Assembly (NCBI GenBank): GCA_022710645.1
Contig: JAKLGL010000001.1
Coordinates: forward strand, 407,296 to 471,295
Direction: 5' to 3'
DNA: 64,000 nucleotides
Origin: Patescibacteria group bacterium
GTDB taxonomy: Bacteria; Patescibacteriota; Patescibacteriia; Magasanikbacterales; GWA2-37-8
Below are positions 1-64,000 of the stretch, piece after piece. A program made the translations under genes and the position numbers. The notes below the pieces were generated by a model that searched no databases, had not been told where the DNA came from, and was given only the letters and a program-made list of their open reading frames with translations. Each line of letters opens with the position of its first letter. Position 1 is the stretch's first letter.

Positions 1-770
1 CCATAATTGGTTGCAATAATATCACCCTGCCAAGTACCAGCGGAAATAGTGCCAAAAGATGACGCGCCGGTTAAAATCAAATTGGCGATTGTTGCTGTTG
101 CCATTGTTGCATTACCAACAACAGAGAGGTTTCCTGTAATACTGGATGTGGCAGTGCTTGAACCCATTGAAAAATTCGCCCCGGAAAAACCACCTGATAA
201 AATATCTAAATTTAAATTGTCATCCAACGCCAAAAGCGTATTAGCCACAGCAGTTGATGAAGCGTGAAAACCATCTACTCTATCGGAATTGAAAGCATAA
301 GGATGAGTCGCCAAAATCACTCGCGGAGATGCTTCGTCATCTGTATCAATCTTTACCGCCAAATAATACGTGCCCGTGCTAAAATCCAAATAACTCGGAA
401 AAGAAACACATGATCCTAAATTAACAGTAAAATATCCTTGAGCATCAGGTTGAACTTTGGGACAACTCCCTGAACTACCATCGCGAGTTTCAGTCCAAAG
501 AAGAGGTCCGGCTGAACTTGGTGTGTCTGTCGGTGCACCGCTAATCAAATGATTATAAATAGAAAATTGGATAGTGGTGGAGTTGGTAATTGGTGTGCCG
601 GTATTATCACGCAATCGCCCTTGATAATTTATTACATTTGGAACAGCAAAAACCTCGCTACCAATAAAAGAAAAAATTGTTATGAATGCAACAAAAAACA
701 AAGCCAACTGATGTTTATTTTTCAGAAAGCTAACCTGGAGTTTGGATTTTATTCCCCTCCGAATATGCAT
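1..770 (-). CDS. Secreted surface protein, partial (gene runs off the window edge; not in the ORF track)
   Basis: My own minus-strand translation from the ATG at 770-768 has no stops down to position 1. It begins MHIRRGIKSKLQVSFLKNKHQLALFFVAFITIFSFIGSEVFA/VPNVINYQGRLRDNTGTPITNSTTIQFSIYNHLISGAPTDTPS, which is a signal peptide followed by a Thr/Ser/Gly/Asn-rich beta-rich ectodomain. The plus-strand ORFs 7..267 and 549..824 are its antisense shadows. Confidence 0.55.
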   Translation of the reverse strand, partial: MHIRRGIKSKLQVSFLKNKHQLALFFVAFITIFSFIGSEVFAVPNVINYQGRLRDNTGTPITNSTTIQFSIYNHLISGAPTDTPSSAGPLLWTETRDGSSGSCPKVQPDAQGYFTVNLGSCVSFPSYLDFSTGTYYLAVKIDTDDEASPRVILATHPYAFNSDRVDGFHASSTAVANTLLALDDNLNLDILSGGFSGANFSMGSSTATSSITGNLSVVGNATMATATIANLILTGASSFGTISAGTWQGDIIATNY

Positions 771-955
771 AATATTTTTACTATATTATTATACCATATA
801 TACAATTTTCAAAAAACCTCTTAAACTAACGAAAAATAAATCAACTGTGGATAAGTTGGGGATAAACAAAAAACCCGCTTTTTCGCGAGTTTTCAAATTC
901 ATATTTTAGTATTTTATATAATCTTTAAATTTTGTAATCTTTCAATCTTTAAATT

Positions 956-1675
956 TTATATGTTAGCAAGCGCTGTTATCGTAATCACCCCATCATAACT
1001 TCCCGATTTTTGATCAAGGGGCGCACTGGCGCGATAATCAATAACTGTTACCGTTGTTCCCCAATTACAGGTGAGACATTGCATAAATTGAGAATTTATC
1101 GCAGGAAATCCGCCATATTTAGCGTTTAAAATAGTGTCATCACTCCCCCACCAAGCACTATTAAAATTGGAAGTTGTGCCTGTTTGCTTCACACGAAAAG
1201 ATAGATTATTTCCCGGTGTAGTAGTGGCATTACCACTCCCACTTGGGTTCCAAGAAGTATAATCAGGAAAATCGTTTACTTGGTTGGTTATCATATCCAA
1301 AGTTGAAGTCGGGTCTTCTCTTTTTACTGATAAATTATAACCACTAAATGAACCGGGCATAGTAACATAAACAGACGAACTGACAAAAGTTGGAATATCC
1401 GGTAAAATCTCACCAAAATTTACCGTCGGATCAATAGTTATGGTCATCACAGGAAATTCCATCACTAAACCGTGATCGTAAATATAATTGGAACTTGTAG
1501 ATCTTCCAACAGCCGGATCCCCTACTCCACCCTTTATCTGAAATTGTGTAGAGGTTACATCATGATAAACAGTGCCATAAGTTTGCCTGTCTATTTCGCT
1601 AGCAGCCAAAACAACCTGGGTAAAAAACAGGGTACAAAATATAATTATGGCTAGTTTGAGAGAAAAATAAGGCAT
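956..1675 (-). CDS. Small secreted surface protein, WxL-domain-like; paralog of 2012..2632
   Basis: It has a signal peptide (MPYFSLKLAIIIFCTLFFTQVVLAASE). It aligns by eye to the 2012..2632 product (GYNLSVKREDPTSTLD..DFPDYTSWNPSGSGNATTTPGNNLSFR.. versus GFNLQVKRDDGTSTLD..DFPDATAWNYSSPNSSATPGANLSFR..). It carries W-containing motifs (TSWNP, AWWGSD) and a C-terminal SGSYDGVITITALANI beta-strand, as in the WxL proteins of Csc clusters. Confidence 0.6.
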   Translation of the reverse strand: MPYFSLKLAIIIFCTLFFTQVVLAASEIDRQTYGTVYHDVTSTQFQIKGGVGDPAVGRSTSSNYIYDHGLVMEFPVMTITIDPTVNFGEILPDIPTFVSSSVYVTMPGSFSGYNLSVKREDPTSTLDMITNQVNDFPDYTSWNPSGSGNATTTPGNNLSFRVKQTGTTSNFNSAWWGSDDTILNAKYGGFPAINSQFMQCLTCNWGTTVTVIDYRASAPLDQKSGSYDGVITITALANI

Positions 1676-1676
1676 A

Positions 1677-1835
1677 AAACTAAAGCTCTAATCTCTAATT
1701 TCTAATCTCTAAACAAGTTCAAAAATCAAATTTCAAAATTGGATATTTGATATTTGTCCGTCCGTAGTCCAAAGGACGAAGGCGGATTAAATATTGTTTA
1801 GGATTTAGAGCTTAGGATTTAGGGTTTGATATTTT
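1677..1835. repeat. Palindromic intergenic element, TAAGCTCTAA family (member 1), in the divergent promoter region
   Basis: aaagctctaatctctaatttctaatctctaaacaa...gtttaggatttagagcttaggatttagg, with a nested hairpin gtccgtccgtagtccaaaggacgaaggcggat. The same family occurs at 44088-44200 and 52486-52605. Confidence 0.5.
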
Positions 1836-2011
1836 ATTTATTATACTTGATTTTCACTTTTTTCACAAAAATGCCACTTATCCACACTTATATCACCATT
1901 TCCCCTATTATCAAAAAAATCAAAAAATAGTATAATACACGTTGGAATAACTTTAACAACAAGTTATTTCTAAAATAAAAAATAATTTTATTTATTAATT
2001 TAATTTATTTT

Positions 2012-2632
2012 ATGAGGAGGAAACTTCTTTCTTTCATCGTCCTTATGGCGATGTTTACCGCTTATAGCGGATATCTAAATCTCGGCATAGCTCAAGCTGC
2101 CGAAGACAGTGATCAACAAACTATAGTTTTGTATGTCACTTCAACTATCACTTTAACCTTGGCAACTTCTACGATAAATCTTGGTACCTTGACTCCGGGA
2201 ACTCCTATTACCGGAAACACTTCTTTGACAGTTACTACCAATGATTACAATGGTTTCAATTTACAAGTAAAAAGAGATGACGGCACTTCCACTTTGGATT
2301 TGGACGCTTCTCCGACAGTAGATTTTCCAGATGCTACAGCTTGGAACTATTCTTCACCGAATTCTTCCGCTACTCCGGGAGCCAATCTTTCTTTCCGTTT
2401 GATGGAAACCGGAACTGATGCAGCTTTGGTTTCTACAACTCTTTGGGGTGCTGATGCCGGAACTAAACTTTGGGCCGGCTTTCCAAGTAGTAATCAACGA
2501 GTCACCGGTATTGATAGTTACGTAGGCGCTGCTCAAAATGTAGCTTACGAATTACGCGCTGACGCTCCAGCTACTCAACAATCTGGACAATACACTGGTA
2601 CCGTCACTTTCACCGCAATCACCAACCCATAA
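2012..2632 (+). CDS. Small secreted surface protein, WxL-domain-like; paralog of 956..1675
   Basis: AGGAGG-type start context and a signal peptide MRRKLLSFIVLMAMFTAYSGYLNLGIAQA/AE. It has TLWGADAGTKLWAGFP and a C-terminal QSGQYTGTVTFTAITNP. It is transcribed divergently from its paralog. Confidence 0.6.
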   Translation: MRRKLLSFIVLMAMFTAYSGYLNLGIAQAAEDSDQQTIVLYVTSTITLTLATSTINLGTLTPGTPITGNTSLTVTTNDYNGFNLQVKRDDGTSTLDLDASPTVDFPDATAWNYSSPNSSATPGANLSFRLMETGTDAALVSTTLWGADAGTKLWAGFPSSNQRVTGIDSYVGAAQNVAYELRADAPATQQSGQYTGTVTFTAITNP

Positions 2633-2656
2633 AAATTAAAAATTAAAATTAAGTTT

Positions 2657-3607
2657 ATGAAAAGCACATACGGTAAATTATTTTTGGTTATATTGGTAAC
2701 CGTAACATGTGCGCTTTTCAAAATAGAAGCTGCGTCCGCGCAGCTTTCTATTTCTATCTACCCGCTTTCCTTCAAAGCACAAGTGAATCCGGGAGATACA
2801 TGGAGGGGTAGCGTCACTGTTATCAACCCGAACGATTTTGCCATTTCCGTTCGCCCGGAAAAAGAAAATCTTGTCGGCGGTTCAGAAGGAGAAATTATTT
2901 TAACCGGAGAAACTGATCAAAATTATGGCTTAGCTTCTTGGGTAAAATATGATTCAAACAAAGAAATAATCTTGGCGGCTGGAGAAAGAAGAAAAGTGGA
3001 TTTTTCTTTGATTGTTCCCGCTAACGCTCAACCCGGCGGTCATTATGGAGCTGTTTTATTTCGCGGAACGGAAATAAATAAAAAATCTTCCGGTGAAAGC
3101 GGGCTTGGTGTAGCCGGACGCGTAGGATCAGTAATGCTTTTTGAAGTCAGCGGAGATGTTCAGAAAACCGGTGAAATAAGCTCCCTTGAAACCAAGAAAT
3201 TTATAGCTCACGGACCTATCGATTTGACTTTTAAAGTCAAAAATACCGGTAACACCTTCTTCTTACCAGAAGGTAAAGTGGAATTCAAACATTTTTTCAA
3301 AACTTTTGAAACCACTTGGGAGCCACGCGTAGTATTCCCTGGATACGATAGAACATTCAAGACAAATCTTGATAAAAAATATCTTTTTGGCCCTGTCAAA
3401 GCCACTATTTTGGCAAAAATGAGCGATGGAGCGGAGTTAACTCCGATTTCCGTAACTATTTGGGCTTGGCCTTGGAAAGAAACTTTGGTTCTACTTTGTA
3501 TTATCGTAACACTTTGGTTATTGAAACTTTGGTTGCTTAAAAACTTCAAAATTGTTAAAATAGAGAAAACGGAAAATAAAGACGAAAATAAAAAAGGAGA
3601 TGCCTAA
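2657..3607 (+). CDS. DUF916/DUF3324-like cell-surface protein with a C-terminal transmembrane anchor (CscA-like)
   Basis: It has a signal peptide, an N-terminal LSISIYPLSFKAQVNPGDTWRGSVTVINPNDFAISV beta-domain and a C-terminal TM (LVLLCIIVTLWLLKLWLLKNF) followed by a charged tail. This architecture and its position next to WxL-like genes mirror Csc/WxL loci. Confidence 0.5.
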   Translation: MKSTYGKLFLVILVTVTCALFKIEAASAQLSISIYPLSFKAQVNPGDTWRGSVTVINPNDFAISVRPEKENLVGGSEGEIILTGETDQNYGLASWVKYDSNKEIILAAGERRKVDFSLIVPANAQPGGHYGAVLFRGTEINKKSSGESGLGVAGRVGSVMLFEVSGDVQKTGEISSLETKKFIAHGPIDLTFKVKNTGNTFFLPEGKVEFKHFFKTFETTWEPRVVFPGYDRTFKTNLDKKYLFGPVKATILAKMSDGAELTPISVTIWAWPWKETLVLLCIIVTLWLLKLWLLKNFKIVKIEKTENKDENKKGDA

Positions 3608-4706
3608 ACGATTGTCAAAATCAATCTTTGTGACGCAAGCCTCGAAATATTTCCTTTTGGGGCTTGTGTTTTTATTATTGGCTTTACCAACTTTGGTTTT
3701 AGCCGCCGTAGCCACACAAAATGTCACTATCACCATCAATAACAGTTCTTATCATTGTGCTAATGGTACTCAAGATTATGACGAAACCGGTATTGACTGC
3801 GGAGGGTCTCTTTGCGGAACTTGCGGTTCGCATTGTACAAATGGAATAAAAGATTTTGATGAAGTCGGAGTTGATTGTGGAGGTTCTTTGTGTCCGACTT
3901 GTAGTGGTGGGGGCGGAGGTGGTGGAGGAGGCGGTGGCGGTTCTCTGCCGATTCTCCTTTCTACTATCAATTTTTCCGGAATTGCTTATTCAAACGCCAA
4001 AATATTTATTTTACGCGATGGAATTTTGATTAATACTTTTTTTACCTCATCATCCGGAGCTTTTCAATATTCTTTAAATTCTATTACCGCCGGAAATTAT
4101 CGCTACACTTTTTATGCGCAAGACGCTCGCGGCGGATATTCTACACATTTGGTTTTTCCTCTAACTGTTGTTGCGGGAAACTCTTACCAAGTAAACAATA
4201 TCTTGATTCCGCCAACACTGTATTTCAATTCTCAAGAAATAAAACGCGGAGAAAAAATGGAATTTTACGGTCAAAGTGCGCCGAATTCAATTTTGTTTTT
4301 TGAACTGAAAAATTCAACTTCCGGAAGTACTTCCACCTTTCAAACTATAGCCGATCCTTCAGGAAAATTTTCTTATCTTCTTGAAACTTCCGGAATGATA
4401 GAGGGTAGTTATGAAATAAAAATTAAAATAAAAATTGCAACAACTGAAAGCGCTTACAGTAATTCTTTTCCTTTTTCAATAGGTGCTAAAACCGTAGAAA
4501 AACCGATTTCAACGACAAAATGTCCGGCTAAAGGAGATCTCAACGGCGATTGCCGTGTAAATTTGGTTGATTTCTCTATCGCGGCTTACTGGTATAAACG
4601 CACCGTCGCGTCGAGTTTTATAAATACGGAAAATTCTCAACTTAATGGCGACGATATTATCAATTTGATAGATTTCAGTATTTTGGCTTATTATTGGACG
4701 GGCTGA
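3600..4706 (+). CDS. Secreted dockerin-containing protein with duplicated Cys-rich motif and a poly-Gly linker
   Basis: AAGGAG RBS, overlapping the previous stop by 8 nt. It has a signal peptide, the repeats DYDETGIDCGGSLCGTCG and DFDEVGVDCGGSLCPTCSG, and G12 (nt 3905-3945). The C-terminus has two dockerin-type Ca-binding repeats, DLNGDCRVNLVDFSIAAYWY and LNGDDIINLIDFSILAYYW (the DxNxDxxxNxxD pattern). Confidence 0.7.
   Translation: MPKRLSKSIFVTQASKYFLLGLVFLLLALPTLVLAAVATQNVTITINNSSYHCANGTQDYDETGIDCGGSLCGTCGSHCTNGIKDFDEVGVDCGGSLCPTCSGGGGGGGGGGGGSLPILLSTINFSGIAYSNAKIFILRDGILINTFFTSSSGAFQYSLNSITAGNYRYTFYAQDARGGYSTHLVFPLTVVAGNSYQVNNILIPPTLYFNSQEIKRGEKMEFYGQSAPNSILFFELKNSTSGSTSTFQTIADPSGKFSYLLETSGMIEGSYEIKIKIKIATTESAYSNSFPFSIGAKTVEKPISTTKCPAKGDLNGDCRVNLVDFSIAAYWYKRTVASSFINTENSQLNGDDIINLIDFSILAYYWTG
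3901..3948 (+). repeat. Imperfect (GGN)n simple repeat encoding poly-Gly
   Basis: ggtggtgggggcggaggtggtggaggaggcggtggcggt lies inside the dockerin protein gene. Confidence 0.8.
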
Positions 4707-4749
4707 TGAAGTTAGAAGTTTATAAAGTTTATAAAGTTATAAAGTTGAT
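4707..4749 (+). repeat. Tandem AGTTTATAA / AACTTTATAAAGTT-type palindromic 9-nt repeats abutting the start codon
   Basis: gaagttagaagtttataaagtttataaagttataaagttgatATG. Confidence 0.6.
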
Positions 4750-5670
4750 ATGAAAAAAGTGCTAGGGATAATTTTAATTTTATTCTGCTGTCTGTGTTTT
4801 GCCAGGCCTGCTCGTGCTGCGGAATTTTTTGCGACAGCTTCGAACTATGCTCCTGAAATAAACGATTACGTGCAAATTGACATATTTATCGATACGCAAG
4901 GAGAAGAAATAAACGCTTTGGAAACCGCCGTTGTTTTCCCTGAAAATCTATTGGAGTTGGCGGATTTTTCTTATGGTGATTCGGTTATCAATTATTGGGT
5001 GGAAAAACCTCATCAAACCGACGAACATAATAAAATATTTTTTTCTGGCATTACTCCCGGCGGTTTTAATGAAAATTCAGCTTATTTAATTTCTTTGATT
5101 TTTAAAACAAAAAATACCGGCCGAAGCGAAATAACTTTTTCTCAAAATAAGACTTTGAAAAATAACGGGTTCGGCACGGAGGTGGAAAGTGTCGGCAAAA
5201 AACTGACTTTTAACATTCAAACCGGTCTCAAAGGTGAAGATGTGGAGAATATTTATAAGAATTTGGATAAAATTCCACCTGAAGATTTTGAAATTTTTAT
5301 TTATGAGGATAACAATATAGTTCCGGACAAAAAAGCTTTGATCTTTGACGCCACAGATAAAGGTTCCGGCATATCTCATTATGAAGTGTTGGAAGAAAAA
5401 ATAGGACGATTGTTCGGCTGGGAATTTAAAATCGGCCGTTGGACACCGGCAACAAGTCCTCATGTTTTACAAGATCAAAAAATGCGCAGCAATATTTATG
5501 TCAAAGCCGTAGATAGAGCCGGAAACGAACGCATTGTTTCTTTAATGTCAGTTCAAACCCCAAAATGGTATACGAATTTGAATTTTTGGGTTATAATAAT
5601 AACGATAATAATACTTCTTATTTTATCCAGGAGGGCTTATGCAAAATTTTCGGGGAAAAATAAAAATTAA
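4750..5670 (+). CDS. Cohesin-like domain surface protein with a C-terminal TM anchor
   Basis: Signal peptide (ARPARA/AE). The segment FFATASNYAPEINDYVQIDIFIDTQGEEINALETAVVFPENLLELADFSYGDSVINYW matches the cohesin pattern (aligned block, internal reference, 'FxYDpxxLE'-like). It ends in a C-terminal TM WVIIITIIILLILS plus a basic tail. Confidence 0.55.
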   Translation: MKKVLGIILILFCCLCFARPARAAEFFATASNYAPEINDYVQIDIFIDTQGEEINALETAVVFPENLLELADFSYGDSVINYWVEKPHQTDEHNKIFFSGITPGGFNENSAYLISLIFKTKNTGRSEITFSQNKTLKNNGFGTEVESVGKKLTFNIQTGLKGEDVENIYKNLDKIPPEDFEIFIYEDNNIVPDKKALIFDATDKGSGISHYEVLEEKIGRLFGWEFKIGRWTPATSPHVLQDQKMRSNIYVKAVDRAGNERIVSLMSVQTPKWYTNLNFWVIIITIIILLILSRRAYAKFSGKNKN

Positions 5671-6445
5671 ACTGACGATTTTTATCATCTCAGTTTTTAC
5701 TTCTTTTCTTTTTACTTCTGTTTCCGAAGCGGCTTCTTTGTATTTCTCGCCAAGCTCGGCTACCTATCGTCTCGGTGAAACTTTTCAAGTTTCTATGTAT
5801 GTCAACAGCACCGATCAAGCTATGAATGCCGCGCAAGCAACCATAATTTTTCCAACTGATAAACTTTCAGTTATTTCCGTTTCCACCAAATATTCTATTT
5901 TTTCTCTGATGGTGGAAAATCCGACATTTTCCAATACGGGGGGAAGCGCCGGTTTTTCCGGAATAGTTCTTAATCCAGGTTATACTGGAAAAAATGGACG
6001 ACTGGTGACCGTAAATTTTGCCGCCAAAGCGCTCGGTAAAGCAACCGTCACTATCAGCGGAGCTCAAGTTTTGGCCAATGACGGAGTAGGTACAAATATT
6101 TTAACCGGTAAAGGAAGTGCCACAATCACTATCATTGAAAAAGCGAAGACTGAACCTAAACCGGAAATCAAACCTGAAGTCAAACCTATTGTTTCCGAAA
6201 TCGTTACCACCACACCTACCACTACCGTAATTTATGTTACTACTACGCAATATATTATCACTACCACTGCTTGCGCTTTTGATAAATTACCGGTCATTTA
6301 TTTCAAAATCGGAGGACTTACCACCGGACCGAGTTTCTTATTAATCTTACTTCTCATACTTTCAGCTTTGATTACTATTTATAGTTTTTATAAAGGGTTC
6401 AAGTATCCGGAAAAAAAGAAAAGAATTTTTGGAAAAAGAAGCTAA
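5639..6445 (+). CDS. Cohesin-like domain surface protein with a Thr/Pro-rich stalk and a C-terminal TM anchor
   Basis: AGGAGG RBS. It overlaps the previous gene by 32 nt, suggesting translational coupling. LYFSPSSATYRLGETFQVSMYVNSTDQAMNAAQATIIFPTDKLSVISVS...VTVNFAAKALGKATVTISGAQVLANDG is cohesin-like. It has a PEIKPEVKP linker, a TTTPTTT stalk and a TM LLILLLILSALITIY. Confidence 0.55.
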   Translation: MQNFRGKIKIKLTIFIISVFTSFLFTSVSEAASLYFSPSSATYRLGETFQVSMYVNSTDQAMNAAQATIIFPTDKLSVISVSTKYSIFSLMVENPTFSNTGGSAGFSGIVLNPGYTGKNGRLVTVNFAAKALGKATVTISGAQVLANDGVGTNILTGKGSATITIIEKAKTEPKPEIKPEVKPIVSEIVTTTPTTTVIYVTTTQYIITTTACAFDKLPVIYFKIGGLTTGPSFLLILLLILSALITIYSFYKGFKYPEKKKRIFGKRS

Positions 6446-6461
6446 ATAAAAATACCCCGTC

Positions 6462-6911
6462 CTAAACATAGGACGGGGTTTGTTTTTTAATCTTTGCGCC
6501 GTTCTTCTTTTTTTCTTTCAACGGCGTAATTTTTTTACTCTTTAACCATTGGTTGTAATGTGCCGGACAATAACCACGAGACGTTGCCGGACGATCACAC
6601 CCTTCGGCTTGGCAGATTTTTCCTTTGTTGGTTTGTTTTTCAACAATAGGATGCTTTCTTTTGATCTTACGAAACGGACGATCCATTTCAAAGTCTTCAT
6701 AATGCGCTTTACAATAACCTTCGCTAACTCCGTTCAACTTACAACCGGAAACAAGACATTTTTTAAAATTAGAAAATAATTTCTTGATTTCTTCCGGCGG
6801 TTTCAAATATCCAAAATAAATCAACTGATAACAATTACGGCACACCCCTTTGGTTTTTGCCGGTTTTTTACCGCATGCAGCACAAACACCTTGCTCTTTT
6901 AGATTGTCCAT
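6462..6911 (-). CDS. Cys-rich protein with three tandem zinc-ribbon-like repeats (C-x2-C-x7-9-G[VY]C-x2-[CH]Y)
   Basis: AAAGGAG RBS. The repeats are CAACGKKPAKTKGVCRNCY, CLVSGCKLNGVSEGYCKAHY and CQAEGCDRPATSRGYCPAHY, separated by basic linkers, with a lysine-rich C-terminal tail. I do not recognise a family. Confidence 0.7.
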   Translation of the reverse strand: MDNLKEQGVCAACGKKPAKTKGVCRNCYQLIYFGYLKPPEEIKKLFSNFKKCLVSGCKLNGVSEGYCKAHYEDFEMDRPFRKIKRKHPIVEKQTNKGKICQAEGCDRPATSRGYCPAHYNQWLKSKKITPLKEKKKNGAKIKKQTPSYV

Positions 6912-6996
6912 TTTTTTCTCCTTTAAAAGAACTTTTTATTAAAAAAATACAAACTAATTTTTATTAATCAGTAACTATCAGCAATAAGCTAGTTAG

Positions 6997-7200
6997 TGCC
7001 CCCAGAGACCCGCCCGCCTCGGCTATGCCGAAGGCATGTCGGGCGGGGAATACTCACATCGTCGTCCGCTGGCTGGCAGACTTCCTCTTTGGAAAACCTT
7101 CGGGTTTTCCAACACCTTTCCTCTTCAAGAGAAAACTACCGTTTTCTCCCTTTCCCAGTTCGATTCTCTTCAGAATACAAATCACTAAAAAACTATTTTA
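6997..7200. ncRNA. GC-rich multi-hairpin structured element of unknown class (possible ncRNA, leader or tRNA-derived remnant)
   Basis: GC is far above its surroundings. It has three perfect 8-bp hairpins: gagaaaac-tacc-gttttctc, ggaaaacc-ttcg-ggttttcc (a UUCG loop on the plus strand) and cccgcccg...cgggcggg with an inner atgcc-gaa-ggcat. It starts with tgcccccagagac, a 12/13 direct repeat of the tRNA-Arg 3' end at 7231-7243. It also contains agttcgattctct, an inverted copy of the tRNA T-arm. Confidence 0.35.
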
Positions 7201-7230
7201 AATTATTTTTAAAAATACAATTTATCAAAG

Positions 7231-7302
7231 TGCCCCCAGAGAGAATCGAACTCCCATCCTCAGGTTCGAAGCCTGATATTTTATCCATTAAACTATAGGG
7301 GC
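7231..7302 (-). tRNA. tRNA-Arg (anticodon UCG), 72 nt, no encoded CCA
   Basis: I folded it manually. The acceptor is GCCCCTA/TGGGGGC+A, the anticodon stem is TCAGG/CCTGA with loop CTTCGAA (anticodon TCG), and the T-arm is GGGAG-TTCGATT-CTCTC. Confidence 0.85.
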
Positions 7303-7419
7303 AATATTTCCAAAATTGTAGCATGTTTTGCGAAAAAAATCAACCCTCAAGGCCTTGAAATAAAAAAATAAATGTGTTATGTTAATTTTATCATTAACCG
7401 TTCCTTAAGGAGGACAGTC

Positions 7420-7845
7420 ATGATGTCTTTTGGACAAATCGGTCTTAGTCGCGGCGTATTATTGCTTTTTGCTTCAGAATCTTTAGTTCAAAAGAAGGAT
7501 GCCTATGTGGATGTCTGTCAAAACGGAAAAACCGTTGGCAAGATTCTCGCCAAAGTCACACCATTGTACGATCGCACGAACGAACATTTCATCAAGTTCG
7601 AAGGTGTGTCCGCATTCCGCGATTGCGGTGCTTACTGGGAGCTTCATCTTGAAAACGACATCATCGTCCGTGCTACTGGTGAAAAAGCCAGTACGTCCGG
7701 CGAGCCTGCTATGTTGTTGGTATTTATCGAGAGTGGACAAATGCTCTGCAAAGTCACAGCTAAAGTTACAGCAGAGCGTGGTCCTACCGGTGAATATTTT
7801 CCGATTGCCAATCTCGCAGTCGAACAGGTCCATCAGGAAAAATAA
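7420..7845 (+). CDS. Hypothetical protein with an internal duplication, GC-rich (foreign-looking) gene
   Basis: AAGGAGG RBS 7 nt upstream of ATGATG at 7420; the ORF-track start at 7372 is unlikely. GC is well above that of neighbours. Two KVT-containing half-repeats (GKILAKVTPLYDRTNEHFIKFEGV / GQMLCKVTAKVTAERGPTGEYFPIANLAV). It is followed by a strong terminator. Confidence 0.7.
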   Translation: MMSFGQIGLSRGVLLLFASESLVQKKDAYVDVCQNGKTVGKILAKVTPLYDRTNEHFIKFEGVSAFRDCGAYWELHLENDIIVRATGEKASTSGEPAMLLVFIESGQMLCKVTAKVTAERGPTGEYFPIANLAVEQVHQEK

Positions 7846-7858
7846 TTTCGTTCCTTTC

Positions 7859-7888
7859 AAACAGTCGCATCCGCGACTGTTTTTTTAT
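7859..7888 (+). terminator. Rho-independent terminator
   Basis: acagtcgc-atcc-gcgactgt followed by tttttttat. Confidence 0.75.
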
Positions 7889-8137
7889 TTTGTAAAATAA
7901 TTTTAATCTAAAATCTTAAATCAAAAATCTAAAATCGCTTCGCTTTAACGAAGAGTACCCTGTGCATAACTCTCTTGCAACTATTTCATTATTTTGCAAA
8001 AGCATTTATAATAAAGATAGGTCGAGTTTTTTATAACATGCTTGTCTATAAAAAATTACAAAACATTTTTTCTTGCGATCGCAAGATGAAAAAATATTTC
8101 ATACATAATCTCAAAAAAGAAAGGGGGTGCGCACAAT

Positions 8138-8245
8138 ATGAAAAAGAAAGCTACAAAAAAAATCGTGAAAAAAGCTAAAAAAGTAGTTAAGAAAGTAAAA
8201 AAAGTTGCTAAAAAGAAAGTTGCTAAAAAAGGCAAAAAGAAATAG
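8138..8245 (+). CDS. Lysine-rich 35-aa micro-protein (MKKKATKKIVKKAKKVVKKVKKVAKKKVAKKGKKK), not in the ORF track
   Basis: GGGGGTG RBS 9 nt upstream. It is a clean ORF of near-tandem KKV/KKA units, followed by a terminator hairpin (acacttcgc-tttaat-gcgaggtgt then a T-run) at about 8262-8300. Confidence 0.5.
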   Translation: MKKKATKKIVKKAKKVVKKVKKVAKKKVAKKGKKK

Positions 8246-8366
8246 TCTTTTCCTCACACTAAAAACACTTCGCTTTAATGCGAGGTGTTTTTATTTTTTA
8301 TTCTTTACTAATTTTCAATCCGTGCTACAATAAAAGAGAGGATTTTAATTTATTAAATAAAATTTT

Positions 8367-9554
8367 ATGAATAAAAAAATTTTTATTTGGCTAATTGCCG
8401 CGTTTATCGGTGCCGGACTCTTCGCCGGTTATGTATTAGCGACAGAAGAAGATGGTTTTGAGGACGGAGCTTTGGTAAAAATTAAAAATCAAAAAACTAT
8501 TTATCTCATTGAAGAAGGTTTGAAGAGACCGTTTTTGAACCCTGAGGCTTTCAAGGCTTACGGATATTCTTGGTATGAAGTAGAAACTGTAACCGAAGAA
8601 GAAATCGCCGACTTTGAAACAGGCCCTTATATCAAAACACCGACGATTTTGATAAAAGCCAATAAACTTTTCATTCGCAAATGGCCGACTCGTTTCAGTA
8701 AAATTTTGGCAACCGCTCAAAAAGATGAAACTTATGAACTGATAGACAACAACGGATCTTGGTATAAAATAAAAGGCGGAGAAAAAATAACCGGTTGGAT
8801 TTCCGCTCGCTACGCTATAATCTTGGATGAAGAAATGGATGAATTTGTAGCCACCAAAGAAGAGGCAAAAAAAGAAGAATTAAAAACGGAAACAACCAAA
8901 ACAGAAGAGACAAAAACAGAAATAAAAAATGAAACTCCGACAGCGACAGAAACTGCTCCGACAAAATCTTTGACTTTAACATATCTTGGCAACGGAAAAT
9001 TCTCTTGGAAAAAAGTAGGAACTTTTTCGCAAGGATATAAATTAGTTTGGTCCAAAACCGCCAATCCAACCTACCCCCTTCGCGATAGCGATAAATATGC
9101 TTTTTATTCCGAACCGGAAACATCTGTCGGATACGTTAATGCTTTTGCCGGTGAAGGAAAATATTATGTCAGAGTTTGCGAATACTTGGGAGGTAAATGC
9201 GGAATTTACAGTAATCAAGTAACCATAACCTTGCTTGGAGATACAGAAAAAGCAGTGGAAAAAGAAACAGCTCAAGCTGTAACTTCAATAACTTTGATTT
9301 CTTTGGGTGACGGAAAACTTTCTTGGAAAGTAAACGGTTATTCCAAAAACGGTTTCAAAGTTGTCTGGTCGCAAAATTCTATGCCTACATATCCGACTCG
9401 TGACGGTGATCAGTACCATTATTATTCCGAGCCGACCAAAACTTCAGACATTGTTGACAACTTTAGCGGTGAAGGAAAATATTATGTCAGAGTTTGCGAA
9501 TACTTGGGAGGAAAATGCGGAATTTATAGCAACCAAATAGAAATAAATTTGTAA
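8367..9554 (+). CDS. Membrane-anchored SH3b-domain protein with two ~106-aa tandem repeats
   Basis: It has an N-terminal TM, a bacterial SH3-like segment (KWPTRFSKILATAQKDETYELIDNNGSWYKIKGGEKITGWISARY) and a TETTKTEETKTE linker. It then has two near-identical repeats ending GEGKYYVRVCEYLGGKCGIYSNQ (DNA repeats about 8986-9240 and 9304-9550). Confidence 0.7.
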   Translation: MNKKIFIWLIAAFIGAGLFAGYVLATEEDGFEDGALVKIKNQKTIYLIEEGLKRPFLNPEAFKAYGYSWYEVETVTEEEIADFETGPYIKTPTILIKANKLFIRKWPTRFSKILATAQKDETYELIDNNGSWYKIKGGEKITGWISARYAIILDEEMDEFVATKEEAKKEELKTETTKTEETKTEIKNETPTATETAPTKSLTLTYLGNGKFSWKKVGTFSQGYKLVWSKTANPTYPLRDSDKYAFYSEPETSVGYVNAFAGEGKYYVRVCEYLGGKCGIYSNQVTITLLGDTEKAVEKETAQAVTSITLISLGDGKLSWKVNGYSKNGFKVVWSQNSMPTYPTRDGDQYHYYSEPTKTSDIVDNFSGEGKYYVRVCEYLGGKCGIYSNQIEINL

Positions 9555-9559
9555 AAATC

Positions 9560-9600
9560 TTTTAAAATAAAAACTGCCGAAACCATTCGGCAGTTTTTAT
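9560..9600. terminator. Bidirectional rho-independent terminator
   Basis: aaaaactgccgaa-acca-ttcggcagttttt sits between convergent genes. Confidence 0.75.
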
Positions 9601-9603
9601 TTT

Positions 9604-9954
9604 TTATTTTTCATCAAACAGTCTTTTAATTTCTCTCTTACTTATTAAATTTTCCAAAATATCTCGTGCAATTTTTTCAGTTAATTTTATTTTTTTACCA
9701 TCTACTACTCCTATTTTTTCTAAATCGTTTTTAAAATTATCAACACCACAATCTTCTTCTCCCGTTTTGGCATAATTTTTTAACCAATCCATCGTCATCA
9801 AATAAGTGGCATGATAGTGTTCTTGAGAATATTTTAAGCCGTCTATTATTTGTTTTTTACTCTGTTCTATCCTTTCTTCTTCTTGGGCTTTTTCTTTCAT
9901 CCGAGAAGCTACATAATCGGGGTTATCTATACCGTAAGATTCTAAGGGGTTCAT
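9604..9954 (-). CDS. Hypothetical protein
   Basis: A 116-aa ORF with convergent-terminator context; no recognisable motif. Confidence 0.5.
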   Translation of the reverse strand: MNPLESYGIDNPDYVASRMKEKAQEEERIEQSKKQIIDGLKYSQEHYHATYLMTMDWLKNYAKTGEEDCGVDNFKNDLEKIGVVDGKKIKLTEKIARDILENLISKREIKRLFDEK

Positions 9955-10018
9955 ATTGTATAAATATAATTTGGATTATATTGTTAAATTAACACAAAAT
10001 AAGATTATTTTCAAATTT

Positions 10019-11527
10019 TCATCTTTCTTCCAGCAAACTTTTTCCTTCCATCAAACCAGGCACTTTCAAACCCATCATTTCTAAGATAGTTGGCGCTACA
10101 TCGCTAAGATTTCCGTTTTTCATTTTTTTATTTTTATCCAAAATAATTACCGGAACCGAACTCAACGTATGTGCCGTATGTTTTTCGTTTTTTTCCACAT
10201 CATAAGTAATTTCCGCATTCCCATGATCCGCGGTTATCAAGATTTGATAACCTTTTTTCAAACCTGCTTCTACTACTTTTTTCAATTGTTCATCAACGGT
10301 TTCTACAGCTTTGATTATTGCTTCATGATTGGCAGTATGTCCAACCATATCGGCATTAGCAAAATTGATAAAAATAAAATTCGTTTCGCTGGCAATTTCT
10401 TCAACCGCTTTTTCCGCAATTTCTTCGGCTTTCATCGCCGGAGCCAAATCATGAGTATTGATATCTTTACGGCTAGGCACCAAAATATGCTTTTCTTTTT
10501 CATACGGTTTTTCCACTCCCCCGTTCAAAAAGTAAGTAGCGTGAGCAAACTTTTCAGTTTCCGCAATATGTGCTTGAGTTAAACCGTTTTGACTAATTTC
10601 TTTAGCTAGTGTAGTTTCGATATTTAATGGCGGAAAAACCACCAACGAATTATTTTCTTTTTCATATTCCGTCATGGTAACAAAACAAATGTTTTTTTCT
10701 TTAGCCACTTCACTGATTTTTTTAGAAAACATTCTGGCTCTATCGGCTCGAAAATTAAAAAATATTATTGCGTCATTTTCAGAAACTTGATAATTTTTTC
10801 CATTATCATCCAAAAATACCACAGGTTCTAGATGTTCATCCACTATTCCTTGTTCATATAAATTTTTTATTATTTCTGAAGGTTGGCGTGTCTGAACTCT
10901 GGTGCCAATACCGCAAAAAATAGCATCTTCAGCTCGTGCCAGACGATCCCAATTATTATCTCTGTCCATAGCATAAAATCTTCCGGTAGCTGTAGCGATA
11001 AAACCGACCCCCACATCATCAATGGTATTTTCCAATTCTTTGAGATAAAACCAGCCCGAAGTAGGCGGAGTGTCTCGTCCATCCATAAACGCGTGAATAG
11101 CGATTTTTTCCACACCTTTTTCTTTGGCAATTTTCAAAATAGCTTTCAAGTGATTGCTATGACTATGAATTCCTCCGGGTGAGAGTAAGCCTTTCAAATG
11201 TAAAACAGAATTATTTTTTTTCACATGATCTAAAGCTTTGAGCAGTGCTTCATTTTGATTCAAATTACCGTTTTCAATCGCTTTATTTATTCGCACCAAA
11301 TCGGTATCAATCACTTTTCCCGCTCCGATAGTCATGTGCCCTACTTCACTATTCCCCATTTGTCCTTCAGGCAATCCCACGGCCAAACCGCTGGCTTGAA
11401 GCAAAGAATGCGGATAATTTTCCCACAAATAATCAAAAAACTGGGTTTTGGCTTCCGCAATAGCGTTATGTTCTTTTTCTTTTCTATAACCCCAGCCGTC
11501 AAGAATTATCAAAATAGCTTTTTTCAT
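10019..11527 (-). CDS. gpmI: 2,3-bisphosphoglycerate-independent phosphoglycerate mutase
   Basis: N-terminal ILIILDGWGYR, the SEVGHMTIGAG motif and the length fit the iPGM family. Confidence 0.9.
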   Translation of the reverse strand: MKKAILIILDGWGYRKEKEHNAIAEAKTQFFDYLWENYPHSLLQASGLAVGLPEGQMGNSEVGHMTIGAGKVIDTDLVRINKAIENGNLNQNEALLKALDHVKKNNSVLHLKGLLSPGGIHSHSNHLKAILKIAKEKGVEKIAIHAFMDGRDTPPTSGWFYLKELENTIDDVGVGFIATATGRFYAMDRDNNWDRLARAEDAIFCGIGTRVQTRQPSEIIKNLYEQGIVDEHLEPVVFLDDNGKNYQVSENDAIIFFNFRADRARMFSKKISEVAKEKNICFVTMTEYEKENNSLVVFPPLNIETTLAKEISQNGLTQAHIAETEKFAHATYFLNGGVEKPYEKEKHILVPSRKDINTHDLAPAMKAEEIAEKAVEEIASETNFIFINFANADMVGHTANHEAIIKAVETVDEQLKKVVEAGLKKGYQILITADHGNAEITYDVEKNEKHTAHTLSSVPVIILDKNKKMKNGNLSDVAPTILEMMGLKVPGLMEGKSLLEER

Positions 11528-11535
11528 AATCGTTT

Positions 11536-13575
11536 TTATAGATCATCCAAGTCTCTCAAAAAACTTCCCGGTTTAATCTTTGGTGTTTTTTCATAATAAG
11601 CGCTTTCCTCGGGCTCATAAGTTATACCACTCAAACTATCATTGAAAACTGTGGGGTTGGCAGATACCAAAGATTTATCATTGAGCAAATCATTATCTAT
11701 TTCACTCAAAAACATACTTGGCCCGGAAAGTGAATCTCCCCACCCCCCGCCGACCATCGGATAAGTCAAAAATAATTTTTTCTTGGCACGAGTAATGGCA
11801 ACATAAAATAATCTACGTTCTTCTTCCAAACCCTCGGTCTCGCTAAGCGACCTGTCGCTCGGGAATGCGCCACTGCTCAAATTGATAATAAATACATTTT
11901 CCCACTCCAGACCCTTGGCTTGATGTACGGTGGATAAAACTATTTTATCTTTTATCTCTTCTTTTTGATTATCTATATTTTTTACGGTAAAACCTTCTTG
12001 CAAGGCCGCTTCTGCCAAAAAATCTTCCAGTTTTTCATATTTCTCCGCAAAAGTGACAAGTTGTTTAATATCTGCTTTTCTGTCTTTATAATCCAAATAT
12101 TCGTTTTCCAAATAATCTTTATAAGCCGAATCCAAAATTTTCAGAAGCATTTGACTTGGCGTTCGATCGCTCGTCAGCATCTCATCCCAAATTTTTAAGA
12201 AATTTTCAAAACCATTTTGCGCTTTTCCACCTAAATTATTTTTTATATTTGGTAATTCCTCTATATTTTGCAGACTGTTTATAAGTTCCAAAATTTTTTC
12301 AACCGCCGCCGGACCGATCCCCTCTTCGTGAAGTAAAACTCGATTCCAAGCCGCAACATCGCTCAAATTATTGGCGATACGTAAATAACTCAACACATCT
12401 TTGATGTGCGCGCGTTCAAAAAATCTCATTCCTCCTCGATAATCATATGGTATCCCGGCTTTGGTAAGTTCCATTTCCAACATTTGACTATGCGCGCTGG
12501 CGCGAAAAAGCACCGCTATTTCATTTGGCGTCACACCTTTTTCGAGTGACTCAATTATCTTTTCCAAAACAAAACTCGCTTCCATACTTTGATCCATTTG
12601 TGGTCGCAATTCCGGTTTTACTCCACCGGTTTGAACCGGTTTCAAACTTTTTTTATATTGTTTGGTATTGTACGAAATAATATCATTGGCCACATCCAAA
12701 ATTTCTTTGGTACTGCGATAATTTGTTTCCAATTTAAAAATTTTGGCATTTGGATACTGTTTTTCAAAATTTAAAATATTTTCAATATTGGCAGCGCGGA
12801 AAGAATAAATACTTTGAGCATCATCGCCCACCACCAAAACATTTTTATGAACATTTGCCAGTTTTTTGATTATTTCGGCCTGAATTTTATTGGTATCTTG
12901 ATATTCATCAACCATGATATATTGAAATTGCGTAGCAAATTTATTGCACACTTCTTCATTTTGCAACAACAATAACCAATTGGTTAATAAATCATCAAAA
13001 TCCATGGAATTAGCTTCTTTTTTTCGTTTTTCGTATTCATTCCAAACATTTTTTATTTGTTCCACCACAGAAAACCATTGCGGATATTTCATGTCCAAAA
13101 CCTCTTCAATCGTAGTGTCGGCATTTTTGGCAAACGAAATAATTCCTTGCAAAACGTTGGCGGAAGGATTTTTTTTATCAGCGCCGGAAATGAAAATATC
13201 TTTGGCGCAAAGTTTTATCAAACTGCGACTATCTTCGCTATCTAAAACAGAAAACTTTTCCGTGTAACCGACAAGTGTTGCATAGCGTTTCAACGTTTTA
13301 TAAGCAATACTGTGAAATGTTCCCGCCCAAGGTAGAAACTTTTTTCCATTGGTCAATTGTTGGACTCGCTCCATCATTTCTTTCGCCGCTTTATTGGTAA
13401 AAGTAACCAACAATATATTTTCCGGATTTATCCCCTGCTCCAGTAAATAAGCTACGCGATAAGTCACGGTTCTTGTTTTACCACTCCCCGCGCCGGCCAA
13501 TACTAAACAAGGACCGTCACCCATATAGATCACGGCCAGTTGTTCTTGGTTAAGCTCTTTGGAATAATCAATCAT
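11536..13575 (-). CDS. UvrD/PcrA-family ATP-dependent DNA helicase
   Basis: Walker A AGAGSGKTRTVTYRVAYLL, FTNKAAKEM and the length fit the UvrD/PcrA family. Confidence 0.9.
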   Translation of the reverse strand: MIDYSKELNQEQLAVIYMGDGPCLVLAGAGSGKTRTVTYRVAYLLEQGINPENILLVTFTNKAAKEMMERVQQLTNGKKFLPWAGTFHSIAYKTLKRYATLVGYTEKFSVLDSEDSRSLIKLCAKDIFISGADKKNPSANVLQGIISFAKNADTTIEEVLDMKYPQWFSVVEQIKNVWNEYEKRKKEANSMDFDDLLTNWLLLLQNEEVCNKFATQFQYIMVDEYQDTNKIQAEIIKKLANVHKNVLVVGDDAQSIYSFRAANIENILNFEKQYPNAKIFKLETNYRSTKEILDVANDIISYNTKQYKKSLKPVQTGGVKPELRPQMDQSMEASFVLEKIIESLEKGVTPNEIAVLFRASAHSQMLEMELTKAGIPYDYRGGMRFFERAHIKDVLSYLRIANNLSDVAAWNRVLLHEEGIGPAAVEKILELINSLQNIEELPNIKNNLGGKAQNGFENFLKIWDEMLTSDRTPSQMLLKILDSAYKDYLENEYLDYKDRKADIKQLVTFAEKYEKLEDFLAEAALQEGFTVKNIDNQKEEIKDKIVLSTVHQAKGLEWENVFIINLSSGAFPSDRSLSETEGLEEERRLFYVAITRAKKKLFLTYPMVGGGWGDSLSGPSMFLSEIDNDLLNDKSLVSANPTVFNDSLSGITYEPEESAYYEKTPKIKPGSFLRDLDDL

Positions 13576-13578
13576 AAA

Positions 13579-14124
13579 TTAACTTTGCGCAAATTTTTCC
13601 AAAGAATCTGATTGTTTATTTTTTTTAAAATTTTTCGGAACTTTATCTTCTTCTTCGGTTGTTTTTTCACCATCTTCATGATTGTCTTTTAAATAATATT
13701 CATTTAAAGATGAAGCACTTCGCATTCCAACACTTTGTTTTTTAGCAATAAATTGTTGTTTCCAAAGAGTATATTTTTCCGTAGTTATTAAATGTAATTT
13801 CCCGTTTTCCATTTTCAATTCCACTATTCCTTGCTCCACAGCTTCCAAAGCCGGATCATTGTTTATAATATTTTGTTTTCGCAATTCCTTTGTTCTTGTT
13901 TTTATAAAATCATTAACATCGTCATTTTCGGAAATTTGTCCGGAAGTAATCATCTTATTAAGATAATCTTCAAATTCCTCAAATCCGCCAAAACCCTCTA
14001 CTACATACCTAATACTGTCGTTGGCTCTATTCAGAGACTCTTTTTCCTTTTGTTTTTTTTCGTCCATATTATAGAATGCGTCTGTATGAAATTTTTCATT
14101 ATTTTCTGATGACATATATAACAA
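13579..14124 (-). CDS. Hypothetical acidic protein
   Basis: It lies immediately downstream of the helicase on the same strand; charged, no motif. Confidence 0.5.
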   Translation of the reverse strand: MLYMSSENNEKFHTDAFYNMDEKKQKEKESLNRANDSIRYVVEGFGGFEEFEDYLNKMITSGQISENDDVNDFIKTRTKELRKQNIINNDPALEAVEQGIVELKMENGKLHLITTEKYTLWKQQFIAKKQSVGMRSASSLNEYYLKDNHEDGEKTTEEEDKVPKNFKKNKQSDSLEKFAQS

Positions 14125-14190
14125 TTTTAATTTAAAGCTAAACTATAATACCATATCATTGATTTTTTTCGCAAGATATGATAACTTAGT

Positions 14191-14254
14191 CTATAAAGTC
14201 AAAAGTCTTTAAAGTCCATCAAGTCGCGACTTTACAGACTTTATAGATTATTTT
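14191..14254 (+). repeat. Array of concatenated AGTC...GACT palindromes abutting the tgt start codon
   Basis: agtctataaagtc aaa agtctttaaagtcc atca agtcgcgactt tacag actttatagatta ATG. Confidence 0.6.
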
Positions 14255-15409
14255 ATGTTTTTTGAAACACTAAAAAACGACAACCAAACCAAAGCTCGTA
14301 CCGGCATTATTCATACCGACCACGGGGACATTGAAACCCCAGCTTTTATGCCTGTGGGCACTCAAGCAACTGTTAAAACCCTGGATCAACAGGATCTTCT
14401 TGATATTGGCGCGCAAATAATTCTTGGCAATACTTATCATCTACATTTACGTCCGGGCGAAGATCTTATTGCAGGACAAGGCGGTTTACATAAATTCATG
14501 AACTGGAATAAGCCGATTTTAACCGATTCCGGCGGATTTCAGGTTTTTTCACTTGGTTTACAAAAAAAAGAATCCGGTCAAGGCGGATTAACAAAAATCG
14601 ATGAAGATGGAGTGACTTTTCAAAGTCATATTGACGGAAGTTCTCATCGTTTTAACGCAGAAATTGCCATTGATATACAGCACAAACTTGGAGCTGATAT
14701 TATCATGGCGTTTGATGAATGCACCCCAGATACTGCCCCGCATGAATACATAGAAGAAGCTATGGAGCGCACTCATCGTTGGGCTAAGCGATGTCTTACG
14801 GAACACCAAAAAAATACTTCTTATCATGGTTATCGCCAATTTTTATTTGGTATTATTCAAGGCGCCGGAGATGAGGAATTACGTAAAAAATCCGCACAAT
14901 TTATCTCCTCTCTTCCTTTTGACGGTATAGCCATTGGTGGAGAAAGCATCGGCTACAATATGGAAGCTACCAAAAATATTTTGGATTGGGTTGTACCAAT
15001 AATTCCGGAAAATAAACCTCGCTATACTATGGGACTTGGACTTTCTCCTCTGGATTTATTGGAAGCTGTAGAACACGGCGCCGATATGTTTGACTGCGTC
15101 GCTCCAACGCGTCTCGCGCGACATGGAATGCTTTTTGTTTTTGATAAAGAAAAGGAACATCGTCTCAATATCAAAAATGCCAAATTTGAAAATGATCTCT
15201 CCCCTATAGATCCAAAGTGTTCTTGTCCGACTTGTAAAAATTACACCCGTTCATATTTACATCATTTATTTTCTGCCGATGAGATGACCGGCATGCGTTT
15301 GGCAACAATTCACAATTTATACTTTATGTTGAACTTGATGAAAGAAACGCGAGAAGCTATAAATAAAGATGAATTTACAAAATTACTAAATGATTGGAAA
15401 ACGGCTTAA
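14255..15409 (+). CDS. tgt: Queuine tRNA-ribosyltransferase
   Basis: FMPVGT, LGNTYHL and DSGGFQ motifs, plus the zinc site CSCPTCKNY...H. Confidence 0.9.
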   Translation: MFFETLKNDNQTKARTGIIHTDHGDIETPAFMPVGTQATVKTLDQQDLLDIGAQIILGNTYHLHLRPGEDLIAGQGGLHKFMNWNKPILTDSGGFQVFSLGLQKKESGQGGLTKIDEDGVTFQSHIDGSSHRFNAEIAIDIQHKLGADIIMAFDECTPDTAPHEYIEEAMERTHRWAKRCLTEHQKNTSYHGYRQFLFGIIQGAGDEELRKKSAQFISSLPFDGIAIGGESIGYNMEATKNILDWVVPIIPENKPRYTMGLGLSPLDLLEAVEHGADMFDCVAPTRLARHGMLFVFDKEKEHRLNIKNAKFENDLSPIDPKCSCPTCKNYTRSYLHHLFSADEMTGMRLATIHNLYFMLNLMKETREAINKDEFTKLLNDWKTA

Positions 15410-15595
15410 CCAAGCCGTTTTTTCTTTACCCTGTACCGAACTTGTTCTGGCGCAGGGTTTACCCTGAACCGTCCGCCTTTGGCGGACTAGTTTAGGGTGT
15501 TTAGATATATCAACAAACATTGACAAAATCGCTAAAATATGCTATATTTAAACGTTGATCTTTGACAATTAACAACCTCATGAAGGAGAAATATC

Positions 15596-16393
15596 ATGCA
15601 AGAAAAAGTTCAATGGATTGCAATCGGGGTGTTTTTTACCCTACTGGTATCAATGATTGCCATATGGTTATGGCAAAAGATCGTCAAAAAACCTGTTCCG
15701 ACAGTAGTGGAAAAAATCAAAAAAGAAAACGACGAGGGAGAGAAAAAAAGAAAACCAGCTGAACGGGTTTTTAACGCCACTGAAGCAAGGTTGCAAAAGC
15801 AGTTGAGAAACACTATCAGTCTATTCACTACCGACCACAATAAAGACACTGGGTTTGCTTATGAAGCTGATGTTATTCAAAAACTCTTTTCAGCCATTCC
15901 TCTGGCTATCGCCTATTATCTGGAGAAGTTCAAAACTATTCCAGAAGACGAGAATGTCATTCCCATACTCCCGATAATTCCGGAAAATCTCTGGTCACCA
16001 AATCAGGTGATCTCTTCGATTTTTACCAATGGAAAATGCAACTTGACTGCAGGCCAACTGCAAAATTCCACTTCTGTCCCCGAAGAACCGTATTTTTCTT
16101 TTTTTGTCACTGTTCATCCGAAAAATCCGGAAGAGATACTTCAACTATTTGATCGCACTCAATTGAGCGCGACAGCTAATGAGCTGATTTTGACTTCTTA
16201 TTTCAAAGACAGCACATGGAGAGATCGTAGCGTCTTTTTCCTCTCAAACGGCTGTCTGGCTGATGATAAACCCGTCACTTTCATGTGGAACTTCCCAACA
16301 GGAAGTCCTCAACTGGTGAAACTGCCGGAGAAACAGGCAAGAGAGTATTACCTGGTAAGTTGCCGGGAGAGAATCTGCTTTGATAAAAAATAA
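15596..16393 (+). CDS. Membrane-anchored hypothetical protein (GC-elevated)
   Basis: GAAGGAG RBS and an N-terminal TM. GC and codon usage are shifted relative to neighbours. Confidence 0.6.
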   Translation: MQEKVQWIAIGVFFTLLVSMIAIWLWQKIVKKPVPTVVEKIKKENDEGEKKRKPAERVFNATEARLQKQLRNTISLFTTDHNKDTGFAYEADVIQKLFSAIPLAIAYYLEKFKTIPEDENVIPILPIIPENLWSPNQVISSIFTNGKCNLTAGQLQNSTSVPEEPYFSFFVTVHPKNPEEILQLFDRTQLSATANELILTSYFKDSTWRDRSVFFLSNGCLADDKPVTFMWNFPTGSPQLVKLPEKQAREYYLVSCRERICFDKK

Positions 16394-16406
16394 GAAGGAG
16401 TTCAAG

Positions 16407-16823
16407 ATGAAAAAAAGAGAAACGGAAAAGCTATTGAACGACATTACCTTTCTCCTGGGCTTTGCTCTGTTGCTTGGTTGGGTCGTCGGCGGAATAGTGG
16501 TAAGCTTGGATCTCAAAAAAGAATATCTTCTGATAAACTTAATCGGCGCCAGCGTCGGTTGCGGTTTTTTCTTCCTGTTTTTTGCGGTGAAGAACAAGAT
16601 ATTTTTTTGGACTATGACCATTCCGGTGATTGCCTTGTCGCTCTTGACAATACTCTTCTTCAATTCTCCATTTGAAAATGTTTGGGGAAAAGCCTGGAAC
16701 TTTTCTCGATGGTTTTGGCTTACTGGCATCGCCATTCTCATTTCCTATTTTTGGAAAAAAGGAGAGAAGTGGTTAATGATAGACAGCCGAACCGGGGAAC
16801 CTATAAAATTCCCGGAAAAATAA
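16407..16823 (+). CDS. Polytopic small membrane protein (GC-elevated)
   Basis: AAGGAG RBS 7 nt upstream of the ATG at 16407; the ORF-track start at 16380 is unlikely. It has four hydrophobic segments. Confidence 0.6.
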   Translation: MKKRETEKLLNDITFLLGFALLLGWVVGGIVVSLDLKKEYLLINLIGASVGCGFFFLFFAVKNKIFFWTMTIPVIALSLLTILFFNSPFENVWGKAWNFSRWFWLTGIAILISYFWKKGEKWLMIDSRTGEPIKFPEK

Positions 16824-16825
16824 GT

Positions 16826-16868
16826 TCTTTCAATCACCCGCCCTGTAACAGGGGCGGGTTTTTTATTT
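16826..16868 (+). terminator. Strong rho-independent terminator
   Basis: cacccgccctg-taaca-ggggcgggtttttt. Confidence 0.85.
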
Positions 16869-16911
16869 TGTATTTGCCTTTATCACCTTTTTCCACTAAA
16901 ATACTTTTATT

Positions 16912-17379
16912 ATGAAAATCAATATTATCGTGGTTGGAAAATATAAAGAAAAATATTGGCTCTTGGCGGAAAATGAATACCTCAAACGTTTATCCGCTTG
17001 GTTTAAGATAAACATTATCGAACTCAAAGAAGAAAGTTTTTCTGAAAAAGAAGATCGCGAAAAAATTAAAATCAAAGAAGCGCAAAATATCCTAGCTAAA
17101 ATCCCGGACAATTCTTTTGTCGTGGCGCTGGATGAAAACGGCACTGAATTTACCAGTGAAAAATTTGCCGACAAGCTAAAATCTTGGACCGAATCCGGTG
17201 ATGATATCACTTTTATCCTCGGCGGACCGCTCGGACTTCACGAAACTGTTTTACAAAAAGCCAAATTCAAATTGGCATTGTCGCAATTTACTTTCACTCA
17301 TCAAATGGCTCGGGTATTTTTGTTGGAGCAACTCTATCGAGGAAAAATGATAAACCAAAATAGAAAATATCATTATTAA
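16912..17379 (+). CDS. rlmH: 23S rRNA (pseudouridine1915-N3)-methyltransferase RlmH (SPOUT)
   Basis: 155 aa, INIIVVGK...ILGGPLGL...FTHQMARVFLLEQLYR matches the YbeA/RlmH family. Confidence 0.8.
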   Translation: MKINIIVVGKYKEKYWLLAENEYLKRLSAWFKINIIELKEESFSEKEDREKIKIKEAQNILAKIPDNSFVVALDENGTEFTSEKFADKLKSWTESGDDITFILGGPLGLHETVLQKAKFKLALSQFTFTHQMARVFLLEQLYRGKMINQNRKYHY

Positions 17380-17383
17380 TTTT

Positions 17384-18826
17384 ATGGTTTTCAGTTCTAT
17401 TTCATTTTTGGTTTTTTTCTTACCCCTGACTTTATTAGTCTATTATTTATTGCCTTCGCTAAAAGCCAAAAATATTTTTTTATTTTTGTTCAGTTTGCTG
17501 TTTTACGCTTGGGGCGAAATGAGATATGTTTTCGTAATGCTTTGTTCGATTGTCATCACATACGGAACCGGGTATTTGTTGGGATCATTTCAAAAAGAAA
17601 ATTTTAGAAAATTCGTTTTGATAACCGGAATTTTTATCAATCTTCTTTTCTTGTATTATTTCAAATATTACGATTTTTCTTTGGAAATTTTGAACAAACT
17701 TTTTGGGCTTTCGGGAGAAGAAGTTTTTACTTTAAAAAATATCGTCTTGCCGGTGGGTATTTCTTTTTATACTTTTCAATCGATTTCTTATTTGATAGAT
17801 GTTTATCGTACAAAAGAACTGGCGCAAAAAAACTTTATTAAACTTGGACTTTATATTTCCTGTTTTCCTCAATTGATAGCCGGACCGATAGTTCGTTACC
17901 ATGAAATCAACGAGCAACTTTCCGTCAGAAAACACGAATTAAACGAATTTGCCATTGGAGTGGAAAGATTCATTATTGGTTTGGCCAAAAAAGTGATAAT
18001 CGCCAATACCGTGGGAGAAATAGTTGATTTAGTTTTTGCCACTCCTTTTTCCAACGTGAATGTCTTTCATACTTGGGTGGCTGTTTTGGCCTATTCCTTA
18101 CAAATTTATTATGACTTTTCCGGATATTCGGATATGGCTATAGGTTTGGGGAAAATGTTCGGTTTTTCTTTTCCGGAAAACTTCAATTACCCTTACATTT
18201 CCAAATCTATCACGGAATTTTGGCGACGTTGGCATATGTCATTGTCTCGTTGGTTCAAAGACTATCTCTATATACCTCTTGGAGGTAATCGAAAAGGAAC
18301 AACGCGAACCGCCATTAACTTGTTGATTGTTTTTATTTGCACCGGTATTTGGCACGGAGCGGCTTTTAATTTTTTGGTTTGGGGATTGATACATGGTTTT
18401 TTCCTTTTCTTGGAAAAAATATTGAAAAAAATAGATTTAAAAAAGAATTTACTTGTCGAAATTTTTTCCCGATTTTATACTCTCTTAATAATTGTTTTAT
18501 CTTTTGTGATTTTTAGAACCGATCTGAATTACGGATTTAAAACAATTTTGAAGCTTTTTGGCATTGGCGCGACCGGAGATATTCCCGTCAAAACCGACGA
18601 ACCTTTTTTGATATTGATGATAGATGCCAAATTTTGGCTTTGTTTTTTACTGGGAATTTTATTTGCCGTTCCTTGGTGGAAAAATGAAAAAATAAAAAAT
18701 TCCATGCTTTTTATTTTTTCGGAAAAATACTTTATCAAATACGCCCTGCTGCTTTTTCTGTATTTTTTATCATTTGTTTTTCTGACCAATAGCGCTTATA
18801 ATCCTTTTATTTATTTCCGTTTCTGA
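17384..18826 (+). CDS. MBOAT-family membrane O-acyltransferase (DltB/AlgI-like)
   Basis: Multi-TM protein with FYTFQSISYLIDVYR and EFWRRWHMSLSRWFKDYLYIPLGGNRKG (the MBOAT His motif region). Confidence 0.85.
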   Translation: MVFSSISFLVFFLPLTLLVYYLLPSLKAKNIFLFLFSLLFYAWGEMRYVFVMLCSIVITYGTGYLLGSFQKENFRKFVLITGIFINLLFLYYFKYYDFSLEILNKLFGLSGEEVFTLKNIVLPVGISFYTFQSISYLIDVYRTKELAQKNFIKLGLYISCFPQLIAGPIVRYHEINEQLSVRKHELNEFAIGVERFIIGLAKKVIIANTVGEIVDLVFATPFSNVNVFHTWVAVLAYSLQIYYDFSGYSDMAIGLGKMFGFSFPENFNYPYISKSITEFWRRWHMSLSRWFKDYLYIPLGGNRKGTTRTAINLLIVFICTGIWHGAAFNFLVWGLIHGFFLFLEKILKKIDLKKNLLVEIFSRFYTLLIIVLSFVIFRTDLNYGFKTILKLFGIGATGDIPVKTDEPFLILMIDAKFWLCFLLGILFAVPWWKNEKIKNSMLFIFSEKYFIKYALLLFLYFLSFVFLTNSAYNPFIYFRF

Positions 18827-18834
18827 TTGTTTTT

Positions 18835-19959
18835 ATGAAAATACAAAAAACAATTTTTCTTTTGTTGTTTGGGGTGATGTTATTATTGCCAATATTAAAA
18901 TTTGATTTTCAAAGTAAAATTTCCCTCAATGAAAATAGAGACTTGTCCGCCTTGCCAAAATTGTTTCAAACTTCAACCGTAAACTGGCAATTTTTTTCTC
19001 AACTCGATTCTTATATCAAAGATCGCTTCGGATTTAGAAACGAACTAGTGGACTTGGATGCCAAAATACAATACGAATTTTTGAAAAGCGCCGGTAATTC
19101 CCGGGTTCTTTTGGGGAAAGAAGATTGGTATTTTTATATAGACAAAAAAGATAACAGCAATTATGACGATTATTTGAAAAGAAATTTAGTGGACCAAACT
19201 ACGGTTAAGAAATTTATCCGCAAATTAAAAGATAGGGCAAAGTGGTGCGAACAAAACAACATTCAATTTATTTTTGTGGTAATTCCAAATAAACACGGCA
19301 TTTATTCGGAATTTTATCCCTATCCCCGGCCGGAAGGCATAACTCGCGCCGAACAATTTTTAAACCCCTTGCGAAATACCAATATTAATTATCTTTTTCC
19401 TAAAAAATTATTTATTTCCCAAAAAAACAAATTTTCTCTCTATTACAAAAACGACACTCATTGGAATAATTACGGAGCTTTTTTATTTTTTAAAGAATTA
19501 AAAAATAAATTAGCAACCATTTTACCGGACTCACGATTACCAAATTATAATTTCAAAATGGAAACCAGAGAAGAAGATGTCGGTCAATTACCCGCAATAT
19601 TGGGTTTTAAAGACAAAAAAACCGTGCTTTATCCTTTTTACGAACCGGAGAATGCTTCTTGGGATGATATTTTTGTCTATAAAGGAAAAAACAGGGTGGC
19701 TATGCTTTCCAAAAAAGAACGTTTGGTTACGACAGAGGCTAAAGATAAAAATTTACCTACTGCTATAATTTTTCGAGATTCTTTTTTTAACAGTCTGTAT
19801 CCTTTTACTTCTTCGATTTTTTCAAGAGCTGATTATTTTTGGAAAAATTTTGAAGAATCGGACAAAAACTACATTCTCCAAAACAAACCTGATGTGATAA
19901 TTTGGGAAATAGTAGAAAGAGGGTTGGGAGAAGTAGTGAGAATTCCTTGGAGCAATTAA
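18835..19959 (+). CDS. DHHW-motif AlgX/AlgJ/DltD-like partner protein of the MBOAT acyltransferase
   Basis: Signal or anchor peptide, a YKNDTHWNNYGA (DHHW-like) motif, and a position immediately downstream of the MBOAT gene. Confidence 0.6.
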   Translation: MKIQKTIFLLLFGVMLLLPILKFDFQSKISLNENRDLSALPKLFQTSTVNWQFFSQLDSYIKDRFGFRNELVDLDAKIQYEFLKSAGNSRVLLGKEDWYFYIDKKDNSNYDDYLKRNLVDQTTVKKFIRKLKDRAKWCEQNNIQFIFVVIPNKHGIYSEFYPYPRPEGITRAEQFLNPLRNTNINYLFPKKLFISQKNKFSLYYKNDTHWNNYGAFLFFKELKNKLATILPDSRLPNYNFKMETREEDVGQLPAILGFKDKKTVLYPFYEPENASWDDIFVYKGKNRVAMLSKKERLVTTEAKDKNLPTAIIFRDSFFNSLYPFTSSIFSRADYFWKNFEESDKNYILQNKPDVIIWEIVERGLGEVVRIPWSN

Positions 19960-19989
19960 AAAGACGACCTTTCGGTCGTCTTTTTAATT

Positions 19990-20595
19990 TTATTTTTCCA
20001 ATAGTGTTTTAATTCCTGTCGGTTTATTCTTTCTTTTGGGTTGTTGTCCTCTGTCTGTCTTTGGTTTACCTCCATCAAACCACCATTTTTCTTCTATTTT
20101 TTTAATTTTCGTTTCCTTTTTTATCTGGGTGGGTGTTTTTATTTCATTTTCTCCTTTTGTACCCGGTTTTGAAACAACATCTTCTTTTCTGTTATTTCCT
20201 TTTTCACCAATTTCTTCAATTTTTCTAAAATACTCTTCATCTTCTTTATAATCATCCCAAGTCACATCTCTTTGTGGAGGTCTAGTGTCCCCCAACGCAT
20301 TGTATTTTGCATAAGGATCTATACTGTCAGCTTCTTCTTTTGCTATCATTTCGTCTTCCGGATTACCAGTACCGACATAATGGCTTTCAATATTTTCAAC
20401 ATTCTTAAAGTTCTCGTCTTTTCTAACTGGTTTGTCCGTGTTTTCATAAGGATGTAACTCCGCTTTTTCATCAGCAAAAGGATGCTCTTCCAAATTTACT
20501 CCATCGCCTTTACGGGAGAATTTTCCTGTTTTTTCAACCTCTTTGGTTTCTCTGGCTTTGGGTTTAACCCAACCCCAAATTCCTTCTCTAAGCAT
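19990..20595 (-). CDS. Hypothetical highly charged/low-complexity protein
   Basis: A 201-aa ORF (KE-rich) with no motif; whether it is a real gene is uncertain. Confidence 0.35.
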   Translation of the reverse strand: MLREGIWGWVKPKARETKEVEKTGKFSRKGDGVNLEEHPFADEKAELHPYENTDKPVRKDENFKNVENIESHYVGTGNPEDEMIAKEEADSIDPYAKYNALGDTRPPQRDVTWDDYKEDEEYFRKIEEIGEKGNNRKEDVVSKPGTKGENEIKTPTQIKKETKIKKIEEKWWFDGGKPKTDRGQQPKRKNKPTGIKTLLEK

Positions 20596-20712
20596 ATGTT
20601 TAAAAATTATTAATAACTTATTTTCTCTAATATATCATTTAACCACCTTTTTTTCAAGCTTTACAAAAACCGCAAGATAAACTAAAATACCCATATAATA
20701 ATCACTATTTTT

Positions 20713-21696
20713 ATGTCCAAAAAACGCATTTTTTCAGGGGTTCAACCGACTAACAATATTCATATCGGCAATTATTTTGGCGCTATTAAAAACTGGGTGG
20801 ATGTGCAAGATCAGTTTGATTGTATTTTTTCCGTAGTGGATTTGCACGCTATCACTGTTTATCAAAAACCGGAAGATTTGAGACAAAATATCCTCAAAAT
20901 CGCCAAAACCTATTTGGCTTTGGGTATCAATCCGAAAAAATGTCTCATTTTCCAACAATCGGATGTCAAAGAACATGCTGAACTTTGTTGGATTTTGAAC
21001 TCTATCGCCAAAATGGGCGAATTGGAACGCATGACACAATATAAAGACAAATCCGCTTCTCATCCGGAAAATATCAATGTCGGACTTTTTGACTATCCCG
21101 TGCTCATGGCTGCTGATATTTTACTTTACAACACACAGGCTGTGCCGGTCGGCGAAGATCAAAAACAACATTTGGAACTTGCTCGTGATTTAGCAATACG
21201 TTTCAATAGTTTATACGGAGAGACATTTATTGTCCCTGAACCCATGATCAAAAAAGAAGGGTGCCGAATAATGGGATTGGATAATCCTTACAAAAAAATG
21301 AGTAAATCCGCACCTTCTTCTTACAATTATATTTCTCTACTTGATTCACCGGAGGAAGCCAAGAAAAAAATTATGAAAGCCGTGACCGACTCCGGCAGTG
21401 AAATCAAATTTGATACGGAAAAACCGGCACTTTGTAATTTGCTGACTATCTATTCCCAACTTAGCGGTGAAATTATCAGTAACATCGTAGAAAAATATAC
21501 CGGTCGCGGATATGGTGATTTCAAAAAAGATTTGTCCGAACTGGTTGCTAATTTCTTGGTTGATTTTCAGAAAAAATTCAATGCGATTTCCGATGAAGAA
21601 GTACAGGAACTACTCGTCAAAGGTGCAAAAAAAGCTCGCAAAATCGCGGAAAAGAAAATGGAAGAGGTAAAAGAAAAAATTGGGATAAAAATCTAA
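20713..21696 (+). CDS. trpS: Tryptophan--tRNA ligase
   Basis: HIGH-type NNIHIGNY, KMSKS, and the length fit trpS. Confidence 0.9.
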   Translation: MSKKRIFSGVQPTNNIHIGNYFGAIKNWVDVQDQFDCIFSVVDLHAITVYQKPEDLRQNILKIAKTYLALGINPKKCLIFQQSDVKEHAELCWILNSIAKMGELERMTQYKDKSASHPENINVGLFDYPVLMAADILLYNTQAVPVGEDQKQHLELARDLAIRFNSLYGETFIVPEPMIKKEGCRIMGLDNPYKKMSKSAPSSYNYISLLDSPEEAKKKIMKAVTDSGSEIKFDTEKPALCNLLTIYSQLSGEIISNIVEKYTGRGYGDFKKDLSELVANFLVDFQKKFNAISDEEVQELLVKGAKKARKIAEKKMEEVKEKIGIKI

Positions 21697-22263
21697 ATGA
21701 ACAAAAAAATTATTGTCATTTTAATTCTCTTTTTATCAGCGGTGTTTTTATCCGTCTTTATTGTCATTTCTATCAACAAAAAACCACCGACTGCTCCCAA
21801 ACCTCTAATCACTAATTTACTTACTATGCAAATCGCTTCTCCTGAATTCAAAAATAACGAAACTATTCCGGGTAAATTCACTTGCGACGGACTCAATATC
21901 AATCCGGAATTAAAAATTTACGGCATTCCTGATAATACTGTGAGTTTAGCAGTGATTTTGGACGACCCGGATTCTGTCGGTGGCGATTGGCTACATTGGG
22001 CTGTGTGGAATATAGATCCCAAAACCGAAACTATTTCCGAAAATTCCGTGCCTGTTGGTACAAATGTCGGCAAAAATGATTTTGGCGAAAATAAATACGG
22101 CGGTCCCTGCCCCGGTTCCGGAACGCATCGTTATTTCTTTCACCTTTACGCCTTGGATACTGTTTTGAATATTCCGGAAAACTCCACTAAAGCGGATTTA
22201 TTGAAAGCTATGGAGGGACATTTGATTGCAGAGACGGAATTGATGGGGGTTTACAGTAGATAA
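21697..22263 (+). CDS. YbhB/YbcL-family PEBP (Raf kinase inhibitor-like) protein
   Basis: Signal/TM peptide, DDPDSVGGDWLHWAVWNI and GPCPGSGTHRYFFHLYALD. Confidence 0.8.
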   Translation: MNKKIIVILILFLSAVFLSVFIVISINKKPPTAPKPLITNLLTMQIASPEFKNNETIPGKFTCDGLNINPELKIYGIPDNTVSLAVILDDPDSVGGDWLHWAVWNIDPKTETISENSVPVGTNVGKNDFGENKYGGPCPGSGTHRYFFHLYALDTVLNIPENSTKADLLKAMEGHLIAETELMGVYSR

Positions 22264-22340
22264 AAGTTCGTAAAATATACTAGTTTAGATGTTAAATACA
22301 AAATATTTCATAAACGTTTCAATTATTAACTTAATAGGCT

Positions 22341-22733
22341 ATGAAAATCGATATAGAAAATATTGCCAAAGAAAAAGGTGGTGTTATTGCAGACAAAATT
22401 TTTGAAAAATATGGAGAAAATCCTGTAATAGAACATGATTCATTCTGGGGTGGTTTTCTAGAGGGTCTTTTAGGCGGCAATGGATACTCACGTTTCAAAG
22501 TTGAAAAAGAAGTTTATCAAAGATGTTTACAGGAAACCAATGCCTTTTTTATAAATAATAGTGATGCAAAATTTGATTTTGATGAAGAAATAATTGAAAT
22601 TTTAAAAGACCATCTTCAAACAAAATTACAAGATCCAAAAGTTGTAAAAAAAATGACAACCGAAGATATGTTTGCGCACCTCATCAAGATTTATGTAAAA
22701 GATTTTTTACTTGAAAAAGGTCTTGTCCTCTAA
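22341..22733 (+). CDS. Hypothetical protein (first gene of the AT-rich accessory islet)
   Basis: 130 aa, no recognisable motif; it sits in an AT-rich block with the HEPN-like genes. Confidence 0.5.
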   Translation: MKIDIENIAKEKGGVIADKIFEKYGENPVIEHDSFWGGFLEGLLGGNGYSRFKVEKEVYQRCLQETNAFFINNSDAKFDFDEEIIEILKDHLQTKLQDPKVVKKMTTEDMFAHLIKIYVKDFLLEKGLVL

Positions 22734-22786
22734 TAATTGAGAAAAACATACATATCAAATGACACGGGATAAACAATTCACTAAAT

Positions 22787-23323
22787 ATGAACCCAAAGAA
22801 AACAATATATGATTTAGTGGCTGAATTATCAGATTACCAAAATATAGAAGATAAAACGCTTCCATTGTTAAAATCCTTTTTATATTCAGAACACTTCGCC
22901 GTGCAGTTATGTAAAGAAAATGGTATTAAAACAACCACCCTGAATAAATGTAAAAATTGTGGACATATTACTGATACCAGGCTACTCTCATTAAGTGAAA
23001 TAATAACTAAATTGATAGAAGAAAAAGTTATCAGTCAAGATTCTTTTGAAATATTTAATCTATTGAATAAACTTCGCAATAGATTAATTCATGATATTTC
23101 ACCTGATACACAAAAAATCATTGAGTGGATTGGAAACTTTGATCCACCAACTAATTCGGCAGTAAAAGATTTACTAAAAAAAGCAAACTCATGGCTTCGT
23201 TTTTATCTCTGTCTTATACCCGCGATTGCTACTTTATACGGAAAAACCAAGGATGCTCAGATTCAATTAGATTCGGTAGAATATAACACTCTGACTAGGA
23301 ATTGGATTTTTCACTTTAAATAG
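22787..23323 (+). CDS. HEPN-like (Rx4H) protein, Abi/DUF4145-like putative RNase
   Basis: LNKLRNRLIHDIS carries the R-x4-H HEPN signature inside a predicted helical protein; it also has a CKNCGH pair. Confidence 0.45.
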   Translation: MNPKKTIYDLVAELSDYQNIEDKTLPLLKSFLYSEHFAVQLCKENGIKTTTLNKCKNCGHITDTRLLSLSEIITKLIEEKVISQDSFEIFNLLNKLRNRLIHDISPDTQKIIEWIGNFDPPTNSAVKDLLKKANSWLRFYLCLIPAIATLYGKTKDAQIQLDSVEYNTLTRNWIFHFK

Positions 23324-23506
23324 ATACTTATACTCTACTCATCCAAATTATTCCTTTATTCCAGTAACGTGCTTCGCACAATTCTATTGCCTTCATTTTG
23401 TCACAACTTTTGATTGCCAAAACGGATTGATGGAAAATTATACTAAATAAAGTCGTAAAATAGGAAATTGGATAAATAATTAGTTTTAATTTTTAGGTTT
23501 AATATT

Positions 23507-24064
23507 ATGGATATCAAGGATATAGTTGATCAATATAACACAGGTTCTTTTTTGAAATTCCATTGTGCAATGGAAGATGCGGCATTTAAGGAAATTTTGA
23601 ATAATTATGACAAAAAAAATTATATTTGTTCAGCATGTGGAGCATGTATGTTATTTGAAAAAATATTTAGTACTTTTCTCGCCCGTCATTGTGCCTTTCC
23701 TCCTAATTTCAAACCTGCAAAAAATAATCTCGTCTCTCAACTAAAATATTTAAAAACAACACAAAATGAAATAGATAGTGGTAAGGAAAATCACGGTTTG
23801 TCATTCAAAGAAATCACTCAAAAACTAACTGATCATAAATTTATTTCTAATAAAGAAAAAATTGACTATAATAATTTTTATGACAGATATAGAAATCCTA
23901 TCGCACATGGCTTACAGTCACGTTTATACAAAGATATCTTCGGAGAACCAAATAATACATTTCAAATGGATGTGAGGTACGAGGAAATTTATAAAAAACT
24001 TTCAGAAATTGTCATTGAAAAAATATATAATATAATGTTTTATAAAAAATTATTGAAAACGTAG
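23507..24064 (+). CDS. HEPN-like (Rx4H) protein, second copy
   Basis: YDRYRNPIAHGLQS carries R-x4-H; it also has CSACGACM. It is followed by a terminator (gacgc-ctaacca-gcgtc then T7). Confidence 0.45.
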   Translation: MDIKDIVDQYNTGSFLKFHCAMEDAAFKEILNNYDKKNYICSACGACMLFEKIFSTFLARHCAFPPNFKPAKNNLVSQLKYLKTTQNEIDSGKENHGLSFKEITQKLTDHKFISNKEKIDYNNFYDRYRNPIAHGLQSRLYKDIFGEPNNTFQMDVRYEEIYKKLSEIVIEKIYNIMFYKKLLKT

Positions 24065-24209
24065 GAAAACATCTTTGAAATTATGTGGACCGGTGCAGTT
24101 ATCCAAATTTAAAAATCAAATAAAACAAAAAGACGCCTAACCAGCGTCTTTTTTTGAAATAAAAAAGCAGACTTTGTTCGGTCTGCCGGCGAAAAAATAA
24201 CTGATTTAA

Positions 24210-24740
24210 TTAAATCGGAGGTGCGGCACTATCAGAAACATACAATACCGTTTCTTTTGATGCCATTTCTATTTCGACTTTAACCTGGAATTTCTTTTCC
24301 AGATCGACTGCGATTTTTTTCGCTTTCGGAAGAAACTTTTCTCCGAAAACCTCCAATCTCCAATTGGAGTCTCGCGATATTCCTTGGTAAAAATAGAGGT
24401 TAGCGATACGAACTTCCACTTTTTTACTTTCTCTTATTATCCAGAGAAATACCAGCGACACACTCACAAAGAAAAACAAACCAACAACAATACCATTTTT
24501 GATCCCGATAAGACAGTAAAAAAAGAACAAAAATAATGTTCCTCCACAGAGCGGCCATTTGATAAACGGCTTTACGTCGTCAAATTTCAGTTTGCCCTGC
24601 TCTGAATAAATGATTCCGATCTCGTTTTTTGCATGTAAAAATTTTTCGTCTTTTTTGGCCTCAGCCAGGAAATATCCTTCACGAGACAAAAAAGACGACA
24701 CCCTTCTGATTAACCCTGTTGTTTTTTCTAAATCTTTCAT
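24210..24740 (-). CDS. Membrane protein of unknown function
   Basis: AAGGAGAGG RBS upstream of MKDLEK, so the ORF-track N-terminus is probably an extension. Two TM helices. It has its own terminator (gcagac-cgaacaaa-gtctgc then T6) on the minus strand. Confidence 0.6.
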   Translation of the reverse strand: MKDLEKTTGLIRRVSSFLSREGYFLAEAKKDEKFLHAKNEIGIIYSEQGKLKFDDVKPFIKWPLCGGTLFLFFFYCLIGIKNGIVVGLFFFVSVSLVFLWIIRESKKVEVRIANLYFYQGISRDSNWRLEVFGEKFLPKAKKIAVDLEKKFQVKVEIEMASKETVLYVSDSAAPPI

Positions 24741-24892
24741 TTTCCTCTCCTTATTGAAAAAATGTAAAAGTGCGATAGTAGTATAAAATAATATATTCAC
24801 ACCGTCTTGTCAATTTTTGTATTAATATGATGATAAATGAAAATAAAAAAACCACCATATAGCGGGTGGCGCGCTGAACTTTGAGGTTTATT

Positions 24893-25078
24893 TTATCCGA
24901 AGCGAATATATCTAGAGAGAAGTACCACGATAGAGCCGTACAACATGAACACAGCATCATGGATAAAAGAAGCCGTGTGATTGCATCTTTCATAGCCGGT
25001 TATAGCGTCCACTGCGGGCATTGCAACGATCAAAAAAATAACGGTAAAAAACACAATAAAAAACTTTTTCATGTTCAT
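24893..25078 (-). CDS. Small (61 aa) membrane/secreted protein
   Basis: AAGGAGGAAG RBS upstream of MNMKKFFIVFFTVIFLIVAMPAVDA, which is a signal/TM peptide. Confidence 0.5.
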   Translation of the reverse strand: MNMKKFFIVFFTVIFLIVAMPAVDAITGYERCNHTASFIHDAVFMLYGSIVVLLSRYIRFG

Positions 25079-25254
25079 GACTTCCTCCTTGTTTTTTAAT
25101 AAAAGGTACGATAACGGCATATTATAGCACATTTTAGCCTTTTTGTCAATACCTTAATTTAGCTAATATAAGCCAAAATATTTCTTTGTTGCTCTGCCTG
25201 CCGGCAGGCAGATTTACTGCTTTTTAGCTTCCCTATCTTGACTTTTTCTCTAAA

Positions 25255-25335
25255 CCCTGCTAAAATCAACTCACTAATAACTCGGTGGGATCTGCGGGCC
25301 ACTCCCGTGGAGCTAGTACCACTAAACATTTTATA
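25255..25335 (+). promoter_or_regulatory. GC-rich structured leader upstream of rplA (possible L1 autoregulatory leader)
   Basis: ctcggtgggatctgcgggccactcccgtggagctagtaccac is much more GC-rich than its surroundings and has ccac...gtgg / ggag...ctcc pairing potential. It is preceded by the TCTGCCTGCCGGCAGGCAGA palindrome (25193-25212). Confidence 0.3.
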
Positions 25336-25348
25336 TATGGGAAAAAGA

Positions 25349-26011
25349 ATGAATGCAGTTTCTTCTAAAGTAGATAAAAATAAAATCTACACTACGGAAG
25401 AAGCTATCAAATTGGTCAAAGAAACCGCTACCGTTAAATTTGACGCCAGTGTGGAAGTTCACGCTCAACTCGGAATTGATCCGAAAAAAGGCGAACAACA
25501 AATTCGCTCTACCGTCGTATTGCCTCATGGCACTGGCAAGAGTAAAAAAGTTGCCGCTTTTGTATCTGCTGAAAAGGAAAAAGAAGCTAAAGAAGCCGGC
25601 GCTGATTTCATCTACGGTGAAGAAGATATCAAAAAAATCAAAGATACCGGTAAAATCGAATTTGATGTAGCTGTCACCACTCCGGATATGATGCCGAAAA
25701 TGGCCGTAGCCGCAAAAGTATTGGGCCCGAAAGGCTTGATGCCAAACCCAAAAACCGAAACCGTCGGTCCGAACATCAAAAAGATGGTTGAAGAATTGAA
25801 AAAAGGTAAAATTACTTTCAAAAACGATGATGGCGCCAATGTCCATCAAATCATCGGCAAAGTCAGTTTTGATGAAGCTAAATTGAAAGAAAATTTCGAG
25901 GTTTTCATGGAAGCTCTCAAAAAAGCTAAGCCAAACACCGCCAAAGGCGTATATATCAAAAATCTCGTTATCCACTCTACAATGGGTCCGGCTATAAAAG
26001 TTCAAGCTTAA
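25349..26011 (+). CDS. rplA: 50S ribosomal protein L1
   Basis: VDKNKIYTTEEAIKLVKE...VEVHAQLGIDPKKGEQQIRSTVVLPHGTGK matches L1. The start is chosen at MNAV (25349) or MGKRMNAV (25337); the ORF-track start 25238 is too far upstream. Confidence 0.85.
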   Translation: MNAVSSKVDKNKIYTTEEAIKLVKETATVKFDASVEVHAQLGIDPKKGEQQIRSTVVLPHGTGKSKKVAAFVSAEKEKEAKEAGADFIYGEEDIKKIKDTGKIEFDVAVTTPDMMPKMAVAAKVLGPKGLMPNPKTETVGPNIKKMVEELKKGKITFKNDDGANVHQIIGKVSFDEAKLKENFEVFMEALKKAKPNTAKGVYIKNLVIHSTMGPAIKVQA

Positions 26012-26056
26012 ACTAATTTTAAAAAAGTCCGTTCGAAAGAGCGGGCTTTTTTGTTT

Positions 26057-26125
26057 GTCATTCCCGCCTCCGAGCGGGAATCCAGTGTCCAAATTATCCT
26101 GGATCCCCGCCTTCGCGGGGATGAC
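26057..26125. repeat. GTCAT...ATGAC mini-element (member 1), MITE/REP-like
   Basis: gtcattcccgcctccgagcgggaatcc...ggatccccgccttcgcggggatgac has two internal hairpins and terminal GTCAT/ATGAC. It is followed by gatgacac-tttg-gtgtcatttttt, a terminator-like hairpin. Confidence 0.55.
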
Positions 26126-26237
26126 ACTTTGTGTCATTTTTTAGGCCATTTTATTGGTGTTTTTTATGCTTGCCAATACCCCCAAAATTTGGTAAATTTG
26201 ATATGCTAAAAATACCTAAATTTTTACCAAAAAACAT

Positions 26238-26699
26238 ATGCAAAAACCTCGTGAAAACGCCATTTCTTGGGATGAATGCTTTATGCGCATGGCAAATATC
26301 ATTGCACAGCGCAGCAAAGACCCTTCTACTCAAGCTGGAGCAATTATTACTACCGAACAAAATGTAGTTGTCGGTGTTGGTTACAATGGTTTTCCTCGCG
26401 GAATTGAAAGTACTGATTTACCTTGGGATCGTGAAGGAGATTTGGCGGACACTAAATACGCTTATGTTTGCCACGCCGAAGAAAATGCTGTTTATAACGC
26501 CAATAGCACTACTCGTGATTGTAAAATTTATTGCACCCTATTCCCCTGCAACGAATGTGCCAAAACTATTATTCAAAACGGAATAAAAGAAATTATTTTT
26601 GAAAGTGACAAATACCACGATGATCCGGTTTGGGTCGCTTCCCGCAGAATGTTGGACTTGGCAGGGATAAAATGCAGAGAATATAAATTAAAAACATAA
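26238..26699 (+). CDS. dCMP deaminase (deoxycytidylate deaminase)
   Basis: The zinc motifs CHAEENA and PCNECAK, and the size. Confidence 0.85.
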   Translation: MQKPRENAISWDECFMRMANIIAQRSKDPSTQAGAIITTEQNVVVGVGYNGFPRGIESTDLPWDREGDLADTKYAYVCHAEENAVYNANSTTRDCKIYCTLFPCNECAKTIIQNGIKEIIFESDKYHDDPVWVASRRMLDLAGIKCREYKLKT

Positions 26700-26702
26700 T
26701 TT

Positions 26703-27254
26703 ATGTCCAAAATTATCCTCGGTTTTGTCGGAGAAATATCTTGTGGAAAATCCACGGCTACGGAATATCTCAAAAACAAATATGGAGCCGTGACTTTTAA
26801 ATTTTCAGATTGTTTACGCGATGTTGCCACTCGCATGCATATAGAAAAAAACCGCGAAAATATTCAACTTATTTCTACTGTTTTACGCCAGCATTTTGGC
26901 GATGATTTATTATCAAAAGTTTTAGCCGAGGATGTCCGCGGTGCCGATGCGCCAATTATTATTACCGAGGGTGTCCGTAGACTAAGCGATATTACTTATC
27001 TCAAAGATGTTCCGGGATTCAAACTTGTAGCCATCAACACCGATGAACGTATTCGCTATGAACGGTTGAGAGAACGCAGTGAAAACGTAGACGACAAAAA
27101 TAAAACCTGGGAAGAATTTCAAAAAGACGGACAAAGAGAAACAGAATTGAGAATCAAAGAAACAATGGAACAAGCTGATTTTACCTTGGAAAATAACGGA
27201 TCCTCCGAGGATCTTTACGCTCAGATAGATAATTTGATGGCTAAATTGCAATAA
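26703..27254 (+). CDS. P-loop deoxynucleoside monophosphate kinase-like protein (T4 gp1-like)
   Basis: N-terminal ILGFVGEISCGKSTATEYL resembles T4 dNMP kinase (MKLIFLSGVKRSGKDTTADF). It sits among dNTP-synthesis genes. Confidence 0.45.
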   Translation: MSKIILGFVGEISCGKSTATEYLKNKYGAVTFKFSDCLRDVATRMHIEKNRENIQLISTVLRQHFGDDLLSKVLAEDVRGADAPIIITEGVRRLSDITYLKDVPGFKLVAINTDERIRYERLRERSENVDDKNKTWEEFQKDGQRETELRIKETMEQADFTLENNGSSEDLYAQIDNLMAKLQ

Positions 27255-27256
27255 TT

Positions 27257-27790
27257 ATGCAAAATATTGAAGTGGAAATCCGTAGTTTTTTGACCGAAGA
27301 ACAATACAAACATTTTTTGGAATATTTTAAACAAAATTCCGAATTTGTAAACGAAGATTATCAAGAAACTTATTATTTTGATGGGCCACAAGATTTACGC
27401 ATTCAAAAAAATAATTTTTACGCCAAAATCTGGTTGAAAAGCGGAAAAATTCATGATGAACAGCGCGAAGAAACAGAAATAAAATTTGAAAAAGAACAAT
27501 TTTCTCAAGCTGAAAAATTATTTTTAAATTTAGGCTACAAAACTCAAATCAAATGGTTTCGTACACGCCATATTTTTAAATGGCAAGATATTACCGTGAC
27601 CATAGATTATTCCAAAGGTTATGGTTATATAATTGAATTGGAAAAAATGTCAGACGAAGAAAATAAAAACAAAGATTTGGAATATTTAAAAAACAAAATG
27701 ACGGAATTAAATATTGTTCAAACTCCAAAAGAAGAATTTGACGCTAAATATAATTATTACAAAGAACATTGGGAGGAACTAACTAAATAA
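27257..27790 (+). CDS. CYTH-domain (triphosphate tunnel metalloenzyme / class IV adenylate cyclase-like) protein
   Basis: N-terminal IEVEIRSFLTEEQY resembles the CYTH 'EIERKFLV' start; alternating charged beta-strands; ~177 aa. Confidence 0.45.
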   Translation: MQNIEVEIRSFLTEEQYKHFLEYFKQNSEFVNEDYQETYYFDGPQDLRIQKNNFYAKIWLKSGKIHDEQREETEIKFEKEQFSQAEKLFLNLGYKTQIKWFRTRHIFKWQDITVTIDYSKGYGYIIELEKMSDEENKNKDLEYLKNKMTELNIVQTPKEEFDAKYNYYKEHWEELTK

Positions 27791-27792
27791 TT

Positions 27793-28215
27793 ATGCAGAT
27801 AAAAATAAAAAAACTAAAACCAGAAGCTATTTTACCAACTTACGCTCATCCCGGTGATGTTGGTATGGATGTTTATTCTTTGGAAGATTATATTCTCCAA
27901 CCAGGAGAACGTCACATTTTCAATTTAGGATTTGCTATGGAATTTGAAAACGGTTATGCCGCAATCATCAAAGATAAAAGTAGTTTGCCAAAAAATGGCG
28001 GTATTCATACTATGGGCGGAGTATATGACGCTGGCTATCGCGGGGAATATAATGCTCAATTGATAAATCTCGGACAAGAACCTTACGAAATAAAAACCGG
28101 AAATAAAATTGCTCAAATAATTATCTATCCTGTTATTATTGCTGATTTAATAGAAACCGCCGAGCTCTCAGATAGTGTTAGAGGAACAGATAGGTTTGGT
28201 TCAACGGGAAAATAA
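27793..28215 (+). CDS. dut: dUTP diphosphatase
   Basis: AHPGDVGMDV, the IKDKSSL/GG region, RGTDRFGSTG motif 5. Confidence 0.9.
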   Translation: MQIKIKKLKPEAILPTYAHPGDVGMDVYSLEDYILQPGERHIFNLGFAMEFENGYAAIIKDKSSLPKNGGIHTMGGVYDAGYRGEYNAQLINLGQEPYEIKTGNKIAQIIIYPVIIADLIETAELSDSVRGTDRFGSTGK

Positions 28216-28258
28216 ATGAAAAAGCTTATAAGCTAATAAGCAGATAAGTAAAAATATT

Positions 28259-29131
28259 ATGAAAAATTATCTAGATATTGTCCAGAAAATAATTGATAGT
28301 GGCGAACGAAAAGAAAATCGCACTGGCGTGGATACTATTGCCATTGCCGGAGCGATGTTTGAACATGATATGAGTAAAGGGTTTCCTCTTTTGACCACAA
28401 AAAAGACACCATTCAAGGTTATGGCCACGGAATTGGAATTTTTTATCAAAGGAATAACGGATAAAAATTGGCTCAAAGAAAGAAACTGTCACATTTGGGA
28501 TGAATGGGCACACCCTTTAAAAGTTCCTTACGGTCATGACGAGGAAACAAAGAAAAAAATGATGGAAGAAAGAGATCTTGGCCCTATTTACGGATTTCAA
28601 TGGCGACATTTCAATGGTGATTATGAACACCATGAATTTGATCATGAAGGCCGAGGTATAGATCAATTAAAAAAATTAGTTGAAACTCTAAAGAAAAACC
28701 CTAACGATCGTCGAATGATTGTCTCCGCCTGGAATCCAAGCAAATTACATGAAATGGCTCTTCCCCCTTGTCACTATAGCTTTCAAGTCACAGTAATAAA
28801 CGGCAAGTTAAATTTACTTTGGAATCAAAGATCGGTGGATACTATGCTCGGATTACCCTTCAATATTGCTTCTTATGCATTATTGTTGCACTTACTGGCC
28901 AAAGAAGCCGGTTTGCAAGAAGGAAAATTAGTCGGCTTTTTGGCTGATACTCATATTTATGTAAACCACTTAGAAGGTGTCAAAGAACAATTATCTCGCG
29001 ATCCAAATATTTATCCTCTACCGCAAATCGTGACAGAAAATTTTACTTCCATTTTTGATTGGAAAGCCGAAGATACTAAACTCCAAAATTATCAAAGTTT
29101 TCCGAAAATTGAATTCCCTATCGCCGTCTAA
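28259..29131 (+). CDS. thyA: Thymidylate synthase (ThyA)
   Basis: RTGVDT, LPPCHYSFQV (catalytic Cys) and DTHIY. Confidence 0.9.
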   Translation: MKNYLDIVQKIIDSGERKENRTGVDTIAIAGAMFEHDMSKGFPLLTTKKTPFKVMATELEFFIKGITDKNWLKERNCHIWDEWAHPLKVPYGHDEETKKKMMEERDLGPIYGFQWRHFNGDYEHHEFDHEGRGIDQLKKLVETLKKNPNDRRMIVSAWNPSKLHEMALPPCHYSFQVTVINGKLNLLWNQRSVDTMLGLPFNIASYALLLHLLAKEAGLQEGKLVGFLADTHIYVNHLEGVKEQLSRDPNIYPLPQIVTENFTSIFDWKAEDTKLQNYQSFPKIEFPIAV

Positions 29132-29132
29132 T

Positions 29133-29642
29133 ATGAAAACGACTTTACTTATGGCCATAACGGCCGATGGAAAAATCGCCAAAACTGCCGATCACTTTGC
29201 AAACTGGACATCGGGCGCTGATAAAAAAATGTTTGTGGAAAAAACTAAATCCGCAGGCGTGATTATTATGGGTCTCACTACTTATCAAACTATTGGCCGT
29301 CCCCTTCCGGGTCGTCTAAATATTATCTTAACCCCGGAACCGGAAAAAGAACAAAATATTCCCGATTCTTTGGAATTTACTTCTCTTTCTCCTCAAAATA
29401 TTTTGATTGATTTAGAAAAAAGAAATTTTTCCGAAGCAATTATCGGCGGAGGTGCTACAATTAACGGTTTATTTTTAAAAGAAAATTTAATTGATGAAAT
29501 TTGGTTAACTGTTGAACCAAAAATCTTTGGCGAAGGCATATCCCTTTTTCGCAATGCGGATGTAAATTTAAATTTAGAACTTATTGAAACTGTGCAACTG
29601 GATAAAAATGTGGTACAACTGAAATATCGGGTTTTAAAATAA
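29133..29642 (+). CDS. folA: Dihydrofolate reductase-family protein
   Basis: The ATG at 29133 immediately follows the thyA stop. MKTTLLMAITADGKIA...GGGATINGLF is DHFR/RibD-C-like. The ORF-track start at 29055 overlaps thyA and is rejected. Confidence 0.7.
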   Translation: MKTTLLMAITADGKIAKTADHFANWTSGADKKMFVEKTKSAGVIIMGLTTYQTIGRPLPGRLNIILTPEPEKEQNIPDSLEFTSLSPQNILIDLEKRNFSEAIIGGGATINGLFLKENLIDEIWLTVEPKIFGEGISLFRNADVNLNLELIETVQLDKNVVQLKYRVLK

Positions 29643-29648
29643 TCACTT

Positions 29649-29745
29649 GTCATTCTGAGTGGATACGAAGAACCTGCCTGCCGGCAGGCAGGTCTGCAAT
29701 AAGCAATTATCCTATTTACAGATCCTTCACTGCGTTCAGGATGAC
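29649..29745. repeat. GTCAT...ATGAC mini-element (member 2) containing the CCTGCCTGCCGGCAGGCAGG palindrome
   Basis: gtcattctgagtggatacgaagaacctgcctgccggcaggcaggtctgcaataagcaattatcctatttacagatccttcactgcgttcaggatgac is alignable with the 43346-43423 member. Confidence 0.6.
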
Positions 29746-29750
29746 AAATC

Positions 29751-29797
29751 GCGAACTTTATAAACTTTCAACTTTATAACTTTAAAAACTTTATCCT
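29751..29797 (+). repeat. Tandem AACTTTATAA-type repeats abutting the start codon
   Basis: cgcgaactttataaactttcaactttataactttaaaaactttatcctATG. Confidence 0.6.
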
Positions 29798-30511
29798 ATG
29801 TTCATAATGCTTGACGCTATTGACGGAGGCGGAAAAGGAACCGTCGTCAGTGCTTGGAAAGAATATATAGAAGAACTCGGTAACCCTCTTTTTGATCTGA
29901 AAAATTATTGGGAACAGAACAATAAATATCCGGATATTCACGAACTTCGTTCCTATGATTTTATATTTACCGCCGAACCGACTTCTATAGGTATAGGAAA
30001 AACTATTCGTGAAGAACTCATTCGCGAAGGCACTTATTATCCTCCGGAAGCTATCGCCCAAGCCTATTCACTTGATAGATTAATTCTTTATGAAAAAATT
30101 ATTCTACCCTGCCTGGCACAAGATAAATTTATCATTCAAGACAGGGGGTTTTCCACCTCTCTCGCATATCAAAACGCCCAAAATAAAGAACTGACTTTCG
30201 AAAAACTTTTAGCTCTACCGGGAAATGCTTTGGCTTTGAAATATCGACCTGATTATCTCATTCTTTTGACTACCGAACCGGAAGAAGCTATGCGCCGACT
30301 CAGCGCTCGCGAGGGAAAACAAGACAACGCCATCTTTGAAAACCTGGATTTTCAAAGAAAAACCGCCGCTACTTTCAAATCACCGGGATATCAAGAAATT
30401 TTTACCCAGGCCGGTACCAAAATATTTTACTTGTCTACAATGGGCGAAATTGATATAATAAAACAAAAGGCCAAGGATTTATTGGCCAATATTATTAACA
30501 AAAAAGCATAA
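29798..30511 (+). CDS. Thymidylate kinase-like P-loop kinase (atypical P-loop DGGGKGT)
   Basis: IMLDAIDGGGKGTVVSAW and QDRGFSTSLAYQ (the Tmk DRY/AYQ region), ~237 aa. Confidence 0.5.
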   Translation: MFIMLDAIDGGGKGTVVSAWKEYIEELGNPLFDLKNYWEQNNKYPDIHELRSYDFIFTAEPTSIGIGKTIREELIREGTYYPPEAIAQAYSLDRLILYEKIILPCLAQDKFIIQDRGFSTSLAYQNAQNKELTFEKLLALPGNALALKYRPDYLILLTTEPEEAMRRLSAREGKQDNAIFENLDFQRKTAATFKSPGYQEIFTQAGTKIFYLSTMGEIDIIKQKAKDLLANIINKKA

Positions 30512-30554
30512 AATCATCTCAGCCGCTCAAGGTGGCTCGCTATGACTTTATGAA

Positions 30555-30570
30555 CCTGCCTGCCGGCAGG
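30555..30570. repeat. Third copy of the CCTGCCTGCCGGCAGG palindrome
   Basis: tgaacctgcctgccggcaggtaggc; the other copies are at 25193-25212 and 29673-29692. Confidence 0.7.
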
Positions 30571-30599
30571 TAGGCTTTATAAACTTTTAACTAACAAAT

Positions 30600-31367
30600 A
30601 TGTTAATCACCGCTTCGGAAATCATAAAAAACAGCTGGGAAACGTATTCCAAAAACTGGAAACGTATTCTTCCTTATATGATTCTGCTTTTTGTCACATC
30701 GGCAACTTTGGGAATTATAGGGATAGCCGGTTTACAAATTGAAAGTATATTAGGAAAAGGAAATTTGGTACTTTTAAACAATCTAGTAGTGGCCGCTTTA
30801 GATGTCGCTTTACTTCTTTTTACCCTTTGGACAACTATCGCTTTGATCAAGAATCTTCGCAATATCGTGGAAAACAAAGACATGGTCGAATTGAAAGAAA
30901 CGTTTCGTCAAACCAGCAAATATCTATGGCCTGTGGTTTGGACATCTTTTTTAATGGGCCTGGCTATTGTTGGAGGTTTTGTTTTATTACTTATTCCGGC
31001 AATTATTTTTGCTATTTGGTTTACTTATTCTTTTTATACGGTTATTTTCGAAGATAAAAAAGGTATAGAAGCTTTGAAAAGCAGTCGCTCTTTGGTGGTT
31101 GGCAGATGGTGGAAAACTTTTTGGTTAATTTTAGCTCCCAGTATTTTTTACGGAATCATAATCGCCGCTTTACAAGGAGCAATTACCCTACCCTTGGAAG
31201 CAATATTTGGAAAAGAAACTCTAACCTTTATTTTTACCAATTCAATTTTAACCACTATTGTTTCAGCTTTATTTGCTCCGCTGTCAGCTTTGACCACTCT
31301 TTATCTTTATCTCAATGTCAAAGCTAATCCGATAACAAAAATACCGGAAATTCCAAATAAAATATAA
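30600..31367 (+). CDS. Polytopic membrane protein of unknown function
   Basis: Six hydrophobic segments, no motif. Confidence 0.6.
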   Translation: MLITASEIIKNSWETYSKNWKRILPYMILLFVTSATLGIIGIAGLQIESILGKGNLVLLNNLVVAALDVALLLFTLWTTIALIKNLRNIVENKDMVELKETFRQTSKYLWPVVWTSFLMGLAIVGGFVLLLIPAIIFAIWFTYSFYTVIFEDKKGIEALKSSRSLVVGRWWKTFWLILAPSIFYGIIIAALQGAITLPLEAIFGKETLTFIFTNSILTTIVSALFAPLSALTTLYLYLNVKANPITKIPEIPNKI

Positions 31368-31380
31368 CGTATTTTCATAA

Positions 31381-31408
31381 AAAACACTCTGTAAAACAGG
31401 GTGTTTTT
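31381..31408 (+). terminator. Rho-independent terminator
   Basis: acactctg-taaaa-cagggtgttttttaa; a near-identical module recurs at 46640. Confidence 0.8.
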
Positions 31409-31411
31409 TAA

Positions 31412-31440
31412 TTGACTTAAAATCTTAAAAAAGGTAAAAT
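31412..31440 (+). promoter_or_regulatory. Sigma70-like promoter for gatB
   Basis: TTGACT, a 17-nt spacer, then TAAAAT. Confidence 0.5.
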
Positions 31441-31518
31441 CGTATATAGTATATCATAGTTAAACATTGTTATTTTAACAAAAAATACTCACGATATACC
31501 TATACCTAATATACACTT

Positions 31519-33060
31519 ATGACGAAATTAATACCCGTAATCGGCCTTGAAGTACATGTCGAGCTCAATACAAAAAGCAAGATGTTTTGTTCTTGCGCCA
31601 ACGGTTCGGAAAAAGATCCTTCCAATACCAATATTTGCGAAGTTTGTTTGGCTCATCCCGGAACTTTGCCTGTGCCCAATTTGGAAGCTTTACACTCCAC
31701 TATCAAAATAGCCAAGGCGTTAAATTGTCAGATAGCGGAAATCTCTAAATTTGATAGAAAACACTATTTTTATCCTGATTTACCAAAAGGTTATCAGATA
31801 TCTCAATACGACCAACCGATAGGAAGTCATGGATATTTGGATTTACAATTTATCAATGTAAAAAACGATAGGCCGTCCGCCAAAATAGGTATCACTCGCG
31901 TTCATCTGGAAGAAGACACTGCCAAACTATTACATGACAAAAACGGCAACACGCTGATAGATTTTAATCGCGCCGGAGTTCCACTCGTAGAAATAGTTTC
32001 TGATCCAAATATCAACAATCCCGTCGAAGCCAAAGCTTATTGTCAAGAATTGCAAGCTATTTTTCGTTATTTGGACGTTTCCAACGCCGACATGGAAAAA
32101 GGTCAGATGCGTTGTGAAGCCAATATTTCCATGCAAGAGGAAGGAAAATTTATCATTGAAGGTTCTATTATAAAAACCGTTGGTGATTATAAATTGAACA
32201 ATAAAGTGGAATTGAAAAATATCAATTCTTTTCGTGCCGTAGAAAAAGCTCTGGAATACGAGATAGCTCGTCAAACAAAATTGTTGCAAGACGGTGGGAT
32301 TCAAGGTCCGGAAACCAGGGGTTGGAATGATGAAAAAGGAGAAAGTTATGTTCAACGTGTCAAAGAAACTTCAGCTGATTATCGTTATTTTCCCGAACCA
32401 GATATCCCGGTTTTTGAACCGCTCAAACTCTGTCCGGAGGTCATTCTGCCCGAATTACCGGGAGCGAAACGCCAAAGATTTTTTGAAGAATACGGCTTTT
32501 CTTATGCTGATGCGGATTTATTAACACAAAACAAATATTGGAGTGGCTATACGGAAAATGTAATGACTGAACTAAATGAGTGGACAGACTCAATGCCAGA
32601 AACTAAAAGTGAAGACAGTATTTACAAGAAAAAAGAATTGGCCAAATTGGCCGGCGGTTGGCTAACCACCAAATTAATGGGCGCAATGTCTGAAAGAAAA
32701 ATAGACATTCGTATTCTAAAAATCAGCGCGGAAAATTTCGCCGAACTGATAACCCTGATTTACGCTAAACGAGTCAATTCCACCAACGCGCAAAAAATAT
32801 TGACGGAAATGCTTGATGCCGACACAGATAAAGACCCTACTCATATCATGGAAGAAAAAGGTTACGGACAAGTGAGCGATGAAAATAAATTGGAAGAAAT
32901 TGTTTTGGAAGTTATCAAAAACTACCCCGCTCAAGTGGAACAATTCAAATCCGGCAAAGAACCAATAATCAAATTTTTGCTTGGTATGGTGATGAAAGCT
33001 ACCGAAGGTAGCGCTGATCCGATAGTGGCGGAAAAAATATTACGAGATAAGATAAAATAA
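31519..33060 (+). CDS. gatB: Asp/Glu-tRNA amidotransferase subunit B
   Basis: IGLEVHVELNTKSKMFCSC, HPGTLPV and FDRKHYFYPDLPKGYQISQYD. Confidence 0.9.
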   Translation: MTKLIPVIGLEVHVELNTKSKMFCSCANGSEKDPSNTNICEVCLAHPGTLPVPNLEALHSTIKIAKALNCQIAEISKFDRKHYFYPDLPKGYQISQYDQPIGSHGYLDLQFINVKNDRPSAKIGITRVHLEEDTAKLLHDKNGNTLIDFNRAGVPLVEIVSDPNINNPVEAKAYCQELQAIFRYLDVSNADMEKGQMRCEANISMQEEGKFIIEGSIIKTVGDYKLNNKVELKNINSFRAVEKALEYEIARQTKLLQDGGIQGPETRGWNDEKGESYVQRVKETSADYRYFPEPDIPVFEPLKLCPEVILPELPGAKRQRFFEEYGFSYADADLLTQNKYWSGYTENVMTELNEWTDSMPETKSEDSIYKKKELAKLAGGWLTTKLMGAMSERKIDIRILKISAENFAELITLIYAKRVNSTNAQKILTEMLDADTDKDPTHIMEEKGYGQVSDENKLEEIVLEVIKNYPAQVEQFKSGKEPIIKFLLGMVMKATEGSADPIVAEKILRDKIK

Positions 33061-33061
33061 T

Positions 33062-34531
33062 ATGACTGAGCATAGTCCTTTGTTTGAACAATTTAAAAAG
33101 GACCTTGAAAAAGAAAAATCTGGCCATAAAACGCTTGAATTTTCCGATTTAAAAAGAAAAGATAACGAATCTTGGAAAGACCTCATCAAACACACTCTTT
33201 CCAAAGAAAAATCCGATATTCATCTAGGGTACGGTTTGCATTTGATGTATGAAGATAATTTGGCTTCAGGCAGTGATCATTTTGATAAATACGACGGCCC
33301 TTTTATCCCTTTTCCACCATCAATTCTGGAAAATTTAGCCATCGCTAAAGAATGGGACATCTCACTTACTGATATTATAGATCGAGCCGCTAAAATGAGA
33401 CGTTTGGTAGATATTAAACAACTCGGTTATTTAACTTTCCCAGAAAAAGACCAGACCGAAAGATATGGAAAAGATTGGGGTATTGAAAAATTTCCCCATG
33501 ATCGTTTTGATCATTCTTTTCTCACCTCAGTGATGAATCTGTCTGTTTTACGCATTAGTCAAGCGGAAGGCTTGATAAATTGTTCGGATAAAGATATCTT
33601 AAAAAGTTTTATCGCGTCCACCATACATGACAGCGCAACTGTCGCCGGAGGAGATGCGACCAAAAAAATATCTCCGGAAAAACTGGATGAAGAAAAGTTG
33701 GTTTCAACCATAATGCAAAATCAAGAGATGCAGGCTGTCTTCAGAAAAAACAATCTCACAAAAGAAGACGAAAACGATATTCAAGACATTATTTTCAATC
33801 AAGGACCTTTTGGAAAACTTCTAGACATGGTTGATAAAATGTCTTATACCGCTCGCGACACACAACAGGTCGCGACCTCTTTAAAAAGAGGGCTTTACCT
33901 GACTCCGGAAGGAAAAGAAATATTATCTATCATCGACGAAGATCCGAATATTTATGACATTTTATTTGATTTAAGACTGGATGACAAAAAAGGTTTATAT
34001 TGCACCAATCCCGATAAATTAAACAACGTTTTGAAAATACGCGCATTGATGCATAATTTTATCTATTTAAATCCCTATTCTCAAATGGCTGAAGCGGCTG
34101 TTATACATCCGGTTCTAAAAAAACTGATGGATTCGGGAGATTCTAAATTATCCGTTGAAAATCTGCTTTCTCAATCTGATAATTATTTTGAAAAAACTCT
34201 CTGCGAAGCTCTTGGCGACAAAGAAATGTATCCTGACGCCATCAAATCTATTCGCAAAACAATAAAAGAAAAAGATGTTCAGGTTGATATCTTTCCAGAT
34301 TATTCGTCCGCCGAAACAGCAATAGCCGAACTTGAAAATCAAGGACGTTTTATTTGTAATGTTGTGAACAAAACAAAAGGTTTCAAAACATCTACCGATA
34401 CTTTGGTTGAAGTAAACAACAAGTTAATTCCGTTTAAGGAAATGTACCCCGACAAAGATAAGGAAATTCAAGAAATAGCTAACCGAGTAAAGACTGTTAG
34501 AGTCTATCATTCTAAAAAACCAATTGTTTAA
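33062..34531 (+). CDS. Hypothetical protein, possible HD-domain phosphohydrolase
   Basis: Its start overlaps the gatB stop. FPHDRFDHSF...STIHDSATVAGGD gives an H...HD...D pattern; weak. Confidence 0.35.
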   Translation: MTEHSPLFEQFKKDLEKEKSGHKTLEFSDLKRKDNESWKDLIKHTLSKEKSDIHLGYGLHLMYEDNLASGSDHFDKYDGPFIPFPPSILENLAIAKEWDISLTDIIDRAAKMRRLVDIKQLGYLTFPEKDQTERYGKDWGIEKFPHDRFDHSFLTSVMNLSVLRISQAEGLINCSDKDILKSFIASTIHDSATVAGGDATKKISPEKLDEEKLVSTIMQNQEMQAVFRKNNLTKEDENDIQDIIFNQGPFGKLLDMVDKMSYTARDTQQVATSLKRGLYLTPEGKEILSIIDEDPNIYDILFDLRLDDKKGLYCTNPDKLNNVLKIRALMHNFIYLNPYSQMAEAAVIHPVLKKLMDSGDSKLSVENLLSQSDNYFEKTLCEALGDKEMYPDAIKSIRKTIKEKDVQVDIFPDYSSAETAIAELENQGRFICNVVNKTKGFKTSTDTLVEVNNKLIPFKEMYPDKDKEIQEIANRVKTVRVYHSKKPIV

Positions 34532-34601
34532 AAAATCTGCCATTCCTGGCAGATTTTTATTTTTCGTAATTTCGCATTACTTTCGTAAATTCGTACGTAA
34601 A

Positions 34602-35183
34602 TTATCGCTTTCCTAACAATTTTAACGCTTCTTTCATCAATTGTTCGCTAGTTTTACCTTCTGCTTTGATTTTTTGCACTGTATCACGTGCTTGTGTGCT
34701 GTTATAGCCTAAAGCTATCAACCCTTCTATTACATCCCCCGCTTCATTGCTAAAACCTTCAATCTGACCGATATTTGAATTTGTACCGAGTTTATTTTTC
34801 AATTCTACCACCAATCTTTCAGCGGTTTTCTTACCCATTCCCGAAACCTTGGTCAAATAAGCAATATCACTGCGTACGATAGCCGAACTTATCTCCCCTA
34901 CGCTTCCCAAAGACAAAATTCGCAAAGCGGTTTTCGGACCAATTCCGGAAACCAATAAAAATTTTTCAAATAAATTTTTTTCTTCCTTATTTTTAAAACC
35001 AAACAAATCCATAGCGTTTTCTCGCACAGACAAATATGTCAAAACTTCGGTTTCCGTATCAATTTTGAAAAACTCAGCACCGTTGGTATTAACAAAAATT
35101 TCATAACCAACTCCGCCGACAGTCAAAACGGTGATTTTTTCTCCGTCATTATTTATTATTTTACCTTTAATCAAGGAAATCAT
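34602..35183 (-). CDS. ruvA: Holliday junction branch-migration protein RuvA
   Basis: MISLIKGKII, GVGYEIFV and the HhH region LLVSGIGPKTALRIL. Confidence 0.9.
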   Translation of the reverse strand: MISLIKGKIINNDGEKITVLTVGGVGYEIFVNTNGAEFFKIDTETEVLTYLSVRENAMDLFGFKNKEEKNLFEKFLLVSGIGPKTALRILSLGSVGEISSAIVRSDIAYLTKVSGMGKKTAERLVVELKNKLGTNSNIGQIEGFSNEAGDVIEGLIALGYNSTQARDTVQKIKAEGKTSEQLMKEALKLLGKR

Positions 35184-35187
35184 ATTT

Positions 35188-36213
35188 TTATTTATTTTTT
35201 TTATTGCGATTTATTCGAATCAATCCCCCGCAAGTCAATACTTCCATACCTTTCTTTTCTAACTCATCCAAAAATAAATTCATTCCCAGAGAATCAGAAG
35301 AAATATGTCCGGCTACAACCACATTCATATGATTTTCATTGGCTTTGGTGGTAGCATCGTCCTTCATATGCATTCCGACAATCGTACTAATACCGGCTTT
35401 GCTCAAAATTTCATAAACCTTATTGGAAGGATTTGTGCCTCCGGTCATTTCCATCAAAAATTTCCCTACTCTATTTTTCGGACTACCGGCAAAAATTTTC
35501 GGACCAAATCCTCTTTTTTTGGCTTCGGAATATTCCGGAATTTCCAAAAGCGCTTTCATCATTTCGCCGATAGTTTCCGGATTTTTCTTTTTTAAAAATT
35601 CCATCAAATATTCATTGACCAAATTATCGGTTACGGTGTGAGTATTCATCAAATTCACATTTAGGAGTTTGGCCATATCCACTTCTTTGTAATGATTGGC
35701 CGGATGAACACTGCGAGAAACTTCTTTGATTCTTTCTTCCATAATTTTTTCCGCCAAATGCACCGGAATACCAAGTTGTTCATAAACTTCTACCGCCATA
35801 TCCATCACTCCATGTAAATCCGCAAAACCTTTTCCCAAGGGGTGATGAGCGATAACCAAATCAATCTTTTTTCCGCGTTCGTTAAGTTGTGAAGCCAATA
35901 ATATTTCAGCAGAACCGATATCAATACCGGCTAACACTCTTTTTACCGGTGCGCTTTTATCACCATTGTGAATACGACAGTCATCATAAGGGTTTACCAA
36001 AGATTCATCGTCAAAATATTTCTTTTCTTCCGGTTTCATATCTGCAAAATCTTTTTTGACATGGGCAAGGTAATTTTTTACCCCTTTTTCTCCGCGAGGA
36101 TCAGCGGAAATCCCCATTTTAACGGCTAAATCAAAAATTTGTTGTACGGTCATCATATAATATTGATTAGTATCAAGTATATGAATTTTAGCTTTTTCAA
36201 GCCAAAAAGTCAA
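35188..36213 (-). CDS. NIF3-family (DUF34/YqfO-like) metal-binding protein
   Basis: VIAHHP and VVVAGHISSDSLGMN are dimetal-site motifs. The true start may be the internal MMTVQQ (about 36156). Confidence 0.6.
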   Translation of the reverse strand: MTFWLEKAKIHILDTNQYYMMTVQQIFDLAVKMGISADPRGEKGVKNYLAHVKKDFADMKPEEKKYFDDESLVNPYDDCRIHNGDKSAPVKRVLAGIDIGSAEILLASQLNERGKKIDLVIAHHPLGKGFADLHGVMDMAVEVYEQLGIPVHLAEKIMEERIKEVSRSVHPANHYKEVDMAKLLNVNLMNTHTVTDNLVNEYLMEFLKKKNPETIGEMMKALLEIPEYSEAKKRGFGPKIFAGSPKNRVGKFLMEMTGGTNPSNKVYEILSKAGISTIVGMHMKDDATTKANENHMNVVVAGHISSDSLGMNLFLDELEKKGMEVLTCGGLIRINRNKKNK

Positions 36214-36290
36214 TCAAAGTTCTTGACAAAACTGTAAATTTGTATTATCTTAATTTATCGTTCATTTTTATAAAATCACAGGAGGGTGCA

Positions 36291-36461
36291 ATGGAAAATG
36301 ATAACAAAAAAACAAGACAGTATGGAATTCCGTTAAAAAAAGCTCCTAGAAAAAGTAAGGCTACCAGAAGAATTTCCGGACCGGTCTCGCCAATAAGGCC
36401 GGCAAGTGAAAAAAAACCTCCTGAAAACGAGCAGAAGGAAAAAAATAAGGAAGAAAAATGA
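36291..36461 (+). CDS. Small basic 56-aa protein
   Basis: GGAGGG RBS upstream of MENDNKK. It is followed by a terminator agcgtcc-aacc-ggacgct then T8 (36469-36498). Confidence 0.5.
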   Translation: MENDNKKTRQYGIPLKKAPRKSKATRRISGPVSPIRPASEKKPPENEQKEKNKEEK

Positions 36462-36493
36462 CAACTTTCCAAGCGTCCAACCGGACGCTTTTT

Positions 36494-37552
36494 TTATTTA
36501 TATCTTTCTGTTTGGTCTTTAGCTGATTCAAAAATTACCTCATTTATATCTTTCGCCCCAGTCATGAGCATTACCATCCTATCAATACCGATAGCAATTC
36601 CTCCGGCTTTTGGCATACTCTCGCCAACCGCCTGGTTAAAATCTTCGTCAACCGGATAAAGCATTTTCCCAATTTTTTTTCTAAATTCGTAATTTTCATG
36701 CAAATGCTCGGCTTGCAATTTACCATCGTTCAATTCACCATATGCATTACCAAGTTCCAAGCCGTTTACATAGAATTCAAAACGCTCTACATAGCGATTA
36801 TCATTTGGATCGCTTTGGCAAAGAGAAGCAAGTAAACTCGGAAAACTATAAACAAAAACCGGTTTTTCAATTCCCAACTTTCCTTCTATTTCATTCAAAA
36901 ATATTTTATAAAAATTACTTTCATAAGTATCGTCATCACTCACTTGGTATCCTCGTTCTTTGGTTAAAGCATTCATCGTTTCCGTAGTTAAATAATCATC
37001 CAAATTAACCCCGACATATTTTTGCCAAAGTTCTTTCATGCTTATCCTCTCCCATTGTATAAAAATTTCCGTTTCTATACCCTTGTAACGTAGCTTATCA
37101 ACTCCGAGTTTTTTTGCCACATATTTATAAAGGTTTTCCACATCATCCATTATTTCCCAATATGTTCCGGGACCGCGATACCACTCAATCATGGTAAATT
37201 CCGGATTATGTGTATTACCAAACTCTTCATAATCGCGAAAAACCTGCAACATTTGGAAAACTTTTGGCCAACCGGCGGCTAATAATTTTTTCAAACCTAT
37301 TTCCGGCGAAGTCGCCAAAAATAAACGATATTCGGTTCCGTTTGGTTCGTGAAAATAAACCGGCATCGGGTCAAAATATTTTTCCTGATCAGTACTGATA
37401 AGAGCGGTCGGAGTAATCGCTTCTTTAAAACCGTTTTCCCAAAAAAAATCACGCACAGCTTTTATCGCGTCCATTTTTTTATCAAAAGTTTGTTTTAGCC
37501 TCGGATTATCCCGAAGTTCTCGCCAAGTAACCATAAATAAAATTAGATTCAA
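36494..37552 (-). CDS. EpmA/PoxA-like class II lysyl-tRNA synthetase paralog (EF-P beta-lysine ligase-like)
   Basis: A class II aaRS catalytic core without an anticodon-binding domain. FRDYEEFGNTHNPEFTMIEWY matches motif 2 and GIAIGIDRMVMLM matches motif 3. ~345 aa. Confidence 0.55.
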   Translation of the reverse strand: MNLILFMVTWRELRDNPRLKQTFDKKMDAIKAVRDFFWENGFKEAITPTALISTDQEKYFDPMPVYFHEPNGTEYRLFLATSPEIGLKKLLAAGWPKVFQMLQVFRDYEEFGNTHNPEFTMIEWYRGPGTYWEIMDDVENLYKYVAKKLGVDKLRYKGIETEIFIQWERISMKELWQKYVGVNLDDYLTTETMNALTKERGYQVSDDDTYESNFYKIFLNEIEGKLGIEKPVFVYSFPSLLASLCQSDPNDNRYVERFEFYVNGLELGNAYGELNDGKLQAEHLHENYEFRKKIGKMLYPVDEDFNQAVGESMPKAGGIAIGIDRMVMLMTGAKDINEVIFESAKDQTERYK

Positions 37553-37638
37553 TTAAAGCTTATATTAGCCAAAAAAATCATTTTTGTCAATATTTTGGTT
37601 GACGAATAGCCCTAAACAACCCTATAATTAGCCATATT

Positions 37639-38556
37639 ATGCCAAACTTACAAAAAGACATTCAAACCGCTTTGGAGAATATTTATATCTCTCCGCTGGA
37701 ACTGTGCAATCTCAATTGCCGTTATTGTTATACCAAAAAAACAAAAAATATTTTATCCGATAAAAAAATATTGTCTTTTGTAAATCGTTACAAAAAAGAA
37801 ATAACTCTAAAATCGATTTTATTTTGCGGCGGAGAAGTTTTTGCTCAAAAAAATTTTCCTAACTTAATCAATAAACTAAATAAACAAAATATTTTTATTT
37901 CTATTATTACCAACGGTACAATCAATCGTCTCAAAGAAATTCAAAATCCCAATCAAGTACAATTATTGATTTCTTTTGACGGCCCGGAGAAAATTCATGA
38001 CTATAATCGGGGACCCGGCAATTTTCAAAAAAGCGTTTCTTTCGTAAAACAAGCTGTGGCATTGGGATTTTTTGTAGAAATAATGTTTTTAATAAATAAA
38101 CAATCTTATCCTTATCGCAAAACTTTCAAAACACAACTTTCCAAGTTGATTGGCAAAGAAATAGTTTTGAATTACATGACCCAAAAAACTAAATTCTACA
38201 CAAACAATCATCCATTATCCAATGAAAAAAATGTTGATAACGCTTTAACGCCAAAACAAATTCTGGATATCAAAAAAAACTATAAATCAGTGCCAGATAA
38301 AAATTTCGGTTGTTTCCAACTTTCTTTGCAATCAGATGGAAAAATTTACGGTTGCTGCGAGTCACCGAACGCTTTGGTTGATAGTAATAAACCCATCAAA
38401 CAAATTATTGAAAAATTTAAAAATACGCTTTTGCCTTGCCAAAATTGTAAAACAAAAAAATGTCACGGCTGTTGTGCTCAAAATTTTCTCTGTGGTTATA
38501 ATCAAGAATTAAACACTGGCAATTGCCAAAATACATTTAAACTTCTCAATAAATAA
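37639..38556 (+). CDS. Radical SAM protein with a C-terminal SPASM-like Cys cluster
   Basis: CNLNCRYCY (CxxxCxxC) and C-terminal CCESPN...CQNCKTKKCHGCCAQNFLCG. Confidence 0.65.
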   Translation: MPNLQKDIQTALENIYISPLELCNLNCRYCYTKKTKNILSDKKILSFVNRYKKEITLKSILFCGGEVFAQKNFPNLINKLNKQNIFISIITNGTINRLKEIQNPNQVQLLISFDGPEKIHDYNRGPGNFQKSVSFVKQAVALGFFVEIMFLINKQSYPYRKTFKTQLSKLIGKEIVLNYMTQKTKFYTNNHPLSNEKNVDNALTPKQILDIKKNYKSVPDKNFGCFQLSLQSDGKIYGCCESPNALVDSNKPIKQIIEKFKNTLLPCQNCKTKKCHGCCAQNFLCGYNQELNTGNCQNTFKLLNK

Positions 38557-38598
38557 AAAACCCGCCAAATTAAAGCGGGTTTTTTAATAAACAAATTT

Positions 38599-39582
38599 TT
38601 AAGGAGTTATTTTGACCGGAACAAGAGTTTTAATCGTAGTCGTATTGAATAAGCTTGGTTTAAACTCGATTTTTGTCTGTTCTTGGGCGCGGATTTTACT
38701 CACTTCTCCGACCACTTTCATTCCTTTTTCATAAGCTTCTTTTTCAAGAGGCATATTATCATCATATTTAGCCAAATTTTCCGGAGTTAACACAGTAATA
38801 ACCGGATCAAAATCCATTGTCCAAATAGCTTTTTTGATAGCTTTCCAAAAATCGGAAACAAACCCGGCGGAAGCATAATCAAAAAGTTCATTAAACCAGC
38901 GGACCGCATATTTATCTCTATTACCGGCATATTGTTCACAATGAGTTAATTCGTGAGCCATCCAGTAAACTTCTCCATCGGATAAATCAGTAATTTTATT
39001 GACCGCAGAAAAAGTTTTAACATAATCTTCGTCCCCATACATTATTTTATAACCATCGGTAATTCCAAGATGGGGAGAATTTAATTTTTTTGCCAAACGA
39101 GGCGCATACCCGTAAACCACCTTGCTTAAATCACACTTTTTTATATCGTAATACGGAGAAAAATCCTTTATTGTCTGCGCGGAAAATTTTTGCATTTTGG
39201 ATCCTTTACCTAACCAATCCATATATAAACCGAAAACTTTGGACAACAGGCCGTTCCAACCGTTCCAACTTGACCATCCGGCTAAAACCGGATTACCTTT
39301 GTTGGTGTTTACTTCGGCCAAATAAATTTTTTCCAACAATATGGAGGGTTTAAAAATTTTATCATTTATCAACTTTACAATATCTTCTTCACTGAGAACG
39401 GCAAAATTGGTAATTGGAAGTTTCAAAGAAGACGTTCTGCTAAGCGCCGTATTGTTTATACTAAATACAATATTACTTTGAACAATATCCTGTTCGTTCA
39501 TGAAAATCTGATATGTAAGATAGCCGGTGAAACCGACAACCAAAAAAAATACAAACAACAAAATTTGGGTGGAATATTTCAT
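38599..39582 (-). CDS. Membrane-anchored putative zinc metallopeptidase (HExxH)
   Basis: An N-terminal TM and WMAHELTHCEQY. Confidence 0.45.
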   Translation of the reverse strand: MKYSTQILLFVFFLVVGFTGYLTYQIFMNEQDIVQSNIVFSINNTALSRTSSLKLPITNFAVLSEEDIVKLINDKIFKPSILLEKIYLAEVNTNKGNPVLAGWSSWNGWNGLLSKVFGLYMDWLGKGSKMQKFSAQTIKDFSPYYDIKKCDLSKVVYGYAPRLAKKLNSPHLGITDGYKIMYGDEDYVKTFSAVNKITDLSDGEVYWMAHELTHCEQYAGNRDKYAVRWFNELFDYASAGFVSDFWKAIKKAIWTMDFDPVITVLTPENLAKYDDNMPLEKEAYEKGMKVVGEVSKIRAQEQTKIEFKPSLFNTTTIKTLVPVKITP

Positions 39583-39664
39583 AATTAATTTTAATAAATA
39601 AAAAATTCGCTCCGGTTATATTTTACACCAAAGCGAATTTTTACTCAACTGTAAAAAATTATTA

Positions 39665-42562
39665 CTATATTTTCTCCACCGCCAATTGCATTTTCTCTCC
39701 GTCAATTTCTATTTCTTTGGCCAATGTGGCGCGTTGTTCTATCTTTTCCGCCAATACGCTTTGTTTAAACTTTTCCTCATTTTCCAAAACAAATTTTTTT
39801 AGCTCTTCGCTCTGTGTATCAAAAATCAAAGTTATTTTATCATTTACGGTCAATTTTTGATCTTTGCGCATTTGATTAACAGTACGCACAATTTCACGAA
39901 CCATACCTTCTTTTTTGAGTTCTTCGGTTATGTTAACGTCTAACCAAATTTTCAAACCATTATTTTCCTTGATATTTTCTTCGTAAGAAAAGCCTTTATC
40001 AAAAATCGCTTCTTTAACATTCAATTCTTCGGCTATGACCGCCAGTAAATCTTTGTTTATATCTTGATTAACAACTACAGCAAAGAGGGGTTGACGAACT
40101 TTCAAACCTTTTTCCGCCCGCAAAGACAAGCCGATTTCTACGACTTTTCTGGCTTTTTCCATTTCTGTCAAAATATCTTCGTCTATTTTTTCCGCTTCCG
40201 GCCAATCTTCCAGGTGTACGCTTTCTTTTTCCCCGCCAAGAGCCAAATATATTTTTTCCGCGATAAAAGGAGTAGCCGGAGCCATCACTTTTGATAAAGT
40301 TAGTAAAACTTTATAAGTGGTGGATAAGGCGGCTTTCTTATCTTCTTCATCATTACCTTTGAAACGATCACGAGATCGACGTACATACCATTGTGATAAC
40401 TCGGTCACAAATTCCAAAATCGGACGATTGGCTTTTACCAATCTGTAGTTTTCCATATTTTCGGTAATTTCTTTTACCAATAAATTTAATTTGGCCAAAA
40501 TCCATTTATCCAAAATATTTTTTGATTCTATTTTTCCCGGTTTTTTACCTTCGCTAAACATTTCATAAAATTCATACACATTCCAAAGTGTATTTATGAG
40601 TTTTCCATAAACTTCTCTGACACTTTCCTCGCTAAAATTTAGGTCTTCGGCTTCCATAACCGGAGATGTTGCCAAATAATATCTGACTGCATCTGCGCCA
40701 TATTTTTGTAATAACATTTCCGGATCAGGATAATTACGTAAGCTTTTACTCATTTTTTTACCGTCAGCGGCCAAAACCATTCCGTTTACAATCACGTTTT
40801 TGAAAGCCGGAACATTTTTTATTTTTGGAATTACTGATTTTCCTTCTTGTGACAGAGCGGTGGCCAAAATATGCAACGTATAAAACCAACCTCGAGTTTG
40901 ATCTTGTCCTTCAGCAATAAATTCTGCCGGAAAAGTTTTTTCAAACTTTTCTTTATTTTCAAACGGATAATGCATTTGCGCATAGGGCATACTTCCGCTT
41001 TCAAACCAACAATCCAAAACTTCCGGAATTTTATAATATTCTTTACCATCCTTTTTGATAATTATCTGATCAACAAAATGTTTATGCAAGTCGGTAATTT
41101 TTTGTCCGCTTAATTCTTCCAATTCTTTAACCGAGCCGATACAGATACGATCACCTTCTTTACTCTCCCAAATCGGCAACGGTGTTCCCCAAAAACGATT
41201 GCGTGATATTGCCCAGTCGCGCGCGGTTTCCAACCAGTCACCAAAACGACCCTCTTTGATATGCGCAGGAACCCAATTTATTTTTTGGTTATTTTTCAAC
41301 ATCTGGTCTTTAATATCAGTCACTTTTACAAACCAACTGTCAGTCGCGTAATTAAGTAACGGGGTATCACAACGCCAACAATGCGGATAACTATGCTCTA
41401 TTTTTTCTTTACTAAATAATTTATCTTGTCCGGCTAACCATTTGATAATTTCTACATCGGTTTTTTGCGGATCTTCTTTCGGCTTTACTTCTTGACCGAC
41501 AAAATCCTTCACCGCTTCTATAAATCTACCGGTCATATCTACGTGCTGCACCAAAGGAATTTTTTCTCTTTGCCCAACGTTGAAATCGTCCTCGCCAAAG
41601 GCCGGCGCAATATGTACAACTCCGGTACCATCAACCGTAGTTACAAAAACAGCGTTAACGACGCGAAAAGCGTTTTCTGTATTGGCAAAATACGGAAATA
41701 AAGGCTCATATTTCAAACCTGTCAAACGATCTCCTTCGATTTGTTTTACTATTTCAAAAGGAATATCTTTAAAAACCGTTTCCGCCCTATCTTTTGCCAC
41801 TAAATAATAGGTATTTTCCGCTTTTACTACCACATATTGAATATCTCCTCCCATTGCCAACAATACATTTCCCGGCAATGTCCAAGGCGTTGTGGTCCAA
41901 GCTAAAATATATAGTTCTTTTAAATCCAGTAATTCAGGATTGGCAACTTTAAATTTAACAGTTACAGAAATATCTTTTATATCTTTATAGCCTTGAGATG
42001 CTTCAAAATTGGAAAGTGGTGTGCTGCATCGTGGACAAATATGCATTGGTTTGTGTCCTTTATAAATAAGATTTTGATCCCAAAGCTGACGAAAAACCCA
42101 CCAGACACTTTCCATAAATTCCACATTCATAGTTTTGTAATCATTTTCCATATCAACCCAACGACCGATACGACGAACTGTTTTTTTCCACTCTTGGGCA
42201 TAAGTCATCACACTACTACGACAAGCTTCATTAAATTTGGCAATACCGTAATCCTCAATATCTTTACGTCCACCCAGGCTTAAATCTTTTTCAATAATAT
42301 TTTCTACCGGCAATCCATGGCAGTCCCAACCCCATTTACGCTCTACGCGAAATCCGCGCATAGTAAAATAACGCGGCACCACATCTTTCATCAAAGACGC
42401 CACAATATGTCCGTAGTGAGGCAAACCGGTAGCAAAAGGCGGACCATCATAAAAAGCATAGAGTTTATCTTCGGGATTTTTTTCTATGGATTTTTCAAAA
42501 CATTTTTTCTCATCCCAATAATCCAATATTTTTTGTTCTTCTTCGTTGGCGTTATACAACAT
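39665..42562 (-). CDS. ileS: Isoleucine--tRNA ligase
   Basis: PFATGLPHYGH, KMSKS (KKMSKSLRNY), CP1 editing region, 965 aa. Confidence 0.92.
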   Translation of the reverse strand: MLYNANEEEQKILDYWDEKKCFEKSIEKNPEDKLYAFYDGPPFATGLPHYGHIVASLMKDVVPRYFTMRGFRVERKWGWDCHGLPVENIIEKDLSLGGRKDIEDYGIAKFNEACRSSVMTYAQEWKKTVRRIGRWVDMENDYKTMNVEFMESVWWVFRQLWDQNLIYKGHKPMHICPRCSTPLSNFEASQGYKDIKDISVTVKFKVANPELLDLKELYILAWTTTPWTLPGNVLLAMGGDIQYVVVKAENTYYLVAKDRAETVFKDIPFEIVKQIEGDRLTGLKYEPLFPYFANTENAFRVVNAVFVTTVDGTGVVHIAPAFGEDDFNVGQREKIPLVQHVDMTGRFIEAVKDFVGQEVKPKEDPQKTDVEIIKWLAGQDKLFSKEKIEHSYPHCWRCDTPLLNYATDSWFVKVTDIKDQMLKNNQKINWVPAHIKEGRFGDWLETARDWAISRNRFWGTPLPIWESKEGDRICIGSVKELEELSGQKITDLHKHFVDQIIIKKDGKEYYKIPEVLDCWFESGSMPYAQMHYPFENKEKFEKTFPAEFIAEGQDQTRGWFYTLHILATALSQEGKSVIPKIKNVPAFKNVIVNGMVLAADGKKMSKSLRNYPDPEMLLQKYGADAVRYYLATSPVMEAEDLNFSEESVREVYGKLINTLWNVYEFYEMFSEGKKPGKIESKNILDKWILAKLNLLVKEITENMENYRLVKANRPILEFVTELSQWYVRRSRDRFKGNDEEDKKAALSTTYKVLLTLSKVMAPATPFIAEKIYLALGGEKESVHLEDWPEAEKIDEDILTEMEKARKVVEIGLSLRAEKGLKVRQPLFAVVVNQDINKDLLAVIAEELNVKEAIFDKGFSYEENIKENNGLKIWLDVNITEELKKEGMVREIVRTVNQMRKDQKLTVNDKITLIFDTQSEELKKFVLENEEKFKQSVLAEKIEQRATLAKEIEIDGEKMQLAVEKI

Positions 42563-42780
42563 ATTTTACAAAATTATTAAAAAATAAATAAAAAAACACA
42601 CTTTTGGTGTGTTAAGAGCCATTTTATAGGCGGTACCATCTTAACTTTAACTTAATTTATTAGCTGTTACGGGCTATCCCGAAAGAGTCTATTTTTCGCT
42701 AAAATAAGCGAATTTCTTTCTCCAACGCCCCAAAAAGGATCCTTGTTGATGACAAGTAATAGCGTTTTTAAGTTATTTTA
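42563..42780 (-). promoter_or_regulatory. Probable T-box riboswitch leader of ileS
   Basis: On the minus strand: AAGATGGTACCGCC (compare the T-box AGGGUGGUACCGCG; the UGGU bulge matches discriminator A). It is followed by the terminator acacac-caaaag-gtgtgt then T7, 35 nt before the ATG. An AUCA candidate specifier and a GGAGAAAGA sequence lie upstream. Confidence 0.5.
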
Positions 42781-42808
42781 ATCATACCTGTTTTCATTTT
42801 CTTTGTCA
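42781..42808 (-). promoter_or_regulatory. Sigma70-like promoter for the ileS leader
   Basis: Minus strand TTGACA, 17 nt, then TATGAT. Confidence 0.5.
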
Positions 42809-42860
42809 AACTGGCAAATGTATAAATAAAATTGCCAAAACCACTCAAATTCTATATAAT

Positions 42861-42892
42861 AACAATACTTTATAACTTTATAACTTTCAATT
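42861..42892 (+). repeat. Tandem ACTTTATAA repeats upstream of rpiB
   Basis: taacaatactttataactttataactttcaattgtgcttATG. Confidence 0.55.
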
Positions 42893-42898
42893 GTGCTT

Positions 42899-43336
42899 AT
42901 GTTTTACATTGCCGCCGACCACGCCGGTCACCATTTAAAAAAAGACTTGGAGCAACTTTTCAAAAACCAAAATATTGAATATGAAGACCTGGGAGCCAAA
43001 TCATATGACGAAAAAGACGATTTCGTGGATTTTGCCGTCCCTTTGGCCAAAAAAGTTGTGGAAACCGGTTCAAAAGGGGTTCTGATTTGCGGTAGCGGAC
43101 ATGGAATGTGTATGGCTGCCAATAAAATTCAGGGTGTCCGGGCAATTGTAGGATATAGCATTTCTGGAACCGAACTGGGGCGCAAACACAATGACGCCAA
43201 TATTTTATGTTTAGCCGGACGTGTTGTTACCAAAGATCATGCTTTAGCTATCATCAAAACATTTTTGAACACTGAATTTTCCGGCGAAGAAAGATTCGTT
43301 CGAAGAAATAAAAAAATCGCAGATTTAGAAAAATAA
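42899..43336 (+). CDS. rpiB: Ribose-5-phosphate isomerase B
   Basis: MFYIAADHAGHH and LICGSGHGMCMAANK. Confidence 0.85.
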   Translation: MFYIAADHAGHHLKKDLEQLFKNQNIEYEDLGAKSYDEKDDFVDFAVPLAKKVVETGSKGVLICGSGHGMCMAANKIQGVRAIVGYSISGTELGRKHNDANILCLAGRVVTKDHALAIIKTFLNTEFSGEERFVRRNKKIADLEK

Positions 43337-43345
43337 AATTTTACT

Positions 43346-43423
43346 GTCATCCTGAGCCATAGGCGAAGGATCTGCAAGTAAGATAATTGCTTATTACAGA
43401 TTCTTCACTTCGTTGAGAATGAC
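43346..43423. repeat. GTCAT...ATGAC mini-element (member 3)
   Basis: gtcatcctgagccataggcgaaggatctgcaagtaagataattgcttattacagattcttcacttcgttgagaatgac. Confidence 0.6.
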
Positions 43424-43433
43424 AAAAACAAAT

Positions 43434-44087
43434 ATGAAAAATTACTTAGTTCCGGCCATATTGGTAAAAAATTTTTCCGATTTAAAATTGCAGATAAAAA
43501 AAGTGCAAAAAGTTTTTCCACTTGTGCAAATAGATATCTGCGACAATCTTTTTGTCAAAAATAGAACTTTCAAAGAACGGTTGGAAATAAACAAACTTCA
43601 TCTCCCCTGTCGATTGGAATTGCATTTGATGGTAAAAAATCCTGAAAAAGAATTAAAAAAATGGGAAAAAGTAAAAAAGGTGTTTCGTGTATATATTCAT
43701 GCTGAAACCTTAAAAAATAATTTTGAAAAAATATTAAACATCATACAGAAAAACGGCTGGCAATTGGGCTTGGCACTAAATCCGGAAACCAAAACGCAAA
43801 AAATACAAAAATATTTAGACAAAATCGATGCTGTACTGTTTATGACCGTACATCCGGGGATCCAAGGACAAAAATTGATTCCGCAAATATTGAAAAAAAT
43901 AAAATCTTTTAAAAAACCACAAAAACTTTTGGTTGCAGCCGACGGCGGAATAACTTTGGACAATATCAAACAATTAAAAAAATCCGGAGTAAAGGAATTT
44001 TGTATAGGGAAAAGATTGGTGATGGCAGAAGATATTAAAAAAACTTTAAGAGAATTTAACAAACTAATTAAAAACCCTAATTCCTAA
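43434..44087 (+). CDS. rpe: Ribulose-phosphate 3-epimerase
   Basis: PAIL..., DICDN, HLMV and MTVHPGIQGQK...AADGGI. The start at 43434 falls after the repeat element. Confidence 0.75.
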   Translation: MKNYLVPAILVKNFSDLKLQIKKVQKVFPLVQIDICDNLFVKNRTFKERLEINKLHLPCRLELHLMVKNPEKELKKWEKVKKVFRVYIHAETLKNNFEKILNIIQKNGWQLGLALNPETKTQKIQKYLDKIDAVLFMTVHPGIQGQKLIPQILKKIKSFKKPQKLLVAADGGITLDNIKQLKKSGVKEFCIGKRLVMAEDIKKTLREFNKLIKNPNS

Positions 44088-44200
44088 GCTCTAAATTCTA
44101 AACAATATTTAATACTTAATATCCAATATCTAAAAACTTTTTATAATTTAAATATTTGAATTTTGACATTGTTTAGAGATTAGAAATTAGTGCTTAGAAT
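44088..44200. repeat. Palindromic intergenic element, TAAGCTCTAA family (member 2)
   Basis: ctaagctctaaattctaaacaatat...attgtttagagattagaaattagtgcttagaat. Confidence 0.55.
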
Positions 44201-44216
44201 ATTATATAAAAAATTT

Positions 44217-45170
44217 ATGTTAGACTTAATCATCATCGGAGGTTCCGCTGCCGGTTGTAGCGCAGCTATTTATGCGGCTCGCAGAAAATTAAATTTTAAA
44301 ATTATCACTCACGATATCGGAGGAGAAGTTGTTTATGCTGGCGAAGTAAAAAATTGGTTGGGAAACAAAAGTATTTACGGTTATGATTTAGCGCAAAACT
44401 TTGCCGATCATGTCCGCGATTACGGCGTAGAAATCGAGGAGGGCTGGAAAGTTTATTCTATTGAAAAAGAAAAGTCAGGTTTTACTGTTAAAACCAGAAA
44501 CAATAAAGGCGAGGAAAGAAAAGAATTGGCCAAAACCGTACTTATTGCGACAGGTATTCATCCACGACATCTTGGTGCTAACAATGAAGAAGAACTATTT
44601 CACAAAGGTATCACCTATTGCACGGTTTGCGATGGACCACTATTCAAAAATAAAACTGTGGCCGTGCTTGGCGGTGGAAATGCCGCATTGGAAGCCGCGG
44701 TAATGATGAGTAGTATTGCACAAAAAGTTTACTTGATGACCATAGAACCGGACACGGCTGAAAAAAAATTCGGCTTTCCGACCGGAGATGATGTTTTGAT
44801 TGAAAAAGTAAAATCTTTGCCAAATGTGGAAATCATTCATTATGCCAACACTTATGAATTTGTCGGAGAAAATAAATTGACTGGTTTGAAATATCGCGAT
44901 TTACGCGATGGAAAAAATGAAGAAAAAGAATTAGCAATAGAAGGCGCGATGATTCATGTTGGTATGGTGCCAAATTCCGATTTTATCGATATTGTAGAAA
45001 AAGATAGAGCTAAACAAATTATAGTTGACCGCCATCAACAAACATCTGTCCCGGGAATTTTTGCCGCCGGTGACGTTACAGATTTGCCTTATAAACAAAT
45101 TATTGTCGCCGCGGGACAAGGCACAGCAGCCGCTCTTTCCGCCATTGAATACCTTAATAAACTTAAATAA
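44217..45170 (+). CDS. trxB: Thioredoxin-disulfide reductase-like FAD/NAD(P) oxidoreductase
   Basis: DLIIIGGSAAG, the redox CTVCDG, GGGNAALEAA and GIFAAGDV. Confidence 0.75.
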   Translation: MLDLIIIGGSAAGCSAAIYAARRKLNFKIITHDIGGEVVYAGEVKNWLGNKSIYGYDLAQNFADHVRDYGVEIEEGWKVYSIEKEKSGFTVKTRNNKGEERKELAKTVLIATGIHPRHLGANNEEELFHKGITYCTVCDGPLFKNKTVAVLGGGNAALEAAVMMSSIAQKVYLMTIEPDTAEKKFGFPTGDDVLIEKVKSLPNVEIIHYANTYEFVGENKLTGLKYRDLRDGKNEEKELAIEGAMIHVGMVPNSDFIDIVEKDRAKQIIVDRHQQTSVPGIFAAGDVTDLPYKQIIVAAGQGTAAALSAIEYLNKLK

Positions 45171-45270
45171 TTTACAATTTTCAATTTAAAATTTTCATTG
45201 AATTTTCAATCACCGTTTTATCATTGATCATTCATTAAAAATTGAAAACTGAAAATTAAAAATTCTTATT

Positions 45271-45558
45271 ATGTCTCTTCCTCTCTTCGATATAATACTC
45301 AACGTACTCGCAGGATTAGGAGCCATCTTAATCACCTACGCCGTTTTTTTGGAACACGAAACTCGACAAGACATTGTCTTGGCTATTGGCGCTTTTTGTT
45401 TACTCGTTTACGCTCTCTGGATAGGTAATGCTATTTTTGCTTTAGCTATGGGCGGAGTATTCTTGGCTAGCATGGTTGAGTTTGTAGAAATACTTGTCGG
45501 TATTCACGATCCAATCGGGGCCAGTAAAACAAGTACTAATAACAAACCAAAGGAATAA
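45271..45558 (+). CDS. Small membrane protein
   Basis: Three hydrophobic helices, 95 aa. Confidence 0.5.
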   Translation: MSLPLFDIILNVLAGLGAILITYAVFLEHETRQDIVLAIGAFCLLVYALWIGNAIFALAMGGVFLASMVEFVEILVGIHDPIGASKTSTNNKPKE

Positions 45559-45590
45559 AAACAATCTTTTTAACTTCTTAGACAATATTT

Positions 45591-46577
45591 ATGTATAATT
45601 TACTTACTATTGGCGATGCGGTTGTAGACAATCATATAATCTTGGATGAAGCGGAAGTGGAATGTAATGTTGATAAAAAAACCTGCCGTTTATGCCTTGA
45701 TTATGCTGCCAAAGTGCCAGTTAGCGAAAGCTTTCAAAACATTGGCGGTAATGCTGTAAACACAGCTATTGGGGCCAGCAAACTCGGTCTAAATACTGCT
45801 ATTTTAACCGACTTGGGAAAAGACGCTAACGGTAAAACGGTTATTTCTGAACTCAAAAAATACGGCGTGGACACAAAACTGATTAAACTAAATCCAAAAA
45901 ACGAAACTCGTTTCGCTATTGTTCTCAATTACAAAGGCGAACGCACTATTTTATCATCTCATAAAAAGAAAGTATATTCCTGGCCGACAATATTACCAAA
46001 AACCGATTGGATTTATTATACTTCCCTATCCGATGGTTTTGAAACATTACAAAAAAATCTTTTCGCCCATCTCAAAAAACATCCGACCGTTCGTTTAGTT
46101 TATAATCCCGGATCTTTTCAATTAAAAAATTCTCTGAGCAGTGTTTTGGAAACAATCAAAAAATCTGACATTTTAATCGTTAATTTGCAAGAAGCGGAAA
46201 CTATCTTGAATACGACTTTGCAAAAAGAAAAAAGCATGGCCACTATTATTCATAAACTTCTTGCTCTAGGTGCCAAAGAGGTGGTGATAACCGATGCGGA
46301 AAAAGGCGCTTATGCGGGAAGCGTGGAAGAAGTTTGGTATATGCCTTCCTTCCCTGTTCAAGTCATAGCCAAAACCGGCGCCGGCGATGCATTTTCTTCC
46401 GGATATATTTCCGCCAGACAATATGATCACGATATCGCCGATGCTTTACTCTGGGGCATTGCCAACAGTTGTAGTGTTATCAGCAGTTTCGGTTCACATG
46501 CGAAGTTGTTGGAAAAAGGAAACATTACAAACTATATTAAAAAGCACAGCGAAATTCAACCTAAAAAGATAGCATAA
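45591..46577 (+). CDS. PfkB-family carbohydrate (ribokinase-like) kinase
   Basis: GGNAVNTAIGASKLGL and AKTGAGDAFSSGY. Confidence 0.8.
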   Translation: MYNLLTIGDAVVDNHIILDEAEVECNVDKKTCRLCLDYAAKVPVSESFQNIGGNAVNTAIGASKLGLNTAILTDLGKDANGKTVISELKKYGVDTKLIKLNPKNETRFAIVLNYKGERTILSSHKKKVYSWPTILPKTDWIYYTSLSDGFETLQKNLFAHLKKHPTVRLVYNPGSFQLKNSLSSVLETIKKSDILIVNLQEAETILNTTLQKEKSMATIIHKLLALGAKEVVITDAEKGAYAGSVEEVWYMPSFPVQVIAKTGAGDAFSSGYISARQYDHDIADALLWGIANSCSVISSFGSHAKLLEKGNITNYIKKHSEIQPKKIA

Positions 46578-46636
46578 AAAAACAAGCCGCAAGGCGCAGT
46601 CCCTCATCATTCGTTGCTAAACGAATAGGTGAGGGA

Positions 46637-46668
46637 TCAAAAAACACTCTGCCAAAAGCAGGGTGTTT
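46637..46668 (+). terminator. Rho-independent terminator (the same module as at 31381)
   Basis: acactctg-ccaaaa-gcagggtgttttt, preceded by the hairpin tccctcatcattcgttgctaaacgaataggtgaggga. Confidence 0.8.
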
Positions 46669-46709
46669 TTAAATAAAAATAAATAATTTCTTTTTAACTA
46701 CAATGTTTA

Positions 46710-47459
46710 TTATTCCTCTCCATAAAAATCTATCTCTTTCACCGTTTCCACCCCTCTCATTCTGTTCAAATCCATTTTTCTCCCCGCAAAAAAATCTACT
46801 GACTGCGAAACTGCGTGAAAATTCAATTCCGGGCCGAGCAAACACATTCCAAATTCAAACATTCTGATTCTTTCTCTAATTTCATCCGCTAAAATAGGAT
46901 GATCTTGTTCGTTTTGAGCAATTTCCCTTAAACCTCTCAGTTTTTCTTCGATATTTTCCAAAATTTTCGCATATTCCTCTACTTTTTTTATAAATCGTTC
47001 TTTTTCCGTGCTCGCTATTTGTTGATTAACAAACTTTTTCAAATCTTCCTGCATTTTGAGCAATGCGCGATAAAGCTCTACACGTTCTTCACTTTCAAAA
47101 AATACAGCCGGGCGACCTGAATGCAAATCTCGCAAAGAAAGTCCGTAGTCTTTATAGTTTAAATACTTTTTTTGCATTTCCTTTGATAAATATGGTAACA
47201 AAAATTCATCACCATAAGCATTTTCGGCAATAGTCAAAAATTCTTTGTATGCTTGATTCCATGGCCAAAGAACATAACCAAAAGAAATCATCGTGTTTTC
47301 TATCTGAACAGGAGTTAATGACTGATTGGTTTCCATCTCTTTTAACGCATTCTTTATTTTTTCTTTTTCTTCTAAAGGAAAAAGAGGTGGAATATTTTGA
47401 TAAAAATATTGGAATAATTGAATTGTATAATTTGTCATAAATTTAAATTTGATTGGCAA
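46710..47459 (-). CDS. Hypothetical protein
   Basis: 249 aa, helical/charged, no motif. Confidence 0.5.
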   Translation of the reverse strand: MPIKFKFMTNYTIQLFQYFYQNIPPLFPLEEKEKIKNALKEMETNQSLTPVQIENTMISFGYVLWPWNQAYKEFLTIAENAYGDEFLLPYLSKEMQKKYLNYKDYGLSLRDLHSGRPAVFFESEERVELYRALLKMQEDLKKFVNQQIASTEKERFIKKVEEYAKILENIEEKLRGLREIAQNEQDHPILADEIRERIRMFEFGMCLLGPELNFHAVSQSVDFFAGRKMDLNRMRGVETVKEIDFYGEE

Positions 47460-47919
47460 TATAATAAAGTGCGATTCCGGCTGCTACCGACACATTCAAA
47501 CTATTTTTCTTCCCTCTCATCGGAATTTCAACCGCTTCATCGCAATATTTCAATTGATCTTTGGTAACACCGGTTTTTTCATTTCCCAGTACCAAGGCAC
47601 AAGGAAATTTCGGTTTCCAAGAAAACATATCAACACTGGTTTTTGTTTGTTCCAGCGCTACTATATTATACCCTTTTTCTTTCAATTGTTTAAGCACTCG
47701 CCCGGTTTGTTTTATATACTCCCATTTTACAAAATTTTCCGCCCCTAAAGATACTTTCAGTAAACTTGGATGAGGTGGATATGGAGAATATCCGGTAATA
47801 TATACTTTATCTATTCCAGCACCATCGGCAGTGCGCAAAATCGCCCCGACATTATGCGCGCTACGGATATTTGGTACAATTACCACAAATTTTTCTATAT
47901 TTTTGGATATTTTCTTCAT
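47443..47919 (-). CDS. SpoU/TrmL-family RNA 2'-O-methyltransferase
   Basis: VIVPNIRSAHNVGAILRTADGAG, ALEQT and LVLGNEKTGV...VSVAAGIALY. Confidence 0.8.
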   Translation of the reverse strand: MKKISKNIEKFVVIVPNIRSAHNVGAILRTADGAGIDKVYITGYSPYPPHPSLLKVSLGAENFVKWEYIKQTGRVLKQLKEKGYNIVALEQTKTSVDMFSWKPKFPCALVLGNEKTGVTKDQLKYCDEAVEIPMRGKKNSLNVSVAAGIALYYIANQI

Positions 47920-47975
47920 GTTTTCTAGACTTTATGGACTTTATAAACTTTACGAACTTTATGAACTTCAGGTTT
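47920..47975 (-). repeat. Tandem AGTYYATAA repeats abutting the start of the SpoU-family gene
   Basis: Minus strand: agttcataaagttcgtaaagtttataaagtccataaagtctagaaaaATG. Confidence 0.6.
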
Positions 47976-48046
47976 GCTTTTTTTCATAAACTACGTTAAA
48001 ATTCATACTGTAAATATTATCAGTTTTTAATAAATTAAGCAAAATT

Positions 48047-49993
48047 TTGTTATTTTTAACATACTTATATAATATGGACGAACAACATTTGCAAAAAAAA
48101 GAAGAGGTTGTTGAGAGTAACCCAGAAAAAATTATTGAAGAAAAAACAAAAAAATGTTTTTTGCATTCTGCTTGGTTGCCGTTTATTTTTTGGCTTGTTT
48201 TTGCCGGAGTTTTTTATTTTTTTGCCTATGATCTGGCAACTATCAAATTTTCCGATATCGCTGATAAACGCGTTATAAACATTTTTAGTAAATATAGTAT
48301 TTATGCCGGATTGGTTTTGGGCCTTTTGTCCATGCTTGGCGGATATATAATTTATGCGATTTTACGCAAAACAAAGCTAAAAAACAATGTTTTTATCTAC
48401 CCTATTTTGGTTGCTTTGATGAATTTACCTTGGTATTTATTTGGCCGACAATTGGTTTATTTTGAAAATAGATACACTGATATTGCTCGCGGTCTTATCA
48501 ATTATATTGGTTATCCTCTGCTTTCCGCAACCAAATTTATATTTGCTTTAGTTTTAATTTGGATACTCGTTTTAATAATCAAAATTTTGGTTAAAAAAGG
48601 TTTAAATAAAAAAGTTACCACTGCGATGCTTATTTTGCTTTCTCCTCTTTTTCTCAATGGTTGTGTTGGAGATATCAATGAATGGGCGTGCAGTTTTTTT
48701 GATGATCCTGATCATTGTTATCAAAATGCCGGGGTTCAAGATGGTGATACTGACACTTGCGCCAAAATCAAAGGCGAGGGTTTTAACGGTTCCAACCCAC
48801 CGCGAGACAAATGTTATCTGCGTATTGCAGAAAATACCGGTGATTTGAGTGCTTGCGATAAAATTGAGGGCGGGCCTTATTCTTACACCAAAGAAGAATG
48901 TATTCTAGGAGCATCGGTCAAATTTAAAAATCCCGAAGGGTGTTTGAAACTGTCCGGAGCTGATAAAAAAAGTTGTGTTTCTCAAGTCGGTCCTTATTTA
49001 TTGCCCGGCAGTGTTTTGGAAATAGATGATCAAATAAACATACTCAAAGAAGAGTTAAAAAATAATCCTGATGCGGAATTACAAAAACAATTGGATGGTC
49101 TGGAAAAAAAGAGAAGTGATTATTTGGGGGTTATGGATGAAAAAAATAAAAAAGATTATGAATCCCTTTCTGATCCGATGAATAAAAAAGTGGCAATGGA
49201 TTATTATAGCGGTAGAATAGATCAAAAAACCAAAGATGCTTTGACCGCTCTTAACGATAGCTTGCGAGGTAAAGGAGAAAAACTCAGTGATCAAGAATAT
49301 AAATCACTAAGTGAAATGATGGCTTATAAAAACGATCCGAAAAACAACATTGAAAATATGGATGATGCGGAAATCGTGAAATTGCGCTGGAACGAAAAAT
49401 TTGGCAATGCGGTGGAGAATTTAAAATTTTGGAACAGCAACCCGACTGAGGCGGAAAAAAAATATGACGAACAGTTACTTTTTTATCAAAGAATGTTGGA
49501 AAGACAAGCGGCTATAGAAAAAGGACTTAGCCAAAAACAACAAGATTTTGAACGTGAAGCTGACAGAGTTACTGGATATATCAAAGATCAAATTTACGAA
49601 AAAATAACCGACGAAGCCAAAAAACAAGCTTTTGGTGAATTGGTTGATTTGGTGGATTCTCCGGCCTCTGCTCCAGTAACTGCTATTTTAGGTGAAGCGA
49701 TAGACACGGTAAAAAAAGAGGCTCAATCTGCTGAATTTCGTGGTTTAGTCCGTGCTTATAACAAAGGTATGGAAGAAGAACTTGCCAAAGCCGGTGGAAA
49801 TGTAGATAAAGCCCATGCCGCTGTAACGGCCAATCTACAAAAAGATCCTTATATGTATGAGGATAAAAACACCTTTGCTAAATACGGAAATATCTTGGAA
49901 AATAAAGATTGTGACGGCAGTAATCCGCATTGTATTCAAAGAGATGTTTTTTGGAAAGCCATGAAAAAATCTTATAAATATCAAAATAAATAA
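48047..49993 (+). CDS. Large membrane-anchored Cys-rich/coiled-coil hypothetical protein
   Basis: Four N-terminal TMs, a Cys-rich extracellular segment, then a long charged helical region. Confidence 0.55.
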   Translation: MLFLTYLYNMDEQHLQKKEEVVESNPEKIIEEKTKKCFLHSAWLPFIFWLVFAGVFYFFAYDLATIKFSDIADKRVINIFSKYSIYAGLVLGLLSMLGGYIIYAILRKTKLKNNVFIYPILVALMNLPWYLFGRQLVYFENRYTDIARGLINYIGYPLLSATKFIFALVLIWILVLIIKILVKKGLNKKVTTAMLILLSPLFLNGCVGDINEWACSFFDDPDHCYQNAGVQDGDTDTCAKIKGEGFNGSNPPRDKCYLRIAENTGDLSACDKIEGGPYSYTKEECILGASVKFKNPEGCLKLSGADKKSCVSQVGPYLLPGSVLEIDDQINILKEELKNNPDAELQKQLDGLEKKRSDYLGVMDEKNKKDYESLSDPMNKKVAMDYYSGRIDQKTKDALTALNDSLRGKGEKLSDQEYKSLSEMMAYKNDPKNNIENMDDAEIVKLRWNEKFGNAVENLKFWNSNPTEAEKKYDEQLLFYQRMLERQAAIEKGLSQKQQDFEREADRVTGYIKDQIYEKITDEAKKQAFGELVDLVDSPASAPVTAILGEAIDTVKKEAQSAEFRGLVRAYNKGMEEELAKAGGNVDKAHAAVTANLQKDPYMYEDKNTFAKYGNILENKDCDGSNPHCIQRDVFWKAMKKSYKYQNK

Positions 49994-50003
49994 AAAATTT
50001 AAT

Positions 50004-50240
50004 ATGAAAAAACTAATTCTCATCCAATTTTATCTTCTTTTAGGCGGCACGATATTTGCTTGGACTAACTTTGGCATTGAACTCAATGATTGGCTCAATG
50101 AACGCGCCTGTACTCTCGGTTGTTCGGCTGGCAATCTTACAAATCCTTTTCTTACTCCATGTTTTTACGGCGCGGTTTTCTTTTTGATAGCTTTTATTTT
50201 GAATGCCATTATACTTAAAAAAAGTAAAGAATTAAAATAA
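50004..50240 (+). CDS. Small membrane protein
   Basis: Two TMs; CTLGCS...PC. Confidence 0.45.
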   Translation: MKKLILIQFYLLLGGTIFAWTNFGIELNDWLNERACTLGCSAGNLTNPFLTPCFYGAVFFLIAFILNAIILKKSKELK

Positions 50241-50244
50241 AAAT

Positions 50245-50985
50245 ATGAACACTTTGTTAGCTATTATTCTCGCTTGTTTAGGTATCAGCTTGTGCGTCTG
50301 GGCCGCCGTACTTTTGTTATATTTCAAAAAAGAAACTTTAAACAAAATAACTTTACTTTTGGTTTCTTTATCCGCCGGCGCTTTGATGGGTGGAGCTTTT
50401 TTTCATCTCTTGCCGGAAGCTGCTGAAGAATTGGATATAAACGTACTTTTGTTGACTGTAGTGATTTCTTTTGTTTTCTTTTTTTTCTTGGAAAAATTAT
50501 TATTTTGGCGTCATTGTCATAAAGGAGAATGTTCAGTGCACACTTTCGGATATATGAATTTAATTGGTGATTCTCTTCATAATTTTATTGATGGAGTCGT
50601 TATTGCTAGCGCTTTTTTGATAGACATTCGCTTAGGTGTTGTAACTACTCTTGCTATAGCCTTACACGAAATACCTCAAGAAATCGGTGATTTCGGCGTT
50701 CTGATTCATGCCGGATTTGAAAAGAAAAAAGCTTTGATAGTTAATTATTTGGTGGCTCTCACGGTGTTATTGGGTGGTATAGCCGGATATTTTGCTTCCT
50801 TTGCAATAAAAGGAGTAGTGCCTTATTTATTACCCTTTGCCGCCGGCGGCTTTATTTATATCGCTGCTTCGGATTTAATGCCTGAAATTCGTAAAGAAAC
50901 AAATCTTAAAAAATCATTGCTTTCTTTTATTATTTTTATTTTTGGCATTATCATGATGTATGCCGCCACTTTATTTGAACATTAA
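50245..50985 (+). CDS. ZIP-family metal transporter (ZupT-like)
   Basis: Multi-TM with HNFIDG and HEIPQEIGDF. Confidence 0.75.
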   Translation: MNTLLAIILACLGISLCVWAAVLLLYFKKETLNKITLLLVSLSAGALMGGAFFHLLPEAAEELDINVLLLTVVISFVFFFFLEKLLFWRHCHKGECSVHTFGYMNLIGDSLHNFIDGVVIASAFLIDIRLGVVTTLAIALHEIPQEIGDFGVLIHAGFEKKKALIVNYLVALTVLLGGIAGYFASFAIKGVVPYLLPFAAGGFIYIAASDLMPEIRKETNLKKSLLSFIIFIFGIIMMYAATLFEH

Positions 50986-50989
50986 TTAT

Positions 50990-51217
50990 ATGGAAGATTT
51001 AAAACACGGTATTTATCAACATTTCAAAGGTAATTTATTCGAAGTTATTGATGTCGGTCGAGATAGTGAAACTCTGGAAGAATTGGTTGTTTATCGAGCG
51101 CTTTATGATTCGACGGAATTTGGTAAAAACGCTCTCTGGGTCAGGCCGAAAGAAAAATTCTGCGAAGAAATAATAGTGGATGGTAAAAAAATTCCCAGAT
51201 TTAAATTTATTGAATAA
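50990..51217 (+). CDS. DUF1653-family protein
   Basis: GIYQHFKGNLFEV...VVYRALYDS...LWVRPKEKF. The start is set at the internal MEDLKHG, which begins just after the ZIP transporter stop. Confidence 0.65.
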   Translation: MEDLKHGIYQHFKGNLFEVIDVGRDSETLEELVVYRALYDSTEFGKNALWVRPKEKFCEEIIVDGKKIPRFKFIE

Positions 51218-51244
51218 TAAAAAACACCCTTACTTGGGTGTTTT

Positions 51245-51733
51245 TTATTTTAATTTTTCCATCCATATACTCTGCGCCGTACAGAGAGCCACAGCCAGAG
51301 CATCGGCGGCATCATCTGATTTTATTTTTTGTTTAAGTCCGAGTATCATTCCTACCATTTTTTGCATCTGCTTTTTCTCCGCCTTACCATAACCGGTTAT
51401 CGCTTGTTTGATTTGTAAAGGAGTATATTCGTGAACTTTCATTTTTTGCTCAATACCGGAGAGTAATATTACACCTCTCGCCTGCCCGACATCCATAGCG
51501 GTTTTGGCATTTTTGAAAAAAAATAATTTTTCCACCCCCATTACTTCGGGTTTATATTTTTTTGCCAATGTATCAACTTTATTTTTTATCTCAGAGAGCC
51601 GTTCAATAAAAGGTTTTTTCGCTTCAGTATTTAAACAACCATAGACAAGCACTCTCCATTGGTTGCCTTTTGTTTTTTCTATTATTCCATAGCCCATCCG
51701 GCCATAACCGGGATCGATGCCGAGTATTCGCAT
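51245..51733 (-). CDS. ruvC: Holliday junction resolvase RuvC
   Basis: MRILGIDPGYGRMGYG and DAADALAVALC. Confidence 0.9.
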   Translation of the reverse strand: MRILGIDPGYGRMGYGIIEKTKGNQWRVLVYGCLNTEAKKPFIERLSEIKNKVDTLAKKYKPEVMGVEKLFFFKNAKTAMDVGQARGVILLSGIEQKMKVHEYTPLQIKQAITGYGKAEKKQMQKMVGMILGLKQKIKSDDAADALAVALCTAQSIWMEKLK

Positions 51734-51734
51734 A

Positions 51735-52466
51735 TTATTTAGCATTTGTAAAATAATCTTCCACGTCTTCTCTTTCTTCTAACTCACCAAAAAGTTCCTG
51801 TAATTTACCAACATTTTCTTCGGCTATTTCCACTTTGTCTTTAGCCACCCATTCAATTCCGGATTTAGCAGGCTCTAAATTCATTTCTTTTACTTTACCC
51901 AACACCTTTTGCAAATTTTCAATCTTAGTCAAAACCTCTATTTCACCTTCTTCATTTTTAATATCTTCGACTCCGATTTCTATCAAGTTCATTTCAAAAT
52001 CATCCTGTTGAATATTTTTATTTTTCAATTCTTCTTCCGTTAAGCGAACAACTCCAAATTGATTAAACATCCAAGCTACGCTTCCAGGCCCGGCCATTGA
52101 GCCGCCATATTGACTCAGAGTATGTTTAATTTCCGATACGGTCCTATTTTTATTATCAGTTACCGCTTTGATAAGTATAGCTACTCCGCCGGGACCAAAA
52201 GCTTCGTACAAATTTTCTTCAAATATCACACCGTCATTAAGTTCTCCCGTCCCTTTTTTGATAGCTTTATCAATATTGTCTTTGGGCATACTGACACTTT
52301 TGGCTTTATCTATCGCAATACGCAGAGAAAAGTTTTTTTCCGGATCTCCGCCACCTTTAGCGGCAATTGTGATTAATTTTGAATATTTAGAAAACATAGC
52401 GCTTCGAATAGCGTCCTGTTTACCTTTACGGCCTTGAATATTGTGCCATTTACTATGACCAGACAT
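51735..52466 (-). CDS. YebC/PmpR-family transcriptional regulator
   Basis: MSGHSKWHNIQ...KGGGDPEKN. Confidence 0.9.
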   Translation of the reverse strand: MSGHSKWHNIQGRKGKQDAIRSAMFSKYSKLITIAAKGGGDPEKNFSLRIAIDKAKSVSMPKDNIDKAIKKGTGELNDGVIFEENLYEAFGPGGVAILIKAVTDNKNRTVSEIKHTLSQYGGSMAGPGSVAWMFNQFGVVRLTEEELKNKNIQQDDFEMNLIEIGVEDIKNEEGEIEVLTKIENLQKVLGKVKEMNLEPAKSGIEWVAKDKVEIAEENVGKLQELFGELEEREDVEDYFTNAK

Positions 52467-52485
52467 ATTGAAAAAATTTAAGCTC

Positions 52486-52605
52486 TAATTTCTAACCCCT
52501 AAACAATATATAAGTCCAAATATTTAATCGCAAAATTTAGATATTGGATATTAAATATTGAATATTGTTTATGATTTAGAACTTAGGATTTAAGATTTAA
52601 TTACA
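52486..52605. repeat. Palindromic intergenic element, TAAGCTCTAA family (member 3)
   Basis: taagctctaatttctaacccctaaacaatat...gatattggatat...attgtttatgatttagaacttaggatttaag. Confidence 0.55.
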
Positions 52606-52687
52606 CTTATCTTACCAATAAACTTCAAAAAAATCAACTAAAAAAGCCCGCTTATAGCGGACTTTTTTAGGCTTATTTAAGCAAAAT

Positions 52688-55600
52688 TTATTTTTTAAAA
52701 CCTGTACCGGCCGGAATGAGACGACCGATGATAACGTTTTCTTTGAGACCTTCCAAATAATCAATTTTACCGGTAATCGCGGTATTGATAAGAACGCGAG
52801 CGGTTTCTTGAAAAGAAGCTGAGGAAAGAAAACTTTGTGTAGATAAAGAAACACGAGAAATACCCAATAACAATTCTCTAGCTGTTGCTTCTTTACCGCC
52901 TTCTTTTTTGGCTTGGTTATTGCAAAATTCCAAATGAGCTTTTTCTACAACTTCACCCGGTAAAAGCTCGGTGTCACCGGCATCTTCCACATATACACGA
53001 CTAAACATTTGACGAATAATAACTTCCATATGTTTATCGTTAACTTTCTGACCTTGAGAAGAATAGATATTTTGCACTTCTTCCAAAATATACTTTTGCA
53101 CCGCAGGACGTCCTTTAAGTTCGAACAATTCTTGTAAATGAATAGAACCATCGGTTAGTTGGTCGCCTTTTAGCACTTCATCTCCGGTTTTTACATACAA
53201 TTTATAACCTAGCGGCACGATATATTCGCGAACACGCGGTCCGTTGTACGATAAACGAATTTTGTTTTTTTCTATTTTTACTTGTCCGGCATATTTGGCT
53301 TTAATTTCTTCACCGGAAGAACCGCGAACCACTAATACCGTATCCTGTTCCACTATTTCGTCATTTTTTACCATAACTTCATCTTCACTTCCTGTGCTGA
53401 TTTTCATTTCATCCATACCTTCAAAATGGACTTTGATGATTTTTTGTCCGCGACGACCTTCAAAAATCTTTTTTCCCGTAGGAGAAGTGATGATTTTTCC
53501 ATCCGCATCTTCAATTTCCACTTTGCCTTCTACATCGGTAAGCAAAGCTTGATGTTTCGGAGTGCGTACTTCAAAAATTTCTTCGATACGAGGCAAACCT
53601 TGAGTAATATCAGACCCTGCCACACCACCGGTATGGAAAGTACGAAGTGTCAACTGGGTACCAGGTTCACCGATACTTTGAGCGGCAATAATACCGACCG
53701 AAGCGCCAAGCTCTGCGGGTTTATTATAAGATAAATCATATCCGTAACATTTTTGACAAACACCTTTTGGACATTTGCACTTGAAAACCGAACGAACATG
53801 GATAGATTCTACTTTATTTTTATCTATTTCACGAGCGGATTTTTCATCAATAACCTCTCCGGCTTTTACAATCACTTTATTGCCGATTTTTACATCTTCC
53901 ACTACATAACGACCGACAACTCTATCTGCTAATTTTTCACCCATTTCCGCTGATTGAGCCAAAGTAAATACTTCGCCCTCTTTAGCCCCGCAATCTTCTT
54001 CCAACACTACTACGTCTTGAGCCACATCCACCAAACGACGAGTCAAATAGCCGGCGCCAGATGTACGCAAAGCAGTATCGGACAAACCTTTACGAGTACC
54101 GTGAGAAGAAATAAAGTATTCCAAAGAGTCAAAACCTTCCTTAAAGTTTCCTTTTACCGGAAGTTCAATAATGTCGCCAGACGGAGAAGCAACCAAACCT
54201 TTCATACCGATAACCTGACCCAACTGTCCCCAAGAACCGCGAGCGCCTGATTCAATCATAGCATAAACCGGGCCTTCTTTATCCAAAGCCTCTCTGACAT
54301 TGGTAGAAATGATTTTATCTTTTACTTCAGTCCAAATTTCCAATATCTTGGCATGTTTTTCACCTTGAGTGAGCAAACCTTCGTTGCGTAAATTTTCAAC
54401 TTCGCGAACTTTGGCATCACTTTCTTTGAGCAAAGCCGTTTTCTCTTCTATTTTCGGAAAGTTATTCATACTCAAAGAATATCCGGATTTGGTTGCGTAT
54501 TTGAAACCAAGATTTTTCAAATCATCCAAAAAAGCGGCAGTTTTTTCTTGACCGTAAATTTCCAAATAAGAAGAGATAATTCCTCCGAGTTTTTTAACAG
54601 TTATAACATCGTTTACAAAATTAATTTCATCCGGCAACACTTCGTTGAAAATAATACGTCCAATGGTTGTTTCCATCAACGGAGTGGTTCCTTCCAGAAA
54701 TTTCTTCATATCTGTAAAACGCACTTTTATTTTTTCATGCAAAGTTATGATACGTGACTTGTAAGCAAACAAAGCTTCTTTTTCAGATGAAAAATAACGC
54801 ATGTTTTTATTTTCTCTGTTTTCACGAAGATGTGTCAAATAAAAACAGCCAAGCACAATATCTTGTTTCGGAGTTACAACCGGTTGTCCGGTAGCGGGTT
54901 TCAAAATATTTTTCTCTGCAGCCATCAAATTGTCCGCTTCCCAACGAGCTTCCACGGTAAGCGGTAAATGCACAGCCATTTGATCGCCATCAAAGTCGGC
55001 ATTAAAAGCGGTACAAACCAAAGGATGTAATTGAATAGCACTACCTTCGATAAGACGAGGGTGGAAAGCTTGAATACCCAAACGGTGCAAGGTCGGAGCG
55101 CGATTAAGCAATACACGGGTTTTTTTGGTTAATTCTTCCAATATATCCCAAACTTCATCACGTTCACTTTCTATAAAACGATTGGCGGAACGAACATTGT
55201 GAGCCAATTCCATTTTAATAATTTCCGCCATTATAAACGGTTTAAATAATTCCAAAGCCATTCTTTTTGGTAAACCGCATTCATCCAAATTCAAATTCGG
55301 ACCGACAACGATAACCGAACGACCGGAATAATCCACACGTTTACCGAGTAAATTTTGACGGAAACGTCCTTGTTTACCTTTCAAGATATCAGCCAAGGAG
55401 CGCAATTGTCTTTTTTGACCGGTAGAAGCAGTCACGGTTTTGGCATGACGAGCATTATTATCAATAAGCGCATCAACAGCTTCTTGTAACATACGTTTTT
55501 CATTTCTGCAGATAACTTCCGGAGCATTTAATTCTAACAACCTTTCCAAACGATTATTACGATTAATAACGCGACGATACAAATCGTTCAAATCCGAAGT

Positions 55601-56563
55601 TGCAAAACGACCTCCATCAAGAGCGACCATCGGACGTAAATCAGGAGGAACGACAGGTAAACATTTCATAATCATCCATTCCGGACGAATATTGTTGACG
55701 ATTAAATTTTTCAACAATTTTTTGCGACGAATAATTTTTTCCAATTTTGCGCCTTTGGCTGTTTGTTGTTCTTGACTTAAAGTTTTATAAGTTTCTTCCA
55801 AGTTTACACGAGAAAGTAAATTATAAACTCCTTCAGCGCCGATTTGCGCTTCAAACAAATGACCGTAACGCAAAGAAAGTTCTTGATATTTTTGTTCAGA
55901 GATAATACGCAACAAAGTCAATTCTTTGAGTTCTTTGTCAGCTTGTTGAAAATCTGATTCCAGGGCTGACATTTTGCGAGTACCTTCTTCTTGAATTTTT
56001 TCCAGAATTTCGGCTTTTTGTTTTTCGTCATTGGCCTTTTTGATAGCGACTTCTGTTTCTTTTTCGATTTGTTTTTTCTTTGATTTATATTCTTGACGCA
56101 ACAAATCAAAAGTTTGTTTTTTACCTTCATCATCCACGTGCGTAATGACAAAAGAAGCAAAATAAACCACTTTTTCCAAAGCTTGAGGACTCAAATCTAA
56201 CACCAAACCAACTTTACTCGGAACCGATCTCAAAAACCAAATATGAGTAACCGGAGTGGCTAATTCTATATGTCCCATGCGTTCGCGACGAACCAAAGAA
56301 GTTGTAACTTCGACTCCGCATTTATCACAAACAATTCCTTTATAACGAATCTTTTTATATTTTCCACAGTAACATTCCCAATCTTTGGTAGGTCCAAAAA
56401 TTTCTTCGGCAAACAAACCGCCTTTTTCCGGTTTTTGAGTACGATAATTAATGGTTTCCGGTTTGCGCACTTCGCCGTGCGACCAGCTGCGAATAGCTTC
56501 CGGAGAAGCGATTTTCAGACGAATCGCGTCAAAGTCGATGACATTGGTGGTATTGCGATACAT
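52688..56563 (-). CDS. rpoC: DNA-directed RNA polymerase subunit beta'
   Basis: Zn-binding CGVEV..., NADFDGDQM, 1291 aa. Confidence 0.97.
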   Translation of the reverse strand: MYRNTTNVIDFDAIRLKIASPEAIRSWSHGEVRKPETINYRTQKPEKGGLFAEEIFGPTKDWECYCGKYKKIRYKGIVCDKCGVEVTTSLVRRERMGHIELATPVTHIWFLRSVPSKVGLVLDLSPQALEKVVYFASFVITHVDDEGKKQTFDLLRQEYKSKKKQIEKETEVAIKKANDEKQKAEILEKIQEEGTRKMSALESDFQQADKELKELTLLRIISEQKYQELSLRYGHLFEAQIGAEGVYNLLSRVNLEETYKTLSQEQQTAKGAKLEKIIRRKKLLKNLIVNNIRPEWMIMKCLPVVPPDLRPMVALDGGRFATSDLNDLYRRVINRNNRLERLLELNAPEVICRNEKRMLQEAVDALIDNNARHAKTVTASTGQKRQLRSLADILKGKQGRFRQNLLGKRVDYSGRSVIVVGPNLNLDECGLPKRMALELFKPFIMAEIIKMELAHNVRSANRFIESERDEVWDILEELTKKTRVLLNRAPTLHRLGIQAFHPRLIEGSAIQLHPLVCTAFNADFDGDQMAVHLPLTVEARWEADNLMAAEKNILKPATGQPVVTPKQDIVLGCFYLTHLRENRENKNMRYFSSEKEALFAYKSRIITLHEKIKVRFTDMKKFLEGTTPLMETTIGRIIFNEVLPDEINFVNDVITVKKLGGIISSYLEIYGQEKTAAFLDDLKNLGFKYATKSGYSLSMNNFPKIEEKTALLKESDAKVREVENLRNEGLLTQGEKHAKILEIWTEVKDKIISTNVREALDKEGPVYAMIESGARGSWGQLGQVIGMKGLVASPSGDIIELPVKGNFKEGFDSLEYFISSHGTRKGLSDTALRTSGAGYLTRRLVDVAQDVVVLEEDCGAKEGEVFTLAQSAEMGEKLADRVVGRYVVEDVKIGNKVIVKAGEVIDEKSAREIDKNKVESIHVRSVFKCKCPKGVCQKCYGYDLSYNKPAELGASVGIIAAQSIGEPGTQLTLRTFHTGGVAGSDITQGLPRIEEIFEVRTPKHQALLTDVEGKVEIEDADGKIITSPTGKKIFEGRRGQKIIKVHFEGMDEMKISTGSEDEVMVKNDEIVEQDTVLVVRGSSGEEIKAKYAGQVKIEKNKIRLSYNGPRVREYIVPLGYKLYVKTGDEVLKGDQLTDGSIHLQELFELKGRPAVQKYILEEVQNIYSSQGQKVNDKHMEVIIRQMFSRVYVEDAGDTELLPGEVVEKAHLEFCNNQAKKEGGKEATARELLLGISRVSLSTQSFLSSASFQETARVLINTAITGKIDYLEGLKENVIIGRLIPAGTGFKK

Positions 56564-56592
56564 ATTTTTGAAAAAATTATTTGATTTAAGAA

Positions 56593-59500
56593 TTAGGCTT
56601 CCTTAGCAGTAGTATCAATCATTCCTTCCGGATTTTCTTCTTTATTGGAATTTGCCGGAGGATTAAACAAAGAAGTTTCTTCGACTTTTTCGTAAACGCC
56701 ATTTTTATTTTTGAGAAGTTCCACATCCAAACCTAACCCTTTCAATTCGCGAACCAACACATTAAAAGATTCCGGGGTATTCACAGCTTTGATTTCTTCG
56801 CCTTTGATGATAGCTTCGTAAGCTTTACTGCGTCCCGGCACATCATCGGATTTGATAGTTAACATTTCTTGCAACATATGTGCGGCACCATAAGCTTCCA
56901 ATGCCCAAACTTCCATTTCACCAAATCTTTGACCACCGGATTGAGCGCGACCGCCGAGAGGTTGTTGAGTAATCAAGCTGTACGGGCCGATAGAACGTTG
57001 ATGAATTTTATCTTGTACCATATGGTTAAGTTTCAACATATAGTTGTAACCTACCGTAACTTTATTATCAAAAGCTTCACCTGTACGACCGTCGTATAAC
57101 ACCGATTGACCGTCAACTGCAAATCCATTTTTAACCAATGCATCATGAATTTGATCTTCGGTAATACCGTTAAAAGAAGGAGTCGCTACTTTAATACCCA
57201 TAGAATTTGCGGCTAAACCCATATGATTTTCCAAAATTTGTCCGAGGTTCATACGAGAAATAACACCGAGCGGAGACAAAATAATATCTACCGGAGTTCC
57301 GTCTTCCAAAAACGGCATATCTTCGGCCGGAACTACGCGAGAAATAACACCTTTGTTACCATGGCGACCGGACATTTTATCTCCGATTTGAACTTTGCGC
57401 ATATCGGCCACACGCACACGAACTCTCTTTATAACACCCGGTTCAAGTTTATCGCCATTTTCCGCGGAAAATACTTTGATATCGATAACTTTACCATGTT
57501 CACCATGTTCCAAATATAAAGATGAATCACGAACATCGCGAGCTTTTTCACCGAAAATAGCGCGAAGAAGTCTTTCTTCAGCTGATAATTCAGTTTCGCC
57601 TTTCGGGGTTATTTTTCCAACCAAAATATCTCCGGATTTAACTTTAGCTCCGATACGAACAATTCCTTCACTATCCAAATTTTTTAATTTTTCTTCGGAA
57701 ACATTCGGAATATCGGCAGTAACAACTTCAGGTCCGAGTTTTGTTTCACGAACATCTACAAAATAATCTTCAATATGTATGGAAGTATAACGATCTTTTT
57801 TAACCAAACGATCGGAAATTATAACAGCATCTTCATAATTGAAACCGTCCCAAATCATATAAGCCACCAAAACATTTTGACCGAGTGATAACTCGTTTTC
57901 ACTTATGGAAGGACCGTCTGTCAAAGCTTGTCCTTTTTTTACTTTATCACCGACAGTTACCACCGGATGTTGGTTGATACAAGTAGAATGATTTGATCTT
58001 TGAAATTTCCTCAAAACATAATTTATTTTGTCGCCTTTTTTGGTGGTTAATTCTATTTTATCTCCGGAAACTGCGGTAATTTCGCCGTCGTTTTCAGCAT
58101 AAAAAACATAACCTGAATTACGTGCCGCATCTTTTTCTACACCCGAACCAACTAACGGCGGTTCCGGTTTGATACAAGGAACGGCTTGACGTTGCATGTT
58201 TGTTCCCATGAGCGCGCGAGTGGCGTCATCGTGTTCCAAAAACGGAACGCAGGCGGTCGCAACGGAAATAATTTGAGCGGACGATACGTCTATATAATCT
58301 ATATTTTCAGCTTCGGTAACTTGAGGTTTGCCATAAACACGAGCGGAAACCAATATGTCTGTAAAGTAGCCGTTTTCATCAACTTTGGTAGTAGCCGGAG
58401 CGGTTACGGCTTTTTCTTCTTTGAAAGAATTTAATAAAACTATTTCATTGGTAACTCTAGGTTTAACCGGAACGATTTTTTCTTTACTTTTTGCCAACTT
58501 AGCGGCAATTTCTTTGGTAATTTTTGTTCCGTCTTTATATCCTTCCATTTCACCTCGTAAAATTTCACCTTCAGTCAAAGTCGGATCATTGGTCACTTCT
58601 TTGAGAACTTTACGATAAGGAGTTTCTATAAAACCAAACTCATTAACTCGTGCAAAACAAGAAAGATGGTTAACCAAACCAATGTTCGGACCTTCCGGAG
58701 TGGCAATCGGACAAATACGACCGTAATGGGTGTTGTGAACGTCGCGAACCTCAAAACCTGCCCTATCACGAGATAAGCCACCCGGACCGAGAGCAGACAA
58801 ACGACGTTTATGCTCCAATTCAGCCAAAGCGTTTGTTTGATCCATGAACTGAGAAAGTTGAGAGCTCATGAAAAATTCTTTTACCGCAGAAATAACCGGA
58901 CGAGCATTAACCAGTTTATTCGGAGTCAATTGTTCCGCTTCATAAGTACTCATACGATCGCGAATAATACGTTCCATACGAGCCAAACCGACACGTAATC
59001 TGTTTTGAACCAATTCACCTACAGCGCGAATACGTCGATTACCAAGATGGTCGATATCATCAGCTTCATCTTGAGTTACATTGAGACGAATAACTTCTTT
59101 GACCACCAAAGCCAATTTTTCCGGAGAAAAAACTCTGTTTTCTTTTTTACCATAATCTTCATAATTCAAACTCAAATCGAATTTAGTATCGAATTTATAA
59201 ACACCGACCGGAGATAAATCATAACGATCAAAATTAAAAAACATGGCATGAATCAAGCTTTTGGCATTATCGGCAGTAGCCAAATCTCCCGGACGAATTT
59301 TTTTATAAACTTCAATAAGACCTTCATCGGCATTATGCGCCAAATCTTTTTTCAAAGTATTTTCAACAAAATTAATATTCGGATGAATATTTACATCTTT
59401 GAAAAGTTCGATAATCTGTTCGTCGGTTTCATAACCGAAAGCACGAAGCAAAGAAGTAACGGCAACTTTTCTTTTGCGATCTATTTTCACCCACAAAACA

Positions 59501-60033
59501 TTATTTTGATCTGTTTCAATTTCAAGCCAAGCTCCGCGATTCGGAATAATTTTGGCTCCGTAATAACGACGACCGCGAACATTTTCCGCAGAAAAATAAA
59601 CACCCGCACTTCTGATAAGTTGAGAAACAACAACTCTTTCTATGCCGTTAACTACAAAAGTTCCACGATTGGTCATTACCGGGAAATCTCCGAGATAAAT
59701 TTCTTGTGTCTTACTAACGTTAGTAGTTTTATTGGTTAATCTTACTTGCACACGAAGAGGGGCTTCATATGTCATATCTCTATCGCGACAAGTCATCTCA
59801 TCAAATTTCGGTTCATCCAAATAATAATCTTCAAAATACAATTCTAAATTACGATCGGAAAAATCGGTAATCGGAGAAACTTCTTCAAAAAGTTCTTTAA
59901 TGCCAAATTTTAAAAACCAATCGTAAGAATTTTTTTGCACTTCTATCAAATCCGGAAACGGAACCGCATCGCGACTGGAAGTTAGATACTTGCGTTCCGG
60001 ATCAATCTTATAATTTCTTTTATAAATAGGCAT
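56593..60033 (-). CDS. rpoB: DNA-directed RNA polymerase subunit beta
   Basis: Conserved beta-subunit blocks throughout, 1146 aa, directly upstream of rpoC. Confidence 0.97.
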   Translation of the reverse strand: MPIYKRNYKIDPERKYLTSSRDAVPFPDLIEVQKNSYDWFLKFGIKELFEEVSPITDFSDRNLELYFEDYYLDEPKFDEMTCRDRDMTYEAPLRVQVRLTNKTTNVSKTQEIYLGDFPVMTNRGTFVVNGIERVVVSQLIRSAGVYFSAENVRGRRYYGAKIIPNRGAWLEIETDQNNVLWVKIDRKRKVAVTSLLRAFGYETDEQIIELFKDVNIHPNINFVENTLKKDLAHNADEGLIEVYKKIRPGDLATADNAKSLIHAMFFNFDRYDLSPVGVYKFDTKFDLSLNYEDYGKKENRVFSPEKLALVVKEVIRLNVTQDEADDIDHLGNRRIRAVGELVQNRLRVGLARMERIIRDRMSTYEAEQLTPNKLVNARPVISAVKEFFMSSQLSQFMDQTNALAELEHKRRLSALGPGGLSRDRAGFEVRDVHNTHYGRICPIATPEGPNIGLVNHLSCFARVNEFGFIETPYRKVLKEVTNDPTLTEGEILRGEMEGYKDGTKITKEIAAKLAKSKEKIVPVKPRVTNEIVLLNSFKEEKAVTAPATTKVDENGYFTDILVSARVYGKPQVTEAENIDYIDVSSAQIISVATACVPFLEHDDATRALMGTNMQRQAVPCIKPEPPLVGSGVEKDAARNSGYVFYAENDGEITAVSGDKIELTTKKGDKINYVLRKFQRSNHSTCINQHPVVTVGDKVKKGQALTDGPSISENELSLGQNVLVAYMIWDGFNYEDAVIISDRLVKKDRYTSIHIEDYFVDVRETKLGPEVVTADIPNVSEEKLKNLDSEGIVRIGAKVKSGDILVGKITPKGETELSAEERLLRAIFGEKARDVRDSSLYLEHGEHGKVIDIKVFSAENGDKLEPGVIKRVRVRVADMRKVQIGDKMSGRHGNKGVISRVVPAEDMPFLEDGTPVDIILSPLGVISRMNLGQILENHMGLAANSMGIKVATPSFNGITEDQIHDALVKNGFAVDGQSVLYDGRTGEAFDNKVTVGYNYMLKLNHMVQDKIHQRSIGPYSLITQQPLGGRAQSGGQRFGEMEVWALEAYGAAHMLQEMLTIKSDDVPGRSKAYEAIIKGEEIKAVNTPESFNVLVRELKGLGLDVELLKNKNGVYEKVEETSLFNPPANSNKEENPEGMIDTTAKEA

Positions 60034-60216
60034 AAAATTTTTATAAAAATTTTAATTATTTTTTTAAATTGATTATTTTTTTAAAAATTAACTTTTAGAC
60101 AACAAAAAATAGCCCTTTTTGTGGGAATTAAATTTTTTTTCTTATTTTTTAGCGAAAAGCAAGGTTAACATGCAATATTTTTTTACCTTGCGCGCAGCTT
60201 AAATTTTTATTGAAAA

Positions 60217-60575
60217 TTTAGCCACGCTCTTTTGGCTAATATTAGCCAAAAATAAAAAGATGATAACTTGATGGAGTCATTATAAAGCAAAAAAGTGTTT
60301 TTGTCAAGAGAAAACTGAATTTTATATATTTGTCAAGAATAAAGGAAATTGCTGTTAATTTATACAAAAAAACGACATTTATACACAGTTTATCCACAGG
60401 TCCATGTCTCAACATAAAGTCTGGAAGTAACCATGCAAAGCAAGATTACTAAATTAAAACAATTTTTGGCTAAATTAAGAGAAAAAAAGATATTTTTTAT
60501 TTTTTATGCTATTTTAGCCAAAAATCATACTTTTTTAGTATATTTAAAAATTTAGCTAATTTAAGCTAAAAATTC
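60217..60575. promoter_or_regulatory. Array of TTAGCCAAAAA / TTTTTGGCTAA inverted repeats in the rpoB upstream region
   Basis: ttagcca-N9-tggctaa (60219-60240) and attagccaaaaat (60241-60253). tttttggctaaa (60463-60474) faces tttagccaaaaa (60513-60524) as a perfect 12-bp inverted repeat. tttagct-N6-agctaaa (60550-60570). Confidence 0.45.
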
Positions 60576-60885
60576 ATTTTATCCCCAGACACAATTGACA
60601 CTGTGCACAAGTACTCGTAAAATATCCAATAATATTTTTGATTTTGTCTTTGATAAGCTGCGGAAAAGCTGATGTCTCAACCGGATCGAATACTTTGAAA
60701 CAAAACTCTCTCCTCCCCTCAACAATTATTTTTATATTTTGTTTTGGGGATGTTTTAAAGCACTGATCCGTAAGTTAATACATGCATCTTTTCCCGCAGC
60801 TTAGCGAAGATAAAATAATTTTTAAAAAACATATTTATCCCCTTTCAGGGGAGTTTTTTTTATGCTATAATAACCAAAGAATTTT

Positions 60886-63531
60886 ATGGTCAAAAAAAGA
60901 CTAAGACCTCAAGAAGAATTTGATTTTAATCCGGAAATCAGCCGCGGTTTGTTGGCTTTGTTTTTGTTTGCTTTGGCGGCTATTTCAATTTTAAGCTTCT
61001 TTGGTTTAGCCGGAGTAGCCGGTAACTTTTTAGATTCTTTATTAGCTATCGGTTTCGGATATATCAAATATTTATTCCCTCTCGTACTTCTTTTTATCGG
61101 AATTTTACTTACCAAAAATTTTGACGATGAATTTAAGTGGCCTAAAATTTTAGGAGCTCTTTTATTCTTTTTATCCATAAACTCTTTTGTTCATTTGCAA
61201 TTATCTCCACAAGAAATGTTTGATTCGGCTATGCAAGGTTACGGCGGAGGTCTTTATGGATTTTGGTTAGCTTGGATATTAGGTTCTTATGTGGGATATT
61301 GGGGAGGTTTCGTTATTCTTTTGGCGATTTTTATTGTTGCTTTGATTTTTATTTTAAATACCACTTTATCGGATTTGGTTTTATTCGGACATAAATTGTT
61401 TGGTTGGTTTTTATCTCCCATCACTCAGCTTTTTTCCAACAAACCAAAACAAGAACAGATAAAATTCAGTATCAAAGGCGCGCATGCCAAATTTAATAAC
61501 GAAGAAGAGGAAGTCGATGAAGAAGATGAAGAGGAAGATAAAAGTTTCGAAGAAGCGGTGGAAGAAATGAAAAGCAAAGAAAAAAGAGTTTTTGAAAGAA
61601 AAACTGTATCTATCGAAGAAACTGACGAAGAAAAAAATAAAAAGCCGGAAAATTCAGAACCTAAACCGGAAATCATTTTGAGCAAGCCCTCCGCCAATTA
61701 CAGACTACCAAGTGTTGATTTGCTCTATAACAACAAAAGCAAACCTACTTCCGGAGATATAAAAAGTAACGCTGAAATTATCAAAGATACTTTTTTCAAT
61801 TTCGGAATAGAAGTTGAGATGGGGGAAGTTCGCGTAGGACCTACTGTTACTCAATATTCTCTCAAACCGGCCAAAGGCATAAAACTTTCTCGCATTACAA
61901 CTCTAAGTAATGATCTTTCTCTTTCTTTAGCCGCTCATCCGATAAGAATAGAAGCTCCTATTCCGGGAAAAGCTTTGGTTGGCATTGAAGTTCCCAATCA
62001 AAAAGTCGCCATGGTTTCTTTGCGAGAAATTTTGGAATCTCCGGAATATAAAGCTCGCAAACATAATATGATGTTTGCTTTAGGTAAAGATGTTGGTGGT
62101 AAAGTTTGGTTTGCCGATTTGCCAAAAATGCCTCATTTATTAATCGCTGGTACTACTGGTTCTGGTAAAACCGTTTGTGTTAATACTTTAATTTTAAGTC
62201 TTTTATATCAAAATTCCCCGGAAACTTTACGTTTTATTATGGTTGATCCAAAGCGCGTCGAGTTGACTCTTTATAACGGAATTCCTCATCTTTTAACTCC
62301 GGTCATAACCGATCCGGCCAAAACCGTAGCCGCCCTCAAATGGACTATTGGTGAAATGGAAAGACGTTTTGATGCTTTGGCCGCAGCCGGTAATCGAGAT
62401 ATTACTTCTTATAATAGTACTCATAAAGAAAAAATGCCTTATATAGTTTTTGTTGTTGATGAATTGGCAGATCTGATGGCTATGGCCGCTTCCGAAGTGG
62501 AAGCGGGAATTATTCGTATAGCCCAAATGGCTCGCGCGGTCGGAATTCATTTGGTAGTCGCCACTCAAAGACCGTCTGTGGATGTCATTACCGGTTTGAT
62601 GAAAGCCAATATTCCGGCTCGTATAGCTTTTTCCGTAGCTTCTTCCATAGATTCTCGTACTATTTTGGATTCTCCTGGCGCGGAAAAATTACTTGGACGC
62701 GGCGATATGTTATTTTTAACCGCCGAACTTTCAAAACCTTTACGTATTCAAGGGGCTTTTGTTTCTGAAGAAGAAATGAAAAGAGTTGTTGAACATATAA
62801 AAACAGACACTATTCCTCAATATGATGAAAGTATCGTTTCTAAAGCCGGAAATGTAGGAGGAACTTCTTCTATGTTTGGAGGAGGAACTGATGATCGCGA
62901 TGATTTATTTAATGAAGCGAGAGCTATTGTAGTTGAATCTGGTAAAGCCAGCGCTTCTCTTTTGCAAAGAAGATTAAAAGTCGGTTATGCTCGCGCCGCT
63001 CGTTTGCTTGACGAGATGGAAGAAGCTGGTATAGTAGGTCCTGCCGATGGAGCAAAACCCAGAGAAGTATTTACCGATCATCTGATGCCTGAACCTGAAG
63101 CTGAAATCCCTCTTTCCGAACAAAGAATGGGTGCTGGTGGAACTGTTTTTACTCCTCCCAAACCTTATACCTCTATTGATGAAGAAAGCGAAGAAGAAGC
63201 GGAATCACTCACCGAACAAAGTGAAGGTGACGGAGATAAAACTTTGGAAGAAATAGTTGAAGAAGAAGAATTCAGTACCGAACAAAGTTCTAATACCGAG
63301 GAATCGAAAGAAGAAAACGAAGAAGAGGTTGAAAATGAAATTCAAGAAAAACAATCAACAGAAGATAATCAAGAAGACGAAAAAATAGAACTTGAAATAG
63401 TAGAAATGGAAACGGAAGTTGAACCCGAAAAGGAAGAAGAACACCTTCCAGAAGAAAATTCCGATACTGAAGAAAAATCTAAAAAATCGAAAAAGACAAA
63501 AAAAGACGATGAATATATAAGTATTTTCTAA
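60886..63531 (+). CDS. ftsK: DNA translocase FtsK/SpoIIIE with an unusual ~170-aa acidic C-terminal tail
   Basis: N-terminal TMs, Walker A GTTGSGKTV, and a gamma domain (ASASLLQRRLKVGYARAARLLDEMEEAGIVGP). These are followed by an E/D/K-rich low-complexity extension. Confidence 0.93.
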   Translation: MVKKRLRPQEEFDFNPEISRGLLALFLFALAAISILSFFGLAGVAGNFLDSLLAIGFGYIKYLFPLVLLFIGILLTKNFDDEFKWPKILGALLFFLSINSFVHLQLSPQEMFDSAMQGYGGGLYGFWLAWILGSYVGYWGGFVILLAIFIVALIFILNTTLSDLVLFGHKLFGWFLSPITQLFSNKPKQEQIKFSIKGAHAKFNNEEEEVDEEDEEEDKSFEEAVEEMKSKEKRVFERKTVSIEETDEEKNKKPENSEPKPEIILSKPSANYRLPSVDLLYNNKSKPTSGDIKSNAEIIKDTFFNFGIEVEMGEVRVGPTVTQYSLKPAKGIKLSRITTLSNDLSLSLAAHPIRIEAPIPGKALVGIEVPNQKVAMVSLREILESPEYKARKHNMMFALGKDVGGKVWFADLPKMPHLLIAGTTGSGKTVCVNTLILSLLYQNSPETLRFIMVDPKRVELTLYNGIPHLLTPVITDPAKTVAALKWTIGEMERRFDALAAAGNRDITSYNSTHKEKMPYIVFVVDELADLMAMAASEVEAGIIRIAQMARAVGIHLVVATQRPSVDVITGLMKANIPARIAFSVASSIDSRTILDSPGAEKLLGRGDMLFLTAELSKPLRIQGAFVSEEEMKRVVEHIKTDTIPQYDESIVSKAGNVGGTSSMFGGGTDDRDDLFNEARAIVVESGKASASLLQRRLKVGYARAARLLDEMEEAGIVGPADGAKPREVFTDHLMPEPEAEIPLSEQRMGAGGTVFTPPKPYTSIDEESEEEAESLTEQSEGDGDKTLEEIVEEEEFSTEQSSNTEESKEENEEEVENEIQEKQSTEDNQEDEKIELEIVEMETEVEPEKEEEHLPEENSDTEEKSKKSKKTKKDDEYISIF

Positions 63532-63539
63532 AAAAGGTT

Positions 63540-64000
63540 ATGGCTGTTTTTTGCCACAAAAAATTGAATACGCCGGAATATTTGGGAGCTAAATTTAAAA
63601 AAACACGCGAAGAAAAAAATTTGACTCTTGAAGACATGGTCGGTATTACTCATATCGACGAAAAGTATTTAATCGCTATTGAAAACGGCAAATACAATCT
63701 TTTACCAAAAACAAAAGCCCATCGATTCGCTTATATACGAGAATACTGTCAGGCGTTGGAGTTGGATTGTAAAGAATTTTTAAATCAATTCAAAGAAGAA
63801 ACCCGTCATGAAAAAATTTCTTCTGACCCTTCCGATAGTTATCAAAAATACTATTTAACGAGTGTTTCTATATTTTTACGAAATCTTTTTATTATTTTAG
63901 CGGTTTTGGCTTTTTTTACTTATATAGGTTTTCAAATAAACGGAGTATTAACCCCGCCGAAACTTTTAGTACTTTCTCCGGTAGAAGGACAATCAACGGA
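63540..64000 (+). CDS. HTH-XRE plus TM protein, RodZ-like (3' partial; not in the ORF track)
   Basis: It is open from the ATG at 63540 to the window end. An HTH (LGAKFKKTREEKNLTLEDMVGITHIDEKYLIAIENGKY) is followed by a TM helix (IFLRNLFIILAVLAFFTYIGF). Confidence 0.55.
   Translation, partial: MAVFCHKKLNTPEYLGAKFKKTREEKNLTLEDMVGITHIDEKYLIAIENGKYNLLPKTKAHRFAYIREYCQALELDCKEFLNQFKEETRHEKISSDPSDSYQKYYLTSVSIFLRNLFIILAVLAFFTYIGFQINGVLTPPKLLVLSPVEGQST

Follow-up and report, generated by a model that had tools for sequence, protein, structure and literature searches.

The stretch of DNA analyzed here, 64 kb in length and referred to as the window, carries ileS on its minus strand, preceded by a promoter, a structured leader, and a hairpin with a U-tract (Table 1). 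The encoded isoleucyl-tRNA synthetase (IleRS) contains the Pfam domains tRNA-synt_1, Anticodon_1, and DUF5915 and scores 838 bits against cytoplasmic IleRS, 775 bits against P. megaterium IleRS2, and 338 bits against S. aureus IleRS1. The closest IleRS loci belong to Candidatus Magasanikbacteria/Patescibacteria MAGs, at 81–91% amino-acid identity, and the lineage is CPR, a possibility raised in the initial annotation of this DNA. The GC content of the genome is 36%, and that of the leader is likewise. The upstream neighbor of ileS is the divergent gene rpiB, so the leader hairpin cannot be the terminator of another gene. No tRNA-Ile gene lies within the 64-kb window, and the single tRNA-Ile called across the T-box-bearing loci described below sits inside an ileS coding region and is probably spurious. 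With Rfam at the gathering threshold, the only match in the whole window is a tRNA-Arg.

The promoter recognized in the initial annotation, TTGACA-17-TATGAT on the minus strand, is present, and its sequence predicts a transcription start near 42774, about 7 nt past TATGAT. By eye, the printed sequences of relatives hold a TTGAC(A/T)...TAnnAT pair at an equal distance 5′ of the first stem of the leader. A mini-ORF, AUG-AUU-AAA-AUA-ACU-UAA (MIKIT, with two Ile codons), was considered as a basis for leader-peptide attenuation and rejected: its AUG falls within the −10 box, 5′ of the likely start, and the absence of the mini-ORF from the two closest relatives, L001 and L002, also counts against such a mechanism.

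Table 1. Features of the ileS leader region, with positions given in the coordinates of the window
Feature	Position	Strand	Details
Sigma-70-type promoter	42781..42809	(-)	11/12 positions matched; −35 TTGACA 42809-42804, 17-nt spacer, −10 TATGAT 42786-42781
Structured leader, ~160 nt	42771-42610	(-)	downstream of the promoter
Short Stem I, 43 nt, three-way junction	42724..42766	(-)	from covariation and alignment of 19 leaders
Stem II	42682..42723	(-)	base GGAGA/UCUUU, upper helix UUCGC/GCGAA; 10/10 pairs changed on both sides
IIA/B pseudoknot	42662..42681	(-)	Stem IIA hairpin CGGGAUAGCCCG; F-box CCGUAA 42672-42667
Purine-rich linker UAAUAAAUUAAGUUAAA	42646..42661	(-)	conserved AAG (RAG motif) 42653-42651
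Antiterminator (discriminator core)	42611..42645	(-)	A1 GUUAAGA/UCUUAAC, 7 bp; A2 GCC/GGC, 3 bp, loop UAUAAAAU
Putative intrinsic terminator	42590..42613	(-)	AACACAC-CAAAA-GUGUGUU 42613-42595 + UUUUU; seven U in a row
ileS, putative regulated gene	39665..42562	(-)	965 aa, type 2 ("eukaryote-like") isoleucyl-tRNA synthetase

Among 80 related loci of Patescibacteria (CPR), 22 have the same leader upstream of ileS, in addition to the window. In a sequence-only MAFFT alignment of 19 leaders, paired cells amount to 89%, compared with 71% in shuffled controls and 31–46% in slid controls. Changes on both sides of a pair (compensatory changes) occur at 30 of the 35 pairs, and none of 500 shuffles reaches any of these measures. 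RNAalifold independently recovers the specifier hairpin, the base of Stem II, the IIB pairing, and A1/A2. The leader has a conserved, covarying architecture and a conserved position relative to ileS, and compensatory change in CPR lineages that have diverged indicates that the structure is under purifying selection.

The initial annotation had allotted about 140 nt to a potential Stem I region. Stem I in fact occupies only 43 nt, and the rest of that region folds into Stem II, IIA/B, and the purine linker. Stem I comprises a base helix, P1 (AACGC/GCGUU), a specifier hairpin, CUUGU-CAUCA-ACAAG, with a 5-bp stem and the 5-nt apical loop CAUCA, and a small variable hairpin, P1b (UCC-UUUUU-GGG). 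Every pair of the specifier hairpin and of the P1 base helix has undergone compensatory change among the aligned leaders. The candidate specifier named in the initial annotation, AUCA, is found within the apical loop of this short hairpin, with the Ile codon AUC at 42750–42748 and the following A at 42747. AUC is invariant in all 19 aligned leaders despite the low GC content of the genome, and an A comes next in 18 of them.

With this architecture, it is extremely improbable that the locus encodes a class I T-box of the canonical form, whose Stem I would be long (~140 nt). The class I family model of Rfam, RF00230, does align with the window over its full model length, positions 1–219, across 42779–42611, as a class I T-box would. 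However, the alignment reaches 18.9 bits, and 40 of the 72 positions of distal Stem I are deleted in it, as is all of Stem III; the covariation supports a Stem I that is followed directly by Stem II, with no room for a longer one. Neither distal (IDTM) elements nor a distal loop nor an AG bulge is present in Stem I of the window leader, in which no K-turn was recognised either.

Following Stem I, the leader continues without linkers, as the junctions of Stem I with Stem II and of Stem II with IIA are both zero-length. Stem II contains strands of the S-turn type, AAGAAA and AAAUAGAC (family consensus AGAAAGAA / AGUAGA), which from their sequence would adopt S-turn geometry. In the IIA/B pseudoknot, the loop AGC pairs with a downstream GCU (42664–42662) to form Stem IIB. 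The IIA segment, CGG...CCGUAA, is invariant in the family, IIB has changed on both sides at two of three pairs, and the RF00230 alignment places the 42662..42681 segment on the T-box IIA/F-box. A Stem II S-turn, a IIA/B pseudoknot, and an F-box are present in all T-boxes except those for glycine. In the purine-rich linker, positions A116, A120, and G121 vary little or not at all among the aligned leaders. The window copy lacks a Stem III helix between the RAG motif and A1, and the purine flanks AAG ... AAAG are present. A Stem III hairpin is found in L004, L008, L016, L029, L034, L061, and L079 and is absent from the window, L001, L002, L005, L006, and others. About half of the 22 related leaders are of the form without Stem III.

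The antiterminator has a computed energy of −9.5 kcal/mol, and both-side changes are seen at six of seven pairs of A1 and at all three pairs of A2. Between A1 and A2 lies the 7-nt bulge UGGUACC (42638–42632), which does not vary among the 19 aligned leaders. The T-box core AAGAUGGUACCGCC reported in the initial annotation is present. The discriminator base of bacterial tRNA-Ile is A73. The variable base of UGGN is U in the window T-box and would pair with A73. At the base of A2 the window has a G-C pair, and no member of the family has G•U there (GC 9, AU 5, UA 3).

A hairpin with a run of seven U follows, as the initial annotation had stated, but its loop is CAAAA instead of the caaaag given there, and instead of coming immediately after the T-box core, it is separated from it by the loop of A2 and the 3′ strands of both A2 and A1 (42628–42611). 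In L001 and L002 the hairpin carries one compensatory change, ACACGC/GCGUGU. A hairpin and U-tract 3′ of A1 are present in all 22 CPR leaders tabulated, with the U-tract 3–50 nt past A1; those of L017 and L018 were classed by eye, as the script had set the U-tract inside the terminator loop. With respect to alternative folding, the antiterminator of the window has the canonical shape and is backed by covariation, but mutual exclusivity with the terminator is confined to 3 nt: the first three bases of the terminator, AAC (42613–42611), are the final three of the 3′ strand of A1. In silico the two states are isoenergetic (−11.7 versus −11.6 kcal/mol), and the full terminator is compatible with a 4-bp A1 at a computed −10.9 kcal/mol. 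Given the 3-nt overlap, the equal energies, and the coexistence of the terminator with a partial A1, the switch is on paper much weaker than in canonical T-boxes.

The equality of the computed energies might be taken to mean that readthrough is set not by competition for 3 nt but by the purine linker/RAG, or by steric or stacking effects of the tRNA–discriminator complex against the hairpin. Platforms of a comparable kind occur among relatives: in eight of them, L004, L008, L010, L011, L014, L016, L027, and L059, the strand adjacent to the U-tract is paired with bases that come directly after RAG, 5′ of A1, and encloses an intact A1/A2, and control that spares A1 therefore appears to exist in the family. 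In the window, however, the hairpin is local and makes no contact with the RAG region, and an A1–terminator junction overlap of 2–3 nt recurs in L001, L002, L005, L006, L029, and L034. We regard control of readthrough by such effects at this locus as unlikely, and we infer that the 3-nt overlap would suffice for switching.

In terms of database models, the match to RF00230 that the initial annotation would lead one to expect was not obtained at the gathering score of 93. In a 601-nt search the full-length alignment described above is sub-threshold (E = 0.057), and the other matches in E-value mode are noise with E > 1 (snoRNAs, CRISPR repeats, and an azaaromatic riboswitch on the opposite strand). 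RF00230 also misses 14 related CPR leaders and, of the ileS leaders of class III type with high GC content, apparently actinobacterial, all five tested; searched in the same way, the canonical class I leader L106 scores 140 bits. The miss thus extends to the CPR relatives and to class III-type leaders while a canonical leader is found, and so it reflects the model and not the RNA.

Covariance models built from the family itself behave differently. Model R2 was built from other CPR leaders only, with the window and its relatives L001 and L002 left out, and in the 64 kb it matches 42610–42771(-) at 98.4 bits (E ~ 1.6e-23). No further T-box of the same type is found in the window, where the second-best R2 match, 47470–47579(-), reaches 10.5 bits (E = 0.33). 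A second model, R1, gives 132 bits for the window copy and detects CPR members outside its training set, namely L023 (90.8 bits), L059 (67.4 bits), and L070 (64.5 bits). R1 is CPR-only, and it also finds metagenomic ileS leaders of high GC content, apparently actinobacterial, at 36–64 bits, with CCAUCAC apical loops in the same columns. These metagenomic leaders served as the class III comparison sequences, as no Nocardia or Mycobacterium ileS sequence for direct alignment was found in papers or supplements.

An alternative is that the leader has decayed or lost its function, or that its motifs came together by chance beside a constitutive attenuator; this draws on the sub-threshold Rfam score and on a single-sequence fold z-score of only −2.3; the MFE fold, which pairs the 5′ end of the leader with the T-box region, is uninformative. 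Published features of discriminators point the same way. Stem III has been called indispensable in glyQS-type discriminators, and a Stem III with purine flanks of the form 5′-RRRxG-Stem III-AA-3′, together with a basal G•U pair in A2, has been given as a criterion for T-boxes in general (PMC7583486); the absence of Stem III from the window copy counts against the T-box reading. The Watson–Crick pair at the base of A2 also counts against it, since a G•U wobble there has been described as the main sensor of the 3′-aminoacyl group. Nevertheless, every motif of the window copy is intact, and its score places it within the top four of the family. Compensatory changes are distributed across diverged lineages, and the form without Stem III is common to roughly half of the related leaders. 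Decay or chance is in our estimation highly improbable. The T-box identity proposed in the initial annotation is supported, as it is the comparative evidence (occurrence in 22 of 80 loci, compensatory change at 30 of 35 pairs, and the held-out model) that decides the question and not the Rfam score. We conclude that the ileS leader is probably a tRNA-Ile-sensing T-box riboswitch that combines a decoding module of class III type with a transcription terminator.

The level at which such a T-box would act is informed by the region downstream of the hairpin. A class III T-box could control translation initiation as in Actinobacteria, with the hairpin and U-tract incidental or serving as a pause site; the decoding module is clearly homologous to that of the high-GC leaders, and a terminator–antiterminator overlap of merely 3 nt would fit. 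However, the 27 nt that separate the U-tract from the ileS AUG contain no Shine-Dalgarno (SD) motif and hold nothing able to pair with the T-box 3′ strand. In the window only 2 of 37 long ORFs are preceded by an SD-like motif, compared with a background of 6.7%, and SD sequestration is therefore unavailable in this organism. The high-GC leaders present the opposite picture: none of five has a terminator, and all five have, by eye, an SD-like purine run near the start, whereas the hairpin and U-tract after A1 are a constant feature of the tabulated CPR leaders. Translational control at this locus is accordingly very unlikely.

We propose that the T-box of the window would act on transcription as follows. 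In the transcript that begins past TATGAT, the short apical loop of Stem I would show AUC and a purine to the GAU anticodon of tRNA-Ile, and Stem II with its S-turn, together with the IIA/B pseudoknot, would clamp the codon–anticodon duplex, as in the ileS T-boxes of Nocardia and Mycobacterium. If the tRNA is uncharged, its free NCCA end would pair with UGGU of the bulge, the U matching the discriminator A73, and the tRNA end stacked on A1 would lock all 7 bp. A1 and the terminator would compete for the AAC that forms the base of the terminator stem. Once A1 is locked, only a 4-bp hairpin would therefore be left, 3 nt from the U-tract, and RNA polymerase would read through into ileS. With charged tRNA or none, A1 would fray, the 7-bp hairpin with its seven U would form, and transcription would stop at about 42590.

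In textbooks, T-boxes are regulators of Gram-positive bacteria, and those of class III have been studied as actinobacterial translational devices. A full-text search of an available set of papers returned no T-box paper for CPR, Patescibacteria, Parcubacteria, or Saccharibacteria. RF00230 misses the family, so that annotations of CPR genomes probably lack its leaders. We give about even chances to the broader proposal that CPR possess a T-box lineage of their own, in which a minimal class III decoding module drives transcription termination and is combined with unusual expression platforms. Among these platforms there appear to be the 3-nt "toe-hold" overlap of terminator and A1 seen in the window, discriminators lacking both Stem III and the G•U sensor of A2, and, in relatives, terminators whose U-proximal strand appears to pair with the RAG/Stem III segment and to enclose A1/A2 rather than unzip it.

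Should the proposal hold, several consequences would follow. According to the literature, T-boxes that act on transcription generally need a long Stem I docking on the elbow of the tRNA, which itself counts against the T-box reading; termination driven by a class III module would run counter to the idea that fast tRNA capture by co-transcriptional T-boxes requires such a Stem I. The family would offer a natural test of whether a T-box can act on the time scale of transcription when it has no elbow docking, no Stem III, and no G•U sensor. A leader and a type 2 ileS shared by Actinobacteria and CPR would point to an ancient ileS2–T-box unit or to joint horizontal transfer, and the choice of expression platform would be tied to the host's use of Shine-Dalgarno initiation. 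A conserved tRNA-sensing riboswitch would mean that tiny genomes with few regulators still tune the supply of an aminoacyl-tRNA synthetase to tRNA charging.

The decoding module of the window leader is of the class III type. Class III T-boxes have a short Stem I that lacks the IDTM, an apical loop of five or six nucleotides that holds the specifier, and a Stem II domain, and they "mostly" regulate translation initiation via SD sequestration (PMC10482949). Class III ileS structures are available for Nocardia farcinica and Mycobacterium tuberculosis (PDB 6UFM and 6UFG, cited in PMC7583486), and the F-box and linker pseudoknot of M. tuberculosis, as well as the role of RAG, have been described (PMC11297988). 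Like these actinobacterial ileS T-boxes, the window leader has a short Stem I that lacks the IDTM for elbow docking, AUC-A in an apical loop of 5–7 nt, a Stem II with S-turn-type strands, a compact IIA/B, zero-length linkers, RAG before the discriminator, and a UGGUACC bulge between A1 and A2, and the gene downstream is the same, a type 2 IleRS. The F-box is CCGUAA in the window, compared with CGUCA in M. tuberculosis. Unlike its actinobacterial counterparts, the window leader has a hairpin and U-tract, pointing to transcription termination, in place of an SD sequestrator; it lacks Stem III, has a Watson–Crick rather than a G•U basal pair in A2, carries an extra small hairpin that turns Stem I into a three-way junction, and occurs at 36% GC in a lineage of the Patescibacteria (CPR).

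With class I T-boxes (RF00230), such as those of Bacillus subtilis tyrS and Staphylococcus aureus ileS, the window leader would share the choice between antiterminator and terminator with a U-tract, and it has in common with them the T-box sequence, the 7-nt bulge, Stem II, IIA/B, the F-box, and a specifier that matches the regulated aminoacyl-tRNA synthetase. It differs in having no long Stem I, AG bulge, distal loop, or recognised K-turn and in presenting the specifier in a terminal loop, which in class I is an internal loop. The 5′ arm of a class I terminator comprises the whole 3′ half of A1/A2, whereas the terminator of the window shares only 3 nt of A1.

The leader of ileS lies on the minus strand of the window, in the order promoter, structured leader, hairpin with U-tract, 27 A/U-rich nucleotides and the ileS AUG; the 27-nt spacer contains no Shine-Dalgarno (SD) motif. 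Both the promoter and the terminator hairpin after the T-box core, as proposed in the initial annotation, were recovered. On its bit scores (838 for cytoplasmic IleRS, 775 for Priestia megaterium IleRS2 and 338 for Staphylococcus aureus IleRS1), the predicted ileS product is a type 2, eukaryote-like isoleucyl-tRNA synthetase. The nearest IleRS loci belong to Candidatus Magasanikbacteria/Patescibacteria MAGs (91% and 81% identity), which places the lineage in the Candidate Phyla Radiation (CPR); the GC content of the window is 34-39%. Since the upstream neighbour, rpiB, is divergently transcribed, the leader hairpin cannot be the terminator of another gene. No Pfam family matches the 327-aa ORF on the same strand, 83 nt downstream of ileS (38599-39582), which may share the ileS transcript. 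A leader peptide with two Ile codons, MIKIT (AUG-AUU-AAA-AUA-ACU-UAA; 42783-42768, minus strand), was rejected: its mini-ORF overlaps the -10 box, is not conserved in L001 or L002, the closest relatives of the window, and is probably untranscribed. The sole RNA in the window to pass an Rfam threshold is a tRNA-Arg(TCG) (7230-7302, minus strand, 68.4 bits).

Features of the ileS leader and its flanking genes (window coordinates)
Feature	Position	Strand	Sequence or remarks
Promoter of ileS	42809-42781	minus	TTGACA-17-TATGAT; 11/12 positions matched
Stem I	42766-42724	minus	base helix AACGC/GCGUU
Specifier hairpin, in Stem I	AUC 42750-42748; next purine (A) 42747	minus	CUUGU-CAUCA-ACAAG
Small variable hairpin, in Stem I	within 42766-42724	minus	UCC-UUUUU-GGG
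Stem II	42723-42682	minus	base GGAGA/UCUUU; S-turn-type strands AAGAAA and AAAUAGAC; upper helix UUCGC/GCGAA
IIA hairpin	42681-42670	minus	CGGGAUAGCCCG; F-box CCGUAA
IIB pseudoknot	GCU 42664-42662	minus	3 bp, AGC with GCU
Purine linker	AAG 42653-42651	minus	AAG invariant
Antiterminator	42645-42611	minus	GUUAAGA[UGGUACC]GCC-UAUAAAAU-GGC-UCUUAAC
Terminator hairpin	42613-42590	minus	AACACAC-CAAAA-GUGUGUU, then further U
ileS ORF	42562-39665	minus	965 aa, AUG start; Pfam tRNA-synt_1, Anticodon_1, DUF5915
Divergent promoter-like site	42832-42860	plus	TTGCCA-17-TATAAT; back-to-back with the ileS promoter, followed by rpiB
rpiB	42899-43336	plus	RpiB-family ribose-5-phosphate isomerase; Pfam LacAB_rpiB, 143.7 bits; divergent from ileS

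Stem I, Stem II and IIA follow one another with zero-length linkers throughout. The Stem I region of about 140 nt that had been envisaged is therefore reduced to a short stem directly abutted by Stem II, although the candidate AUCA specifier does sit in its apical loop. The antiterminator comprises helices A1 and A2 flanking the 7-nt UGGUACC bulge, and no Stem III helix is present in the window copy between the AAG motif and A1. The terminator and the 3' strand of A1 share only AAC (42613-42611).

In terms of database models, the Rfam T-box model RF00230 does not match the leader at its gathering score. A 601-nt search in E-value mode returns a weak match over the full length of the model, at 42779-42611 (18.9 bits versus 93, E = 0.057). 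The F-box and T-box segments align well in it, with deletion of most of the distal part of Stem I and of the entire Stem III. The threshold is likewise reached by none of 14 CPR relatives and none of five high-GC class III-type ileS leaders tested, whereas the canonical class I leader L106, run in the same batch as the latter, scores 140 bits; the failure of RF00230 thus carries no weight against T-box membership in leaders of class III.

Comparative evidence was drawn from 80 fetched CPR ileS loci. TGGTACC occurs upstream of ileS in 19 of these, at a distance of 50-160 nt (381 nt in L018), and the leaders that carry it are alignable over their whole length. Invariant in the alignment of the window with 18 relatives are the specifier AUC, parts of AGAAAGAA and AGUAGA, CGG...CCG(U)...A, AAG and UGGUACC. 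Of the 21 pairs that RNAalifold predicts from an alignment built on sequence only, 20 show compensatory changes. A hand-written structure with 35 pairs in eight helices, the IIB pseudoknot among them, has 89.3% of its cells paired, versus 71.3% after shuffling and 31-46% with partners slid, and both sides change in 30 of the 35 pairs; none of 500 shuffles attains any of these measures. A covariance model trained on 19 CPR leaders (R1) matches a single site in the window and recovers members outside its training set (L023, 90.8 bits; L059, 67.4; L070, 64.5; L066, 37.1). A second model (R2), whose training excluded the window, L001 and L002, scores the site at 98.4 bits (E~1.6e-23), with a runner-up across the 64 kb of 10.5 bits (E = 0.33); the E-values of both models are rough because calibration was shortened, which leaves bit scores unaffected. 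The element is found upstream of ileS in 22 of the 80 loci as well as in the window. Together, the covariation and the model scores indicate that it is real, conserved and under structural selection. The proposal of a T-box leader for ileS thus stands, with its anatomy corrected to class III, and the leader is very probably a functional tRNA-Ile-sensing T-box.

By the established T-box mechanism, the apical-loop AUC would be read by the GAU anticodon of tRNA-Ile, the codon-anticodon duplex would be clamped by Stem II and the pseudoknot, and the uncharged NCCA end would pair with UGGU and stack on A1. RNAeval assigns -9.5 kcal/mol to the antiterminator and -7.0 kcal/mol to the 7-bp terminator. 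A2 plus the terminator (-11.7 kcal/mol) and A1 and A2 plus a 4-bp stub (-11.6 kcal/mol) are isoenergetic, and the full terminator can coexist with a 4-bp A1 at a computed -10.9 kcal/mol. These values limit the competition to the three basal pairs of the terminator stem, beside the U-tract, where closure is generally held to drive release. With AAC held by the stacking of tRNA on A1, a 4-bp hairpin would remain, 3 nt away from the U-tract. Switching by competition between A1 and the terminator for AAC is a reasonably likely model; the mutually exclusive folding asked for in the initial annotation would be confined to these nucleotides. A junction overlap of 2-3 nt also occurs in L001, L002 and four further relatives (L005, L006, L029, L034); in L001 and L002 the hairpin differs by a compensatory substitution (ACACGC/GCGUGU).

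A rationale for a terminator may lie in translation initiation. An SD-like motif (GGAG, GAGG, AGGA or AAGG, 4-16 nt before the first ATG) precedes two of the 37 window ORFs of at least 200 aa, with start codons approximate, which does not exceed the background of 6.7%; the upstream regions of the long ORFs are A/T-rich, and the organism seems to lack SD initiation. With window genes essentially devoid of SD motifs, a translational mechanism would be unavailable in this host. In several relatives, the ileS AUG lies only about 10 nt past the U-tract.

The relatives vary in expression platform. Nine leaders resemble the window in having a local hairpin with small overlap (L017 and L018 assigned by eye). 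In five (L023, L024, L061, L066, L079) the terminator is canonical, with the 3' strand of A1/A2 as its 5' arm. In eight others (L004, L008, L010, L011, L014, L016, L027, L059), the U-proximal strand pairs with the segment right after AAG, upstream of A1, and the lowest-energy fold is one long hairpin around intact A1, bulge and A2, without A1 competition. The enclosing strands differ by locus (GGCCA, GCACC, GACACC, GCUAC, GUGAUA and others) yet remain complementary, a covarying pairing. Speculatively, the OFF state of this fold would sequester the RAG/Stem III segment (RAG being the conserved purine motif) rather than unzip A1, and the enclosing hairpin may represent a kind of T-box expression platform not described before. 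The platform of L070 is unlike the other three types; an ARAGORN tRNA-Ile(GAU) call within the ileS coding region of this locus (4664-4738, plus strand), with an oddly placed anticodon, is probably a false positive.

Individual loci depart from the common pattern. The apical loop of the Moraniibacteriota leader L066:2437-2644 is GAUUCAA, with AUU or UUC in place of AUC, and short tandem-like repeats (gatcgtggatcgtggatc, cgatatgcgatatgcgatacgcgat) make up a long insertion at the Stem III position; a 243-aa ORF (L066:2649-3380) separates this leader from ileS. ORFs also intervene where the T-box lies about 860 nt (L059:2965-3118) or 350 nt (L018:3488-3651) upstream of ileS, and the riboswitch may control a two-gene unit there; the ORF in L059 (3172-3909) encodes 245 aa with Asp/Gly-rich DTDGDG repeats. 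In the Paceibacterota leader L023:233-381 the bulge reads UGGCACC in place of UGGUACC; it would suit a discriminator G73 instead of A73, or else give a C·A mismatch. On three metagenome contigs there are T-box leaders whose specifiers lie in class III-like apical loops but stand for amino acids other than Ile: L137:3852-4007(+), with loop CUGACA (GAC, Asp) and a full-overlap terminator, upstream of an aspS-like gene; L105:1939-2140(+), with loop CAGACA and a UGGC bulge; and L119:2520-2673(-), whose loop UUUACGUCG may carry GUC (Val), upstream of a class I aaRS-like gene with a PPPN motif that may encode ValRS. None of the three reaches the Rfam T-box threshold.

A full-text search found no literature on T-boxes in the Candidate Phyla Radiation, Patescibacteria, Parcubacteria or Saccharibacteria, though short-Stem I leaders with terminators may have been mentioned before. 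Reviews hold that transcriptional T-boxes generally need a long Stem I bearing the elbow-docking distal part (IDTM), and assign short or "ultrashort" forms of Stem I mainly to translational T-boxes. We classify the predicted leader as a new combination, in a new phylum, of a class III decoding module, a terminator platform and a reduced discriminator, with a putative regulatory role.

Class III T-boxes are defined by a short Stem I without IDTM, an apical loop of 5-6 nt that holds the specifier, and reliance on Stem II (PMC10482949), and the predicted architecture of the window leader is of this class. Its zero-length linkers, F-box with linker pseudoknot and RAG motif match the Nocardia and Mycobacterium ileS T-boxes as described (PMC11297988, PMC10482949). 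In a homology test, a metagenome pattern scan followed by an R1 search of the matches, this model, built from CPR sequences alone, gives 36-64 bits to high-GC, apparently actinobacterial leaders of ileS, and their Stem I, GGC...CCGG-CCAUCAC-CGGGGA-GCC, aligns column for column with the CPR leaders. The expression platforms differ, however: a hairpin and U-tract lie 3-50 nt past A1 in all 22 CPR leaders tabulated, whereas the high-GC leaders have no terminator and, read by eye, an SD-like purine run near the start codon in 5/5. Published class III T-boxes act mostly by SD sequestration (PMC10482949). Stem III, described as indispensable in the discriminators studied (PMC7583486), is missing from the window copy and from roughly half of the family, and is present in seven relatives (L004, L008, L016, L029, L034, L061, L079). 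The basal pair of A2 is a covarying Watson-Crick pair in the CPR leaders (GC 9, AU 5, UA 3) in place of the G•U wobble to which primary sensing of the 3'-aminoacyl group is ascribed (PMC7583486). A further difference is the small overlap of the window terminator with the A1 3' strand, AAC alone.
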